DNA from: a virus
Virus record (IMG/VR): IMGVR_UViG_3300045988_097468
DNA length: 35,924 nucleotides
Strand: one strand, 5' to 3'
Shown here: positions 1-35,924 of the stretch, piece by piece
Position numbering within the stretch: the stretch's first letter is position 1
How the letters are laid out: each line of letters opens with the position of its first letter
Position numbers and translations under genes: made by a program
Notes under the pieces: generated by a model
Told to the model about the DNA's origin: nothing
The model's database searches: none
The model's input: the letters and a program-made list of their open reading frames with translations, nothing else

Positions 1-119
1 ATTGGCATACACATCACCCTTGATGGGCTGGTCTCTCTGCTTTGTGTATCCATCCGCACAATACAGAGCACCTGCAGCATCTACCACAAGAGCCTCGCCC
101 TTCCGGACCATGTTATTGA
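1..119. repeat. 119-bp terminal direct repeat, copy 1 (identical to 35806..35924)
   Basis: Base-by-base comparison of the first and last 119 nt shows no mismatch. The repeat lies inside the portal gene. Confidence 0.95.
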
Positions 120-384
120 TGACCTTGTGCCAAAATATTGAACTGTTTTCATTTGCGTTCGGAGATATATTCAGCAGATAGTAATCACGATTCTTCACCG
201 GCTTGCCATTTTCATAGCAACGGATCTCCGATCGGGATATAGCATTGCTTATGAGTGATGTCGCTGTGTATATGGCTAGTTCCTTGTAATACAGTGATGC
301 CGGTATATCTATGATTATTGTTCCGTCTGCTGCCCTCTTGGTCAGCGGGATTATCCTCTCAATAAAATTCCGGAATACTCCCAT
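1..384 (-). CDS. Portal protein, N-terminal 128 codons; the gene crosses the window junction and continues at 35805..35029
   Basis: ATG at 384..382 is preceded by AGGAGG with a 6-nt spacer. The frame is open to nt 1 and in phase with ORF 35029..35916 through the 119-bp overlap. It lies immediately downstream of TerL. Confidence 0.85.
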   Translation of the reverse strand, partial: MGVFRNFIERIIPLTKRAADGTIIIDIPASLYYKELAIYTATSLISNAISRSEIRCYENGKPVKNRDYYLLNISPNANENSSIFWHKVINNMVRKGEALVVDAAGALYCADGYTKQRDQPIKGDVYAN

Positions 385-394
385 GTCCTACCTC

Positions 395-1900
395 CTATAT
401 CTTGATGACTCCCAGCCTTATATACTGAGGTCTTTCCTTGATCTCTGCCTCCGGTATCATAGACGCCACAAGCGCCATGAACGGATCGGTCTTTCTTGAC
501 CTGGCTTCGATCTTGGCATAAACAAAGGAGCCCTTGTCGGCTCCCTGGTCTCTTCCATATCTGATTACTTTAGTATTGTTAGTCGCCCACCGGAGGACAA
601 CATCATCGCCCCAATGAAAATAATGATTTATAAAGCAGTGATCTATCACTGGAACTATCTTCATGATGTCTATCTGCTTGATCAAAATGAGGTTGCCTCT
701 CTCTTTTGAGAAGCCTATCTTGTCAAGCGCATCAGACATCAGTGCATATCTGTAGTTATCTATTGCCACCTTAGTGATGTTGTAAAGTCTTCCCATCTCC
801 TGTATGTAGCTTGTTATGACGGTTGGATGTATCTCCACATCATCCACATACCCCAGTTTCCCAGACTTGACCCATTCTTTCCACGGTGCCTTTATTCTCG
901 GTATATCCTTTGATGCTGAACATAACCAGGCATGATTGATATCATAGCGCTGGTCTCCCTGCTTGAAATGAAAATTCACGGCCGCAAAGTCTGATGTCTT
1001 CATGTAGTCTATTCCAACTGTACAGTTCCAGCCCTTGAGATCCGGGATTTCCTGGTTGGTGGCCTTGATATTCTTCCAGTCTGTAACGCCGCATTCCTTG
1101 TGTCCACTTGGGCGGTTCATTCGCTTTGCCATAAATGCCGGAAGCCTGTCCGGGTTCTTCTTCCATTCCCTGTACTCTTTTCTGATCTCAGCTAGAAGGT
1201 TTGGCAAATACGGAAGTGATGGGTTTGCCTTTGTCCAGTTGTCTTCGTTGTCAACCTCTTTCACGTCATCCAGACGGTTGATAAACGGCAATAGTCCATT
1301 GTCACTGTTTCCGCTGTTCAGGATTCCCTCAGAATCTGCTAACAGGTCATCAAGTGGGCCTTCTCTGACATCTCCATCTGTTGTGTAATATGACCGGCGG
1401 GGGTGTTCTTTCTTACCGAGACCTGTTGTAAATACATCTATGTTTGCATAGTTCTCATACTGGTGGATCTCGTTGAATATTACTATTCCTGATCGGAGAC
1501 CATCCTTGCCCTTTGGGCTGTTGGTTCTGCCTATGATAGTGCTTTTGGTTTTTGTAGACACTATCTTCTCTTTTGTCCAATGATAAAACCGCCGCATCTT
1601 CTTGATGTTCTCCGGCATCTCGAAAAATCCTGTCAGATCCTTAACCGGGCGTGTTGCCTGGTCCTCATTGTTGGCGCATATATCCACATCATATTCACGG
1701 ATGCCGTTATATGGAGACGAGAGCAGGAAGCTCTCAATTGCTATCATTCCATCTTTTCCGGCGCCTCTTCCGATCATGGTAAAGAGATCCGGCCATCTTG
1801 GCATTCCAGTGTCATCCCAGTATGTGCAATCGTGTAATGCTATTACAAAACGCTGCCACGGGAACAGTTCAAATGGCACATACTGCTCGCACAAGTGCAT
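395..1900 (-). CDS. terL: Terminase large subunit (coordinates from the first ATG; the true N-terminus probably lies upstream near 2062)
   Basis: 501-aa ORF with a Walker-A-like GRGAGKDG and the LFPWQRF motif typical of Terminase_1-type TerL. It sits between TerS and portal. The frame stays open for 59 further codons upstream with no ATG/GTG/TTG. Confidence 0.9.
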   Translation of the reverse strand: MHLCEQYVPFELFPWQRFVIALHDCTYWDDTGMPRWPDLFTMIGRGAGKDGMIAIESFLLSSPYNGIREYDVDICANNEDQATRPVKDLTGFFEMPENIKKMRRFYHWTKEKIVSTKTKSTIIGRTNSPKGKDGLRSGIVIFNEIHQYENYANIDVFTTGLGKKEHPRRSYYTTDGDVREGPLDDLLADSEGILNSGNSDNGLLPFINRLDDVKEVDNEDNWTKANPSLPYLPNLLAEIRKEYREWKKNPDRLPAFMAKRMNRPSGHKECGVTDWKNIKATNQEIPDLKGWNCTVGIDYMKTSDFAAVNFHFKQGDQRYDINHAWLCSASKDIPRIKAPWKEWVKSGKLGYVDDVEIHPTVITSYIQEMGRLYNITKVAIDNYRYALMSDALDKIGFSKERGNLILIKQIDIMKIVPVIDHCFINHYFHWGDDVVLRWATNNTKVIRYGRDQGADKGSFVYAKIEARSRKTDPFMALVASMIPEAEIKERPQYIRLGVIKI

Positions 1901-2054
1901 ATACTTTTGTAACTGTTCCGTGTCAACGTGAATTGGCTCATTCTCAAAGCACCATTTAACGTGTGCGACTAGGTTTTCCTGGTCTTTGCAACATTTATAG
2001 GTGCCCTGTTCAACGATGTCTATCCATTCCTGAATCTCCGGTATGTTGTCAATT

Positions 2055-2366
2055 CTAAAGATCGCCGTCGTCCTCCGCTATCTTGTCTGTTGTGAGTCCG
2101 AGTTCTTTCAAAATGGCGAGCTGACTTCTCGTGTACTGCGGCAGGAGCTTGACGTTCGGGTTATCTTTCTCGTACTCCTTGCCTGCTGCCGATGTGGCAG
2201 TATATGTCATACCTCGTTTCTTGATATCAGCCTTCATCTTCTTGATCAGCTTGCAATATTCCATGTAATCATCAACCAGTGCCTCAAAATGTGATACATC
2301 TGCACCCTTGGCTCTGAGCTGTGCCATGAGCGACTCTCTGATTTTTGCCTGCGACTGCTGTGCCAT
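2055..2366 (-). CDS. terS: Terminase small subunit (P27-family-like)
   Basis: 103-aa protein directly upstream of TerL and downstream of HNH. Sequence style (…LVDDYMEYCKLIKKMKADIKKRG…NPNVKLL…) matches the P27 family. GAGGTGAG lies upstream of the ATG. Confidence 0.8.
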   Translation of the reverse strand: MAQQSQAKIRESLMAQLRAKGADVSHFEALVDDYMEYCKLIKKMKADIKKRGMTYTATSAAGKEYEKDNPNVKLLPQYTRSQLAILKELGLTTDKIAEDDGDL

Positions 2367-2482
2367 TTTTTGATCTCACCTCACTTTTTTTCTCGCGTGC
2401 GTGCGCGAGGATGTTTTGTCGTGTCCATTCCCCCGTTGCTTTCCCCTCTCCAAAATCAGGGTAATAGGGGGGTGGGGGTACT

Positions 2483-2881
2483 CTACCAGCGTTCTTCATT
2501 CACGAAATGTTCTTCATCGTTGTGTTTATATTCGTTCTTCTTCCACTTCTCAGGGTGGAGCTTATTATGGCACGCCTTGCATACCGGTATAAGGTTCTGA
2601 TATGTCTTGCCACCATATGTGTATGTCCTGCTGAGTGCCAGAGCTGGATGCTTGCGAACGAACTGTACATGGTGTACCGTGCTGAGAAGATGCTTGTTGC
2701 CTTCGTCATCCACATCGTATCTTGTGATGACTCCTCGCTTCTTACACTCGGCGCATTCGTAGTGATTCTCCTTTAGGATCTTATCCTTGAGTGTTCTCCA
2801 CTCCTTGGACTTGTAGAATCTCCACAACTCATCCTTGTCAATCAATTCCTCTATCCACTTCTTAAGTTCATCAGCTTTCAT
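2483..2881 (-). CDS. HNH endonuclease (packaging-associated)
   Basis: Contains CAECKKRG … HHVQF … CKACHNKLH (CxxC/HH/CxxCH, a beta-beta-alpha-metal finger). ATG at 2881 has GGAG 6 nt upstream; an alternative GTG lies at 2893. Its position next to TerS matches HK97-like cos phages. Confidence 0.85.
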   Translation of the reverse strand: MKADELKKWIEELIDKDELWRFYKSKEWRTLKDKILKENHYECAECKKRGVITRYDVDDEGNKHLLSTVHHVQFVRKHPALALSRTYTYGGKTYQNLIPVCKACHNKLHPEKWKKNEYKHNDEEHFVNEERW

Positions 2882-2891
2882 ACATTTCTCC

Positions 2892-2918
2892 ACAACAAAA
2901 GCTCCGGTCTCCCGGAGC
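2892..2918 (-). terminator. Rho-independent terminator-like hairpin between the late-regulator gene and HNH
   Basis: On the minus strand, GCTCCGG-GAGA-CCGGAGC (7-bp stem, 4-nt loop) is followed by TTTTGTTGT. Confidence 0.6.
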
Positions 2919-2998
2919 TCATATATATGTTTGAGGGCTTATCCTCATTTGGCGATGATATAACTATATCTGTTTTCTTGTCCTCTGAGTGCCGCACT

Positions 2999-3415
2999 TT
3001 ATATTTTTTTTGCCATCATGTAATAGAATTTGCGTCTGATCTCATAGAACAATGTTCTGCCACAAGGTACACCTTGCTGGTCTATCATGCGATATGTGCA
3101 GCCTTCTGTGGTAACATACCTGAGGAGATACGGATATATCTCATCATATCCGGAGACTGCTGCCCTGGCTGTATCCTCAACCAATGCCACCTTATCGATC
3201 AGTTCTGCCCTTCTCATTGCAGCATCTGCTGTCGCATCAGATCCACCACCTGACCCTGTCGGCATCCCTGTAACCTGTGGGCTTCTGTAGGTGTCTGTGT
3301 TATTTTCTATCTCTGCCTTCCATTCATTGTACTGTAAGCAGTATGAGTACGCCGTGGCAAAGGCATGCTTGGATATTCCATACTTCTTATAGTTGATTGG
3401 CCTTACGTTTGGCAT
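2999..3415 (-). CDS. Putative late-gene transcriptional regulator (RinA/ArpU-like)
   Basis: 138 aa, positioned just upstream of the packaging genes. The N-terminal …YCLQYNEWK… and central GMPTGSGGGSDATADAA segment resemble RinA/ArpU-type activators. GGGAGGAG RBS. Confidence 0.45.
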   Translation of the reverse strand: MPNVRPINYKKYGISKHAFATAYSYCLQYNEWKAEIENNTDTYRSPQVTGMPTGSGGGSDATADAAMRRAELIDKVALVEDTARAAVSGYDEIYPYLLRYVTTEGCTYRMIDQQGVPCGRTLFYEIRRKFYYMMAKKI

Positions 3416-3437
3416 TGTCTATCTCCTCCCTTGCTAT

Positions 3438-3701
3438 CTATCCTCTTGATTTCCCAATCTCGCTGCAGATATCTACCGGTATTCCCATTGAACTAACAAC
3501 TTTATCATGCAGCTGATCCATTGTGCGTTCCACATCGAGATTCTCCTGTCCACGACATATACACTCTGTAACATACTGCTCAGCCTCTCTGTAACTGACG
3601 GGTTCAGCAAAAGTAATATATACTGCTATCTTATGTGTACTCATACAGTCCTCGCACTCCACGGCCAAGCTATTCATTTCAATGTCTTTTGTCTCTCTCA
3701 T
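3438..3701 (-). CDS. Hypothetical protein
   Basis: 87-aa ORF. Its ATG overlaps the upstream stop (ATGA), with GGGAGGA upstream. Confidence 0.6.
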   Translation of the reverse strand: MRETKDIEMNSLAVECEDCMSTHKIAVYITFAEPVSYREAEQYVTECICRGQENLDVERTMDQLHDKVVSSMGIPVDICSEIGKSRG

Positions 3702-4204
3702 TCGTTACATCCTCCCGTGAACAGTTCTTTGTACACATCTCGTTCTCCCTCACATCTGGCGAGCGATATCTCAAGACTGTGTATCTTGTCTCTAAGTTTC
3801 CATGACTCTGATGTGTCTATCTCTGCTAGCTCCGCAAGCACAATGCCCAGCGCATCTGCTATAGCTTGACGCACCGCATCATATTCAGCGTCTGTTATTG
3901 TCTTCTTATAGCCTACGCAGTTCTCGCTTCTGGTGTACTGTATCATTGCCGGTGATGCATACATCTTTCCCTGATATACGATCCTTACGTCTGTATCATC
4001 CATGCATCCCTCTCTCAGCTTGATGTATGTTGCTATCCTTCCATTGTCTGCAAGGATGAGCGCCGGGCTTTCTCCCTGTGTGCTCTGTACTATCCATATC
4101 TCTCCTGGTCTTGCTGTGTCCATTTTGTTCTCCTTCCTTGTCGCTCTTGATATCGCTATGCTCGCTGTTGGATCTGAATATCCTTCGCTATTCTTTCCGC
4201 TCAT
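3698..4204 (-). CDS. Hypothetical protein with a possible PemK/MazF-like N-terminal fold and a C-terminal coiled coil
   Basis: 168 aa with an AGGAGG RBS. The segment PGEIWIVQSTQGESPALILADNG… resembles the GDIW/RPAL strand pattern of PemK/MazF. This is a weak, by-eye match only. Confidence 0.55.
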   Translation of the reverse strand: MSGKNSEGYSDPTASIAISRATRKENKMDTARPGEIWIVQSTQGESPALILADNGRIATYIKLREGCMDDTDVRIVYQGKMYASPAMIQYTRSENCVGYKKTITDAEYDAVRQAIADALGIVLAELAEIDTSESWKLRDKIHSLEISLARCEGERDVYKELFTGGCNE

Positions 4205-4368
4205 TTATCCTCCTTGATAATCAGCATGTCCTTTGCCAGGGCATAACCTAGCTCTCTGTTGCTCCTGTCGACTGCTACCACAGGTGTACTATCTTCTTCA
4301 TTGCTCTCTTCTCCGAAATATGTTCGATATATGTTTGGGTCAGGCTCTGCGCCGTATATCTGCCTCAT
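4201..4368 (-). CDS. Small acidic hypothetical protein (55 aa, below the ORF-track cutoff)
   Basis: ATG at 4368 has GAGG upstream. Its stop overlaps the next start (ATGA at 4201..4204). It is open in the only frame that fills the 4205..4410 gap. Confidence 0.45.
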   Translation of the reverse strand: MRQIYGAEPDPNIYRTYFGEESNEEDSTPVVAVDRSNRELGYALAKDMLIIKEDK

Positions 4369-4410
4369 TCTCTCGCCTCATGGAGCTTTCTGTCTGATAT
4401 TGCCATGTGT

Positions 4411-4683
4411 CTACTCCTTTCTCGTGAACCTGTTCATCAAATGGTTGTCAGGATCCTTTTTTATCCTGAATCCTATCTGTTCTTTATCATCTATCACTCC
4501 CGGATCATTGAGCTCTGCCCCGTCAAGAAAGCTTCGGAGCTTCTTCATGCAGTCCGGGCATAAATCTCTTGATCCCGTCACATCTTCGAACATATCAAAC
4601 ATACTTGCCCTTATCGGGGCTCCGTGTTCAAACGACAGGTCGTAGAACGCGCCGCATCTATCGCATTTGCTTGCGTATGCCAT
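4411..4683 (-). CDS. Zinc-ribbon protein (CxxC … CxxC)
   Basis: Preferred start is MAYASKCDRCGAFY… (ATG 4683), with AAGGAGAG 8 nt upstream. A second Cys pair occurs in LCPDCMKK. Confidence 0.6.
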   Translation of the reverse strand: MAYASKCDRCGAFYDLSFEHGAPIRASMFDMFEDVTGSRDLCPDCMKKLRSFLDGAELNDPGVIDDKEQIGFRIKKDPDNHLMNRFTRKE

Positions 4684-4684
4684 T

Positions 4685-5041
4685 CTATACACTCTCCTTC
4701 CTTGATTCATAAGGTTTTGGCAGCTTTCTCCAGGCTACTACCTTATCTGTAATCTTTGAGTATTCGTAATTATCACAATAATCATGCACTTCATACCAGC
4801 CATTTGGAATCCACCAAGAAATACCATCTTCTGTATACTCCCACCCATCTAAGATATCATCATCCACGTTCCATTCTAAATCTTCCAACGAACAATTGTG
4901 ATGTGGGATATATACCGCCTTAACAACTCGACTGTATATTTCACCTGTTATTATTGAGGCTATTTCTATCGTTACAAGAACCTCATCTGAAGTAGTTCCC
5001 TTTTCACATTTGGGAACTGTGTCTATATTCCATTTTGCCAT
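4685..5041 (-). CDS. Hypothetical protein (Trp/Tyr-rich)
   Basis: 118-aa ORF with AAAGGAGAG upstream, tightly packed in the operon. Confidence 0.6.
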   Translation of the reverse strand: MAKWNIDTVPKCEKGTTSDEVLVTIEIASIITGEIYSRVVKAVYIPHHNCSLEDLEWNVDDDILDGWEYTEDGISWWIPNGWYEVHDYCDNYEYSKITDKVVAWRKLPKPYESRKESV

Positions 5042-5061
5042 TATGTATCACTCTCCTTTAT

Positions 5062-5337
5062 TCAAACATCAAACCTCATGTGTAGATATTTTCCTGTACA
5101 TGAGGTTTCCCAATAATAATCTCCCACATACCAATCTTCACCTATGCAAGTCTGATCACACCATTCCTTACACTCTTCTGCTCCCTGTTCGTCTCCTGTG
5201 TGATAATTAACAATATCAGCACCACCAACATCCATGCCGTCAAGATCAAGATGTTCCTTCATCCATTCTCTTATTTCTCCATTAAGTCTATTTCTAAGTT
5301 CAATCTTATCAACTATATCTTTAGGAATTTTATGCAT
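5062..5337 (-). CDS. Hypothetical protein
   Basis: 91-aa ORF with a GGAGGTGGAG RBS. It overlaps the upstream gene by 8 nt. Confidence 0.6.
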   Translation of the reverse strand: MHKIPKDIVDKIELRNRLNGEIREWMKEHLDLDGMDVGGADIVNYHTGDEQGAEECKEWCDQTCIGEDWYVGDYYWETSCTGKYLHMRFDV

Positions 5338-5650
5338 TCACTCCACCTCCGCCTATTTTACGTACGATCTCATATCCTTCATCCTCAATTCTCTTAACGG
5401 TTCTGTATTGCTTAATTGCTACCCATCTTTCTATGTCATCATTTGATATGTCATACATCTGTTTAAGTATCTCTATGCATATCAGCACATCTGCCAGCTC
5501 TTCTGTTAAATGCTGCTTATTTGGCTTACCTCTCATTTCTTTGCTTATCGCCTGAGCCAGCTCACAGCATTCTTCCATACACACCACTGACTGAATGTTT
5601 TTACCGTAGTGCTCTATAGTTACTTTGATAAGGTCCGTATCCATTCTCAT
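5330..5650 (-). CDS. MazG-like nucleoside triphosphate pyrophosphohydrolase
   Basis: 106 aa carrying EECCELAQAI … EELADVLICIEIL, the EExxE…ExxD helix pattern of all-alpha MazG proteins. Confidence 0.7.
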   Translation of the reverse strand: MRMDTDLIKVTIEHYGKNIQSVVCMEECCELAQAISKEMRGKPNKQHLTEELADVLICIEILKQMYDISNDDIERWVAIKQYRTVKRIEDEGYEIVRKIGGGGVNA

Positions 5651-6000
5651 TCTTCTTCCTCCAGATAGTTCTTCCTGAATATATTCATAAATTCTACCCT
5701 TGTGTGCTCTCTCTCAAATGCACGCTGACCGTCTCTCTGAAGTTTCCGCATATTGTCTGCGTTGTTGTGGACTGCTGCCGGTCCAGCAGTATGATGTTCT
5801 ATGCACAGATACACCTTGAGGCCGTATGCCTCAGAGTGTATTCTGTTTGGCCCTCCGAATATGTGATGCTCCTGCAGAGGCTTTCTTCCGTAGTCTCCGT
5901 TAAGTCTTGTGCACAGATAGCAGGTGCCGTCTTTAAACTGCAGGATTGACGGCTTATGCTGTTTTCTTTTTTTCTTGTATACCGGCTTAGGGTACATCAT
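5647..6000 (-). CDS. HNH-like zinc-finger protein (putative nuclease)
   Basis: Contains CYLC … EHHIFGGPNR … LCIEHH … VHNN, an HNH-style arrangement. Start overlaps the upstream stop (ATGA). Confidence 0.45.
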   Translation of the reverse strand: MMYPKPVYKKKRKQHKPSILQFKDGTCYLCTRLNGDYGRKPLQEHHIFGGPNRIHSEAYGLKVYLCIEHHTAGPAAVHNNADNMRKLQRDGQRAFEREHTRVEFMNIFRKNYLEEEE

Positions 6001-6587
6001 TCCATATCCTCCGGTGTCGAAGGTGTAAGGTCTACACCTTTCAGGGCTTCTAGTGTCTTCTCGTTCTGCTTATCACGACGGAATGCCGCATGACAGCGAC
6101 ATATGTTATTCTGCCAGAGCACACCTACCTTGCTGTAGAACGGATCAGATGGTGCATATTCTCCATGTTTCTCGTCAATGCTGCCTTCTCTCAGGTTGAT
6201 AAATGCCTCGTTGAGCAAGTAGAGCATTCCAGTGTCTGTGTCTTGAAGGTATCTCTGCACTGTACCGGCTGTGCCTATCTGGAGCGTATTTGTGATGGTG
6301 AGCGGTCCCATTGTGTAAGGTTTAACATCTATGCTCATAGGCATTTCCATTTCATACTGATTGCCCTGCTTGTCTGATCGGAATCTCTCTCCCGGCTCTG
6401 GGAGCTCACCGGCAAGTGCTATTATGTTCGCAAGCGTCTGCTTCGGGATATATTCTCTTTTGATCTCTGCCTCCCAGAATCTTCCTGCTATGTATACCCA
6501 GTTATCTTCATTCTGCGCTATAACCAGTCCGTCTGTCTTGTATGCCTGTTTCATTAAGTTGTTCAGTACTTTCTCATTCAAAAACAT
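5997..6587 (-). CDS. Hypothetical protein
   Basis: 196-aa ORF with a GGAGG RBS at 9-nt spacing. Confidence 0.65.
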   Translation of the reverse strand: MFLNEKVLNNLMKQAYKTDGLVIAQNEDNWVYIAGRFWEAEIKREYIPKQTLANIIALAGELPEPGERFRSDKQGNQYEMEMPMSIDVKPYTMGPLTITNTLQIGTAGTVQRYLQDTDTGMLYLLNEAFINLREGSIDEKHGEYAPSDPFYSKVGVLWQNNICRCHAAFRRDKQNEKTLEALKGVDLTPSTPEDME

Positions 6588-6768
6588 TGTCCTCTACCTC
6601 CTTCTCTTCATTTCCATTTATGCACGCTCTTAAATACTTGTGTGGCACATTTGCCTTGACGCCATTATATATGACCTCTGCCTTTGCCGTATATTTCATG
6701 AGGTTCATGAGCTCGTTTACCTTAAGCTCAACTCTTGCCTCCGCTGTGAAAGCGTCTACTATTCCCAT
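6574..6768 (-). CDS. Hypothetical protein (start refined to MGIVDAF…)
   Basis: GGAGG lies 8 nt upstream of ATG 6768. The longer track ORF (to 6843) overlaps the zinc-ribbon ORF. Confidence 0.5.
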   Translation of the reverse strand: MGIVDAFTAEARVELKVNELMNLMKYTAKAEVIYNGVKANVPHKYLRACINGNEEKEVEDNVFE

Positions 6769-6773
6769 GTTCT

Positions 6774-6950
6774 CTACCTCCATATCATTAGCTGTCCGCA
6801 CCAATGGCAGTGCGTGTGATTGTAACCTGTTCGTTTCCCGCACCGAGGACAGGCGAAATAGTTCTCACCCATCTTTACAGGCTGCTTACCAGTCTCATAG
6901 TCTGCAGTAAGTCTTCCCGAGAGTGCCGCTGCTTTGTCGTAATCGCTCAC
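6774..6950 (-). CDS. Small zinc-ribbon protein (58 aa, below the track cutoff)
   Basis: GTG at 6950 opens …FACPRCGKRTGYNHTHCHWCGQLMIWR, ending in a stop. It fills a gap that has no other minus-strand ORF. Confidence 0.4.
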   Translation of the reverse strand: MSDYDKAAALSGRLTADYETGKQPVKMGENYFACPRCGKRTGYNHTHCHWCGQLMIWR

Positions 6951-7042
6951 GATATCTATTGCTCCGGTGACTGCTGCCTTCTCTCAGGTTGATAAGCATC
7001 CATCTTTTATGTTCATAAGGTGCTTTATGATGTCTTCATTCC

Positions 7043-7276
7043 TCACTTAATTTCCCCCTTTCTAATCATCTGTTCTATGTCAAAGTGGCTAAAGCATTCA
7101 CGATAACCTTTCTCGCTCCTCATTAACACATAGTCCCTGTATGACTTCACTACAGTCCACCGCACCCACTTTGTATATGGGACATTGTTCTCTTTGCCGC
7201 CATATGATAATATCTTCACCCGCCTGCCAGGCTGGCAGATGATATTGTGTTTTGCTGTGATCTCGAATGCTGTCAT
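7043..7276 (-). CDS. Hypothetical protein
   Basis: 77-aa ORF with an AAAGGAGAG RBS. Confidence 0.6.
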   Translation of the reverse strand: MTAFEITAKHNIICQPGRRVKILSYGGKENNVPYTKWVRWTVVKSYRDYVLMRSEKGYRECFSHFDIEQMIRKGEIK

Positions 7277-7288
7277 GTGCTCTCCTTT

Positions 7289-7864
7289 CTAACTCCAACC
7301 TTTTGTGGAATGTAATATGTCCTTAAGTTCTTTCAGCTTCTCCCGGATTCCAGCCATCATTCTGAGAGCATCGCTGTAATGGTCATTAGATATCTCACGC
7401 TCAAACTGTCTGACTACCTTCAACGCCTCTTTTTTTCTGCTTTCAAGGTCTGTAACCTCTAGGATTTCCTTGTGATTTTGCGCTGGCGCAATTACTTCTG
7501 TTCCTTCAACATCGCTTTCAGACGCTGTGCGTCCTTCTTCAGATCGTTCTTCGCCTTCAGAATCTGCTCGTTCAGGTTCTGAAGCTGGTTCTCCAGCTCT
7601 GTCGTATCCTGTCTCTGCTGTTTCATCCGCACTATCATTGCTTTTATGTCCTGCCTCTCCGCATACAGTATTTCCAGCTGTTTCACTATGTCCATCTACT
7701 GCCTCCTCTACATCGTGATGTATCTCTTCTTCCTGTGCCAGCGACATATCCTCTGTCTTCTTGCTCTCTTCTCTCTGATCTGCTGCCACATCTGCATTAT
7801 CTTGTTCACTCGCTTCCTCCTCTCCGAAGTGTGTGCCACTATCTACTTTTATCAAATCATTCAT
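7289..7864 (-). CDS. Highly acidic, low-complexity protein with a helical C-terminus
   Basis: 191 aa with a GGAGG RBS at 7-nt spacing. The central part is rich in Glu/Asp/Ser. It contains a nested alternative-frame ORF. Confidence 0.6.
   Translation of the reverse strand: MNDLIKVDSGTHFGEEEASEQDNADVAADQREESKKTEDMSLAQEEEIHHDVEEAVDGHSETAGNTVCGEAGHKSNDSADETAETGYDRAGEPASEPERADSEGEERSEEGRTASESDVEGTEVIAPAQNHKEILEVTDLESRKKEALKVVRQFEREISNDHYSDALRMMAGIREKLKELKDILHSTKGWS
7492..7695 (-). CDS. Nested 67-aa coiled-coil ORF in an alternative frame of 7289..7864
   Basis: ATG 7695 is preceded by GGAGG (7706..7702) with a 6-nt spacer. The product MDIVKQLEILYAERQDIKAMIVRMKQQ… has heptad-like amphipathic composition. 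Confidence 0.4.
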   Translation of the reverse strand: MDIVKQLEILYAERQDIKAMIVRMKQQRQDTTELENQLQNLNEQILKAKNDLKKDAQRLKAMLKEQK

Positions 7865-7880
7865 TAAAAACCTCCTCTAT

Positions 7881-9500
7881 CTATACAAAACACAACTGTC
7901 CGCTCTCTTCTTCGCCTATCCTCATGTTTGGCACCCTCTTCCTTACGCAAAGTTCAGGAAGATTCGCCCTTACCATCGCCGCCGGTATAGGTGGACAGAC
8001 TGCATTCCCACATCTCTTAACCTGTTCACTTCTTGAATATGTCTTACCTGTGTTGTCATGATCTATGATGTAATCATCCGGAAACCCTTGGCACCCATAT
8101 AACTCCTTTGGCTCAAGCATTCTGAGACCAATGCCCACTATCTGATACTCAACGCCTTGGATTGTTACAAGTCCGAACCGGTCTCTTGATGTCACTGTAT
8201 CAAGCGGCTGTTCTATGTCCTGCCCTGTACCCTCTCCGTAGTATTTAATCAAGAATGCTCTGACCTCTCCAAAATGTCCGGCTGATGTTGTAACTGTATG
8301 CAGCGGCTCTCTCTCATCCTGTCCTATTCCTGTTTTGTAGAACTTACTGAGGAACGAAGTCACAAGGCCATATCTGTTTGAACTGTCCACTGTCATGATC
8401 GGATTCTCTATGCCTTGACCTCGCACCTCGTCTGAATTTGTCTCCGAATGGTATTGGATAAGAGTCGCTGCAACCAACCGGTTATGATCCACTGTCGTTA
8501 TCGTATCAATTGGGTCTTCGGCTTTACTCCCACCACCTTGATAATTTCCACCATACGTTTTGTCTATAATAGGTGCAAGTCTCGGCTCGCATAAATAATG
8601 CTTTCCACTGCTTACTATAGTCGGCAACGGCTTCTTAATGTCGTGAACTCTCGGCGATTGTCCTTTTCGTTCTCCATATCCAATGGGTACAATGAACGGC
8701 TCTGGATTATCCAGAACGAACTTCTTCAGCCCTCTTGCAATCCTCTGCATAGTCTTTGGCGCAAGTGGCCTCACCGCCCGAATGCCGTACTTCTCCTTGA
8801 TCTCCTCTGATGTATCAAAGATACTCGGACAAGGTAAGCTGAAATCAAGCTGTGTATATGCTCCAACATAAGGCTTGAGCAGTCCCGCCTTGACCTCTTC
8901 ACTGTCTGCCGGTGCATGTGTGGGCTTTGGCCACATGATCGGTGCACCATCACACCTTGCGATCATAAAGAACCTTTTTCTTTTAGTCGGTGCTCCATAG
9001 TCTGCCGCCACAAGCTCTCTGAACTGTACCTCATACCCCAGCTCATTGAGCTGCTTTACAAACTTCCTGAAAGTATCTCCTTGCTTTGCCCTTATCGGAT
9101 GATGTCCTCTGTTGAGCGGTCCCCATGTCTTGAACTCTTCAACATTCTCAAGCATAATCACTCTCGGTCTCACAAGTGCCGCCCATCTGCATGCTACCCA
9201 TGCAAGGCCTCTGATGTTCTTATCCTTTGGTTTGCCACCCTTGGCCTTTGAAAAATGCTTGCAGTCTGGTGAGAACCAGGCAAGAGCTACCGGGTGTCCC
9301 TCACAGGCTTTCACAGGGTCAACCGCCCACACGTTCTCACAATAGTGCTTTGTGTTTGGATGGTTGACCTTATGCATCCTTATGGCTTCAGGGTCATGGT
9401 TGATAGCTATATCAACACTGTATCCTGTTGCCATCTCAATTCCTGTTGATGCTCCACCACCTCCGGCAAAGTTATCAACGATAAGCTCTCCGTTTATCAT
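7881..9500 (-). CDS. DNA (cytosine-5)-methyltransferase with an expanded, repeat-built target-recognition region
   Basis: Motif I DNFAGGGGAS, motif IV SPDCKHFS (Cys80), motif VI ENV, motif VIII QFRELVAADYGAPTKRKRFF, motif X GNAVCPP. Five P-[LI]-x-T-[IV] modules lie at residues 289-449. Confidence 0.9.
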   Translation of the reverse strand: MINGELIVDNFAGGGGASTGIEMATGYSVDIAINHDPEAIRMHKVNHPNTKHYCENVWAVDPVKACEGHPVALAWFSPDCKHFSKAKGGKPKDKNIRGLAWVACRWAALVRPRVIMLENVEEFKTWGPLNRGHHPIRAKQGDTFRKFVKQLNELGYEVQFRELVAADYGAPTKRKRFFMIARCDGAPIMWPKPTHAPADSEEVKAGLLKPYVGAYTQLDFSLPCPSIFDTSEEIKEKYGIRAVRPLAPKTMQRIARGLKKFVLDNPEPFIVPIGYGERKGQSPRVHDIKKPLPTIVSSGKHYLCEPRLAPIIDKTYGGNYQGGGSKAEDPIDTITTVDHNRLVAATLIQYHSETNSDEVRGQGIENPIMTVDSSNRYGLVTSFLSKFYKTGIGQDEREPLHTVTTSAGHFGEVRAFLIKYYGEGTGQDIEQPLDTVTSRDRFGLVTIQGVEYQIVGIGLRMLEPKELYGCQGFPDDYIIDHDNTGKTYSRSEQVKRCGNAVCPPIPAAMVRANLPELCVRKRVPNMRIGEEESGQLCFV

Positions 9501-10753
9501 GGCAGCACCTCCGGGTAATCATATATGCTCAGCTGTACCGCCGGTACATCTTCCCATGGCACTCCGATATAGTCTAGGACTCTTCCCCAGCCGAATTTCT
9601 CTCCAGTCTCTGGATCCGTGCAGCACCTGTACATGTAGAACTCCCATTCCTTTGGATTCCTCTCTCTGAGCCTATCAAACCTGTGTGGCCGTTCTTCCAT
9701 GTGGATTCCAAAGCCACACATGCTGCAGCCTGTCCGCTGTGCTCCTGTCGTTCTGAGATTGCCGTGTCCATCATCCTGTATTTGTCCATATATAGCCGGT
9801 ATGATCGTTTCAACCGGCTCGTAAGGTATTGTGTTGCCAGCCTTATCCTTGCTGTATGGCTGCTCATAATAAAGCTTTGCATACACATCTGTATGTGCGT
9901 GATACCAGGCATTCATCTCCTGAGCAAGTCTTAATATGTCATTTCTGAGGTATGGTGCAAATGGCGCTGATCTCATTACTGTCTTGCCATAGTAATTGCA
10001 TCCATGATCTGTGAGAGCTTCTTCTCTCTGACCACCTTCGGATGCCATCATGCCAAGGAACGGATAGCTTGAATGAGCCTTAGCCCAGTCATCGCATGGC
10101 TTCTCTTTCAGCCAATAGCAACAATCATTTGACACCTTGAAATTTGGCTTGTAATACATAACACCTTCATTCTCGTTCTCATATCCTCCGAACAGGTTAA
10201 GCCACTTCTGTGGCAACTTCATGCGGCTGTTCTTCTGGAAGTGTCCAAGCTTTCCACATTCGCCTGTGATTATTGCATGTCGAACTGTCTTATTGTTTTC
10301 AGTCGGATTCTGAAGCAGCGCTATCTTTCCCGCTATTCTCTTGCTGATAACCGGGAACCCAACTTCATTGAGTACCTCAACTTTTGTCTTGAGCGGGTTC
10401 AGGATTGTCACTCCAAGAGCTTTATGTACCCGCTGTATACTCTTATCTTCCAGAGATGAAACCGAGACCGCTGGAACATTGATCCCTATCGACTTCAGGA
10501 ATACGTGTAATGTAATACTGTCAAGACCGCCAACACTCACATGAGCCGTTTTGTCTCGTATCCGCATCTGCTCCATGAACTCTTCAGCTCTAAGTCTGGA
10601 TCGCCGCACCTTAACTTCATACGGCTGGCTCTGGAGCATTATCATCTTCTCCCTGGCTTCTTTCTTGCGCTTCTTGTATTCCTCTAAGCCCTCGTCCGGG
10701 CTGTCAAGTTCGCCATCCTCTCCAAAAATTCTCGTTATTAAGTCTTCGTTCAT
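9497..10753 (-). CDS. PAPS-reductase / PP-loop ATP-pyrophosphatase-like protein (DndC/BrxP-like fold)
   Basis: 418 aa. It has a PP-loop-like SVGGLDS (residues 73-79), NDCCYWLKEKP (CC at 211-212) and TGCSMCGFG (CxxC at 343-346). Its stop overlaps the MTase start (ATGA). Confidence 0.7.
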   Translation of the reverse strand: MNEDLITRIFGEDGELDSPDEGLEEYKKRKKEAREKMIMLQSQPYEVKVRRSRLRAEEFMEQMRIRDKTAHVSVGGLDSITLHVFLKSIGINVPAVSVSSLEDKSIQRVHKALGVTILNPLKTKVEVLNEVGFPVISKRIAGKIALLQNPTENNKTVRHAIITGECGKLGHFQKNSRMKLPQKWLNLFGGYENENEGVMYYKPNFKVSNDCCYWLKEKPCDDWAKAHSSYPFLGMMASEGGQREEALTDHGCNYYGKTVMRSAPFAPYLRNDILRLAQEMNAWYHAHTDVYAKLYYEQPYSKDKAGNTIPYEPVETIIPAIYGQIQDDGHGNLRTTGAQRTGCSMCGFGIHMEERPHRFDRLRERNPKEWEFYMYRCCTDPETGEKFGWGRVLDYIGVPWEDVPAVQLSIYDYPEVLP

Positions 10754-10843
10754 TCGCTTCTCAGGAACCCGCTATAGCATTACCCCGGCCGGAGGTTCGG
10801 CTCCTTTCGTGTGTTATTTGTTTAGATCATCGGCAAGAATCCT

Positions 10844-11212
10844 CTATTCCTTTCTTGTCGTTATTGTGTGTTTCATATACAGTGGCCAGAGCTGTTCCCA
10901 CAGCTCCTTGTTCGCCACATCCTTACCCTTTGTCGTTGTGTATCCATCCAGCGCCCAGCGTGCCAGGTTCTTTGTCATCATAGAGAGCACAAAATCATCT
11001 GCTGAGATGATCTCTATCTCACAAGGCCTTGTGAATCTGGATAATGCCACCGTGATGGCTGATATTGTAGCTGCGTGATATGTGCCGTATATCATTCCAG
11101 AGCCTTCCACTCTTGCGACTCTGCCACCCTGGGAGTGTTCTAGGATGTAACTGTATGTCTTGTGCGTCTCCTTGGTTGATGCGCTGTCCACGCTTACATA
11201 TATGCGCTCCAT
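10844..11212 (-). CDS. RNase HI-like protein, truncated and probably catalytically degenerate
   Basis: By eye it aligns with E. coli RNase HI: IYVSVDSA to IFTDGSC, AITVALSRFTRPCEIEIISADD to [20 protein letters not shown], and KDVANKELWEQLW to KPVKNVDLWQRLD. It ends before the H124/D134 region. Confidence 0.7.
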   Translation of the reverse strand: MERIYVSVDSASTKETHKTYSYILEHSQGGRVARVEGSGMIYGTYHAATISAITVALSRFTRPCEIEIISADDFVLSMMTKNLARWALDGYTTTKGKDVANKELWEQLWPLYMKHTITTRKE

Positions 11213-11986
11213 TTACTCCCTCCTTCTCATCGTGTATCTTCGGTATGAGTAACTTGTAACTGGGTTGATGCCCTCGTATATCCTGACTATCTCATACCCT
11301 TTCTTCGGCTTTGGTTCTCTCTTCCAGTGCAGGAGCTTGTCCACCTTCGGCTCTGGCAGTGGCATGTTCCGGGATGTGGAATATGAGGACTGTCTTATCC
11401 TCGGCTTTGACATGGTGCCATCTGCCTTATCCTCTGTGGTGTTCTCATCCTTGGTCATGTAAGCGGCCAGCTTTGAGAAATCGTCATCATATACCTTGTC
11501 AGATAGTCTGATCTGCTCGGCATATATACCGCCCTTATCCCACAGGCTCTTGATGATCGATGTCGTGTCTCCTATCTCGTTCACCACAAGGTGTGTGTGC
11601 CACGCTCCCTTGGTCCCTTGTTCGATGTTGCGGATCCAGCGGAGCTCATGCCCTCTCTTTCTGTATTCTGCTTTCACCTTCCGGATAAACTTCCCGAAGT
11701 GGGCTATCGCCTCCTTCATGGTGGGTGGTCTGTTCCTCTTCTCGTAGGTGAGGGTGATGAAGGTATCACCCGGACTGAAGTATTCAAGGAGCTTGTGCCT
11801 GCATCTCTTCACCTTGTTCTGATGGTTGATGATTGCCGCCTGCTCGGGTGTGGGCTTGCCTCTCGGCTTTCTCTTTCCTCCCGGGTGCCCATACCTGCCA
11901 TCGTGGAACTCCTCCACCTCTATGATCCGTCTCTTCCGGAAGGTGTAAGTCTTTCTCCTTACTATGTAATCACCCTCTTTTGTCAT
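11213..11986 (-). CDS. rep: HUH-superfamily rolling-circle replication initiator (Rep)
   Basis: Motif 1 FITLTY, motif 2 WHTHLVV (HUH) and motif 3 LAAYMTKDE (catalytic Tyr) occur in canonical order and spacing. A hairpin/AT-rich region lies upstream. Confidence 0.75.
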   Translation of the reverse strand: MTKEGDYIVRRKTYTFRKRRIIEVEEFHDGRYGHPGGKRKPRGKPTPEQAAIINHQNKVKRCRHKLLEYFSPGDTFITLTYEKRNRPPTMKEAIAHFGKFIRKVKAEYRKRGHELRWIRNIEQGTKGAWHTHLVVNEIGDTTSIIKSLWDKGGIYAEQIRLSDKVYDDDFSKLAAYMTKDENTTEDKADGTMSKPRIRQSSYSTSRNMPLPEPKVDKLLHWKREPKPKKGYEIVRIYEGINPVTSYSYRRYTMRRRE

Positions 11987-12000
11987 AAGATTAATAACTT

Positions 12001-12035
12001 AATCAAGTATCAAACAGGGCGCTCAAGTCCCTGTT
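12001..12035 (-). promoter_or_regulatory. Candidate double-strand origin / nick site for Rep
   Basis: The minus strand reads AACAGGG-ACTTGAGCG-CCCTGTT (7-bp stem, loop containing ACTTGA), followed by TGATACTTGATTAAGTTATTAATC. An AT-rich tract continues to 12128. Confidence 0.4.
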
Positions 12036-12128
12036 TTCCTTGCTTTTTTCTGCCTTGGGTGATAGAATAAATACAGGATATATTTTTCTTTTTTCACCCT
12101 AAAACTGGCGCTGTGAACGTCGGTTTTT

Positions 12129-12428
12129 TTATATCTGAATCTGGTACCACATGCATATCATGAGATCCTGGAATCTATACGGCATGTCTATGTCCGGTCT
12201 GATTGGTTTCATCAAGCCTCTGCTTTCCCAGTCCTTGTGTTTTATCTCGAGGTGGCAGTCGTATGCTTTCACTTCTTCCTCTCCCGATATGCCAAGTTCT
12301 GCAAGCCTTGCGCCGCCCCTGATGAATTCCAGGGACGCCTTAAAGCCTGTGAATACTGTCTTCCCATCTCTTATGATGATGAGATGGTCGGATCCTGCCC
12401 TGTAGGCTAACGCTTCACTCATCTTCAT
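12129..12428 (-). CDS. Hypothetical protein (start refined to MKMSEALAY…)
   Basis: GAGGAG lies 7 nt upstream of ATG 12428. The longer track ORF begins at a TTG inside the preceding gene. Confidence 0.55.
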   Translation of the reverse strand: MKMSEALAYRAGSDHLIIIRDGKTVFTGFKASLEFIRGGARLAELGISGEEEVKAYDCHLEIKHKDWESRGLMKPIRPDIDMPYRFQDLMICMWYQIQI

Positions 12429-12681
12429 CTTCCAGCTCCTCCACTTCGTCCTCGCACTTCCACAGCTCGTAGTCGTCCACGAACCCGTCATTGGCGTAAT
12501 AAAACAGTACAAGCACTGTCACGCTGATCAGGAACGCCGGCATAAGCACGGCGAACTCCTTCCAGGTCCACATCATGCGGAGCAGATAATACAGTGATGT
12601 GATCGCCGTTATCATCGATACTCCGACTATGATGTAGAGTGTTGTATTCTTGATTACTCTCTTTAGTTTCCTTTTGTTCAT
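12415..12681 (-). CDS. Small membrane protein (2 TM) with an acidic C-terminal tail
   Basis: Start MNKRKLKRV… (ATG 12681) has AAGGAG 5 nt upstream. It has two hydrophobic helices and a C-terminal EDEVEELEDEDE. Confidence 0.6.
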   Translation of the reverse strand: MNKRKLKRVIKNTTLYIIVGVSMITAITSLYYLLRMMWTWKEFAVLMPAFLISVTVLVLFYYANDGFVDDYELWKCEDEVEELEDEDE

Positions 12682-12813
12682 GTTTCTCCTTCTGGTGGCG
12701 CTCTTTGTAATGCCGTCACCTCCTTGTATTTTTGTCTGCGCTGACAATAGAGAACCTTTGCGGAGTCGAACCGCCTACAGCAACTGCTGCCTCCCGGATG
12801 AAAGGGTCCTGAA

Positions 12814-13008
12814 CTACACTCTCAAGCCAATAGCCTCCTCAAGCTTTGCTTTCGAGATGTAGTACCACCATTTACTCTTGTTCTTAACTGCATATCCAAT
12901 TGGGAGCTGTCCTCGCTGGAGTCCAGTTCTGATGAACTGCGGGGACACCTGCATCAATCTGGCTGCTTCATTGACTGTGATTCGGTTTCCGTCTGTTCTT
13001 TCTTCCAT
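12814..13008 (-). CDS. Small helix-turn-helix DNA-binding protein (excisionase/MerR-type HTH)
   Basis: 64 aa. ITVNEAARLMQVSPQFIRTGLQRGQLP matches the HTH_17/excisionase pattern. AAGGAG RBS. Confidence 0.65.
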   Translation of the reverse strand: MEERTDGNRITVNEAARLMQVSPQFIRTGLQRGQLPIGYAVKNKSKWWYYISKAKLEEAIGLRV

Positions 13009-13010
13009 GG

Positions 13011-13598
13011 TTATTCTCCTTCCTGTTGCATGTCGTATTCCGCTACGATCTTTTTGATATCGTCGATAAATGGCTGTATACTTCCTCCGTCAAGACTGCT
13101 AACAAGCACCTCGACATCCAACGTCGTCCGTAGATTCTCAAGAAAGCCTTTTCGAGCATCCGACTTTACTTGATCAGGATCTATGCTTACGCTTTCAGGC
13201 TCTTGTGACACGTACGTGCTTGGCGATAAGACATATGAGTTCTGCGCTATCTCTTCTAGGGGAACAGGGCGGCTCATTCCATCGTTCTCTATCACTATGT
13301 CTGTAGTCGTGCGGTTCTTTCTCAGCACTATCAGACATGTGGCTATTGCTGTGTCCTCAAATGTATTTCCGGGGACATTGACAACTCTATCTATGTAGTT
13401 GTTCTCTATGAACCACTGCCGGATCTTGCCTTCTCTCTGCCCTCTGTACAGTATTCCAGCGCCACAGGTTGGGTCGTATACAGTTTTTACGCTTATGTCA
13501 ACATACTCCTTAAGCTTTTCGGCGAGCTCTGGGGGCGTGTAGAATACGCCGCCCTTACGGAATTCCTGTCTTATGCTTTTGATACTCTTCTGTTTCAT
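13011..13598 (-). CDS. N6-adenine methyltransferase derivative with an in-frame internal deletion of the catalytic core
   Basis: It has GVFYTPPELA (motif X) and VYDPTCGAGIL (motif I). These run directly into …IRQWFIENNYIDRVVNVPGNTFEDTAIATCLIVLRKN (end of the MTase domain). No NPPY/F motif is present. Confidence 0.65.
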   Translation of the reverse strand: MKQKSIKSIRQEFRKGGVFYTPPELAEKLKEYVDISVKTVYDPTCGAGILYRGQREGKIRQWFIENNYIDRVVNVPGNTFEDTAIATCLIVLRKNRTTTDIVIENDGMSRPVPLEEIAQNSYVLSPSTYVSQEPESVSIDPDQVKSDARKGFLENLRTTLDVEVLVSSLDGGSIQPFIDDIKKIVAEYDMQQEGE

Positions 13599-13888
13599 GA
13601 ACCACCATGTCCCTTCGTTTTCTTGCCTGTGGGATGGTGGTATACCGTAGCTTTTATAAGAAGATCCTTGTCACTCGGCATAACAAACACTCCATTATTC
13701 TGTCTAAGACCATTTATCAGCATGCTATATGCGAGCTGTGTATCATCATAGTTATTGTATTTGCCAAGAACTCCTCCTCGTGTAGCCGTGCCAGCACAAA
13801 CCTTTATTGTGCACTCATCCCGATATATGTTCACAATGTGATCCGTGTTGTACACATCGTTGCAGTCTTTATTAAGTATGAACATCAC
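13595..13888 (-). CDS. Hypothetical protein
   Basis: 97-aa ORF (GTG 13888 or ATG 13885) with GGAGGA upstream. It overlaps both neighbouring genes by 4 nt. Confidence 0.6.
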   Translation of the reverse strand: MMFILNKDCNDVYNTDHIVNIYRDECTIKVCAGTATRGGVLGKYNNYDDTQLAYSMLINGLRQNNGVFVMPSDKDLLIKATVYHHPTGKKTKGHGGS

Positions 13889-14049
13889 TCATCCTCCTCT
13901 GCTCCTATGGCATGCTCACGGAATTTCCGTGCTTCTCTGCGCCACTCTTTCTCCGCTTTGCGCCTCTTGCATCTTTTGTATATGTCGGCCAAGATGTGAT
14001 ATACCAACACTCCTGTGAACACGCCGGCAGTTATTACTATATATTCCAT
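13885..14049 (-). CDS. Small single-pass membrane protein (54 aa)
   Basis: ATG 14049 has AAGGAG 7 nt upstream. MEYIVITAGVFTGVLVYHILADIY forms a TM helix, followed by a charged tail. The longer track ORF (to 14106) would run through the palindrome and the upstream gene end. Confidence 0.55.
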   Translation of the reverse strand: MEYIVITAGVFTGVLVYHILADIYKRCKRRKAEKEWRREARKFREHAIGAEEDE

Positions 14050-14064
14050 ATCTACACTCCTTCT

Positions 14065-14083
14065 GGGGTACAATTTGTACCCC
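14065..14083. promoter_or_regulatory. Perfect 19-bp palindrome GGGGTACAA-T-TTGTACCCC in a 40-nt intergenic spacer
   Basis: Read directly from the sequence. It belongs to the same motif family as the three palindromes at 18913..18995. Confidence 0.5.
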
Positions 14084-14089
14084 TGTTGA

Positions 14090-14806
14090 TTACTCAAGCC
14101 AGCCATTTCCCAAATAGTAGAATCCGTACACCAGGGCGATTGTCGCTATAATCCAAATGATCCAAAATATCACAGTTCCAACACCTGACTCCAGATAGTC
14201 GATTGTCTCTTCTATGTTTGAGCCATTGAAGAATCTGCTGTTATCTGAAATTGTGCCGTTCATAAGCTTTGTATAAATCGTTCCTGTATAGCTCGTACCT
14301 ATACCGTAGTAGTTGTATCTCACGTAATATGATTCATTTACCGTGTTGATGTATTTCTTTGAGGGGAGCGCAACCTTATTTGAGGGGAATTTCACTCCAC
14401 AAAAGGTTATTTCTTTACACTTGATATCCTCACTGCTCACGGCATCCCACGACCAGTATGTTTGTGTTGTGGTATGTGTTCGCCCATTGCCGTCAACGGT
14501 CGTTACTGTCCGTGTATGCTGTGTGTAAATTTCCTTGACCTTTTTCACATACATATATTCCCCGCCAAGCTCCGGGTATGTAACTGTATCAACTGCTTTA
14601 AGCTCTCCATATACAAATGCATTACCAACGTTGGTGTCCATGCCGTATTGAAGCAGCTCCTGGCTATTTATTTTGACCGCTTTGTTGTACTTCTCATTCT
14701 TGTCCATCTCATGCTCCGATATCTTGCCAGAGATCAGAAATCCTACTGCGATCATCACGGCAACTATAGATATGCTGACCAGTATTTCTCTTTTTGTTAT
14801 TTCCAT
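14090..14806 (-). CDS. Two-pass membrane protein with a beta-rich central domain of about 190 aa, partner of LemA
   Basis: 238 aa with an N-terminal TM (ILVSISIVAVMIAVGFLISG) and a C-terminal TM (VGTVIFWIIWIIATIALVYGFYYLG). It starts 3 nt after the LemA stop. Confidence 0.65.
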   Translation of the reverse strand: MEITKREILVSISIVAVMIAVGFLISGKISEHEMDKNEKYNKAVKINSQELLQYGMDTNVGNAFVYGELKAVDTVTYPELGGEYMYVKKVKEIYTQHTRTVTTVDGNGRTHTTTQTYWSWDAVSSEDIKCKEITFCGVKFPSNKVALPSKKYINTVNESYYVRYNYYGIGTSYTGTIYTKLMNGTISDNSRFFNGSNIEETIDYLESGVGTVIFWIIWIIATIALVYGFYYLGNGWLE

Positions 14807-14809
14807 GCG

Positions 14810-15364
14810 TTACCTCTCTTTAAACAGATCCTGCGGAGCATCCACAGGTGCGCTGTAGTTGAGGTATTCATATTCCTGTGATTTATAGCCCAGCATTCCA
14901 AGGAATACCCGGGTCGGGAACTTTCTCACATATCTTTTGTATTCTTTTACCTGTTTGTTATAGTTGCTTCGGTATTCAGCTATCAGATTCTCAGTCATTG
15001 ACAGTTCGTTCATCAATGTCTTGTAGTTCTCATTTGACTTCAACTCCGGATACGCCTCGGCTACCGCCGTGATGGCTGTAGTAACATTTTCAATGTCTCC
15101 TGCGGAATTTTCCCGCCCATCCACTATAGCTTTGAGCGTCTCTGATTCATGCGTGTCGTACTGTTTCACGCAGTCTGCAAGATTGTATACAAGGTCAACC
15201 CTTCGCTTTTCCTGGACTTTTATATCTGATGATGCCGTATTCACCTGCTCCTCCAAGGCTATCGCCCTGTTCTGTGAGCTCTGAATACCAAGCACTACCA
15301 TGACCACTACTGCTATCACTCCGGTGCCGATTATTATCGGTAATTTCCATTTTGTGTTTTCCAT
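14810..15364 (-). CDS. lemA: LemA family protein
   Basis: 184 aa with an N-terminal TM. Helical body motifs are QVNTASSDIKVQEKRRVDLVYNL…, …AYPELKSNENY… and …YNKQVKEYKRYVRKFPTRVF…, typical of LemA. Confidence 0.8.
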   Translation of the reverse strand: MENTKWKLPIIIGTGVIAVVVMVVLGIQSSQNRAIALEEQVNTASSDIKVQEKRRVDLVYNLADCVKQYDTHESETLKAIVDGRENSAGDIENVTTAITAVAEAYPELKSNENYKTLMNELSMTENLIAEYRSNYNKQVKEYKRYVRKFPTRVFLGMLGYKSQEYEYLNYSAPVDAPQDLFKER

Positions 15365-15436
15365 CTTTTCTCTCCTTTGAATTCTTGTGTTATACTTCCC
15401 TTACAGGCTCCCGCCAGAGCCAAATTCTGCACCATT

Positions 15437-15598
15437 CTATTTTGTGTACCAATATATGAACATCGTATAAATCACGCATATCGTTATGACATACGGCGGA
15501 TACCATTTTTTACTTCTATCCAGCTTTCTCATAACGGCTATTGCAATCGCAGATGTGATATATACTATTGCTGTCGCCAATTCTATAGTTGGTGTCAT
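15437..15598 (-). CDS. Small two-pass membrane protein (53 aa)
   Basis: Start MTPTIELATAIVY… (ATG 15598) has AGGAGAGAG 4 nt upstream. Two hydrophobic helices. Confidence 0.55.
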   Translation of the reverse strand: MTPTIELATAIVYITSAIAIAVMRKLDRSKKWYPPYVITICVIYTMFIYWYTK

Positions 15599-15611
15599 TG
15601 AACTCTCTCCT

Positions 15612-15815
15612 CTACTGAGTGATCTGTTTAATAGTCCGACCAATTTCCTCCGGGTCTATGACCACATCTTTGTTATAGTGAACATGTGATTCAGCTACCG
15701 TCCTGGCCTGCACCAAGCTCGCCAGGGCGGCTATAGTCTCCGCCGATGCTCCGTTGTCCATTATCGAGTCCTCTATGTATTCAATTGTTTCGTCTAACTT
15801 CTCCATGTTGAACAT
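15612..15815 (-). CDS. Hypothetical protein (start refined to MFNMEKL…)
   Basis: AAGGAG lies 7 nt upstream of ATG 15815. Confidence 0.55.
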   Translation of the reverse strand: MFNMEKLDETIEYIEDSIMDNGASAETIAALASLVQARTVAESHVHYNKDVVIDPEEIGRTIKQITQ

Positions 15816-15832
15816 TCTCATTCTCCTTTCCA

Positions 15833-16036
15833 CTATTTAAGAAGGGCGCTCAGATCTTCAGTAAGCACTAACCGATTCTCTATATCTGCAATGACGCGCT
15901 GGACTTCGTCCTGTGCGTTGTTGCCGATCATCTCAAGCTGTTTCACTGTGAATCCCTTTGATGGCAGCGTCTTTATGAATTTTCTGAACTCATCGAGAGC
16001 TGCATTTCTCTGTGTTTCCCACTCTTTGTATTCCAA
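15833..16036 (-). CDS. Hypothetical protein (TTG start)
   Basis: 67 aa. GGAGGTGA lies 7 nt upstream of TTG 16036. It is the first gene after cro. Confidence 0.55.
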   Translation of the reverse strand: MEYKEWETQRNAALDEFRKFIKTLPSKGFTVKQLEMIGNNAQDEVQRVIADIENRLVLTEDLSALLK

Positions 16037-16074
16037 TTACTTCTCACCTCCGTTGTTCTAACCCCCTGCTCGCA

Positions 16075-16284
16075 TTATGCGAGTATGTGTTTAAAAAAAA
16101 TATCCTGCACTGTTGTGTTGTAGTAAGTTGCTATTTTTATCTTTATTTCATCGGTTGGTATTCTTTTGCCCGTCTCGTACATTGCATATGTAGACTGGCT
16201 TATACCTAACGCTTTCGCAACATCTACCTGCGTTTTATCGCCCCTAAGACTTATTAGCCTCTTTGCGATGACTTCCTTATCCAC
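16075..16284 (-). CDS. Cro-like XRE-family HTH regulator
   Basis: 69 aa. QVDVAKALGISQSTYAMYETGKRIP is a classic XRE HTH. It is divergent from the repressor gene and uses a GTG start. Confidence 0.85.
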   Translation of the reverse strand: MDKEVIAKRLISLRGDKTQVDVAKALGISQSTYAMYETGKRIPTDEIKIKIATYYNTTVQDIFFKHILA

Positions 16285-16312
16285 TTGTCATCCCCCTTTC
16301 TATGTTTGTATT

Positions 16313-16411
16313 ATCGCTTTATGCGATTTTGTGAGTTTATAATATCGCTTTTTGCGAGTATTGTCAATCACTTTTTGCGATATTTTTCTTGACTTTATCG
16401 CATAATGTGAT
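16313..16411. promoter_or_regulatory. Genetic-switch operators: four ATCGC-N5-GCGAT-type palindromes (16313-16327, 16344-16358, 16367-16381, 16397-16411), plus a fifth at 16069-16083
   Basis: The sites read ATCGCTTTATGCGAT, ATCGCTTTTTGCGAG, ATCACTTTTTGCGAT and ATCGCATAATGTGAT, with CTCGCATTATGCGAG at the cro stop. Confidence 0.7.
16339..16367 (-). promoter_or_regulatory. Early (cro-side) promoter: TTGACA, 17 nt, TATTAT
   Basis: The -35 is at 16367..16362 and the -10 at 16344..16339 on the minus strand. Operators overlap both elements. Confidence 0.55.
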
Positions 16412-16416
16412 ATTCT
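16389..16416 (+). promoter_or_regulatory. Repressor-side promoter: TTGACT, 16 nt, TATTCT
   Basis: The -35 is at 16389..16394 and the -10 at 16411..16416. An operator occupies the spacer. Confidence 0.45.
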
Positions 16417-16438
16417 GATGATATGAGGAGGTGATAAG

Positions 16439-17092
16439 ATGGCTGAAATAAAAGATATACTAAAAAAATTGCGTGCTGAGAAGAATATGAGTCAAGCAAC
16501 TCTTGCAAGCGAATTAAATGCCGGAGTGAGCACTGTAGCATCTTGGGAAGTTGGTAAACGATTTCCTAGTAGAGATAATATGGAGCAATTAGCCGATATA
16601 TTTAATGTTGATTTGGCTTATTTATATGGAGAGTCTGAAGTTCGTCAACGTGTTCATATAGATAATGATGGTAACGCAATGGTGCCATTAGGTGCATCTG
16701 CAAAGGTTATTCCTGTACTTGGTCGTGTAGCTGCCGGTATTCCGATCAATGCGGTAACTGAAATCATAGACACCGAGGAAATATCCGAGGACATGGCAAA
16801 GACTGGTGACTTCTTCGCTCTGCAGATCAAAGGCGATAGCATGGAGCCTAAGATCAGCAACGGAGATGTTGTTATAGTAAGGCAACAGGATGACGCTGAG
16901 ACCGGCGACACTGTTATCGCTCTTGTGAACGGTGATGATGCCGTCTGCAAGCGACTCAGGAAATACAAGGAAGGTCTTGAGCTTATATCTACTAACCCAA
17001 GCTATGCCCCACTTTACTTTGATGAAGAGACAGTCAAGAGTAAGCCTGTAAGAATCATTGGTAAGGTCGTGGAGCTGAGGGCAAAATTTTAG
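16439..17092 (+). CDS. CI/LexA-like repressor (XRE HTH plus S24 autopeptidase)
   Basis: N-terminal HTH MSQATLASELNAGVSTVASWEVGKRFP, a RVAA-GIP Ala-Gly cleavage site (A99-G100), the GDSMEP Ser nucleophile (S134) and the CKRL Lys (K171). Confidence 0.9.
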   Translation: MAEIKDILKKLRAEKNMSQATLASELNAGVSTVASWEVGKRFPSRDNMEQLADIFNVDLAYLYGESEVRQRVHIDNDGNAMVPLGASAKVIPVLGRVAAGIPINAVTEIIDTEEISEDMAKTGDFFALQIKGDSMEPKISNGDVVIVRQQDDAETGDTVIALVNGDDAVCKRLRKYKEGLELISTNPSYAPLYFDEETVKSKPVRIIGKVVELRAKF

Positions 17093-17104
17093 GAGGGGAT
17101 TATT

Positions 17105-18064
17105 ATGTATGATTTTATGTACAAAAAGAAAAGTTATTTAAAAAGAGCCTTGAAAGGTAAAACCACTTTATTTGGTGCATTGGCTTTCGCATCTTATATA
17201 GCATTTTTTGTAGCATTTTGGAATGTTTCGTTATGGTTGTTGCTGTTTTTTATCCTTGCTATCGTATTCACGTGCATGTATCTTCACGGCAAGTGGGTAT
17301 TAAAGCACGGAACCCCGATACTGCCATCATCGAATCCCGTTCCGCCATTTGTGGCACCGTCCGCCATGCCTGCAGCAATGACATATGCACAGCCGCAAAT
17401 GCCAGCTCCTGCACCATCGCAGATCATGCAGGAACCTCAGAGAGTTCAAACTCCTGTGATTCCAGATCCTCAAACCACTCAACCGCTGCCATCTACTGAA
17501 CACAAGATATCAGAACCTCAGGTTCAAGTGTCTGAAGTTGTGGAGCCTCAAGTTATTGAGTCTCAAGTTCAAGCCGATGCAACCGATTCTGTGAATGAGC
17601 CCGAGAAAACTGGCTTTGTAATGCCTGACTATGATGATGACTACGATTTTAAAGTTTCTGGAACCAGTTTTAGAAAGGAGAATATTTACGATATTCTTAG
17701 CGAAAGCTATTTTTGGGATATGACCAAAGGTGAACTCGTTGAGTTGGGTATGACAGATGAACCTATCTATAAATATGAAAACGGCGGCGGCGAGGCAAAA
17801 TTAATTCCCGAGCCAGATAATCAATACGACCCCGATGCCATCGCTGTTTATGTGGATGACACACATGTTGGATATGTTCCATCCAAGAAGTGTGCAAAAG
17901 TAAAACGTCTTTTGGATTCTGGCACTATTGTATATGCCTTTGCCGAAATATACGGAGGTCCATTTAAGATCATACGTGAGAATGATGACGGTAAATATAC
18001 TATATCAAAAAAAGATCATGATTTTGGTGTTCAGGTTACTTTATACATAAAGAATAAGGAATAA
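17105..18064 (+). CDS. Membrane-anchored HIRAN-domain protein
   Basis: 319 aa. It has a basic N-terminus, two TM helices (about residues 22-62) and a Pro/Gln-rich linker of about 120 aa with EPQV repeats. The C-terminal domain carries …LIPEPDNQYDPDAIAVYVDDTHVGYVPSKK…, the HIRAN signature. Confidence 0.7.
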   Translation: MYDFMYKKKSYLKRALKGKTTLFGALAFASYIAFFVAFWNVSLWLLLFFILAIVFTCMYLHGKWVLKHGTPILPSSNPVPPFVAPSAMPAAMTYAQPQMPAPAPSQIMQEPQRVQTPVIPDPQTTQPLPSTEHKISEPQVQVSEVVEPQVIESQVQADATDSVNEPEKTGFVMPDYDDDYDFKVSGTSFRKENIYDILSESYFWDMTKGELVELGMTDEPIYKYENGGGEAKLIPEPDNQYDPDAIAVYVDDTHVGYVPSKKCAKVKRLLDSGTIVYAFAEIYGGPFKIIRENDDGKYTISKKDHDFGVQVTLYIKNKE

Positions 18065-18082
18065 ATAATATGCCACGAGCCA

Positions 18083-18193
18083 ATGATGTTCACTGAGGAA
18101 GAGGTAGCAACTAACCCGGTGAGGATCATTGGAAAGGTTGTGGAGCTGAGAGGAAAGCTCAAAAAATGCGTATTATGCGCATATTTCTCTTGA
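18083..18193 (+). pseudogene. Relic 3' end of a second, diverged S24 repressor gene
   Basis: It encodes MMFTEEEVATNPVRIIGKVVELRGKL…, compared with the repressor C-terminus YFDEETVKSKPVRIIGKVVELRAKF. In the PVRIIGKVVELR block every nucleotide difference is synonymous. Confidence 0.7.
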
Positions 18194-18218
18194 CTTTTAT
18201 ACGCATAGTGCGTATAAT
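18190..18218 (+). promoter_or_regulatory. hicAB promoter TTGACT, 17 nt, TATAAT, with palindromic operator TACGCATAGTGCGTA (18200-18214)
   Basis: Near-consensus -35/-10 hexamers read directly. The perfect 15-bp palindrome spans the spacer and -10. An imperfect copy TGCGTATTATGCGCA lies at 18167-18181. Confidence 0.65.
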
Positions 18219-18239
18219 ATAATCATAAGGAGGTAAGAA

Positions 18240-18422
18240 ATGACAGTCAGAGAACTTGAAAAACTTCTTCTCCAAGATGGTTGGATTGCAGTCAAGCAGG
18301 TTGGCTCACACAGGCAGTACAAACACCCTAACAAACCTGGTAAGGTTACAGTTCCAATACATAAAGGTGATGTAAGCAAAGGAACAGCAAATTCAATATT
18401 GAAACAGGCAGGGCTTAAATAA
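18240..18422 (+). CDS. hicA: HicA mRNA-interferase toxin
   Basis: 60 aa. LEKLLLQDGWIAVKQVGSHRQYKHPNKPGKVTVPIH…GTANSILKQAGL is a typical HicA. AAGGAGG RBS. Confidence 0.9.
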   Translation: MTVRELEKLLLQDGWIAVKQVGSHRQYKHPNKPGKVTVPIHKGDVSKGTANSILKQAGLK

Positions 18423-18456
18423 GCCCTGCTGGTTACACATAGAAAGGGGTTTTATT

Positions 18457-18852
18457 ATGAAGTTAGTATATAAAGCAATATTTACACCATTTGAAGATGG
18501 TGAGGGTTATACCGTTGAGGTGCCAGATCTTCCGGGATGTGTTACCGAGGGAGATAGTCTTGCTGAGGCTATTGAAATGGGACAGGATGCCGCATCTGGC
18601 TGGATCCTCGGAGAACTTGAAGATGGTCATAGTTTCCCACGTCCAAGTGATCCATCATCTATTACCATTCCTGAAGGATCATTTGCCAATTTTCTTGTAT
18701 TAGATATTGATGCCTATTCAGAACGATATGGAAGTAAGTCCATTCGCAAGAATATAACTATTCCGGCATGGCTCAATACCTACGGCGAAAAGAATAATGT
18801 AAACTTTTCTAAAGTGCTTACAGATGCCCTGTTAAAACAGGCATCTAACTAG
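18457..18852 (+). CDS. hicB: HicB antitoxin
   Basis: 131 aa. FTPFEDGEGYTVEVPDLPGCVTEGDSLAEAIEMGQDA matches the HicB N-domain. The C-terminal …KNITIPAWLNTYGEKNNVNFSKVLTDALL looks like an RHH DNA-binding segment. Confidence 0.85.
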   Translation: MKLVYKAIFTPFEDGEGYTVEVPDLPGCVTEGDSLAEAIEMGQDAASGWILGELEDGHSFPRPSDPSSITIPEGSFANFLVLDIDAYSERYGSKSIRKNITIPAWLNTYGEKNNVNFSKVLTDALLKQASN

Positions 18853-18905
18853 ATTGCGTCGGAGCTCTCAGGTGCCTATGGATCCTTAAGCATGGACAGT
18901 ACGAT

Positions 18906-18996
18906 ATGAGTCGGTGACAAATTGTCACCAACTAGGGTGCAATTTGTACCCGTGTTCAACGCTGGCCGGTGATGAATCGGTGACAAATTGTCACCA
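18906..18996. promoter_or_regulatory. Cluster of three 17-bp palindromes upstream of int
   Basis: GGTGACAA-A-TTGTCACC occurs at 18913-18929 and 18979-18995, each inside a 25-bp direct repeat ATGA(G/A)TCGGTGACAAATTGTCACCA. GGGTGCAA-T-TTGTACCC lies at 18935-18951. Confidence 0.55.
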
Positions 18997-19001
18997 GTTC
19001 A

Positions 19002-19046
19002 AAATTAAATAAAAAAAATCCTCCAGGTGCTACCAACACCCGGAGG
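19002..19046 (-). terminator. Minus-strand rho-independent terminator between hicB and int
   Basis: CCTCCAGGTG and CACCCGGAGG form a 10-bp stem with one mismatch and a 7-nt loop. In minus sense it is followed by ATTTTTTTTATTTAATTTT. Confidence 0.55.
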
Positions 19047-19166
19047 ACAAGTTACCCACAAACTAGGCTTATGAATAACCGTAAATCGCAATATGATTAT
19101 ATCATAAGCCTTCGGATTTTAACAGGGCTTATTTTTTATGCCCTTTTTTAGGAAGGATGATGAAGT

Positions 19167-20264
19167 ATGAGGAATGCGAACGGTTTCGGATCCGTTTACA
19201 AATTGTCTGGCAAACGACGCAAGCCGTGGGCAGCCCGCAAGACTGTCGGCTGGACATTTGATGAAGAACGAGGAAAATCATATCCTATCTACAGCTTTAT
19301 TGGCTACTACGAGACAAGAGCGCAAGCTCTGACTGCTCTGGTCGAATATAATAAGGATCCCTATGATCTACACCACGATACTATCACCTTTGCCGAGGTC
19401 TATGATAAGTGGTCTGATATACACTTCGAGAACGTAAGCAAGTCAAACATCAATGGATATAAGGCGGCTTATGCATTGTGTGATGATATCAAGGATATGC
19501 CAATGCGTCAGATAAAGCTGGATCACCTGCAGAAGGTTGTTGATAAAAGCGGTAAAAATACACCTACCTTGAAAAAATTGAAAATCTTATTTGGACTTGT
19601 GTATGACTACGCTGTGATCCATGAGATTGTGCCACAGGATAAAAGGGATATGGTCAGGTATGTCGATATATCTAAGCCAGGAAACCCGAACTCTATCAAA
19701 CGAACGCCATTCACGAAACGCGAAATAACGACCCTCTGGAGCCTGTACAAGTCCAACTACTATTTATCTGTTGTATTGATCCTTATATACACAGGGGTGC
19801 GTATAAGCGAGCTCCTGGAGCTTAAGAAAGAAGATATACACATGGGTGAACGATGGTTCTATGTTGGCAAGTCCAAGACCGATGCGGGAATCAGGGAGGT
19901 TCCAATCGCAGACAAAATATACCCTTTATTCGAGTATTGGATGGCCAAAGATTGTGACAACCTTATCTGTACCCCTGACGAAGAGCCTTTTACTTATCAG
20001 AACTATTATGACTCCTACTGGATTCCTCTCATGATTCAGCTCGGCTTTGGGAAATTTATCGTTGTTGAAGGGAAAAAGGATCCAGTATATGAGGGTCATA
20101 GACCGCATGATGCAAGGCACACATGCGTATCCCTCTTAACCGCCGCCGGAGTCGATGAACGAATCGTAAGGTCGATAGTCGGACATAAGGGCCAGGGAGT
20201 CACAGAAACCGTATATACACACATTGAACTGCCACTTAAGTTGGAGGCGATAAATAAGATATGA
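19167..20264 (+). CDS. int: Tyrosine recombinase / phage integrase
   Basis: 365 aa. It has an N-terminal SAM-like domain, then GVRISELLEL (Arg), HDARHTCVSLL (HxxR) and GHKGQGVTETVYTH (catalytic Tyr). Confidence 0.9.
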   Translation: MRNANGFGSVYKLSGKRRKPWAARKTVGWTFDEERGKSYPIYSFIGYYETRAQALTALVEYNKDPYDLHHDTITFAEVYDKWSDIHFENVSKSNINGYKAAYALCDDIKDMPMRQIKLDHLQKVVDKSGKNTPTLKKLKILFGLVYDYAVIHEIVPQDKRDMVRYVDISKPGNPNSIKRTPFTKREITTLWSLYKSNYYLSVVLILIYTGVRISELLELKKEDIHMGERWFYVGKSKTDAGIREVPIADKIYPLFEYWMAKDCDNLICTPDEEPFTYQNYYDSYWIPLMIQLGFGKFIVVEGKKDPVYEGHRPHDARHTCVSLLTAAGVDERIVRSIVGHKGQGVTETVYTHIELPLKLEAINKI

Positions 20265-20620
20265 GTAGATCAAAATACATCAACACCTATGTAAAAAATA
20301 AATACGACAGAATAACCCTCCAAGTCCCTAAGGGCACCAAGGAGGAATGGAAAGCCCTGGCCGCTGATAATGGTCTGAGTTTGAATGAATATATCTGTCG
20401 CTTGGTAGCCGGTAATCAAGTGGAGATCTTTGACAGAATGCAGATTGCTGATAAGTACAGAAGAATGATCAGAACGCTTACCGGCAACACGAAGGATGGC
20501 TACACAGTCACGCTCAAGGATGGTTTTGTATATGAAGATGGCACCTCACAGTTCTGGTCTAAGTCCAAACCTGAGTTACGCAAGAATATTAAAAAGTGTT
20601 ATGCACATAACACCTTGTAG
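20261..20620 (+). CDS. RHH (Arc/CopG-like) domain protein translationally coupled to integrase
   Basis: ATGA overlap with the int stop. The N-terminus YDRITLQVPKGTKEEWKALAADNGLSLNEYICRLV fits a strand-helix-helix pattern. The C-terminal 70 aa are unknown. Confidence 0.55.
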   Translation: MSRSKYINTYVKNKYDRITLQVPKGTKEEWKALAADNGLSLNEYICRLVAGNQVEIFDRMQIADKYRRMIRTLTGNTKDGYTVTLKDGFVYEDGTSQFWSKSKPELRKNIKKCYAHNTL

Positions 20621-20621
20621 A

Positions 20622-20654
20622 GTGTTACTAGTGTGTTTCTAGTGTGTTACTAGT
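20622..20654. repeat. Three tandem 11-bp repeats GTGTTACTAGT / GTGTTTCTAGT / GTGTTACTAGT (putative integrase arm sites); a further copy TGTTTCTAGT lies at 20817-20826
   Basis: Read directly. They lie in the 273-bp non-coding region between the int operon and the endolysin gene, where attP is expected. Confidence 0.55.
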
Positions 20655-20708
20655 AGCGAAAAAATAGGGTATTCCTGGGTGGTTTTTGCGCCGGCGCAAA
20701 ATAAAGAA

Positions 20709-20739
20709 AACCCGCAGAAGCACTTGATTTCTGCGGGTT
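20709..20739 (-). terminator. Late-operon terminator (partly bidirectional)
   Basis: AACCCGCAGAA and TTCTGCGGGTT form an 11-bp stem with a 9-nt loop. In minus sense it is followed by TTTCTTTATTTT. It lies between convergent operons. Confidence 0.7.
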
Positions 20740-20893
20740 CTTGAAAATCTGAATTTGATCGTTCCTTATCTCTTTGATAATTTTTGACCACAGTTTTAAG
20801 CCATTTTTATAGCTTTTGTTTCTAGTAGATTACTACTATTTTTTATCTTACATTATCTTGCAAGCATTTGTCCTAGCATGAGTTTCTACCTTA

Positions 20894-21811
20894 TTATAAT
20901 AACTCATTCACACGATGCTGAATCTTATTAGGATCATACCCTGCTGCCTTAAGCCTGTCAATACGTTCCTGTCCATTGCCCCACTTTCCTATGATGACTT
21001 CATGCGCAACTGCATTGATGATCTTATCCTGTGTCATCTGTGATGCCTTGACAAGTTTGTTGACTGCTGCCTGAACCTTGCTATAGTCATATCCAGCCTT
21101 TGTCAATCTGCTCTTGCGATCAGCACCATTGCCCCAGCGGCCAACCAAGACTTCCCTTGCAATCGTATTTACACTCTTCTTTACCGGCTTAATAGTGGCA
21201 ATCTTCACAGCCTTAGTAGCCAGCTTGCGCCATGATACTGCGCTGATGTATGCTTTGTTCAGATCAAGGCTACCAGCGTATCCTGCAAGCTTGCCGACAG
21301 ATGTATACTGCCTGATCAAGCAATTATACTTTCCCTCGTTCCACGGATGCTCCTGGTAGCCAGTCTGCTCATAATCTGGGTACTGAGCGACCCACAAGCC
21401 ATACCCAGCTTTCTTCACTGCATCCATGGCGCTCTTCTGTACATATATGATCGGCTTAATGCCGGTTTTTTTCTGCACATAACTACACCACTGCAAGCAC
21501 CACTCGAGATCCTTGACGCCAAACAGATGGTTGTTTTTGGCTTCCCAGTCAAGCACAATTATCGCCTTGCCGATGTATTTCTTGCAGCAGGCCAGGAAAC
21601 TATCAGCCTCTTTCTGCGGGTCTCCGCCGTTTGCATAGTGGTATACCCCCAGTAGCTTCTTCCTGTTCAGGACCTTATCACAATGCGCTGTAAAATATCT
21701 GTTCTTGTAGTCTGTTCCCTCCGTCGCTTTCACGATACAGAAGTCGTATGGCACTTTAGCAAGGTCTATATTTTTATCCCCCTGCCAGGCACTAATGTCT
21801 ATACCATTCAT
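20894..21811 (-). CDS. Endolysin: GH25 muramidase with two Cpl-7-type (CW_7) wall-binding repeats
   Basis: The N-terminus GIDISAWQG…FCIVKATEG…GVYHYA is GH25. The C-terminus has two copies of G(R/K)WGNGxxRxxxLxxAGYDxxK(V/I)QxxVNxL. Confidence 0.9.
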   Translation of the reverse strand: MNGIDISAWQGDKNIDLAKVPYDFCIVKATEGTDYKNRYFTAHCDKVLNRKKLLGVYHYANGGDPQKEADSFLACCKKYIGKAIIVLDWEAKNNHLFGVKDLEWCLQWCSYVQKKTGIKPIIYVQKSAMDAVKKAGYGLWVAQYPDYEQTGYQEHPWNEGKYNCLIRQYTSVGKLAGYAGSLDLNKAYISAVSWRKLATKAVKIATIKPVKKSVNTIAREVLVGRWGNGADRKSRLTKAGYDYSKVQAAVNKLVKASQMTQDKIINAVAHEVIIGKWGNGQERIDRLKAAGYDPNKIQHRVNELL

Positions 21812-22140
21812 TTCCCGTCACGCTCCTTTTTCTCTATATCTCCGCCTCTGTAAAATCTCTTAAATATTTCAATCAAGTAGTCCCATCCCCTAGTACATAT
21901 GAATGCAATAATAAAAGCACCAAAGAATACAGCTACAGGGTAATACCATAGTAGTCGAATATCGAAATATGATAATGCCACAAGCAAGCATATCTCACAT
22001 ATGATGAAACTTGTTATAAGTACCTGGAAAGAGGTTGGTATCTTCTTTAAGACTCCAACCTCTTTTGTAAACTCTGTTATAACTGTTATAAGGGTACAGA
22101 TCACTGCCACCACTAAAAGTAATATTGCTAACTTATCCAT
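21808..22140 (-). CDS. Holin (3 TM)
   Basis: 110 aa with three hydrophobic helices and a charged C-terminus. It overlaps the endolysin start (ATGA). AGGAGGAG RBS. Confidence 0.75.
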   Translation of the reverse strand: MDKLAILLLVVAVICTLITVITEFTKEVGVLKKIPTSFQVLITSFIICEICLLVALSYFDIRLLWYYPVAVFFGAFIIAFICTRGWDYLIEIFKRFYRGGDIEKKERDGK

Positions 22141-22168
22141 AAAAATCTCCTCCTAATATATAAATATT

Positions 22169-22444
22169 CTATTCCTGGTCATGTGCTGCCTTATTTAAGT
22201 ATTCCTCCAGCTTATCTATGGCCTCAGTCACAGGTCCGTTGCATCCCTGCTCTTTCAATCCTTTGAGGCAGGCTAAAAGTCCATATGTAATAAGGCACTG
22301 CTCTTCTTTCATCTTCTTAAGCTCTACATCCTGCTTATTCTGTCGGTCATACCACTTATAGATTGATATGAGTAATCCACCTATGAGAATTAATGCACCT
22401 ATGACTTTCCCAGCCTCTATGATCGTGTTTGTATCTACATACAT
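22169..22444 (-). CDS. Single-TM lysis-cassette protein (BhlA/UviB-like architecture; second holin or antiholin)
   Basis: 91 aa with an N-terminal TM (VIGALILIGGLLISIY) and a coiled-coil tail. It lies directly upstream of the holin. Confidence 0.5.
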   Translation of the reverse strand: MYVDTNTIIEAGKVIGALILIGGLLISIYKWYDRQNKQDVELKKMKEEQCLITYGLLACLKGLKEQGCNGPVTEAIDKLEEYLNKAAHDQE

Positions 22445-22483
22445 TGTTTGTCTCTCCTACCTATTCTAGGGCAATCGTCATTG

Positions 22484-22954
22484 TTATTTTAGGGCAATCG
22501 TCATAGTGAACGTGTGCTTTTCTCCGGGCTGTAATGTGACCGGCTCTGGTAATACATCACGTGCTATCAATATGCTAAATCCTGATAACCCTAATACTAA
22601 TCCCTGCTCTCTAATCGTAAGTCCGCTCTCGCCTGCCTGAATAACACGAGTGTATATCACTGCCTCCTTGCCATACTCACCAGATAAGGTTTTAGTTGAT
22701 GACAGCACCTTGTAATCGGTAGTCAATTCTGCTAGCTTATAATCTTCCAGGCTTTCCGGGGTGTCACCAGTTCCAAGCAATAGTCTCTGTGTCTGATCTG
22801 AGAATGTATAATCCTTGCCACCATCAGCGTCATATCTCCAATAATTAATAGCCTCATAAGCACTTTTACTTTGGTAATCTCCTGATGTCAAACGATAAGG
22901 AGATCCCCCATTAAATAAAGCTCTTATACCTGTCATAAAGTTATATGTTATCAT
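22484..22954 (-). CDS. Hypothetical tail-fibre-region protein
   Basis: 156 aa with an AAGGAGG RBS, located between the fibre genes and the lysis cassette. Confidence 0.6.
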   Translation of the reverse strand: MITYNFMTGIRALFNGGSPYRLTSGDYQSKSAYEAINYWRYDADGGKDYTFSDQTQRLLLGTGDTPESLEDYKLAELTTDYKVLSSTKTLSGEYGKEAVIYTRVIQAGESGLTIREQGLVLGLSGFSILIARDVLPEPVTLQPGEKHTFTMTIALK

Positions 22955-22965
22955 TTAATTCCTCC

Positions 22966-23736
22966 TTACTCTGTATATGGTGCATGTGCGGCTATTGTCT
23001 TTATGCTCGCACAATTTGATGTTGTTGTTGATGTCCCAATAACCTGTGTCAAACTGATACCTGTTTGTATCTCTTTGGCATTATTGATAACTACATCGAA
23101 GCTGTCTGTACTTGCGGTCTCAACACCCTTTTCGGTGACAATCGCCGCAAGCTTTTCCTTCTTATCACCGACATATTTTTTTGTGTCTTCAAGCTCCTTC
23201 TCCAGCTTTGTTATTGAGCCCTGTACTGATTCCTTGAGAGTGTCAACTTCATTGAGCAAATCCTCACATCTGCTCTGGATCTGTATGTACCATTCCTGTT
23301 CAAGTGGTTCTGGAACAACATCAGATCCTGTCATGCCGTCGAGTATGTCTTTTTCTATAGTGCGTGTTTTAAGCGCATATTTATTCCCCGCAAATTCAAT
23401 ACTGAACGCAAGTGTTCCAGCTGATGTCAGAGCCTCACCAGGGACTACCCAGCCGAACTGCAGTGTATCCTCAGATCGTCGCGCATTGATTACCTTATTT
23501 ATATCCGAATGTCCATCTGGGGAGATATAAAGCACCTGTATTTTTTTCTCTGACAGATCTATGCCGTCATAATAGCGTGGAATCTCAAACGCGATATACT
23601 GCGAATTGCATTCTCCTGCTATTAACGTCTGGTCCTTAACTGGAGTTATGGTCTTACTCTTTACATCAACTTTAAAAACAACCTCATCGCTATAATCATT
23701 GTCGTGGTCATATCCTTCTATTGCTTCATAATCCAT
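22966..23736 (-). CDS. Putative baseplate/fibre protein (BppU-N-like N-terminus, central coiled coil)
   Basis: 256 aa. The N-terminus …GECNSQYIAFEIPRYYDGIDLSEKKIQVLYISPDG… resembles BppU_N-type domains. A coiled coil spans about residues 150-200. Confidence 0.5.
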   Translation of the reverse strand: MDYEAIEGYDHDNDYSDEVVFKVDVKSKTITPVKDQTLIAGECNSQYIAFEIPRYYDGIDLSEKKIQVLYISPDGHSDINKVINARRSEDTLQFGWVVPGEALTSAGTLAFSIEFAGNKYALKTRTIEKDILDGMTGSDVVPEPLEQEWYIQIQSRCEDLLNEVDTLKESVQGSITKLEKELEDTKKYVGDKKEKLAAIVTEKGVETASTDSFDVVINNAKEIQTGISLTQVIGTSTTTSNCASIKTIAAHAPYTE

Positions 23737-23746
23737 ATGTTTCCTC

Positions 23747-24772
23747 CTATGCTGTTCTCTGCCACATATACACTGTCAGGAACGGTGGCATAATCCGAAT
23801 AGGTTTAGCGGTTCCTGTATTTTCATCGGTAGTCAGCTTCGTCTCAGTCGTGACAAATTCTGCACATGCCTGTACAGTTGCAATATGCGTATGTGCACCT
23901 TCCTTAGATGTTGTTATAGTCCCCGAAGTCGAACTTGCTGCAGCTCCCGGTTTCTCTGGCACGTACCTCGCGGTACCTGTTGCAGCTTGTTTAATCTTTG
24001 AAAAACTATGTGTATGTGCGCCTGCAGTGCTGATTTCTACCCTATGTGTATGTTTTGGCACCCCATGAATATGAGGCCGTATGGTATGTGTATGTGGAGG
24101 CAGGTTAGCTGGTTGTATCTGGATTTCCTTGCTGCCGTCGGTTCTGCCGCTTTTTGTGTCTCCAATCAGGAAATGATCGCGGATTGGTGCCCATGTGCCA
24201 CCGAATAGTAGTGCCGGATTAGTTGATGCCATGCTCATATATATACTACCTACCGGATATATTACATCGGCTATGGTAGTCAAGGAATGTAAGATTGGTA
24301 CAGCAAGTGTCACGCTGTCGACATTCAGCTCTACAATCTTAATGTAATATAAGATTACATCATCCGTGATCTCTCCGTTAAAGATATTGCCGCGATTAAC
24401 CTCTGGCTTTGGTGGGTTCTGTGTGCTTGACACCTCTTCTCCTCTTGCCACATACATTGATGCGCTTTCTACCCCAGTACCCGTATCCTTGGAATATCTG
24501 ACGACCACTGCGTCATATCTAGTCTTGCCCTGCGATCCATTTTCTATCTGCAATGTCTCGCTTGAATTCTGTGGTATTGAGAAATGTCGTCCCTGGTTGA
24601 CCAGGTCGCCGCTGCCTATTGTTATCTCGTTGTTAGAGTTCAGGGTATAAGCCATCTGCTCACCAGTCTGCATAATGTATGCATCGTTGCCGCAGATGCC
24701 GGCATTGAACCGTCCGGCATCTGCTGATGTTACATGTCCCACCCCTGCGTATCCTGTTATAAGTCTTATCAT
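23747..24772 (-). CDS. Tail fibre / receptor-binding protein with a tail-collar-like domain and an HxH motif array
   Basis: 341 aa. YPVGSIYMS…LLFGGTWAPI…FLIG…LPPHTH is collar-like. Five HxH motifs follow (HTH, HIH, HTH, HTH, HTH), and the protein ends …IMPPFLTVYMWQRTA. Confidence 0.65.
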   Translation of the reverse strand: MIRLITGYAGVGHVTSADAGRFNAGICGNDAYIMQTGEQMAYTLNSNNEITIGSGDLVNQGRHFSIPQNSSETLQIENGSQGKTRYDAVVVRYSKDTGTGVESASMYVARGEEVSSTQNPPKPEVNRGNIFNGEITDDVILYYIKIVELNVDSVTLAVPILHSLTTIADVIYPVGSIYMSMASTNPALLFGGTWAPIRDHFLIGDTKSGRTDGSKEIQIQPANLPPHTHTIRPHIHGVPKHTHRVEISTAGAHTHSFSKIKQAATGTARYVPEKPGAAASSTSGTITTSKEGAHTHIATVQACAEFVTTETKLTTDENTGTAKPIRIMPPFLTVYMWQRTA

Positions 24773-24774
24773 AT

Positions 24775-26586
24775 TTAACTCACCTCATATGTTATAGTTA
24801 CTTCGTCATTGTTGATCTTAACTATCTTCTGTGTTACTTCCTGAATGGTTGATATGCCTGTTACGCTTTCAACCGCGCCAACTATATCACCTATGTCATA
24901 TGACTGCTCTGTCTCTTCCAGGTCGATCTTCAGCGTATCGCTCGTGGTCTCCTGAAGTTTCTTGACCGCCTCAGCTACTAAGGCGGCATACTGGTCTGTG
25001 ACCTTGGTGTAATATGTTCCAGTCGTCCACTTCGGAGCGACCTTATCCGAAGACTTCTTGTAATACGTCCCGGTCTTCCATGTCGGTGCCTGACCATCCT
25101 GTTTGGTATAGTATGTCCCGCTCTTCCATGTTGGCGCCTGTTCCGTCTTCTTATATGTGTACCTTGTTTCTTTCTTCCAAACAGGTGCAACCTGGTAGCT
25201 TTCCTGCACGAAATATGTCTTGGCTTTCCATGCTGGGATCTTCTTATCTTCTCTTTCGGCAACCTTCTCATAGCCTCCAGTCTTCTTACGTTTGTAATAA
25301 CCGGTATAGTTGGTGTCCCAGTCCGTCGGCTTTCTGGTCTGTGGGTTGTACCTGTATCTTGATACGCCGTCAACCTTCTTGTATTCGGTCGTAACTCCGT
25401 CAGAGTACAGTACGTAATAGTCACCGTAATTCTTTCTCCAATCAGATGGTTGTCTTGTCTGTTTTGTATAGATTTCTTTCTCTACACCCTTGACAGATTC
25501 GTAATCGCTGCCCTTGGTATAGTAATCCTCATACTTTACAGTCCAGTCTGACGGCTTTTGTGTCTGGGCTGTGTATGTAGTTGTTCCGGATACTTTGTTA
25601 TACGAGTCGCCGTTTCTCGTTGAATAATCCCCGAAGTTCGCCGGCCAATCCGATGGCTGGTAACGTGTCAACATGTATCCTACTTCAACGCCTGCCACTA
25701 CCTTGTAGCTGTCGCCATCCTGAATGTAGTAAGCGTCATATTCTGTCGCCCAGTTTGATGGTTTGCTTGTCTGGAGAATGTAATTTGTGGTAATCTGTGC
25801 GCTGCTCATATCTAACACCTCTGCCACTTCATCCTCGCCAGTTAGTACCTGCCTTGATGTGTCAAGGATATAATCCGAGTCTTTCAGTGGGTTCTTGGTC
25901 GTAGCGTATGGCTGAATTCCTCCGTTCTCATCCGTGAAGATGTGTATCACTGCCCTGTCTGCAAGATCTCCCTGTCCCAGGCATAACATGTGATTGACTG
26001 GGGCATACTCTCTTGCCACTTCGAAATTAACCTGTGACGTGTCAAACTCCTCATCATGCGAATAGTCGCGAACCTGTTCCGCACGCATTATTACCTTGCC
26101 GTTCTGCCATTTGAGCTTGAGTTTTGCTCCGGCATCCTTAAGCATCGCCTTGATGCCTTTGTATGCTGTTACATACCTTTCGAATTGATAATGTACTGTG
26201 ATACCTGAGTCTTCTGTCGATGCCTCAAACAGAGCGGGCAGGTCTAGCCTTTCTATCAGATCGGCAAGCACTTCTTGTGCCTCACCATCCGCCACAAGAT
26301 AGTCCTGCCCCGGATCCGGACAGAGCACCTTATGATCTATGTATCCCTGCCATGTCGGGCCTGAATATGTCACTTCATCAGCTTTAGTATTTACTTTAAT
26401 CTTCTCGATGACTCCACCGTACTCCTCACCTTCAACATATATATAGTATCCAGCTTTGCAGCAGTGTGCTGCCCGGTCAATCTTGAGCTCAAAGTCATTC
26501 TCATCTTCGCCATAGGACAGGTCTAATGTGTATGCATCGAATATGCCTATGTCTTTCTTTGTGTTGTCTGCATATATCAGATCCAT
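24775..26586 (-). CDS. Tail-tip / tail-associated protein (Sipho_Gp37-like N-terminus) with a C-terminal tandem-repeat region
   Basis: 603 aa directly after Dit. The N-terminus reads MDLIYADNTKKDIGIFDAYTLDLSYGEDENDFELKI…YIYVEGEEYGGVIE. Repeats span residues 266-532. Confidence 0.65.
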   Translation of the reverse strand: MDLIYADNTKKDIGIFDAYTLDLSYGEDENDFELKIDRAAHCCKAGYYIYVEGEEYGGVIEKIKVNTKADEVTYSGPTWQGYIDHKVLCPDPGQDYLVADGEAQEVLADLIERLDLPALFEASTEDSGITVHYQFERYVTAYKGIKAMLKDAGAKLKLKWQNGKVIMRAEQVRDYSHDEEFDTSQVNFEVAREYAPVNHMLCLGQGDLADRAVIHIFTDENGGIQPYATTKNPLKDSDYILDTSRQVLTGEDEVAEVLDMSSAQITTNYILQTSKPSNWATEYDAYYIQDGDSYKVVAGVEVGYMLTRYQPSDWPANFGDYSTRNGDSYNKVSGTTTYTAQTQKPSDWTVKYEDYYTKGSDYESVKGVEKEIYTKQTRQPSDWRKNYGDYYVLYSDGVTTEYKKVDGVSRYRYNPQTRKPTDWDTNYTGYYKRKKTGGYEKVAEREDKKIPAWKAKTYFVQESYQVAPVWKKETRYTYKKTEQAPTWKSGTYYTKQDGQAPTWKTGTYYKKSSDKVAPKWTTGTYYTKVTDQYAALVAEAVKKLQETTSDTLKIDLEETEQSYDIGDIVGAVESVTGISTIQEVTQKIVKINNDEVTITYEVS

Positions 26587-27431
26587 TCCGGCTCACCTCT
26601 TTCATCGTATACAGTGATGTCAAATGCCAGCGCCTTGGCTTTGAGTATTCTTGATGTTCCTGTTTTGATTTTCTCGAATATGTCGCTGTCTCTGGCTCTT
26701 GTGTGGTATATGTTCTCTTCCCGGCCATATTGGTTATATTTTTTTATTGTCTTTGATATAGAGTTGATAACAGCGTACTCGCCTGCGGCTATGTCTGCAT
26801 CCATACCATACTTATGATCACCGATGGTTATGGTCGGCTTTGATATTGGTCCGAATATGGTCATCTCAAAGTTTGCACCAGCCACCGTATCGACACTCAG
26901 AACTTCTATGATCTCAGCCTGTCCGTAATCATAGCCGCCATAGTCAAATCCGTCATAGAATCCTTCCATACCATAATCCAACGCGCCAACCTCCCCGGAT
27001 GATGCCATGTAGCTATGTTTATATTCCTTAGTCCACATCGGATGGAGACTCAGCACTGTCAACTGTTTAGTCACAGATTCAAACAGTTCATCATAATCTG
27101 AGTGTTTCTTGCTGACTATGTATGCCCGCTTGTAATAACCGTTCCACCATATCTTTCCCGGTGTCATACGCTGTATATCTCTGTCAAACACCGTGTACAT
27201 GTGGTTCATCAACGCATTGAATTCTTCAGCGCTGTCGGCCATGATATCAAGTGTCAGAGTGTATGTCTTTGTATCCTTATAGAATCTCTTGATCTTTCCT
27301 ATGCCGTTGATTCCGGTTATTGTCGTGTAGTTCCATTCATCATCGAGCAGGCTTTCAGGCTTCTGTGCATATATGCCGCCGCTCATGAAGTCTATGATCT
27401 GCCCGTCTGAGCTTTCGTAATATAATGTCAT
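26577..27431 (-). CDS. Distal tail protein (Dit)
   Basis: 284 aa immediately after the tape measure (ATGA overlap). Size and position are typical of siphovirus Dit. Confidence 0.7.
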   Translation of the reverse strand: MTLYYESSDGQIIDFMSGGIYAQKPESLLDDEWNYTTITGINGIGKIKRFYKDTKTYTLTLDIMADSAEEFNALMNHMYTVFDRDIQRMTPGKIWWNGYYKRAYIVSKKHSDYDELFESVTKQLTVLSLHPMWTKEYKHSYMASSGEVGALDYGMEGFYDGFDYGGYDYGQAEIIEVLSVDTVAGANFEMTIFGPISKPTITIGDHKYGMDADIAAGEYAVINSISKTIKKYNQYGREENIYHTRARDSDIFEKIKTGTSRILKAKALAFDITVYDERGEPEWI

Positions 27432-30277
27432 ACCGGCCGCCTTTCCAGTCTTCCGATCTCTCTGTTATTGAGGTTGATGGTGATGTTCATTCTTGCACAT
27501 GCCTTTGCTGTCGCCTCGCCGAGCAGATCATAGTCTATCTGACCTGTTCCGCCTGCTGCCTCGACAGCCTCCGCAACATATCCCTGCAGCACATCAATAG
27601 GTGCTATTGCCTCATATCCGGCCTCGCCGCCAACCATCGGTGTTCCCGATGGACTTGTGCCGAACTGTGTAGCTCTCTTCAGCACTGCACCGGCTCTATA
27701 CCATTCCACATCAACCGTCGGCTTTGTTCCCTTTCCGGCTATTCCCCATGGTGCCTCGCCGCCGCTTATTTTAAAGTGAGGGAGCTTAATATCTGGGAGT
27801 TTGATCTTCAGCTTTTCAAAGATTCCCTTTATCTTCTCAGCCAGATTAGATATGGTTTCTTTTGCCGTCTCAATCGGATGGGTGATTGCTTCCTTCACCT
27901 TACTGAATATATTCGACGCCGTTTCCTCTATCTTCGAGCCTATATTGGATATTGTCGAATGGATCTTGCTCATAAAATTATCTATGAATTCTCTGAACCC
28001 CGAGCAGTTATCATAAAGCAGCTTGAACGCTCCGGCAAATGGATTAACTAGCAGCAAGAGAAGTCCCTGCCAGTTGCCTTTAATCCAGTTAAGCATATTG
28101 ACAAAAAAGCCTTTAACCTTAGCAATTCCATTGCTTACTGATTCCTTCACCGATTCCCATGCAGCCGCCATCTTTTCTTTCAGTATTTGAGCCACTTCTA
28201 TGACCTTCTGCTTGATCTCGTCCCAGTGTTTAACACATAGAACTATGATCGCAATTACAGCCGCTATAGCTGCCGCTATCAATAGATATGGTGCGAGTGC
28301 TGCTGTCTGTGCCGCTACAAGTCCCCACAGTGTAGTGGTCTCTGCTGCCTCCATAGCCGCTTTGACTCCTGTCACTGCTGACTGGATTGCCATTGCTGTT
28401 GTTAATACTCCTATGACCACGGCTATCGCCGTGATGATTGGCTGCATCTCTTGGAGCTTTGCCACTATAAGCGGTACATTGTTCGATACATTTTCTATGA
28501 TTTCTGTCACCTTCGGTATCGCATCGGTAACTATTGGCTGTATGATATCCTGTTTGAGGGTTCTGCCAAGTCCTTCGAGTGAACTGCCCACATCGTCATA
28601 TCTTGTGTTAGCCACCTCGTCCATCTTGCCCTTGGTATCACTAAAACTGTCACCAACAGATGATATTGACTGAATGAACTGTGTTCCACCATCTTCTGCC
28701 ATTGTTCCAAATGCCAGTGCGGCCAAATTCATCTTCTCCTGTTCAGACTTAGCGTTCTGTATGTCTGCAACGATTGACGACACTACATCCTTCTGAGTTG
28801 CGCCGCCGTTTTGCCACTTGGCAAACAATTCCTCTGTTTTCTCGCTCCATACTCCTGTGCCGTCCTTGACTTCACCTGTCTTTTCATCAATCTGAGTCAT
28901 CGTGTCGGCTATGGTGCCGTCGCCGAGTCTAGTTGTCACCTCATTGATAGCATCATTTACCTTGTCAAGATTGTATGCGCCGCCCTCTGAACCATTTTTG
29001 AGTAATTGAAAATATTCATCCGCCGTATATCCAGCTTCCGCAAACTTTCCAGCATATTCCGATACATTGTCACCAAGCTCATCAGTATAATTAAGCCCCT
29101 GCTGTGCGCCACTTGCCATAAGGTCAAACGCCTCGTCAGCTGACAATCCGAAGTGACTCATGAGTGAGTTGACGCCTCTTAGGGTCTCGGTCATATCCAT
29201 GTTAAACGTATCTTCGAGGGTGATTGCATTCTCAGTCAGTTTTTTCAGCTGTGCAGGATCTACTTCCTTTGTTACCTCTTTGACTTTTGTCATCTTCTCA
29301 GCTATGTCTGTAAGACTCTCACCAAAGTTATCCTTGTATATTTCCTGCATTACTGCATTGTACTCATCCATGGAATCTGTAGCAGTTCCGGTAGCGGCAG
29401 CAAACCTTGCGCTTGCCGCATCAGAGTCTGTACCAAGCTCAGACAAGGCGGATCCGAGGCTCTTAACTCCATCGCTTACCAGATTCGCCATTGCTCCTTT
29501 TGCAACCGTATAACCATCGCCAGCTTTTTTCGCGCTCTCTCCCGCTTGTTCTAAATCCTGTGCATTCTCTTCAAGTGCATCACTCAAGCTCTTAGTCTCA
29601 GTCTCGAGTTTTACTGTATCAGTCTTTGCGCTTGTTAGTTGTGCAGCAAGCTTTCTTGTTTCATCACTGTTCTCGCCATAGGCTTTTTTAGTAAGATCAA
29701 GTTTTTGTGCAAGTAGTTCCTGCTTTCGCCTACTTACTTCTGTCTCCTGTTCAAGTAGCTTTTGCTTCTGGGTGAGATACTCTTCCTTGTCTCCTGTAGC
29801 CTTGTACTGTGCCTCTGCAAGTTTCATTTCAGCTGTAAGCTGTGACATAGTAGAGTCTGACTCTGCCAGGGTGCTATCAAGTTCAGTCATAGCCTGCTCG
29901 TTCTCATTCACTTCGGGTATAAGGTTCGCAATCTGTCCTTTGAGTCTCTCTGCCTGTGTCTGTGAGCTCAGTATTGCCCTCGCCCACTTGTCAACTTCAA
30001 CACTATTTTCGCCATATATAGCCTTTGCAGCCTCCATCTTTTTAGTAAGGGCTTCCTGCTCCTGCTGGTTAGCCTCAAGCTGTCTCTCAAGTATTGATTG
30101 TTTCTGGGTATAATACTCGCCCTCATCACCAGCATTCTTGAACTGCGCCTCGACAAGTTTGAGCTCGGCTTTCAGATTTTTCGTCGTGTTTCTCGCTGAA
30201 TCAAGGTTCTGTGTATATTCTTTTGTGTCTGCCGTGAACTTAACACTTGCTTCACTTTTCTTGGCCACGTCTCTCAC
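27428..30277 (-). CDS. Tape measure protein
   Basis: 949 aa. It has an N-terminal coiled coil with an internal duplication, a central hydrophobic/TM-like segment and Gly/Ala-rich stretches. It follows the G/GT chaperone and uses a GTG start. Confidence 0.9.
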   Translation of the reverse strand: MRDVAKKSEASVKFTADTKEYTQNLDSARNTTKNLKAELKLVEAQFKNAGDEGEYYTQKQSILERQLEANQQEQEALTKKMEAAKAIYGENSVEVDKWARAILSSQTQAERLKGQIANLIPEVNENEQAMTELDSTLAESDSTMSQLTAEMKLAEAQYKATGDKEEYLTQKQKLLEQETEVSRRKQELLAQKLDLTKKAYGENSDETRKLAAQLTSAKTDTVKLETETKSLSDALEENAQDLEQAGESAKKAGDGYTVAKGAMANLVSDGVKSLGSALSELGTDSDAASARFAAATGTATDSMDEYNAVMQEIYKDNFGESLTDIAEKMTKVKEVTKEVDPAQLKKLTENAITLEDTFNMDMTETLRGVNSLMSHFGLSADEAFDLMASGAQQGLNYTDELGDNVSEYAGKFAEAGYTADEYFQLLKNGSEGGAYNLDKVNDAINEVTTRLGDGTIADTMTQIDEKTGEVKDGTGVWSEKTEELFAKWQNGGATQKDVVSSIVADIQNAKSEQEKMNLAALAFGTMAEDGGTQFIQSISSVGDSFSDTKGKMDEVANTRYDDVGSSLEGLGRTLKQDIIQPIVTDAIPKVTEIIENVSNNVPLIVAKLQEMQPIITAIAVVIGVLTTAMAIQSAVTGVKAAMEAAETTTLWGLVAAQTAALAPYLLIAAAIAAVIAIIVLCVKHWDEIKQKVIEVAQILKEKMAAAWESVKESVSNGIAKVKGFFVNMLNWIKGNWQGLLLLLVNPFAGAFKLLYDNCSGFREFIDNFMSKIHSTISNIGSKIEETASNIFSKVKEAITHPIETAKETISNLAEKIKGIFEKLKIKLPDIKLPHFKISGGEAPWGIAGKGTKPTVDVEWYRAGAVLKRATQFGTSPSGTPMVGGEAGYEAIAPIDVLQGYVAEAVEAAGGTGQIDYDLLGEATAKACARMNITINLNNREIGRLERRPV

Positions 30278-30511
30278 CTGCCTTTTTTATAGCGTAATTC
30301 ATCCAGCCGTCATATGCCGCCTTATCTGCTGCCACGGTGGACAGAAAGTTTAAATCATTGTTGTAGAACGTATTTTCCGGAATTCCCAGAATTAACACAT
30401 AATATGTGTAATAATCTTCAAGATCCTCCAACTCAAATCTCGGAGGTCTTATCGACCATTCCTTCTTCTTTGTGGCGTCCCGAAATGCTTTGGCGAACCC
30501 TGTTTTTTTTT
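30252..30511 (-). CDS. The -1 frameshift extension of the tail chaperone (gpGT-like)
   Basis: From the A9 run (30503..30511) the -1 frame is open for 83 codons (TGFAKAFRDATKKKEW…AIKKAGERRGQEK) to TGA at 30252..30254. It overlaps the tape-measure start. Confidence 0.7.
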
Positions 30512-30814
30512 CCGAGTTCCAAATAACGCTTCAAACGTTGTGGCAAGTTCCTGCCTGTTATCTGTCACGTCTTTTAGGAACTCTTCAAACGGCGGAATCT
30601 CCTCGTCCAAATGAGCACACGCATAGCCAATGTAAATAAATGTTGCCATATCCAGCTCGTTGAAGTCTGCATCCTGTTTCTGCATTTCTTTGTATTTGGC
30701 AAAATACAGGTCAGCCAGCGACTTATTCTTCTTGTTGAGTTCAGCTATCGCTCCAAGGTTAAGTGTCACATTCTCGAATCTGCCATCTGCCATAAGTAAT
30801 TTGTGGTATACCAT
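30449..30814 (-). CDS. Tail assembly chaperone (gpG-like)
   Basis: 121 aa between the major tail protein and the tape measure. An A9 slippery run lies near its 3' end. AGGAGG RBS. Confidence 0.8.
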   Translation of the reverse strand: MVYHKLLMADGRFENVTLNLGAIAELNKKNKSLADLYFAKYKEMQKQDADFNELDMATFIYIGYACAHLDEEIPPFEEFLKDVTDNRQELATTFEALFGTRKKKQGSPKHFGTPQRRRNGR

Positions 30815-30861
30815 TTATTTCCTCCTACAAAAAAGAACACCCTTGCGGGTGCTCTTATCTC

Positions 30862-31422
30862 TTATACTGCCTTTACAAGTTCTAGTGAGAAGTTAGTAAG
30901 CCACTGCTGCTTGATTTCTTCGCTTTCAAGCTCACTCTCAAGCGCCTCGTACATGCATTCACCATTCTCATCCGGCATCAGATCAATAGTCATCTCCAAC
31001 TCGGCCACTTCTTCCGCTCCGTTTTCGATCTTCCTTGATGGTCCCGACGATAAAATACATCTAGGGTATGCCTTAAACTTTATGTTGCCGTCCTCATCTA
31101 ACACTTTCTGTGTCAGTGAGAACTCGGGATGCTTACTGTTCTCGCCATAGGCATATACACCTTTGGCGAGTTCCTTTCTCACCATGTTGTATATCTCGTT
31201 GTAAACGCTGCGTGGTACATGCAGCGACTGCTTTAATGTGCCGTCTCCTGTACCACGAGTTCTTTTCTTGGCTACTTTGCCTCTACACTTCTTCGTTATG
31301 GTTTTGACTCCAAGCTCTTCCTCGCTTGAGCCAACACAGTTCATATTTTCAAACGATTCATTTCCAGCTATCTTGATGTGCTGTTCAATTATTTCGAATT
31401 CCGAAAAAACATTGCTTGTCAT
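30862..31422 (-). CDS. Major tail protein
   Basis: Start MTSNVFSEF… (ATG 31422) has AAAGGAGAG upstream. 186 aa, positioned upstream of the chaperone. Confidence 0.75.
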   Translation of the reverse strand: MTSNVFSEFEIIEQHIKIAGNESFENMNCVGSSEEELGVKTITKKCRGKVAKKRTRGTGDGTLKQSLHVPRSVYNEIYNMVRKELAKGVYAYGENSKHPEFSLTQKVLDEDGNIKFKAYPRCILSSGPSRKIENGAEEVAELEMTIDLMPDENGECMYEALESELESEEIKQQWLTNFSLELVKAV

Positions 31423-31445
31423 TTTTCTCTCCTTTCTAGGATTTC

Positions 31446-31844
31446 CTAGTCGCCCAGGAGTTTCCCCAGGCATATTTCTATGATTCTGTCCTCTGAGTTT
31501 TCTGCGCCTCGCATCATGAATTGCTGATTTCCAGCATGTCGCTTTGTATTTCCTCCGTCATCCGGGAAATACAGGTAATGATAGTAGCCTTTTGACGCTA
31601 TCGTAACTGCTAGTAAGCTGTCTCTGTGTTCAAATGGCTTCGCAACACTTGCTGGTTTCTTCTTCTTGTTCCAGTTTCTTCCTGATACTGGCAGGATTTT
31701 CGCTATGTTCTTCTGAATGACGTCAGCGCCCTCATTATGAAGAACATAGTTGATGACCCTTATTCCGTCGTCCTTATATGAATCAATAAGATCATCAAAT
31801 ACAACGTCGCCATCCAGCTTGAACCATTCTGATCTAACACCCAT
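31446..31844 (-). CDS. Neck / tail-completion protein (HK97 gp10-like)
   Basis: 132 aa, the last gene before the major tail protein. Confidence 0.55.
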   Translation of the reverse strand: MGVRSEWFKLDGDVVFDDLIDSYKDDGIRVINYVLHNEGADVIQKNIAKILPVSGRNWNKKKKPASVAKPFEHRDSLLAVTIASKGYYHYLYFPDDGGNTKRHAGNQQFMMRGAENSEDRIIEICLGKLLGD

Positions 31845-32270
31845 TTACACCCTCTTTTCCGGATGCACAAACGTAATAGTTGCCAGCTCAACAACCACAT
31901 CTGTGTTGCCCTTCGTGATGTAATCATACAAGATGTCGTCTGATGTTGCCTTCATTTTTGCGCCGGCGCAACGTGTGCTCTGTGCCTCAACAGCTTCAAT
32001 AACAGTCTGCACGTACCCCTCAGGGATACAGTTCTCATGAATGATATGCACCTCATATCTGGTCTGCAGATCGCACCGGTTTGATGCCTTTGAAGTCTTT
32101 GTCCTGTTAAAGACAAAGTAATTCCATTCGTCCAAATGATCCGCTGTACAAGTGCCGTAATATGCTCCTGCCATCGGCACATCGCTTGATCTGGCAAGCT
32201 CTTCAAGAGTCTTTCTTGTCTCGTCAAGTATTGATTCTGCCTGTTCTCTTTCTTCAGGTATTAACCCCAT
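31845..32270 (-). CDS. Neck / head-tail joining protein
   Basis: 141 aa in the neck gene block, with overlapping starts and stops. Confidence 0.5.
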   Translation of the reverse strand: MGLIPEEREQAESILDETRKTLEELARSSDVPMAGAYYGTCTADHLDEWNYFVFNRTKTSKASNRCDLQTRYEVHIIHENCIPEGYVQTVIEAVEAQSTRCAGAKMKATSDDILYDYITKGNTDVVVELATITFVHPEKRV

Positions 32271-32616
32271 CGCTTAACTTCCTTTCCTCTTCCAGATATA
32301 TGTACATCTCCTGCTTTGCCCTGTCATGATCCAGCTTGATGATGCTGTAGAGCGTGTCGCCTGCTATAGCCTTGAGCGTTGGATCCACCTTGTATGATCT
32401 TGTCTTGATCTTTAAAGAGAGTGTCCTACCCTGGCTAGACGCAAACTCGACATCCTCGTCTCTCTTGCTCTTTTCCTCATATGCCAGTTTGACTACATCT
32501 TCAAGGTCATCCCGGCTGAGCGCATTCTTTGCGGCGTTGAAGTTCGTAGACTTTGGTTTCTTTCTGACGATGTATACAATTCCATCGTTGTAATTGCTAA
32601 ACCTGCTCTTTAGCAT
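32254..32616 (-). CDS. Head closure / head-tail adaptor protein
   Basis: 120 aa. A pattern of …DDLEDVVKLAYEEKSKRDEDVEFA…TLSLKIKTR… and its position after the connector fit Phage_H_T_join-type proteins. Confidence 0.6.
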   Translation of the reverse strand: MLKSRFSNYNDGIVYIVRKKPKSTNFNAAKNALSRDDLEDVVKLAYEEKSKRDEDVEFASSQGRTLSLKIKTRSYKVDPTLKAIAGDTLYSIIKLDHDRAKQEMYIYLEEERKLSDGVNT

Positions 32617-32914
32617 TTCTCGCCTCCTTCACTCTGCAGATATGCTGTAGTTTCAGGATGTCAGCTCTGTAGGCTCCTTCCCACTCATCAAGTGCCTTGT
32701 TGTATGCGTACAGCATATATGAGAGATAGAGCCTGTGAGCCAAGCCCGGAGCAGCGTAGTCAAGCTCTGCTCCGAACAAGTGATTTAGCTCTATCTCCCC
32801 ATCAAGCATCATGCTGATAAGGCTCTCGGTTGTATCCGGATCATTCCAGGTGATCTGCAGATGTCTTTTGACATCTGTTACAAACTCTTCTGGCATATTG
32901 TTCTTATCAAGCAT
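32597..32914 (-). CDS. Head-tail connector (gp6-like)
   Basis: 105 aa directly after the capsid gene. The N-terminus …VKRHLQITWNDPDTTESLISMMLDGE… is typical of gp6-like connectors. Confidence 0.6.
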   Translation of the reverse strand: MLDKNNMPEEFVTDVKRHLQITWNDPDTTESLISMMLDGEIELNHLFGAELDYAAPGLAHRLYLSYMLYAYNKALDEWEGAYRADILKLQHICRVKEARNAKEQV

Positions 32915-32927
32915 GTGTACTCACTCC

Positions 32928-34220
32928 TTATGATGATGCTGCCTGTGTTGTCACATTAACATCTGCTGCCTTGATCATGACATAAGCGGCTTCAAGCTCT
33001 GATATGTCAAGCAGGATAGCCACACTGTTATCGTATGCCTTGCCGTTGCCGTAGAGCTTAATTTTGAACACTCTCTGATCCTGTGTGAACTTGAACTCGT
33101 CTGAGAACTCAAGAATTCCCTCCTTGGATGATCCAAGTCCTGCAAAATACTCCTCAGGGAGTACGAGCAGAGCCTCACCTGTGGCCATCTCGGCTGAACG
33201 TACTACGTCAGTTGGGAATGGGAACAGATTTGTGGCGTATGTTCCGGCCGCTGTGATTACAGTAGTGGCCGGCATGATCTTCTCCAGATAATCTTTCTGG
33301 TTGCAGATAAGTGTAACCTGATCGAACACTCTTGTGCGTCCACCATGCTTTGTATATCCATCCTTGGCGCTACCGTCCTTGTTCGCCGCCGTAGTTGCTG
33401 CTGTAATCTCTCCACTTGTGTTATTGGTGTACCACACCTCTGTCTCTGCCAGTTTCGCAAGGATTTTGCCATAGTCCTTCGGCGTAAATGACTTTAACTT
33501 GACAGCAGTCTTTCTCGGATATCCTGTAGATGTGTTGACAGATACGCCCTGGTGAATGTCTCTATCCATTCCGATTGGCTGGTTGTGTCCTGTTCCCGAG
33601 ATGATAGCCTTCTCAAGAGCTGTAGCAAGGGCTTCCTGAAGGAATGTCCTAATGTATCTATCGAGGAACACAGGGCCAAGATCGAGCATATCCTTCTCGA
33701 TCACTGCAAAGGCTGACAGCTTGTTCTCTGCCATCTTGACAGTTCTGAACGCTGATGTGATCTGCTTTGTGATCTCATCATTTACCTCGCCCCATACGGC
33801 TGTGTTTACAGTGTGATCGTTCAGGATCCATGAAGTAAGATACTGAACTGATACGAAGTTGATCTTGTCTAAGAGCGGATGCTCCTCAATGAGATGCTTG
33901 TATACATCCTCAATGATAGTCTGAGGCATTACCTCAGGTGTGAGAAGTCCGTTCATGGTCTGAACAGTCTTTGCCTTGCCTGCCTCGATTACCTTCTCGT
34001 AGAACTTAGTCTCGCTTGCGGTGAGCACCCTGAAGCCTCTCTGTGCAAGTACGGCATTATCGCCATTTGCCGATTCGAACTCCTCTCTGACGGTATCAGC
34101 AACCGCCTGTCCGAACTGCTCAAACGCTGCCAGCGCAGCGTCGTTGTCTCCTGATGCCATTGCTGTATTCATGGCGTCAACTGCCTGCTTAATAGCAGGG
34201 TTAGAACCTGGTTTGTACAT
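32928..34220 (-). CDS. Major capsid protein (HK97 fold)
   Basis: 430 aa following the ClpP-like protease. AGGAGG RBS. Size and context are typical. Confidence 0.85.
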   Translation of the reverse strand: MYKPGSNPAIKQAVDAMNTAMASGDNDAALAAFEQFGQAVADTVREEFESANGDNAVLAQRGFRVLTASETKFYEKVIEAGKAKTVQTMNGLLTPEVMPQTIIEDVYKHLIEEHPLLDKINFVSVQYLTSWILNDHTVNTAVWGEVNDEITKQITSAFRTVKMAENKLSAFAVIEKDMLDLGPVFLDRYIRTFLQEALATALEKAIISGTGHNQPIGMDRDIHQGVSVNTSTGYPRKTAVKLKSFTPKDYGKILAKLAETEVWYTNNTSGEITAATTAANKDGSAKDGYTKHGGRTRVFDQVTLICNQKDYLEKIMPATTVITAAGTYATNLFPFPTDVVRSAEMATGEALLVLPEEYFAGLGSSKEGILEFSDEFKFTQDQRVFKIKLYGNGKAYDNSVAILLDISELEAAYVMIKAADVNVTTQAASS

Positions 34221-34235
34221 TCTTTCTTCCTCCTG

Positions 34236-35048
34236 TTATGATAAATTTTTAAAGAATTTCTGTAAGAAATTGTCAGTCTGTTCCTGACCGTCAAGATGTG
34301 ACGGATCACTCTCCTTACTCATCTGGTCTATAGTCTTCTGTATCTGGTCAAGCCTTAATGTCTGCTCTTCAAAGAACCTCTTCATGTCAGGCTTGTATCC
34401 AAGAATGGCGTCATGTATAGATGCCATGGCACTCTGCTGTGTCTCCTCATCCTCTTCATCGTCATCACCGGCTATCTCCGTTGCGAATCCATAGTCAAGA
34501 CACTCCTGCGCTGTGAGCCAGGTCTCAGCGTTCATCATCTGCTTAATCTCGTCCTCTGAGAGGTTGCTGACCATCTTGTATGCCTCGATGCTGGACTGGT
34601 TGATCTTGTCATTGTCCTCGGCTGCCTTGCGCATCTCCTCACTGTTTGCATAGCCAATGTATGACATACAATTGTGGATCATCATGAGAGCTATAGAGCC
34701 CATAGTCCTGACGTCTCCGGCACAGAATATGATCGTAGCAGCGGAACAGGCAAAGCCATCACAGTATGTGTGTACCTGTGCCTTATGTCTCTGAAGCGCT
34801 GAGTATATTGCAAGAGCCTCGGCTACCTCACCACCATAGCTGTTGATGTAGACATTGATCGTATCCACATCAAGTCCATCTATCTCACGCTTTATGTCTC
34901 TCGCCGATACGCTGCCATCGTCGCCTATCCAGCTTCTGATAATCTCGGCACTTCCTGTGATATCACCATATATGTTGATATCTGCTGTTCTCGTATCATC
35001 ATCCCTAGTTATCTGATAAAATACTTTTTTACTCACTCTTTCCTTCAC
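34236..35048 (-). CDS. Prohead maturation protease (ClpP/S14-like)
   Basis: INSYGGEVAEALAIYSAL…, GFACSAATIIF (Ser) and MIHN (His) are present, with a C-terminal acidic/scaffold-like tail. The likely start is GTG 35036, which has GGAGGTGA upstream. Confidence 0.85.
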   Translation of the reverse strand: MKERVSKKVFYQITRDDDTRTADINIYGDITGSAEIIRSWIGDDGSVSARDIKREIDGLDVDTINVYINSYGGEVAEALAIYSALQRHKAQVHTYCDGFACSAATIIFCAGDVRTMGSIALMMIHNCMSYIGYANSEEMRKAAEDNDKINQSSIEAYKMVSNLSEDEIKQMMNAETWLTAQECLDYGFATEIAGDDDEEDEETQQSAMASIHDAILGYKPDMKRFFEEQTLRLDQIQKTIDQMSKESDPSHLDGQEQTDNFLQKFFKNLS

Positions 35049-35924
35049 CTCCTTCCGCTACTCCTTTAAGGAATCTGTCTATTTCTTCAAAGTTCTTTGT
35101 TATAAAATGCTTTCTCGACCAATCGGTATTCAGTGGTTCTTTTCCAAGCTCCTCTCTGGTCTCATCTATGCAGTACACGCCTGATCCTATGAGTGTTGAT
35201 ACACTCGCCGCTACGTCAAATAAATCTCTGTGCTGTATACGGCTTGTATCTGCCACATAGTAATTGCCTTTTAAGTAGTTATCCACATCTCCTCGCTTAT
35301 TGAGCGTGGATGTTATGGCATCTGCGTAAGGATCCACTCCGAACGTAAGGAACGCCCCAACAATTTCTTTCATGCTTGTTATATTTCCGGACATCATTGA
35401 TTCCGGAATATGAAATGCTGACGCTACCATTTTGAACAGGTCTGCCCGAAGCTTCAGGTAATCATCTGATGTCTTAACATTTGTGCCTTTGTCCGGTTCG
35501 AGATCATATCCATCAAATTCTGGATATATCGCATTCTCTGATGATATATAGTCAGTTATCTGCTTTTTTACATACTCCTCAAAATCTTTCTGGAATTCTG
35601 CATCTCCAGCCCTCACGCCATCTATATGCAGCTTATACTTCTGTCCGTTAGAGTTCCTAAATGCTTTTGATGCTGCTGTCAGCATCTTGCTATAGTCCTC
35701 ATACAAGCCATCTATGAGCTGGTGCACATTGATGTCGTCCAGCGTGAATAGGTAATAGTCCTTGATCGTGAATACCTTGTTAAACGTAAAGGTTCCCACG
35801 GACACATTGGCATACACATCACCCTTGATGGGCTGGTCTCTCTGCTTTGTGTATCCATCCGCACAATACAGAGCACCTGCAGCATCTACCACAAGAGCCT
35901 CGCCCTTCCGGACCATGTTATTGA
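35029..35924 (-). CDS. Portal protein, C-terminal part (joins nt 384..1 through the circular junction; total about 386 aa)
   Basis: The frame is open to the window end and in phase with the 1..384 segment. It has an HK97-type portal context. Confidence 0.85.
   Translation of the reverse strand, partial: NNMVRKGEALVVDAAGALYCADGYTKQRDQPIKGDVYANVSVGTFTFNKVFTIKDYYLFTLDDINVHQLIDGLYEDYSKMLTAASKAFRNSNGQKYKLHIDGVRAGDAEFQKDFEEYVKKQITDYISSENAIYPEFDGYDLEPDKGTNVKTSDDYLKLRADLFKMVASAFHIPESMMSGNITSMKEIVGAFLTFGVDPYADAITSTLNKRGDVDNYLKGNYYVADTSRIQHRDLFDVAASVSTLIGSGVYCIDETREELGKEPLNTDWSRKHFITKNFEEIDRFLKGVAEGGEGKSE
35806..35924. repeat. 119-bp terminal direct repeat, copy 2
   Basis: Identical to nt 1..119. Confidence 0.95.

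Follow-up and report, generated by a model that had tools for sequence, protein, structure and literature searches.

The window examined here is a 35,924-nucleotide stretch of viral DNA (IMG/VR record IMGVR_UViG_3300045988_097468). Two of its genes, encoding a PAPS-reductase-like protein (gene 1) and a cytosine-5 DNA methyltransferase (gene 2), overlap within an operon of early, leftward genes belonging to a temperate siphovirus that infects gut Lachnospiraceae (Clostridia). The features of the locus are as follows:

7881..9500, minus strand: cytosine-5 DNA methyltransferase, 539 aa (gene 2; PF00145; phrog_116, E = 4.6e-100)
8115..8648, minus strand: five tandem TRD-like modules of ~35 aa within the methyltransferase (aa 285-462), each opening with P-x-x-T-[IV]
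9497..9512, minus strand: gene junction as read from the sequence, with GGAGG (9512..9508), a 7-nt spacer and the ATGA stop/start overlap (9500..9497)
9497..10753, minus strand: divergent phage PAPS-reductase-like PP-loop and putative Fe-S protein, 418 aa (gene 1; PHROG 424)
9716..9727, minus strand: C343-x-x-C346 within the motif RTGCxxCxFG, invariant in a 138-sequence alignment
9998..10000, minus strand: Cys252 of the GCN motif, a fifth conserved Cys, invariant in the same alignment
10118..10123, minus strand: Cys211-Cys212 pair, invariant and aligning with the CC of 7lhr
10517..10537, minus strand: PP-loop variant S73-V-G-G-L-D-S79, with G76, D78 and S79 invariant in the 138 sequences
10844..11212, minus strand: RNase H, an upstream gene in the same leftward block (PF00075, E = 1.3e-7; phrog_531)
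11213..11986, minus strand: replication initiator of the Rep ORF2/G2P type (PF23343, E = 2.3e-14; phrog_3584, E = 6.9e-49)

At the gene junction, positions 9497-9500 of the plus strand are TCAT, that is ATGA on the coding strand, so that the start codon of gene 2 (ATG, 9500..9498) overlaps the stop codon of the upstream gene 1 (TGA, 9499..9497). A GGAGG Shine-Dalgarno sequence lies 7 nt ahead of the ATG, and the 4-nt overlap was kept in all 24 related viral contigs carrying the methyltransferase downstream. The ORF coordinates confirmed the 418-aa reading frame at 9497..10753 (-). The co-expression that the initial annotation had read from an ATGA overlap with a complete C5-methyltransferase was borne out by the sequence and by the PF00145 match of gene 2, and its placement of the pair directly after replication genes held as well, with Rep and RNase H upstream. 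Together with gene 2, these are the neighbors of gene 1 in the window. What the two genes are, and that they are co-expressed, can be stated with high confidence.

The 539-aa product of gene 2 matches PF00145 with E = 1.5e-26 (94 bits, compared to a cut-off of 22) and contains the conserved motifs by which C5-methyltransferases are recognized (I, IV, VI, VIII, IX and X). Its signature sequences comprise F11AGGGG (motif I), S77-P-D-C80 (motif IV, which has an extra Asp, P-D-C), ENV118 (motif VI), TKRKR172, and QGFPD together with GNAV498 (motifs IX/X). The number of target-recognition-like modules rises with protein length, relatives of 475, 527-539 and 607 aa having 3, 5 and 7 modules, respectively, and from its sequence the enzyme looks multispecific. 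It also appears active and would most likely methylate several distinct sequences to plain 5mC, and this would blunt host type II restriction.

Assigning gene 1 to a family was less direct. The 418-aa protein gave no Pfam match at E <= 0.1 and reached no NCBIfam or PADLOC model, but matched phrog_424 ("PAPS reductase") with E = 1.8e-32, its residues 1-405 aligning to positions 86-392 of the 460-position profile. PF01507 was present in 25 of 33 distant relatives (best 6.5e-28, Pfam), and on this profile evidence membership of the window protein itself in PF01507 is transitive only. An AF2 model (pLDDT 89, pTM 0.87) predicted an alpha/beta/alpha fold of the Rossmann type that superposes on CysH and further N-type ATP-PPases. 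The best Foldseek matches of this model in the PDB were CysH (6vpu) and the APS reductases 2goy and 7lhs (probability 0.93-1.0, target TM 0.47-0.52); GMP and NAD synthetases came next, as did TtuA with its [4Fe-4S] cluster. The PAPS-reductase assignment therefore rests on PHROG 424, transitive homology and the predicted fold, and gene 1 is a member of the stand-alone phage "PAPS reductase" family with a PP-loop nucleotide alpha-hydrolase fold, in agreement with the PAPS-reductase-fold protein with an Fe-S-type Cys set that had originally been proposed.

The individual motifs named at the outset, SVGGLDS, CC at 211-212 and CxxC at 343-346, were all present in the 418-aa frame, the first at residues 73-79, and their key residues were invariant in 138 sequences. 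Further Cys residues occur at positions 166, 220, 252, 377 and 378. The full set of invariant residues comprises G76, D78, S79, E102, K138, C211, C212, R243, C252, C343 and C346; since the majority of the aligned members are just 30-38% identical to the window protein, these motifs are not due to chance, and conservation across the alignment is of an enzyme-like kind. The CC pair aligns with that of the M. tuberculosis APS reductase 7lhr through a common motif, CCxx(K/R)Kxx-P-L, in a weak match (E = 0.03-0.05); in 7lhr, the pair is an Fe-S ligand. The CC...C...CxxC set of gene 1 would be expected to coordinate a [4Fe-4S] cluster; a role for Cys252 as persulfide carrier or catalytic residue is a guess. 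The PP-loop motif (SGGxDS after the first strand) is recognizable, with the first Ser of SGG replaced by Val in the window clade; the typical family carries SFSGG(K/L)DS, the canonical ATP-pyrophosphatase SGGKDS, as determined by counting motif variants in the 138 sequences. Two nucleotide-pocket motifs are altered in the window clade, SGGKDS to VGGLDS and DTGLEYPE to SSLEDKS, and ATP use is therefore not assured. A helical insert specific to the family (aa ~124-190) contains GFPVISK and LQNPT..N.

The relatives were also compared to models of sulfate-assimilation and DNA-modification enzymes. Among 120 typical relatives, the cysH-type model TIGR00434 was matched by all (best 9.6e-19) and TIGR02055 by 119 (best 4.7e-16), and matches to the PRK02090, cysH and APS_reductase models fell at 1e-16 to 1e-22; for cysH-type models, typical members gave E values of about 1e-19 to 1e-24. 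The PADLOC models for BrxP and SspD were matched by 18 of 33 (best 5.3e-19) and 15 of 33 (best 1e-11) relatives, respectively; DndC matches were marginal, with 4 of 33 relatives in PADLOC (best 9e-5) and 16 of 138 sequences for TIGR03183 (best 5e-5). The window protein itself matched neither the cysH and APS_reductase models (NCBIfam) nor DndC, SspD or BrxP (PADLOC) or DndC (NCBIfam). The HMM search against PF01507, DndC and BrxP that the initial annotation had suggested was thus productive for the relatives, but not for the window protein. Its question of whether the protein groups with CysH or with DNA-associated clades received a divided answer: typical members obtain similar scores with cysH-type models and BrxP and much poorer ones with DndC, and the window clade matches none.

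Gene neighborhoods revealed how closely the two genes are associated. Among close viral loci of the window clade, 64 of 80 had a methylase of the C5 or SNF2-N6/N4 kind next to the gene 1 homolog, as did 27 of 80 species-level prophages; the other 53 prophage loci yielded no adjacent homolog of the C5 or the SNF2-fused methylase. Where a C5-methyltransferase was present, it lay downstream of the gene 1 homolog in 24 loci and upstream in 26, and the methylase type among relatives varied between C5, an SNF2-N6/N4 fusion, Dam-like or none. No methylase is annotated anywhere in the cultured, Mu-like phage Villandry, whose gene is 74% identical to gene 1, and in the Enterobacter phage Tyrion the homolog follows the replication genes without a methylase. 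Of the 135 immediate neighbors examined for the typical family, DNA methylases made up the most frequent Pfam families (N6_N4 in 5 cases, C5 in 4, Dam in 1), followed by SAM synthetase (3), ParB_N (3) and Lar (2). The methylase link is frequent but facultative.

Because the partner varies in position, type and presence, gene 1 and the methylase most likely work independently within one early anti-restriction operon. In this view, gene 1 can do without the methylase, and their proximity stems from membership in a shared, exchangeable anti-restriction region. As a counterpoint, co-location with methylases could just reflect a permissive accessory region downstream of the replication genes. The proposal that the pair forms one chemical unit producing something beyond 5mC, such as a further-processed cytosine, was not supported by this comparison. 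PP-loop enzymes adenylate oxygens, and a 5-methyl group has no such handle; despite the operon shared with a conserved 4-nt overlap in 24 contigs and a methylase adjoining on either side in relatives, an enzyme acting on or with the C5-methyltransferase product to yield a further-processed cytosine or hypermodified base is hardly credible given this chemistry, the exchange of the C5 partner for SNF2-N6/N4 or Dam types or none, and the lack of an annotated methylase in Villandry. The gene pair is thus a typical instance of a biochemically unsolved family and does not constitute a new system of coupled modification.

Our favored account is that of two co-expressed DNA-protection genes, with gene 1 operating by adenylation and sulfur transfer, and we assign this account as a whole a probability of roughly 40%. 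By analogy to DndC, SspD and BrxP, gene 1 is inferred to act on DNA in this manner. ATP would be bound at the PP-loop, and an oxygen of nucleic acid would be adenylated, the best candidate being a phosphate of the DNA backbone, the target of DndC, SspD, BrxP and TdpC. The adenylate would then be replaced by sulfur, which may be supplied by a host cysteine desulfurase through the Fe-S/Cys site. As a result, the phage DNA would be marked, or a host phosphorothioate-based defense countered. A DNA- or defense-directed role of gene 1, independent of the methylase, seems rather likely to us; sulfur insertion into DNA specifically is a tentative and more doubtful part of the account.

Several points count against it. 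The window protein itself matches no DndC, SspD or BrxP model, and its clade carries the altered nucleotide-pocket motifs. Typical relatives match cysH/APS-reductase models at least as well as BrxP and far better than DndC. Moreover, a partner NTPase is required in Dnd, Ssp and BREX type 4 alike, and phosphorothioate is made by BrxP together with BrxC (PMC12914056); no such partner was identified here. No DndD (ABC ATPase), DndE, other partner NTPase or cysteine desulfurase was found among the ~30 window ORFs scanned. In the related loci, no constant partner gene, cysteine desulfurase, BrxC/SspC NTPase, SspB or DUF4007 fusion was seen, and an SMC-like AAA_23 ATPase lay 3' of the gene 1 homolog in just 3 of 80 prophage loci. 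According to the literature, tdpC alone is enough for phosphorothioate synthesis, which proceeds via an adenylated intermediate. In a similar way, the window-type enzyme could by itself, as a single protein, write a DNA modification that contains sulfur or otherwise depends on adenylation, although we consider this rather unlikely. If true, such a protein would mark the own DNA of temperate phages of gut Clostridia, would be the first writer of phosphorothioate or thio-bases to be encoded by a phage and would work, like TdpC, without a DndD, SspC or BrxC partner, and a considerable part of the phage DNA in the human gut would bear an unrecognized modification.

The initial annotation was right to remark that the phage versions perform a chemistry not yet established: papers up to 2026 are divided between describing phage PAPS-reductase genes as auxiliary metabolic genes (AMGs) and as putative DndC/SspD homologs. 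The only functional evidence found for phage PAPS-domain genes is genetic: a vibriophage PAPS-Dam fusion gene and a neighboring gene, when introduced together, conferred anti-Dnd activity (Piel et al., preprint 10.1101/2021.05.05.442762). The fusion was not among the tblastn matches of the window protein and therefore counts as an analogy, not an ortholog.

An unlikely alternative to backbone phosphorothioation is that gene 1 uses its PP-loop for another reaction, with a nucleic acid or a nucleotide as substrate. This could be, for example, a [4Fe-4S]-dependent base thiolation (as in TtuA, TtcA and ThiI) or an amidation or nitrile-type reaction (as in QueC and TilS), with phage DNA, tRNA or a nucleotide precursor as the target. 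The TtuA cluster among the Foldseek matches, an invariant Cys set of five, not four, and the helical insert, which could bind nucleic acid, would suit such an enzyme. QueC was matched by 9 of 33 relatives (4e-8, PADLOC), and the family profile also reaches TtuA, GMP synthetase and TilS (PDB, NCBIfam); however, these matches span mainly the generic PP-loop region, CC...CxxC and CCxxKKxP are of the PAPS/APS-reductase type, and no queuosine-pathway or tRNA genes were seen among the scanned neighbors.

Gene 1 might also be an antagonist and not a writer, disabling a sulfur-dependent host defense without modifying phage DNA by binding or diverting a cysteine desulfurase persulfide, DndD/E, SspB/C, BrxC or a sulfonucleotide. 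In its favor, the lone genetic finding on a phage PAPS domain amounts to a loss of Dnd restriction with no chemistry shown, the nucleotide-pocket motifs of the window clade are altered, and a partner NTPase was not seen among the neighbors. Yet D78, S79, K138, R243 and all five Cys are invariant down to 30% identity, as for an enzyme, and the family, present in the prophages of 148 or more Clostridia species, is more widespread than expected of a counter to one specific defense, which leaves the antagonist quite improbable.

The usual annotation, an AMG with CysH/APS-reductase-like activity that converts (P)APS to sulfite for the host, is used in GenBank and several papers. It draws on the best fold matches, on the PRK02090, cysH and APS_reductase hits of typical relatives and on CC/CxxC as the pattern of Fe-S APS reductases. 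Nonetheless, we regard it as decidedly improbable. The catalytic C-terminal Cys of sulfonucleotide reductases (ECG[LIV]H or CG[LIV]H) was found in 0 of 138 family sequences. In CysH the P-loop is degenerate, whereas the typical family carries the ATP-pyrophosphatase motif SGGKDS, and the window clade lacks the DTG nucleotide motif. Neighbors are DNA methylases, ParB_N and Lar, and a sulfate-assimilation (cys) context was seen neither in the window nor among the neighbors of relatives. The authors proposing an AMG role themselves remark that the downstream pathway is missing.

The window clade alone comprises >5,000 clusters at 90% identity and extends to the prophages of 148 or more Clostridia species. 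In gut and environmental phages, few accessory genes are as common as those of the phage "PAPS reductase" family, which are routinely reported as sulfur-metabolism AMGs, with no activity shown. If the family modifies DNA or defeats phosphorothioate immunity, many of these AMG claims would be wrong, a DNA mark would have been missed by sequencing-based methylome and virome analyses, and an anti-defense part for phage engineering in gut Firmicutes would be at hand. To this picture, our analysis adds the facultative methylase link, the absence of the CysH catalytic Cys from every member examined, the invariant Fe-S Cys of APS-reductase type, and the close homologs carried by Villandry and Saumur, inducible prophages of the culturable Enterocloster clostridioformis, which could serve as test systems.

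Finally, we compared both genes to known systems. The typical PHROG 424 family consists of PF01507-bearing proteins of ~310-340 aa, for example from the Clostridium phages phiCP34O/phiCP13O and the Enterobacter phage Tyrion; the closest cultured relative of gene 1 is that of Clostridium phage Villandry (ON453902, 74% identical). Typical members and the window protein share the PP-loop, CC, GCN, RTGCxxCxFG and the GYPVISK...NPT..N insert, and each is encoded by a stand-alone gene among the early/accessory genes of a temperate phage. In contrast, the window clade is ~80-100 aa longer, with an N-terminal helix and three insertions, has VGGLDS for SGGKDS and SSLEDKS for DTGLEYPE, and falls below every Pfam/NCBIfam threshold. 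APS reductase and CysH provide the closest solved folds and share CCxx(R/K)Kxx-P-L, a CxxC at comparable spacing and, with the typical family, DTG; the gene 1 family differs in lacking the ECGLH Cys, in its canonical SGGxDS loop and in comprising phage early genes.

BrxP (BREX type 4) and SspD, which install DNA phosphorothioate, resemble gene 1 in their PP-loop PAPS-reductase domain and their tie to DNA modification or defense, but the window protein has no DUF4007 fusion and is encoded by a phage instead of a host island. DndC has an ATP-pyrophosphatase-type PP-loop, a proposed sulfur transfer and, according to the literature, an Fe-S cluster; here, dndD/dndE were not found among the window ORFs scanned and the sequence relation is marginal, and by our reading the DndC-like half of a chimeric database protein has FRWCTDRLK where the gene 1 family has CCxxMK. 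The vibriophage protein p0018 likewise links a phage PAPS domain physically to a DNA methylase in an exchangeable anti-defense region, but is a Dam (N6A) fusion with a shorter PAPS domain (aa 4-175) and a Gram-negative host.

Bacillus phage C5-methyltransferases of the SPR, phi3T and rho11s type combine one catalytic core with several target modules of ~35-40 aa between motifs VIII and IX. Gene 2 follows this design as a phage-borne, presumably self-protective enzyme with five tandem modules between the same motifs, differing in its motif IV, S-P-D-C and not P-C, and in the 3, 5 or 7 modules found among its close relatives.

Both ORFs of the pair lie where the initial annotation had placed them, on the minus strand directly after the replication genes, with Rep (PF23343) and RNase H immediately upstream on the same strand. 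The claimed ATGA stop/start overlap was likewise found: the plus strand reads TCAT at 9497-9500, so that the ATG of the C5 methyltransferase (C5-MTase) overlaps the TGA of the upstream 418-aa gene, and a GGAGG at 9512..9508 stands 7 nt ahead of the MTase ATG. The window itself is a temperate siphovirus of ~36 kb that encodes terminase, portal, major head protein, tape measure, endolysin, integrase and a CI/LexA-like repressor. The pair and the features discussed here are as follows.

9497..10753, minus strand: 418-aa PAPS-reductase-like PP-loop protein
7881..9500, minus strand: 539-aa C5-MTase
8115..8648, minus strand: five tandem modules of ~35 aa (MTase residues 285-462) that all begin with P-x-x-T-[IV]
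7289..7864, minus strand: 191-aa very acidic protein (pI 4.46, 52 Asp+Glu), starting 17 nt past the MTase stop
13011..13598, minus strand: 195-aa remnant of an N6-adenine methylase (PF02384, partial)
14090..15364, minus strand: LemA-family protein (PF04011) and phrog_3886 membrane protein, adjoining the repressor/integrase block

The pair is a real anti-restriction-type module whose two genes are co-expressed. Uniform GC content gives no sign of a recently acquired cassette, a megablast search of GenBank phages returned no match to the pair, and promoter and terminator counts in 6800..13200 fell within shuffle expectation, which is uninformative on operon boundaries.

Three further loci were recorded in the window. 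The acidic protein has no family match and recurs in just one (L012) of the 80 closest viral loci; its location and charge point to a putative anti-restriction protein of the DNA-mimic type. The N6-adenine methylase remnant keeps FYTPP and DPTCGAG and lacks the NPPY-type catalytic motif, and is probably an internally deleted, inactive enzyme. The LemA-family and phrog_3886 genes may form a lysogen-expressed moron, serving for example superinfection exclusion.

Direct scans of the 418-aa protein against Pfam, NCBIfam and PADLOC gave no match, and searches of PDB sequences with phmmer or a close-family profile returned only noise. It does match PHROG 424, "phosphoadenosine phosphosulfate reductase" (E=1.8e-32), a very large family with more than 5,371 significant 90%-identity clusters, and a profile search of 1.84 billion representatives recovered 1,530 clusters. 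The best 120 clusters of the first set are 72-98% identical and carry no precomputed Pfam domain. Among 33 full-length relatives (29-59% identity), 25 contain PF01507 (best 6.5e-28), which ties the protein to the PAPS-reductase/PP-loop superfamily by a transitive yet solid link. AlphaFold2, run on an alignment of 138 sequences, gave a confident model (pLDDT 89, pTM 0.87). Its best solved folds were CysH (6vpu) and APS reductases (2goy, 7lhs), with probabilities of 0.93-1.0 and a target TM of ~0.5, followed in the Foldseek PDB search by GMP and NAD synthetases, TtuA and LarE. No close solved relative appeared among the PDB fold matches, no solved DndC, SspD or BrxP structure was among the best 50 of 704, and a BFVD fold search added only viral proteins that were unannotated or labelled "PAPS reductase". 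The protein adds a divergent new member to a known, widespread phage family, and the pair is not a new kind of system. Three long database proteins with the domain (P0152, P0159, P0172), considered as candidate fusions, were excluded from the evidence: a tape-measure tail, a nitrogenase-like N-terminus and a second half resembling DndC make them look like chimeras of assembly or gene calling. In P0152, a window-type fragment precedes the DndC-like half (SGGKDS, FRWCTDRLK, GCWCC).

The motifs named initially were confirmed, with SVGGLDS at residues 73-79 and cysteines at 211/212 and 343/346; further cysteines lie at 166, 220, 252, 377 and 378. Across the 138 aligned sequences, most of them 30-38% identical to the window protein, the invariant residues are G76, D78, S79, L82, E102, G132, P134, K138, C211, C212, P219, R243, C252, P264, Y322, T341, G342, C343, C346 and G349. 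In APS reductases, the [4Fe-4S] cluster is held by a CC pair together with a CxxC downstream of it. Here the CC lies in CCxxMKxxP and aligns weakly (E of 0.03-0.05) with that in HECCRLRKVVPL from the M. tuberculosis APS reductase, and the spacing to the CxxC fits such ligands, at ~95 residues in the typical family and 131 in the window protein, the latter because of an insertion. ECG[LIV]H, the motif with the catalytic cysteine of sulfonucleotide reductases, occurred in none of the 138 sequences. Where typical family members show the ATP-pyrophosphatase loop in its canonical form, SFSGG(K/L)DS, and a second motif, DTGLEYPE, proteins of the window clade read S-VGGLDS and S(S/G/A)LEDKS; they also contain three insertions, and these differences explain the absent Pfam match.

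PADLOC models matched the 33 relatives most often as BrxP (18, best 5.3e-19) and SspD (15, 1e-11), less so as QueC (9, 4e-8) and DndC (4, 9e-5). With NCBIfam, all 120 typical relatives matched PRK08557, PRK13795, PRK02090, cysH and APS-reductase models at 1e-16 to 1e-24, and the DndC model hit only 16 of the 138 sequences (best 5e-5). These scores mark the family as a separate phage clade that is about as close to CysH-type domains as to those of the BrxP/SspD type, with DndC far away. On the initial question of a grouping with CysH or with DNA-associated clades, they therefore favour neither side.

A C5-MTase was the immediate neighbour in 50 of the 80 closest IMG/VR relatives, either downstream (24/80, with a 4-nt overlap in 24/24) or upstream with a 31-nt gap (26/80). 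A separate homology-based count of 80 close viral loci placed a SNF2-helicase/N6_N4-methylase fusion of ~840 aa next to the gene in 14, and either a C5 or a SNF2-fused methylase in 64. For species-level prophages (one genome per species from Lachnospiraceae, Oscillospiraceae and other Clostridia, 51-94% identity), the corresponding figures were 27/80 adjacent and 35/80 within 6 kb; as other neighbours, four loci had ParB_N proteins, three an SMC-like AAA_23 ATPase, at least three a radical-SAM-like protein and one a second PAPS_reduct gene. In the typical family, 22 of 80 diverse viral loci had a motif-defined methylase within 4 kb, and the commonest Pfam domains among 135 immediate neighbours were N6_N4_Mtase (5), C5 methylase (4), SAM synthetase (3), ParB_N (3) and Lar (2). 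Among cultured phages, Villandry (ON453902; L241/L243/L244), a complete Mu-like prophage that can be induced from Enterocloster clostridioformis, has a gene of 74% identity located between the transposition and the late genes; with no methylase annotated in its whole genome, it offers a natural test case for the PP-loop gene by itself. Saumur has a 56% identical gene with a C5-MTase 4 kb off; in Enterobacter phage Tyrion the gene follows the replication genes and a methylase is absent there. The link to DNA methylases is thus real and enriched, yet facultative, and both gene order and methylase type vary; it follows that the PP-loop protein is not dependent on the C5-MTase.

The related loci showed no constant partner, and the neighbours that were scanned yielded no cysteine desulfurase and no gene resembling DndD/E, SspB/C or BrxC. 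In the typical-family viral contigs (L081-L160), S-adenosylmethionine synthetase was an immediate neighbour in 3 of 68 loci, and Lar restriction-alleviation, ParB_N, dCMP deaminase and radical-SAM genes recur; such neighbours are consistent with a DNA-modification or anti-restriction neighbourhood. In one prophage locus (L239:7169-8521) the window-type gene is immediately followed by another PAPS_reduct gene that differs from it, and the two paralogues may work in tandem. Three Oscillospiraceae prophages (L223:7161-8450, L229:7043-8320, L238:7099-8397) encode a ~430-aa SMC/RecF-like ATPase (AAA_23, SMC_N) directly 3' of the gene. DndD is an SMC-like ABC ATPase, and by analogy this protein could be a partner of the PP-loop protein in that sub-clade or, equally, a mere recombination gene.

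The MTase matches PF00145 (94 bits) and carries motifs I, IV, VI, VIII, IX and X, motif IV reading S-P-D-C, with an extra Asp, rather than P-C. Module number varies with MTase length (three in 475 aa, five in 527-539 aa, seven in 607 aa), a pattern suggesting that target-recognition domains are gained and lost in a multispecific phage enzyme. Multispecific C5-MTases of Bacillus phages have the same tandem-module architecture, and this likeness predicts plain 5mC at several target sequences.

Alongside what is established, namely the modelled fold, the conserved PP-loop and cysteine set, the co-expression with the methylase and the facultative linkage, we propose that the 418-aa protein would bind ATP and adenylate an oxygen of a nucleic-acid substrate, after which sulfur, supplied by a host desulfurase, would replace the adenylate via the Fe-S/Cys site. 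The likeliest substrate would be the DNA backbone, by likeness to DndC, SspD, BrxP and TdpC, and the outcome would be protection of phage DNA or a countering of immunity based on DNA phosphorothioate (PT). A different PP-loop reaction, on a base, tRNA or nucleotide, is a possible though distinctly less favoured alternative. We consider it unlikely that the protein antagonises the host's sulfur or PT machinery without itself modifying DNA, and slightly less likely still that it is a genuine CysH-like auxiliary metabolic gene (AMG), a reading that other papers give to phage PAPS reductases while noting that the remainder of the pathway is missing, and that the missing catalytic cysteine and the gene context disfavour. 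Hypermodification of cytosine coupled to the MTase, the chemistry initially envisaged, is very improbable, as the methylase partner varies in order, type and presence.

Pairings of such a gene with a methylase are already on record in the literature. When a gene fusing a PAPS domain to Dam was introduced into a vibriophage together with its neighbouring gene, the two conferred escape from host Dnd, a genetic effect reported without chemistry (preprint 10.1101/2021.05.05.442762). Phage PAPS reductases figure among the putative anti-defence genes of a 2026 NAR paper; the literature is split between this and the AMG reading, in agreement with the initial statement that the chemistry of the phage versions is not established. 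The interest of the pair lies in the family's unsolved biochemistry and in the inducible prophages that carry close homologues in a culturable host. Among known systems, BrxP and BrxC together produce phosphorothioate, and Dnd, Ssp and BREX type 4 all require an NTPase partner (PMC12914056); in the tdp system, as cited in that paper, tdpC alone suffices, and the reaction passes through an adenylated intermediate.

Follow-up and report, generated by a model that had tools for sequence, protein, structure and literature searches.

The closest described counterpart of the gene analysed here is thaL, the name given to the version found in a pneumococcal prophage, whose function was not assayed (Kwun et al., 2025, PMC12637031); ThaL stands for transmembrane HIRAN protein associated with lysogeny (PMC12637031). 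Our literature search retrieved no paper on a defence function of membrane-anchored HIRAN proteins. ThaL and the corresponding proteins of Streptococcus phages IPP67 and Javan349 combine a transmembrane (TM) hairpin with a C-terminal HIRAN domain, and they are encoded in the slot between repressor and integrase, on the lysogeny strand. A slot between integrase and repressor also houses Sie2009 (orf2 of Lactococcus phage Tuc2009) and the Ltp-type superinfection-exclusion genes of temperate phages of Gram-positive hosts; Sie2009, a small protein whose N-terminus contains a membrane segment, is reportedly expressed in lysogens and blocks DNA injection. In phage lambda, rexAB is located directly behind the repressor; Rex is a two-protein abortive-infection system whose genes are co-transcribed with that of the repressor in lysogens, one of the two products being a membrane protein. 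The candidate defence system PDC-M03 is composed of a HipA-like kinase and a HIRAN protein (“HipI”).

The window (the whole stretch of 35,924 nucleotides that was analysed, IMG/VR record IMGVR_UViG_3300045988_097468) carries an accessory (“moron”) gene of the ThaL type, which belongs to a temperate phage of gut Coprococcus. Its product is ThaL-type in its TM segments, its HIRAN domain and its position in the lysogeny module, and we infer its kinship to ThaL of phage phiRMV8 from the published description. Protein layout and gene slot are the same as in ThaL, IPP67 and Javan349. The window protein is homologous to the TM-HIRAN proteins of both IPP67 and Javan349. In the HIRAN region, the IPP67 protein shares with it 30% identity (E=2e-11) and the family-specific YKY and GGPYK motifs, but it has a long basic N-terminal extension that the window protein lacks, and the hosts differ (Coprococcus of the Clostridia versus Streptococcus of the Bacilli). 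Among cultured phage genomes, no DNA near-identical to positions 14000-21000 of the window was found. The window protein is membrane-associated, as is Sie2009; homology between the two was rejected (hhalign probability of 0.2% against the HIRAN profile, Sie2009 matching Pfam tRNA_anti-like at 3.5e-11). PADLOC returned a weak, partial match to PDC-M03B (46 residues, E=2.4e-6), whose HIRAN protein, unlike that of the window, is a predicted antitoxin and not a membrane protein; membership of PDC-M03 was rejected, since HipA is absent and the gene is flanked by the repressor and hicAB. No sequence relationship connects the window gene with lambda cI-rexA-rexB. The following features were distinguished in the lysogeny module:

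16285-16438, no strand assigned: divergent cro/repressor switch region, with operator-like palindromes and promoter-like sites
16439-17092, + strand: CI/LexA-type repressor of 217 aa, gene 1 of the lysogeny operon, with HTH_3 and Peptidase_S24 domains
17091-17096, + strand: Shine-Dalgarno sequence AGGAGG of the HIRAN gene, read from the sequence, 8 nt 5' of the ATG
17105-18064, + strand: HIRAN gene (ThaL-like), ATG start, 319 aa, recognised by its ORF, a Pfam HIRAN match and homologs of the same architecture
18089-18160, + strand: 3'-terminal relic of another repressor allele, 24 codons (FTEEEVATNPVRIIGKVVELRGKL), recognised in alignments
18166-18852, + strand: hicA/hicB toxin-antitoxin pair (Pfam HicA 1.1e-22, HicB 9.6e-16), a neighbour only, separate from the HIRAN gene
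19167-20264, + strand: tyrosine integrase, which closes the lysogeny module (Pfam Phage_integrase 3.3e-18; synteny with L004 and L096)

The HIRAN gene is real and conserved, and a chance ORF is excluded by homologs with 94, 78, 59 and 38% identity and the same architecture. All lytic genes are on the - strand, whereas the HIRAN gene is part of a module whose order, entirely on the + strand, is repressor, HIRAN gene, hicAB and integrase; homology to integrated relatives stops at about position 20777, the phage attachment site (attP). The repressor matches Peptidase_S24 (1e-30) and HTH_3 (2.6e-11) in Pfam and PHROG 4, “transcriptional repressor” (1.2e-47). An earlier note on this DNA had described an AGGAGG-led gene of 319 aa on the same strand directly behind the repressor and had assigned it to the lysogeny operon, and both statements hold: 12 nt separate the two genes, the AGGAGG overlaps the TAG stop of the repressor, and the promoter/terminator scan detected no terminator-like site between 17092 and 17105. 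The switch region contains four 15-bp palindromic operator-like sites (16313-16327, 16344-16358, 16367-16381 and 16397-16411), and the pattern ATCGCWTWWTGYGAK gives 8 strand-matches at 5 sites, where 0.17 were expected. Two promoter-like sites were detected in the promoter scan: one at 16389-16416 (+ strand), flanked by the operator palindromes, is the candidate driver of the repressor-thaL transcript, and the other, at 16367-16339 (- strand), faces cro. The hicAB pair has a promoter of its own (18190-18218, 11/12 positions matched), with palindromes. Expression in the lysogen is supported by the short gap, the gene's own ribosome-binding site, the lack of a terminator, the orientation against the lytic genes and the operators around the promoter. 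The HIRAN gene is predicted to be co-transcribed with the CI-like repressor, and because of this co-transcription its product is predicted to be made in lysogens.

Downstream of the HIRAN gene, the relic reads FTEEEVATNPVRIIGKVVELRGKL, as against FDEETVKSKPVRIIGKVVELRAKF in the resident repressor. The intact repressors of related phages L131 and L134 end in the relic motif, with the same hicA promoter region behind it. From these alignments we read the relic as the scar of an exchange of the repressor+thaL segment, marking its junction. In sister phages with orthologous repressor, hicAB and integrase, the slot is filled by AbiD, by a MazF-like toxin or by a nuclease-like gene (HSDR_N); in other sister phages it holds a 72-aa ORF only, and in one relative the TM-HIRAN gene is directly followed by AbiD. 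The proposal that the gene is an inserted cassette with a repressor relic behind it is borne out by this exchangeable slot. A role in defence or exclusion, also proposed in the earlier note, is plausible because of what the slot holds in the sister phages.

The encoded protein is composed of four parts:

17105-17164, + strand: basic N-terminal tail, aa 1-20, predicted cytoplasmic (7 K/R, 1 D/E)
17165-17287, + strand: hydrophobic hairpin anchor, aa 21-61 (Kyte-Doolittle scan; helical, pLDDT >90)
17288-17620, + strand: flexible Pro/Gln/Val-rich linker, aa 62-172, about 110 aa (pLDDT about 50, no secondary structure)
17621-18061, + strand: extended HIRAN domain, aa 173-319 (Pfam, PDB profile, AF2 and Foldseek)

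The C-terminal domain is a HIRAN domain, as had been suggested from the sequence. Pfam HIRAN (PF08797) matches aa 222-278 with E=2e-11 and 44 bits (gathering cut-off, 24.7 bits), PDB sequence profiles match 3k2y (3e-6) and HLTF (1e-4), and the AF2 model of the domain has a pLDDT of 94. In a Foldseek search against the PDB, the top 17 matches are all HIRAN domains (HLTF or lp_0118; probability 0.95-1.00, E from 4e-3 up), while the best match in BFVD has a TMq of 0.87. The TM-scores to solved HIRAN domains are moderate (Foldseek, 0.38-0.50), since the domain contains two inserts, a helical one of 36 residues and a beta-hairpin; with such a fold match and such inserts, ligand specificity could differ from that of the solved domains. 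Family-specific features include the helical insert (aa 195-230) and GGPFK (aa 284-288; family consensus GGPYK). The HIRAN domains of human HLTF and yeast Rad5 (PDB 4s0n, 4xzf, 2mzn, 5bnh, 6kcs and 6l8o), which belong to the same fold family and give the top Foldseek matches (probability 1.0, TM-score 0.42-0.50), share with the window protein the N-x-Y-D-x-N-A-I motif and an aromatic residue at the Y72 position. HLTF is a eukaryotic SNF2 translocase and RING ligase in which the domain is N-terminal and drives replication-fork reversal, whereas in the window protein it is the sole globular part, tethered to a membrane and enlarged by the two inserts.

The residues of the 3'-end pocket that had been predicted for the protein are also retained. 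F189, N239, Y241 and D242 are equivalent to Y72, N91, Y93 and D94 of the DNA 3'-end pocket of HLTF. These positions are almost invariant over 211 family domains: N239 and A245 are conserved in all 211, G186 and D242 in 210 each, position 189 is Y, F or H in 198, and position 241 is Y or H in 182. Y72 and Y93 of HLTF make stacking contacts with the terminal dinucleotide (PMC4666394). The domain of the window protein probably binds DNA 3' ends.

The anchor (41 residues in all) consists of TM1 (TLFGALAFASYIAFFVAFW), the turn NVS and TM2 (LWLLLFFILAIVFTCMYL), and GKWVLKHG follows directly C-terminal to the hydrophobic stretch. The basic N-terminus and two TM helices described earlier are present as 7 K/R in aa 1-20 and a hydrophobic segment, aa 21-61, split by NVS; in the AF2 model of the full-length protein, residues 21-68 form one unbroken helix and the hairpin turn is missing. 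In 91 homologs of the hairpin type, the mean number of K/R is 2.6 and 3.9 in the flanks and 0.24 in the centre. Among the 149 best relatives, 17 have the HIRAN domain at the extreme N-terminus and the anchor at the C-terminus and lack a signal peptide, so that in these proteins the HIRAN domain can only be cytoplasmic. A two-helix hairpin in the cytoplasmic membrane, with both protein ends inside and the HIRAN domain in the cytoplasm, is the topology supported as a prediction. An extracellular HIRAN domain was rejected, since the hydrophobic stretch bears positive charge on either side and, with about 40-55 residues, exceeds the length of a single span, and since relatives with a C-terminal anchor lack a signal peptide.

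The linker is predicted to be disordered because of its pLDDT of about 50. Over aa 69-172 it contains 20 P, 13 Q and 12 V, and its length of about 110 aa is far above the family median of 44 aa (range in homologs, 8-132). The Pro/Gln-rich linker of the earlier note was thus recovered, whereas its EPQV repeats are modest, amounting to 2.7 copies of a 15-nt unit in tandem (17530-17569). DNA homology to the L004 relative ends at about 17311, inside the linker, at a recombination breakpoint. The K/R-rich flanks, the disordered linker and the relatives with an N-terminal HIRAN domain agree with the view that the positive-inside rule places the HIRAN domain in the cytoplasm on a long leash.

An exhaustive search at E<=1e-10 yielded 541 protein clusters (50% identity), and 126 of the 149 best cluster representatives carry a membrane anchor. 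Loci were retrieved by pattern with a five-sequence profile (A4); the pattern scan of genome contigs was too restrictive to serve as a taxonomic census. In the contexts examined the family is almost wholly phage-borne and recurs in lysogeny modules of phages of Streptococcus and gut Firmicutes. Streptococcus prophages show the order repressor, TM-HIRAN gene, integrase, and so do metagenomic phages, whose integrase is of the tyrosine or the serine type. Of the 15 ORFs of 300 aa or more that lie downstream in viral contigs, 14 encode an integrase. The membrane-anchored HIRAN protein, which the earlier note regarded as unusual and possibly of a new type, is therefore the dominant form of a large family, and the survey of prophage lysogeny modules that it had suggested finds such fusions recurrently between repressor and integrase, so that they are not new.

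Most probably, the product of the window gene is made in lysogens and acts in exclusion or defence. As to its mechanism, we tentatively favour the view that it captures 3' ends of incoming DNA on the inner side of the membrane. The membrane hairpin and the disordered leash of about 110 residues would hold the extended HIRAN domain in the cytoplasm, where it would bind free 3'-OH ends appearing at the inner membrane face, either of a superinfecting phage genome or of other incoming linear DNA. Binding would block the next step (circularisation, priming or recombination) and so protect the lysogen and its prophage, while the tether would keep the domain away from the 3' ends of host replication forks. 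Against such capture, HIRAN domains favour single-stranded 3' ends and phage DNA enters double-stranded; many Gram-positive cos phages have 3' overhangs.

The main rival to 3'-end capture, which we consider unlikely, is an abortive-infection sensor-effector: the HIRAN domain would sense 3' ends or replication intermediates of the phage, the protein would cluster, and the hairpins would permeabilise or depolarise the membrane, leading to cell death or arrest before the phage cycle is completed. The position of the gene directly behind the repressor, like that of lambda rexAB, and the presence of AbiD in the slot of sister phages are in keeping with this, and two-TM hairpins are common as effector modules of defence systems. 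The near identity of the TM region among close homologs may be counted on the same side, but for P0003 it is better explained by the recombination breakpoint in the linker, and selection on the anchor was rejected as its cause. While the HIRAN domain stays constant, the anchor of the relatives may be an N-terminal hairpin, a single N-terminal TM segment or a C-terminal hairpin, and none is detectable in 23 of the 149 best relatives. Such replaceability is unexpected for a killing module and argues for an anchor rather than an effector; the anchorless relatives also indicate that membrane placement is not obligatory for the function of the family. The window protein, moreover, has no evident oligomerisation element.

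A role in the life cycle of the phage itself appears improbable. The protein could anchor the ends of phage DNA to the membrane, in replication, establishment of lysogeny or integration/excision, in the manner of p16.7 of phage phi29, or it could damp the RecA/ssDNA signal for S24 cleavage. The p16.7 protein has an N-terminal TM segment, a spacer and a C-terminal DNA-binding domain, an architecture resembling that of the window protein, and in many phages the gene is situated between repressor and integrase. It is, however, dispensable, being absent from L131 and L134 and replaced by defence or toxin genes in other close phages, and it is accompanied by varied repressors (S24, ImmR/ImmA or short HTH) and by both tyrosine and serine integrases, which indicates that it is not tied to one mechanism of recombination or induction.

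In competence, DNA is taken up as a single strand with 3'-to-5' polarity, the 3' end first. That the tethered HIRAN domain would bind this leading end at the ComEC exit and guard the prophage from deletion by homologous recombination (“anti-curing”) is highly improbable: a 3' single-stranded end at the inner membrane face would be an ideal HIRAN ligand, the family is common among the prophages of naturally competent streptococci and a conflict between prophages and transformation is documented (PMC12637031), but thaL-bearing phiRMV8 resides in transformable cells, and transformation deletes it at about the efficiency with which base substitutions are transferred (PMC12637031), and Coprococcus has no known natural competence.

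Capture of incoming 3' ends by a lysogen-expressed protein lends itself to simple tests, given the near invariance of the pocket residues and a cassette that consists of one gene. The TM-HIRAN proteins form a large family, and their genes occupy the slot classically taken by exclusion genes that lysogens express. It is possible, if doubtful, that the ThaL family is a widespread and mechanistically new class of single-gene prophage exclusion systems, leash-trapping incoming 3' ends from the cytoplasmic side. If incoming ends are trapped in this way, it would be a new route by which lysogens resist superinfection and would give the HIRAN domain its first defined job in bacteria; a domain familiar until now from fork remodellers of eukaryotes would be a front-line bacterial sensor or blocker of foreign DNA ends.

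The membrane-anchored HIRAN-domain protein (TM-HIRAN) is encoded by the open reading frame described in the earlier note, and its own AGGAGG (8 nt before the ATG) and the repressor gene directly upstream were found as claimed there. This region of the window comprises:

16069-16083, and four further sites within 16313-16411: five 15-bp palindromes, consensus ATCGCWTWWTGYGAK (0.17 matches expected by chance)
16439..17092, + strand: repressor gene (HTH_3 and Peptidase_S24 matches)
17091-17096: AGGAGG of the TM-HIRAN gene
17105..18064, + strand: TM-HIRAN gene (ATG start, 319 aa)

The TM-HIRAN gene is read from the + strand, and all lytic genes of the window lie on the - strand. The TAG stop of the repressor gene (17090-17092) overlaps the AGGAGG, no terminator-like site was found between the two genes, and four of the palindromes lie in the divergent promoter region between cro and the repressor gene, overlapping both promoter-like sites (the fifth lies just beyond the 3' end of cro). 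The palindromes probably serve as operators for the genetic switch, and with this arrangement the TM-HIRAN gene appears to be the second cistron on the maintenance transcript that begins with the repressor gene.

The protein consists of (i) a basic N-terminal tail (aa 1-20; 7 K/R vs. 1 D/E), (ii) a hydrophobic anchor (aa 21-61), interrupted by NVS and followed by GKWVLKHG, (iii) a linker rich in P, Q and V (aa ~69-172), encoded in part by a 15-nt repeat (2.7 copies) and predicted to be disordered because its AlphaFold2 pLDDT is ~50, and (iv) a C-terminal domain (aa 173-319), modelled with a pLDDT of 93-98 in the full-length protein and 94 alone. The proposed assignment of this domain to HIRAN was borne out by Pfam (E = 2e-11, over the curated cut-off), by comparison of the family profile with PDB sequences (lp_0118, 3k2y, 3e-6; HIRAN of human HLTF, 1e-4) and by Foldseek against the PDB, where the best 17 matches were all HIRAN domains (probability 0.95-1.00), with TM-scores of only 0.42-0.50 because the ~147-residue domain carries a helical insert (aa 195-230) and a beta-hairpin insert. 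By every test that could be applied, this is a HIRAN-domain protein. The extended form is conserved in viruses (best match in the predicted viral structure library BFVD: TMq 0.87, rmsd 1.8 Å). This match, A0A8S5T5A9, is annotated as a DUF4236 protein, and the TM-HIRAN protein of Streptococcus phage IPP67 (L001 3024-3938) has a long basic N-terminal extension, which suggests that some family members may carry an extra N-terminal module absent from the window protein.

Conservation of the DNA-end pocket was analyzed in 211 family domains aligned with HLTF, whose sequence was approximate in part, its central motif being confirmed by the PDB profile match:

G186 (HLTF G69): conserved in 210/211
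position 189, F in the window protein (HLTF Y72): Y, F or H in 198/211
N239 (HLTF N91): conserved in 211/211
position 241, Y in the window protein (HLTF Y93): Y or H in 182/211
D242 (HLTF D94): conserved in 210/211
A245 (HLTF A97): conserved in 211/211

D94 of HLTF, in work of 2015 by Kile and by Hishiki, reportedly contacts the 3'-OH. Stacking on the terminal dinucleotide is performed by Y72 and Y93 (PMC4666394). The family also has conserved motifs of its own, YKY and GGPYK (GGPFK in the window protein).

When aa 173-319 were used in an exhaustive HMMER search, clusters (50% identity) numbered 1300 at E<=1e-3 and 541 at E<=1e-10, and among the best 149 cluster representatives 126 have a membrane anchor. 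Together with the published thaL gene of pneumococcal prophage phiRMV8, these numbers refute the view that a membrane-anchored HIRAN protein is new or unusual. Judged by its sequence, the window protein matches ThaL as defined in print; it is probably a divergent new member of that named family, and its architecture is not new. The gene is mentioned once, without a functional test, by Kwun et al. (2025; PMC12637031).

The cytoplasmic location of HIRAN, previously deduced from the positive-inside rule, gained support from the same 149 representatives. The hydrophobic region is N-terminal in 109. With 36-70 residues in 91 of them, it exceeds what one membrane crossing can accommodate; G, S, T, P, D and E are over-represented in its centre, and mean K/R counts are 2.6 (N-side flank), 3.9 (C-side flank) and 0.24 (centre). 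In 17 others HIRAN occupies the extreme N-terminus, without a signal peptide, and the anchor is C-terminal. Both arrangements place the domain, by prediction, in the cytoplasm; a caveat for the hairpin topology is that residues 21-68 form one unbroken helix in the full-length AlphaFold2 model.

A survey of lysogeny modules, as suggested earlier, showed that TM-HIRAN fusions recur there. Streptococcus phages IPP67 and Javan349 share the order repressor, TM-HIRAN, integrase (IPP67 also has an ImmA-like gene beside the repressor), and across the HIRAN region the proteins of IPP67 and the window share 30% identity (E = 2e-11). In the 28 viral loci with a full-domain match, a same-strand HTH gene typically precedes TM-HIRAN (24 upstream ORFs: HTH_3 in 10, S24 in 3, M78/ImmA in 3) and a recombinase typically follows it (15 non-redundant downstream ORFs of >=300 aa: 11 tyrosine integrases, 3 serine recombinases, 1 AbiD). 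In look-ups not confined to the viral collection, six of seven homologues (P0003, P0028, P0032, P0016, P0045 and P0055) lie in phage lysogeny regions; the seventh, P0008, is chromosomal, with an Abi_2 gene three genes away. No further conserved partner gene was seen in the contexts examined, so TM-HIRAN looks like a single-gene unit. One of the phages carrying it (L149) has a reverse-transcriptase (RVT_1) gene (7280-8299) among tail and lysis genes, which may be part of a diversity-generating retroelement.

In phages with an orthologous repressor, the slot between the repressor and hicAB/integrase holds the following cargo:

L131, L134: 72-aa ORF only
L135 (4683-5746), L139: 73-aa ORF, then a 290-aa protein with a PemK/MazF-like toxin domain
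L138: TM-HIRAN (repressor 66% identical to that of the window)
L140 (2964-3869): BRCT-domain protein behind the repressor
L141 (4683-5759): 359-aa nuclease-like protein with a restriction-enzyme N-terminal domain (HSDR_N)
L142-L146 except L145: TM-HIRAN (repressor allele ~50-53% identical to that of the window)
L145 (4757-5872): 372-aa AbiD (PADLOC 3.9e-34)

Downstream of TM-HIRAN, a relic of another repressor allele (18089-18160; the final 24 codons) is fused directly onto the hicA promoter region, and the same region follows the intact repressors of L131 and L134. The idea of an inserted cassette therefore holds, and the slot is a small hot-spot for defence and toxin cargo, worth mining for such genes. 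A second breakpoint lies within the linker, where DNA homology with the integrated relative L004 ends (~17311), suggesting that anchors and HIRAN domains can be recombined as separate modules. The hicA/hicB toxin-antitoxin pair (18166-18852) has its own near-consensus promoter (18190-18218) and two related palindromes (18166-18182 and 18201-18215) resembling HicB operators; in L004 two small ORFs replace it. A further variable cargo slot (14090-15364, - strand) flanks the switch on its lytic-strand side. It contains a LemA-family gene (14810-15364) and a gene (14090-14806) whose 238-aa product has hydrophobic segments at both termini; the Coprococcus MAG prophage L096, syntenic elsewhere, lacks this block.

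The repressor-integrase slot of phage Tuc2009 (L148) is occupied by Sie2009 (orf2, 1339-1860), the classic lactococcal exclusion protein. The window protein is not its homologue, and Sie2009 matches an OB-fold family (Pfam tRNA_anti-like, E = 3.5e-11); thus two unrelated membrane-anchored beta-barrel proteins hold the same slot in different phages. Identity with PDC-M03 was also rejected, because HipA is absent from the locus.

The nearest genome match came from a Coprococcus sp. MAG, at 94% amino-acid identity. Homology with integrated relatives runs to ~20777; beyond that point (window ~20777-20893, L004 9557-10405) L004 contains the host genes rpsI and rplM and the window a GH25-type lysin gene. 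This difference indicates that the window represents the phage genome after excision or in circular form, with the attachment site adjoining the rplM-rpsI operon. A 119-aa ORF (20261-20620, + strand) overlapping the integrase stop, conserved in position in relatives and with weak ribbon-helix-helix/NikA-like matches (E = 1.9e-4), may encode an excisionase or directionality factor.

At the level of sequence, these comparisons establish a cytoplasmic, membrane-tethered HIRAN domain with an intact pocket, whose gene lies in the repressor operon, can be dispensed with and is interchangeable with defence genes. By guilt by association, we tentatively favour a role in which the tethered domain would bind free 3' ends of DNA arriving at the membrane and so block its establishment; the tether would also keep the domain off the replication forks of the host itself. 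Abortive infection of the Rex type, in which the transmembrane hairpin would be the effector, seems unlikely, as anchors are interchangeable or absent among relatives. Handling of the phage's own DNA, as by phi29 p16.7, is less probable still, given that the gene is dispensable and occurs independently of repressor and integrase type. A block of natural transformation is the least credible, for thaL-positive phiRMV8 lysogens are still transformable and the prophage itself was efficiently deleted via transformation (PMC12637031). For a large, phage-borne family residing in the exclusion-gene slot, the proposed binding of incoming 3' ends is a clear and testable biochemical hypothesis.
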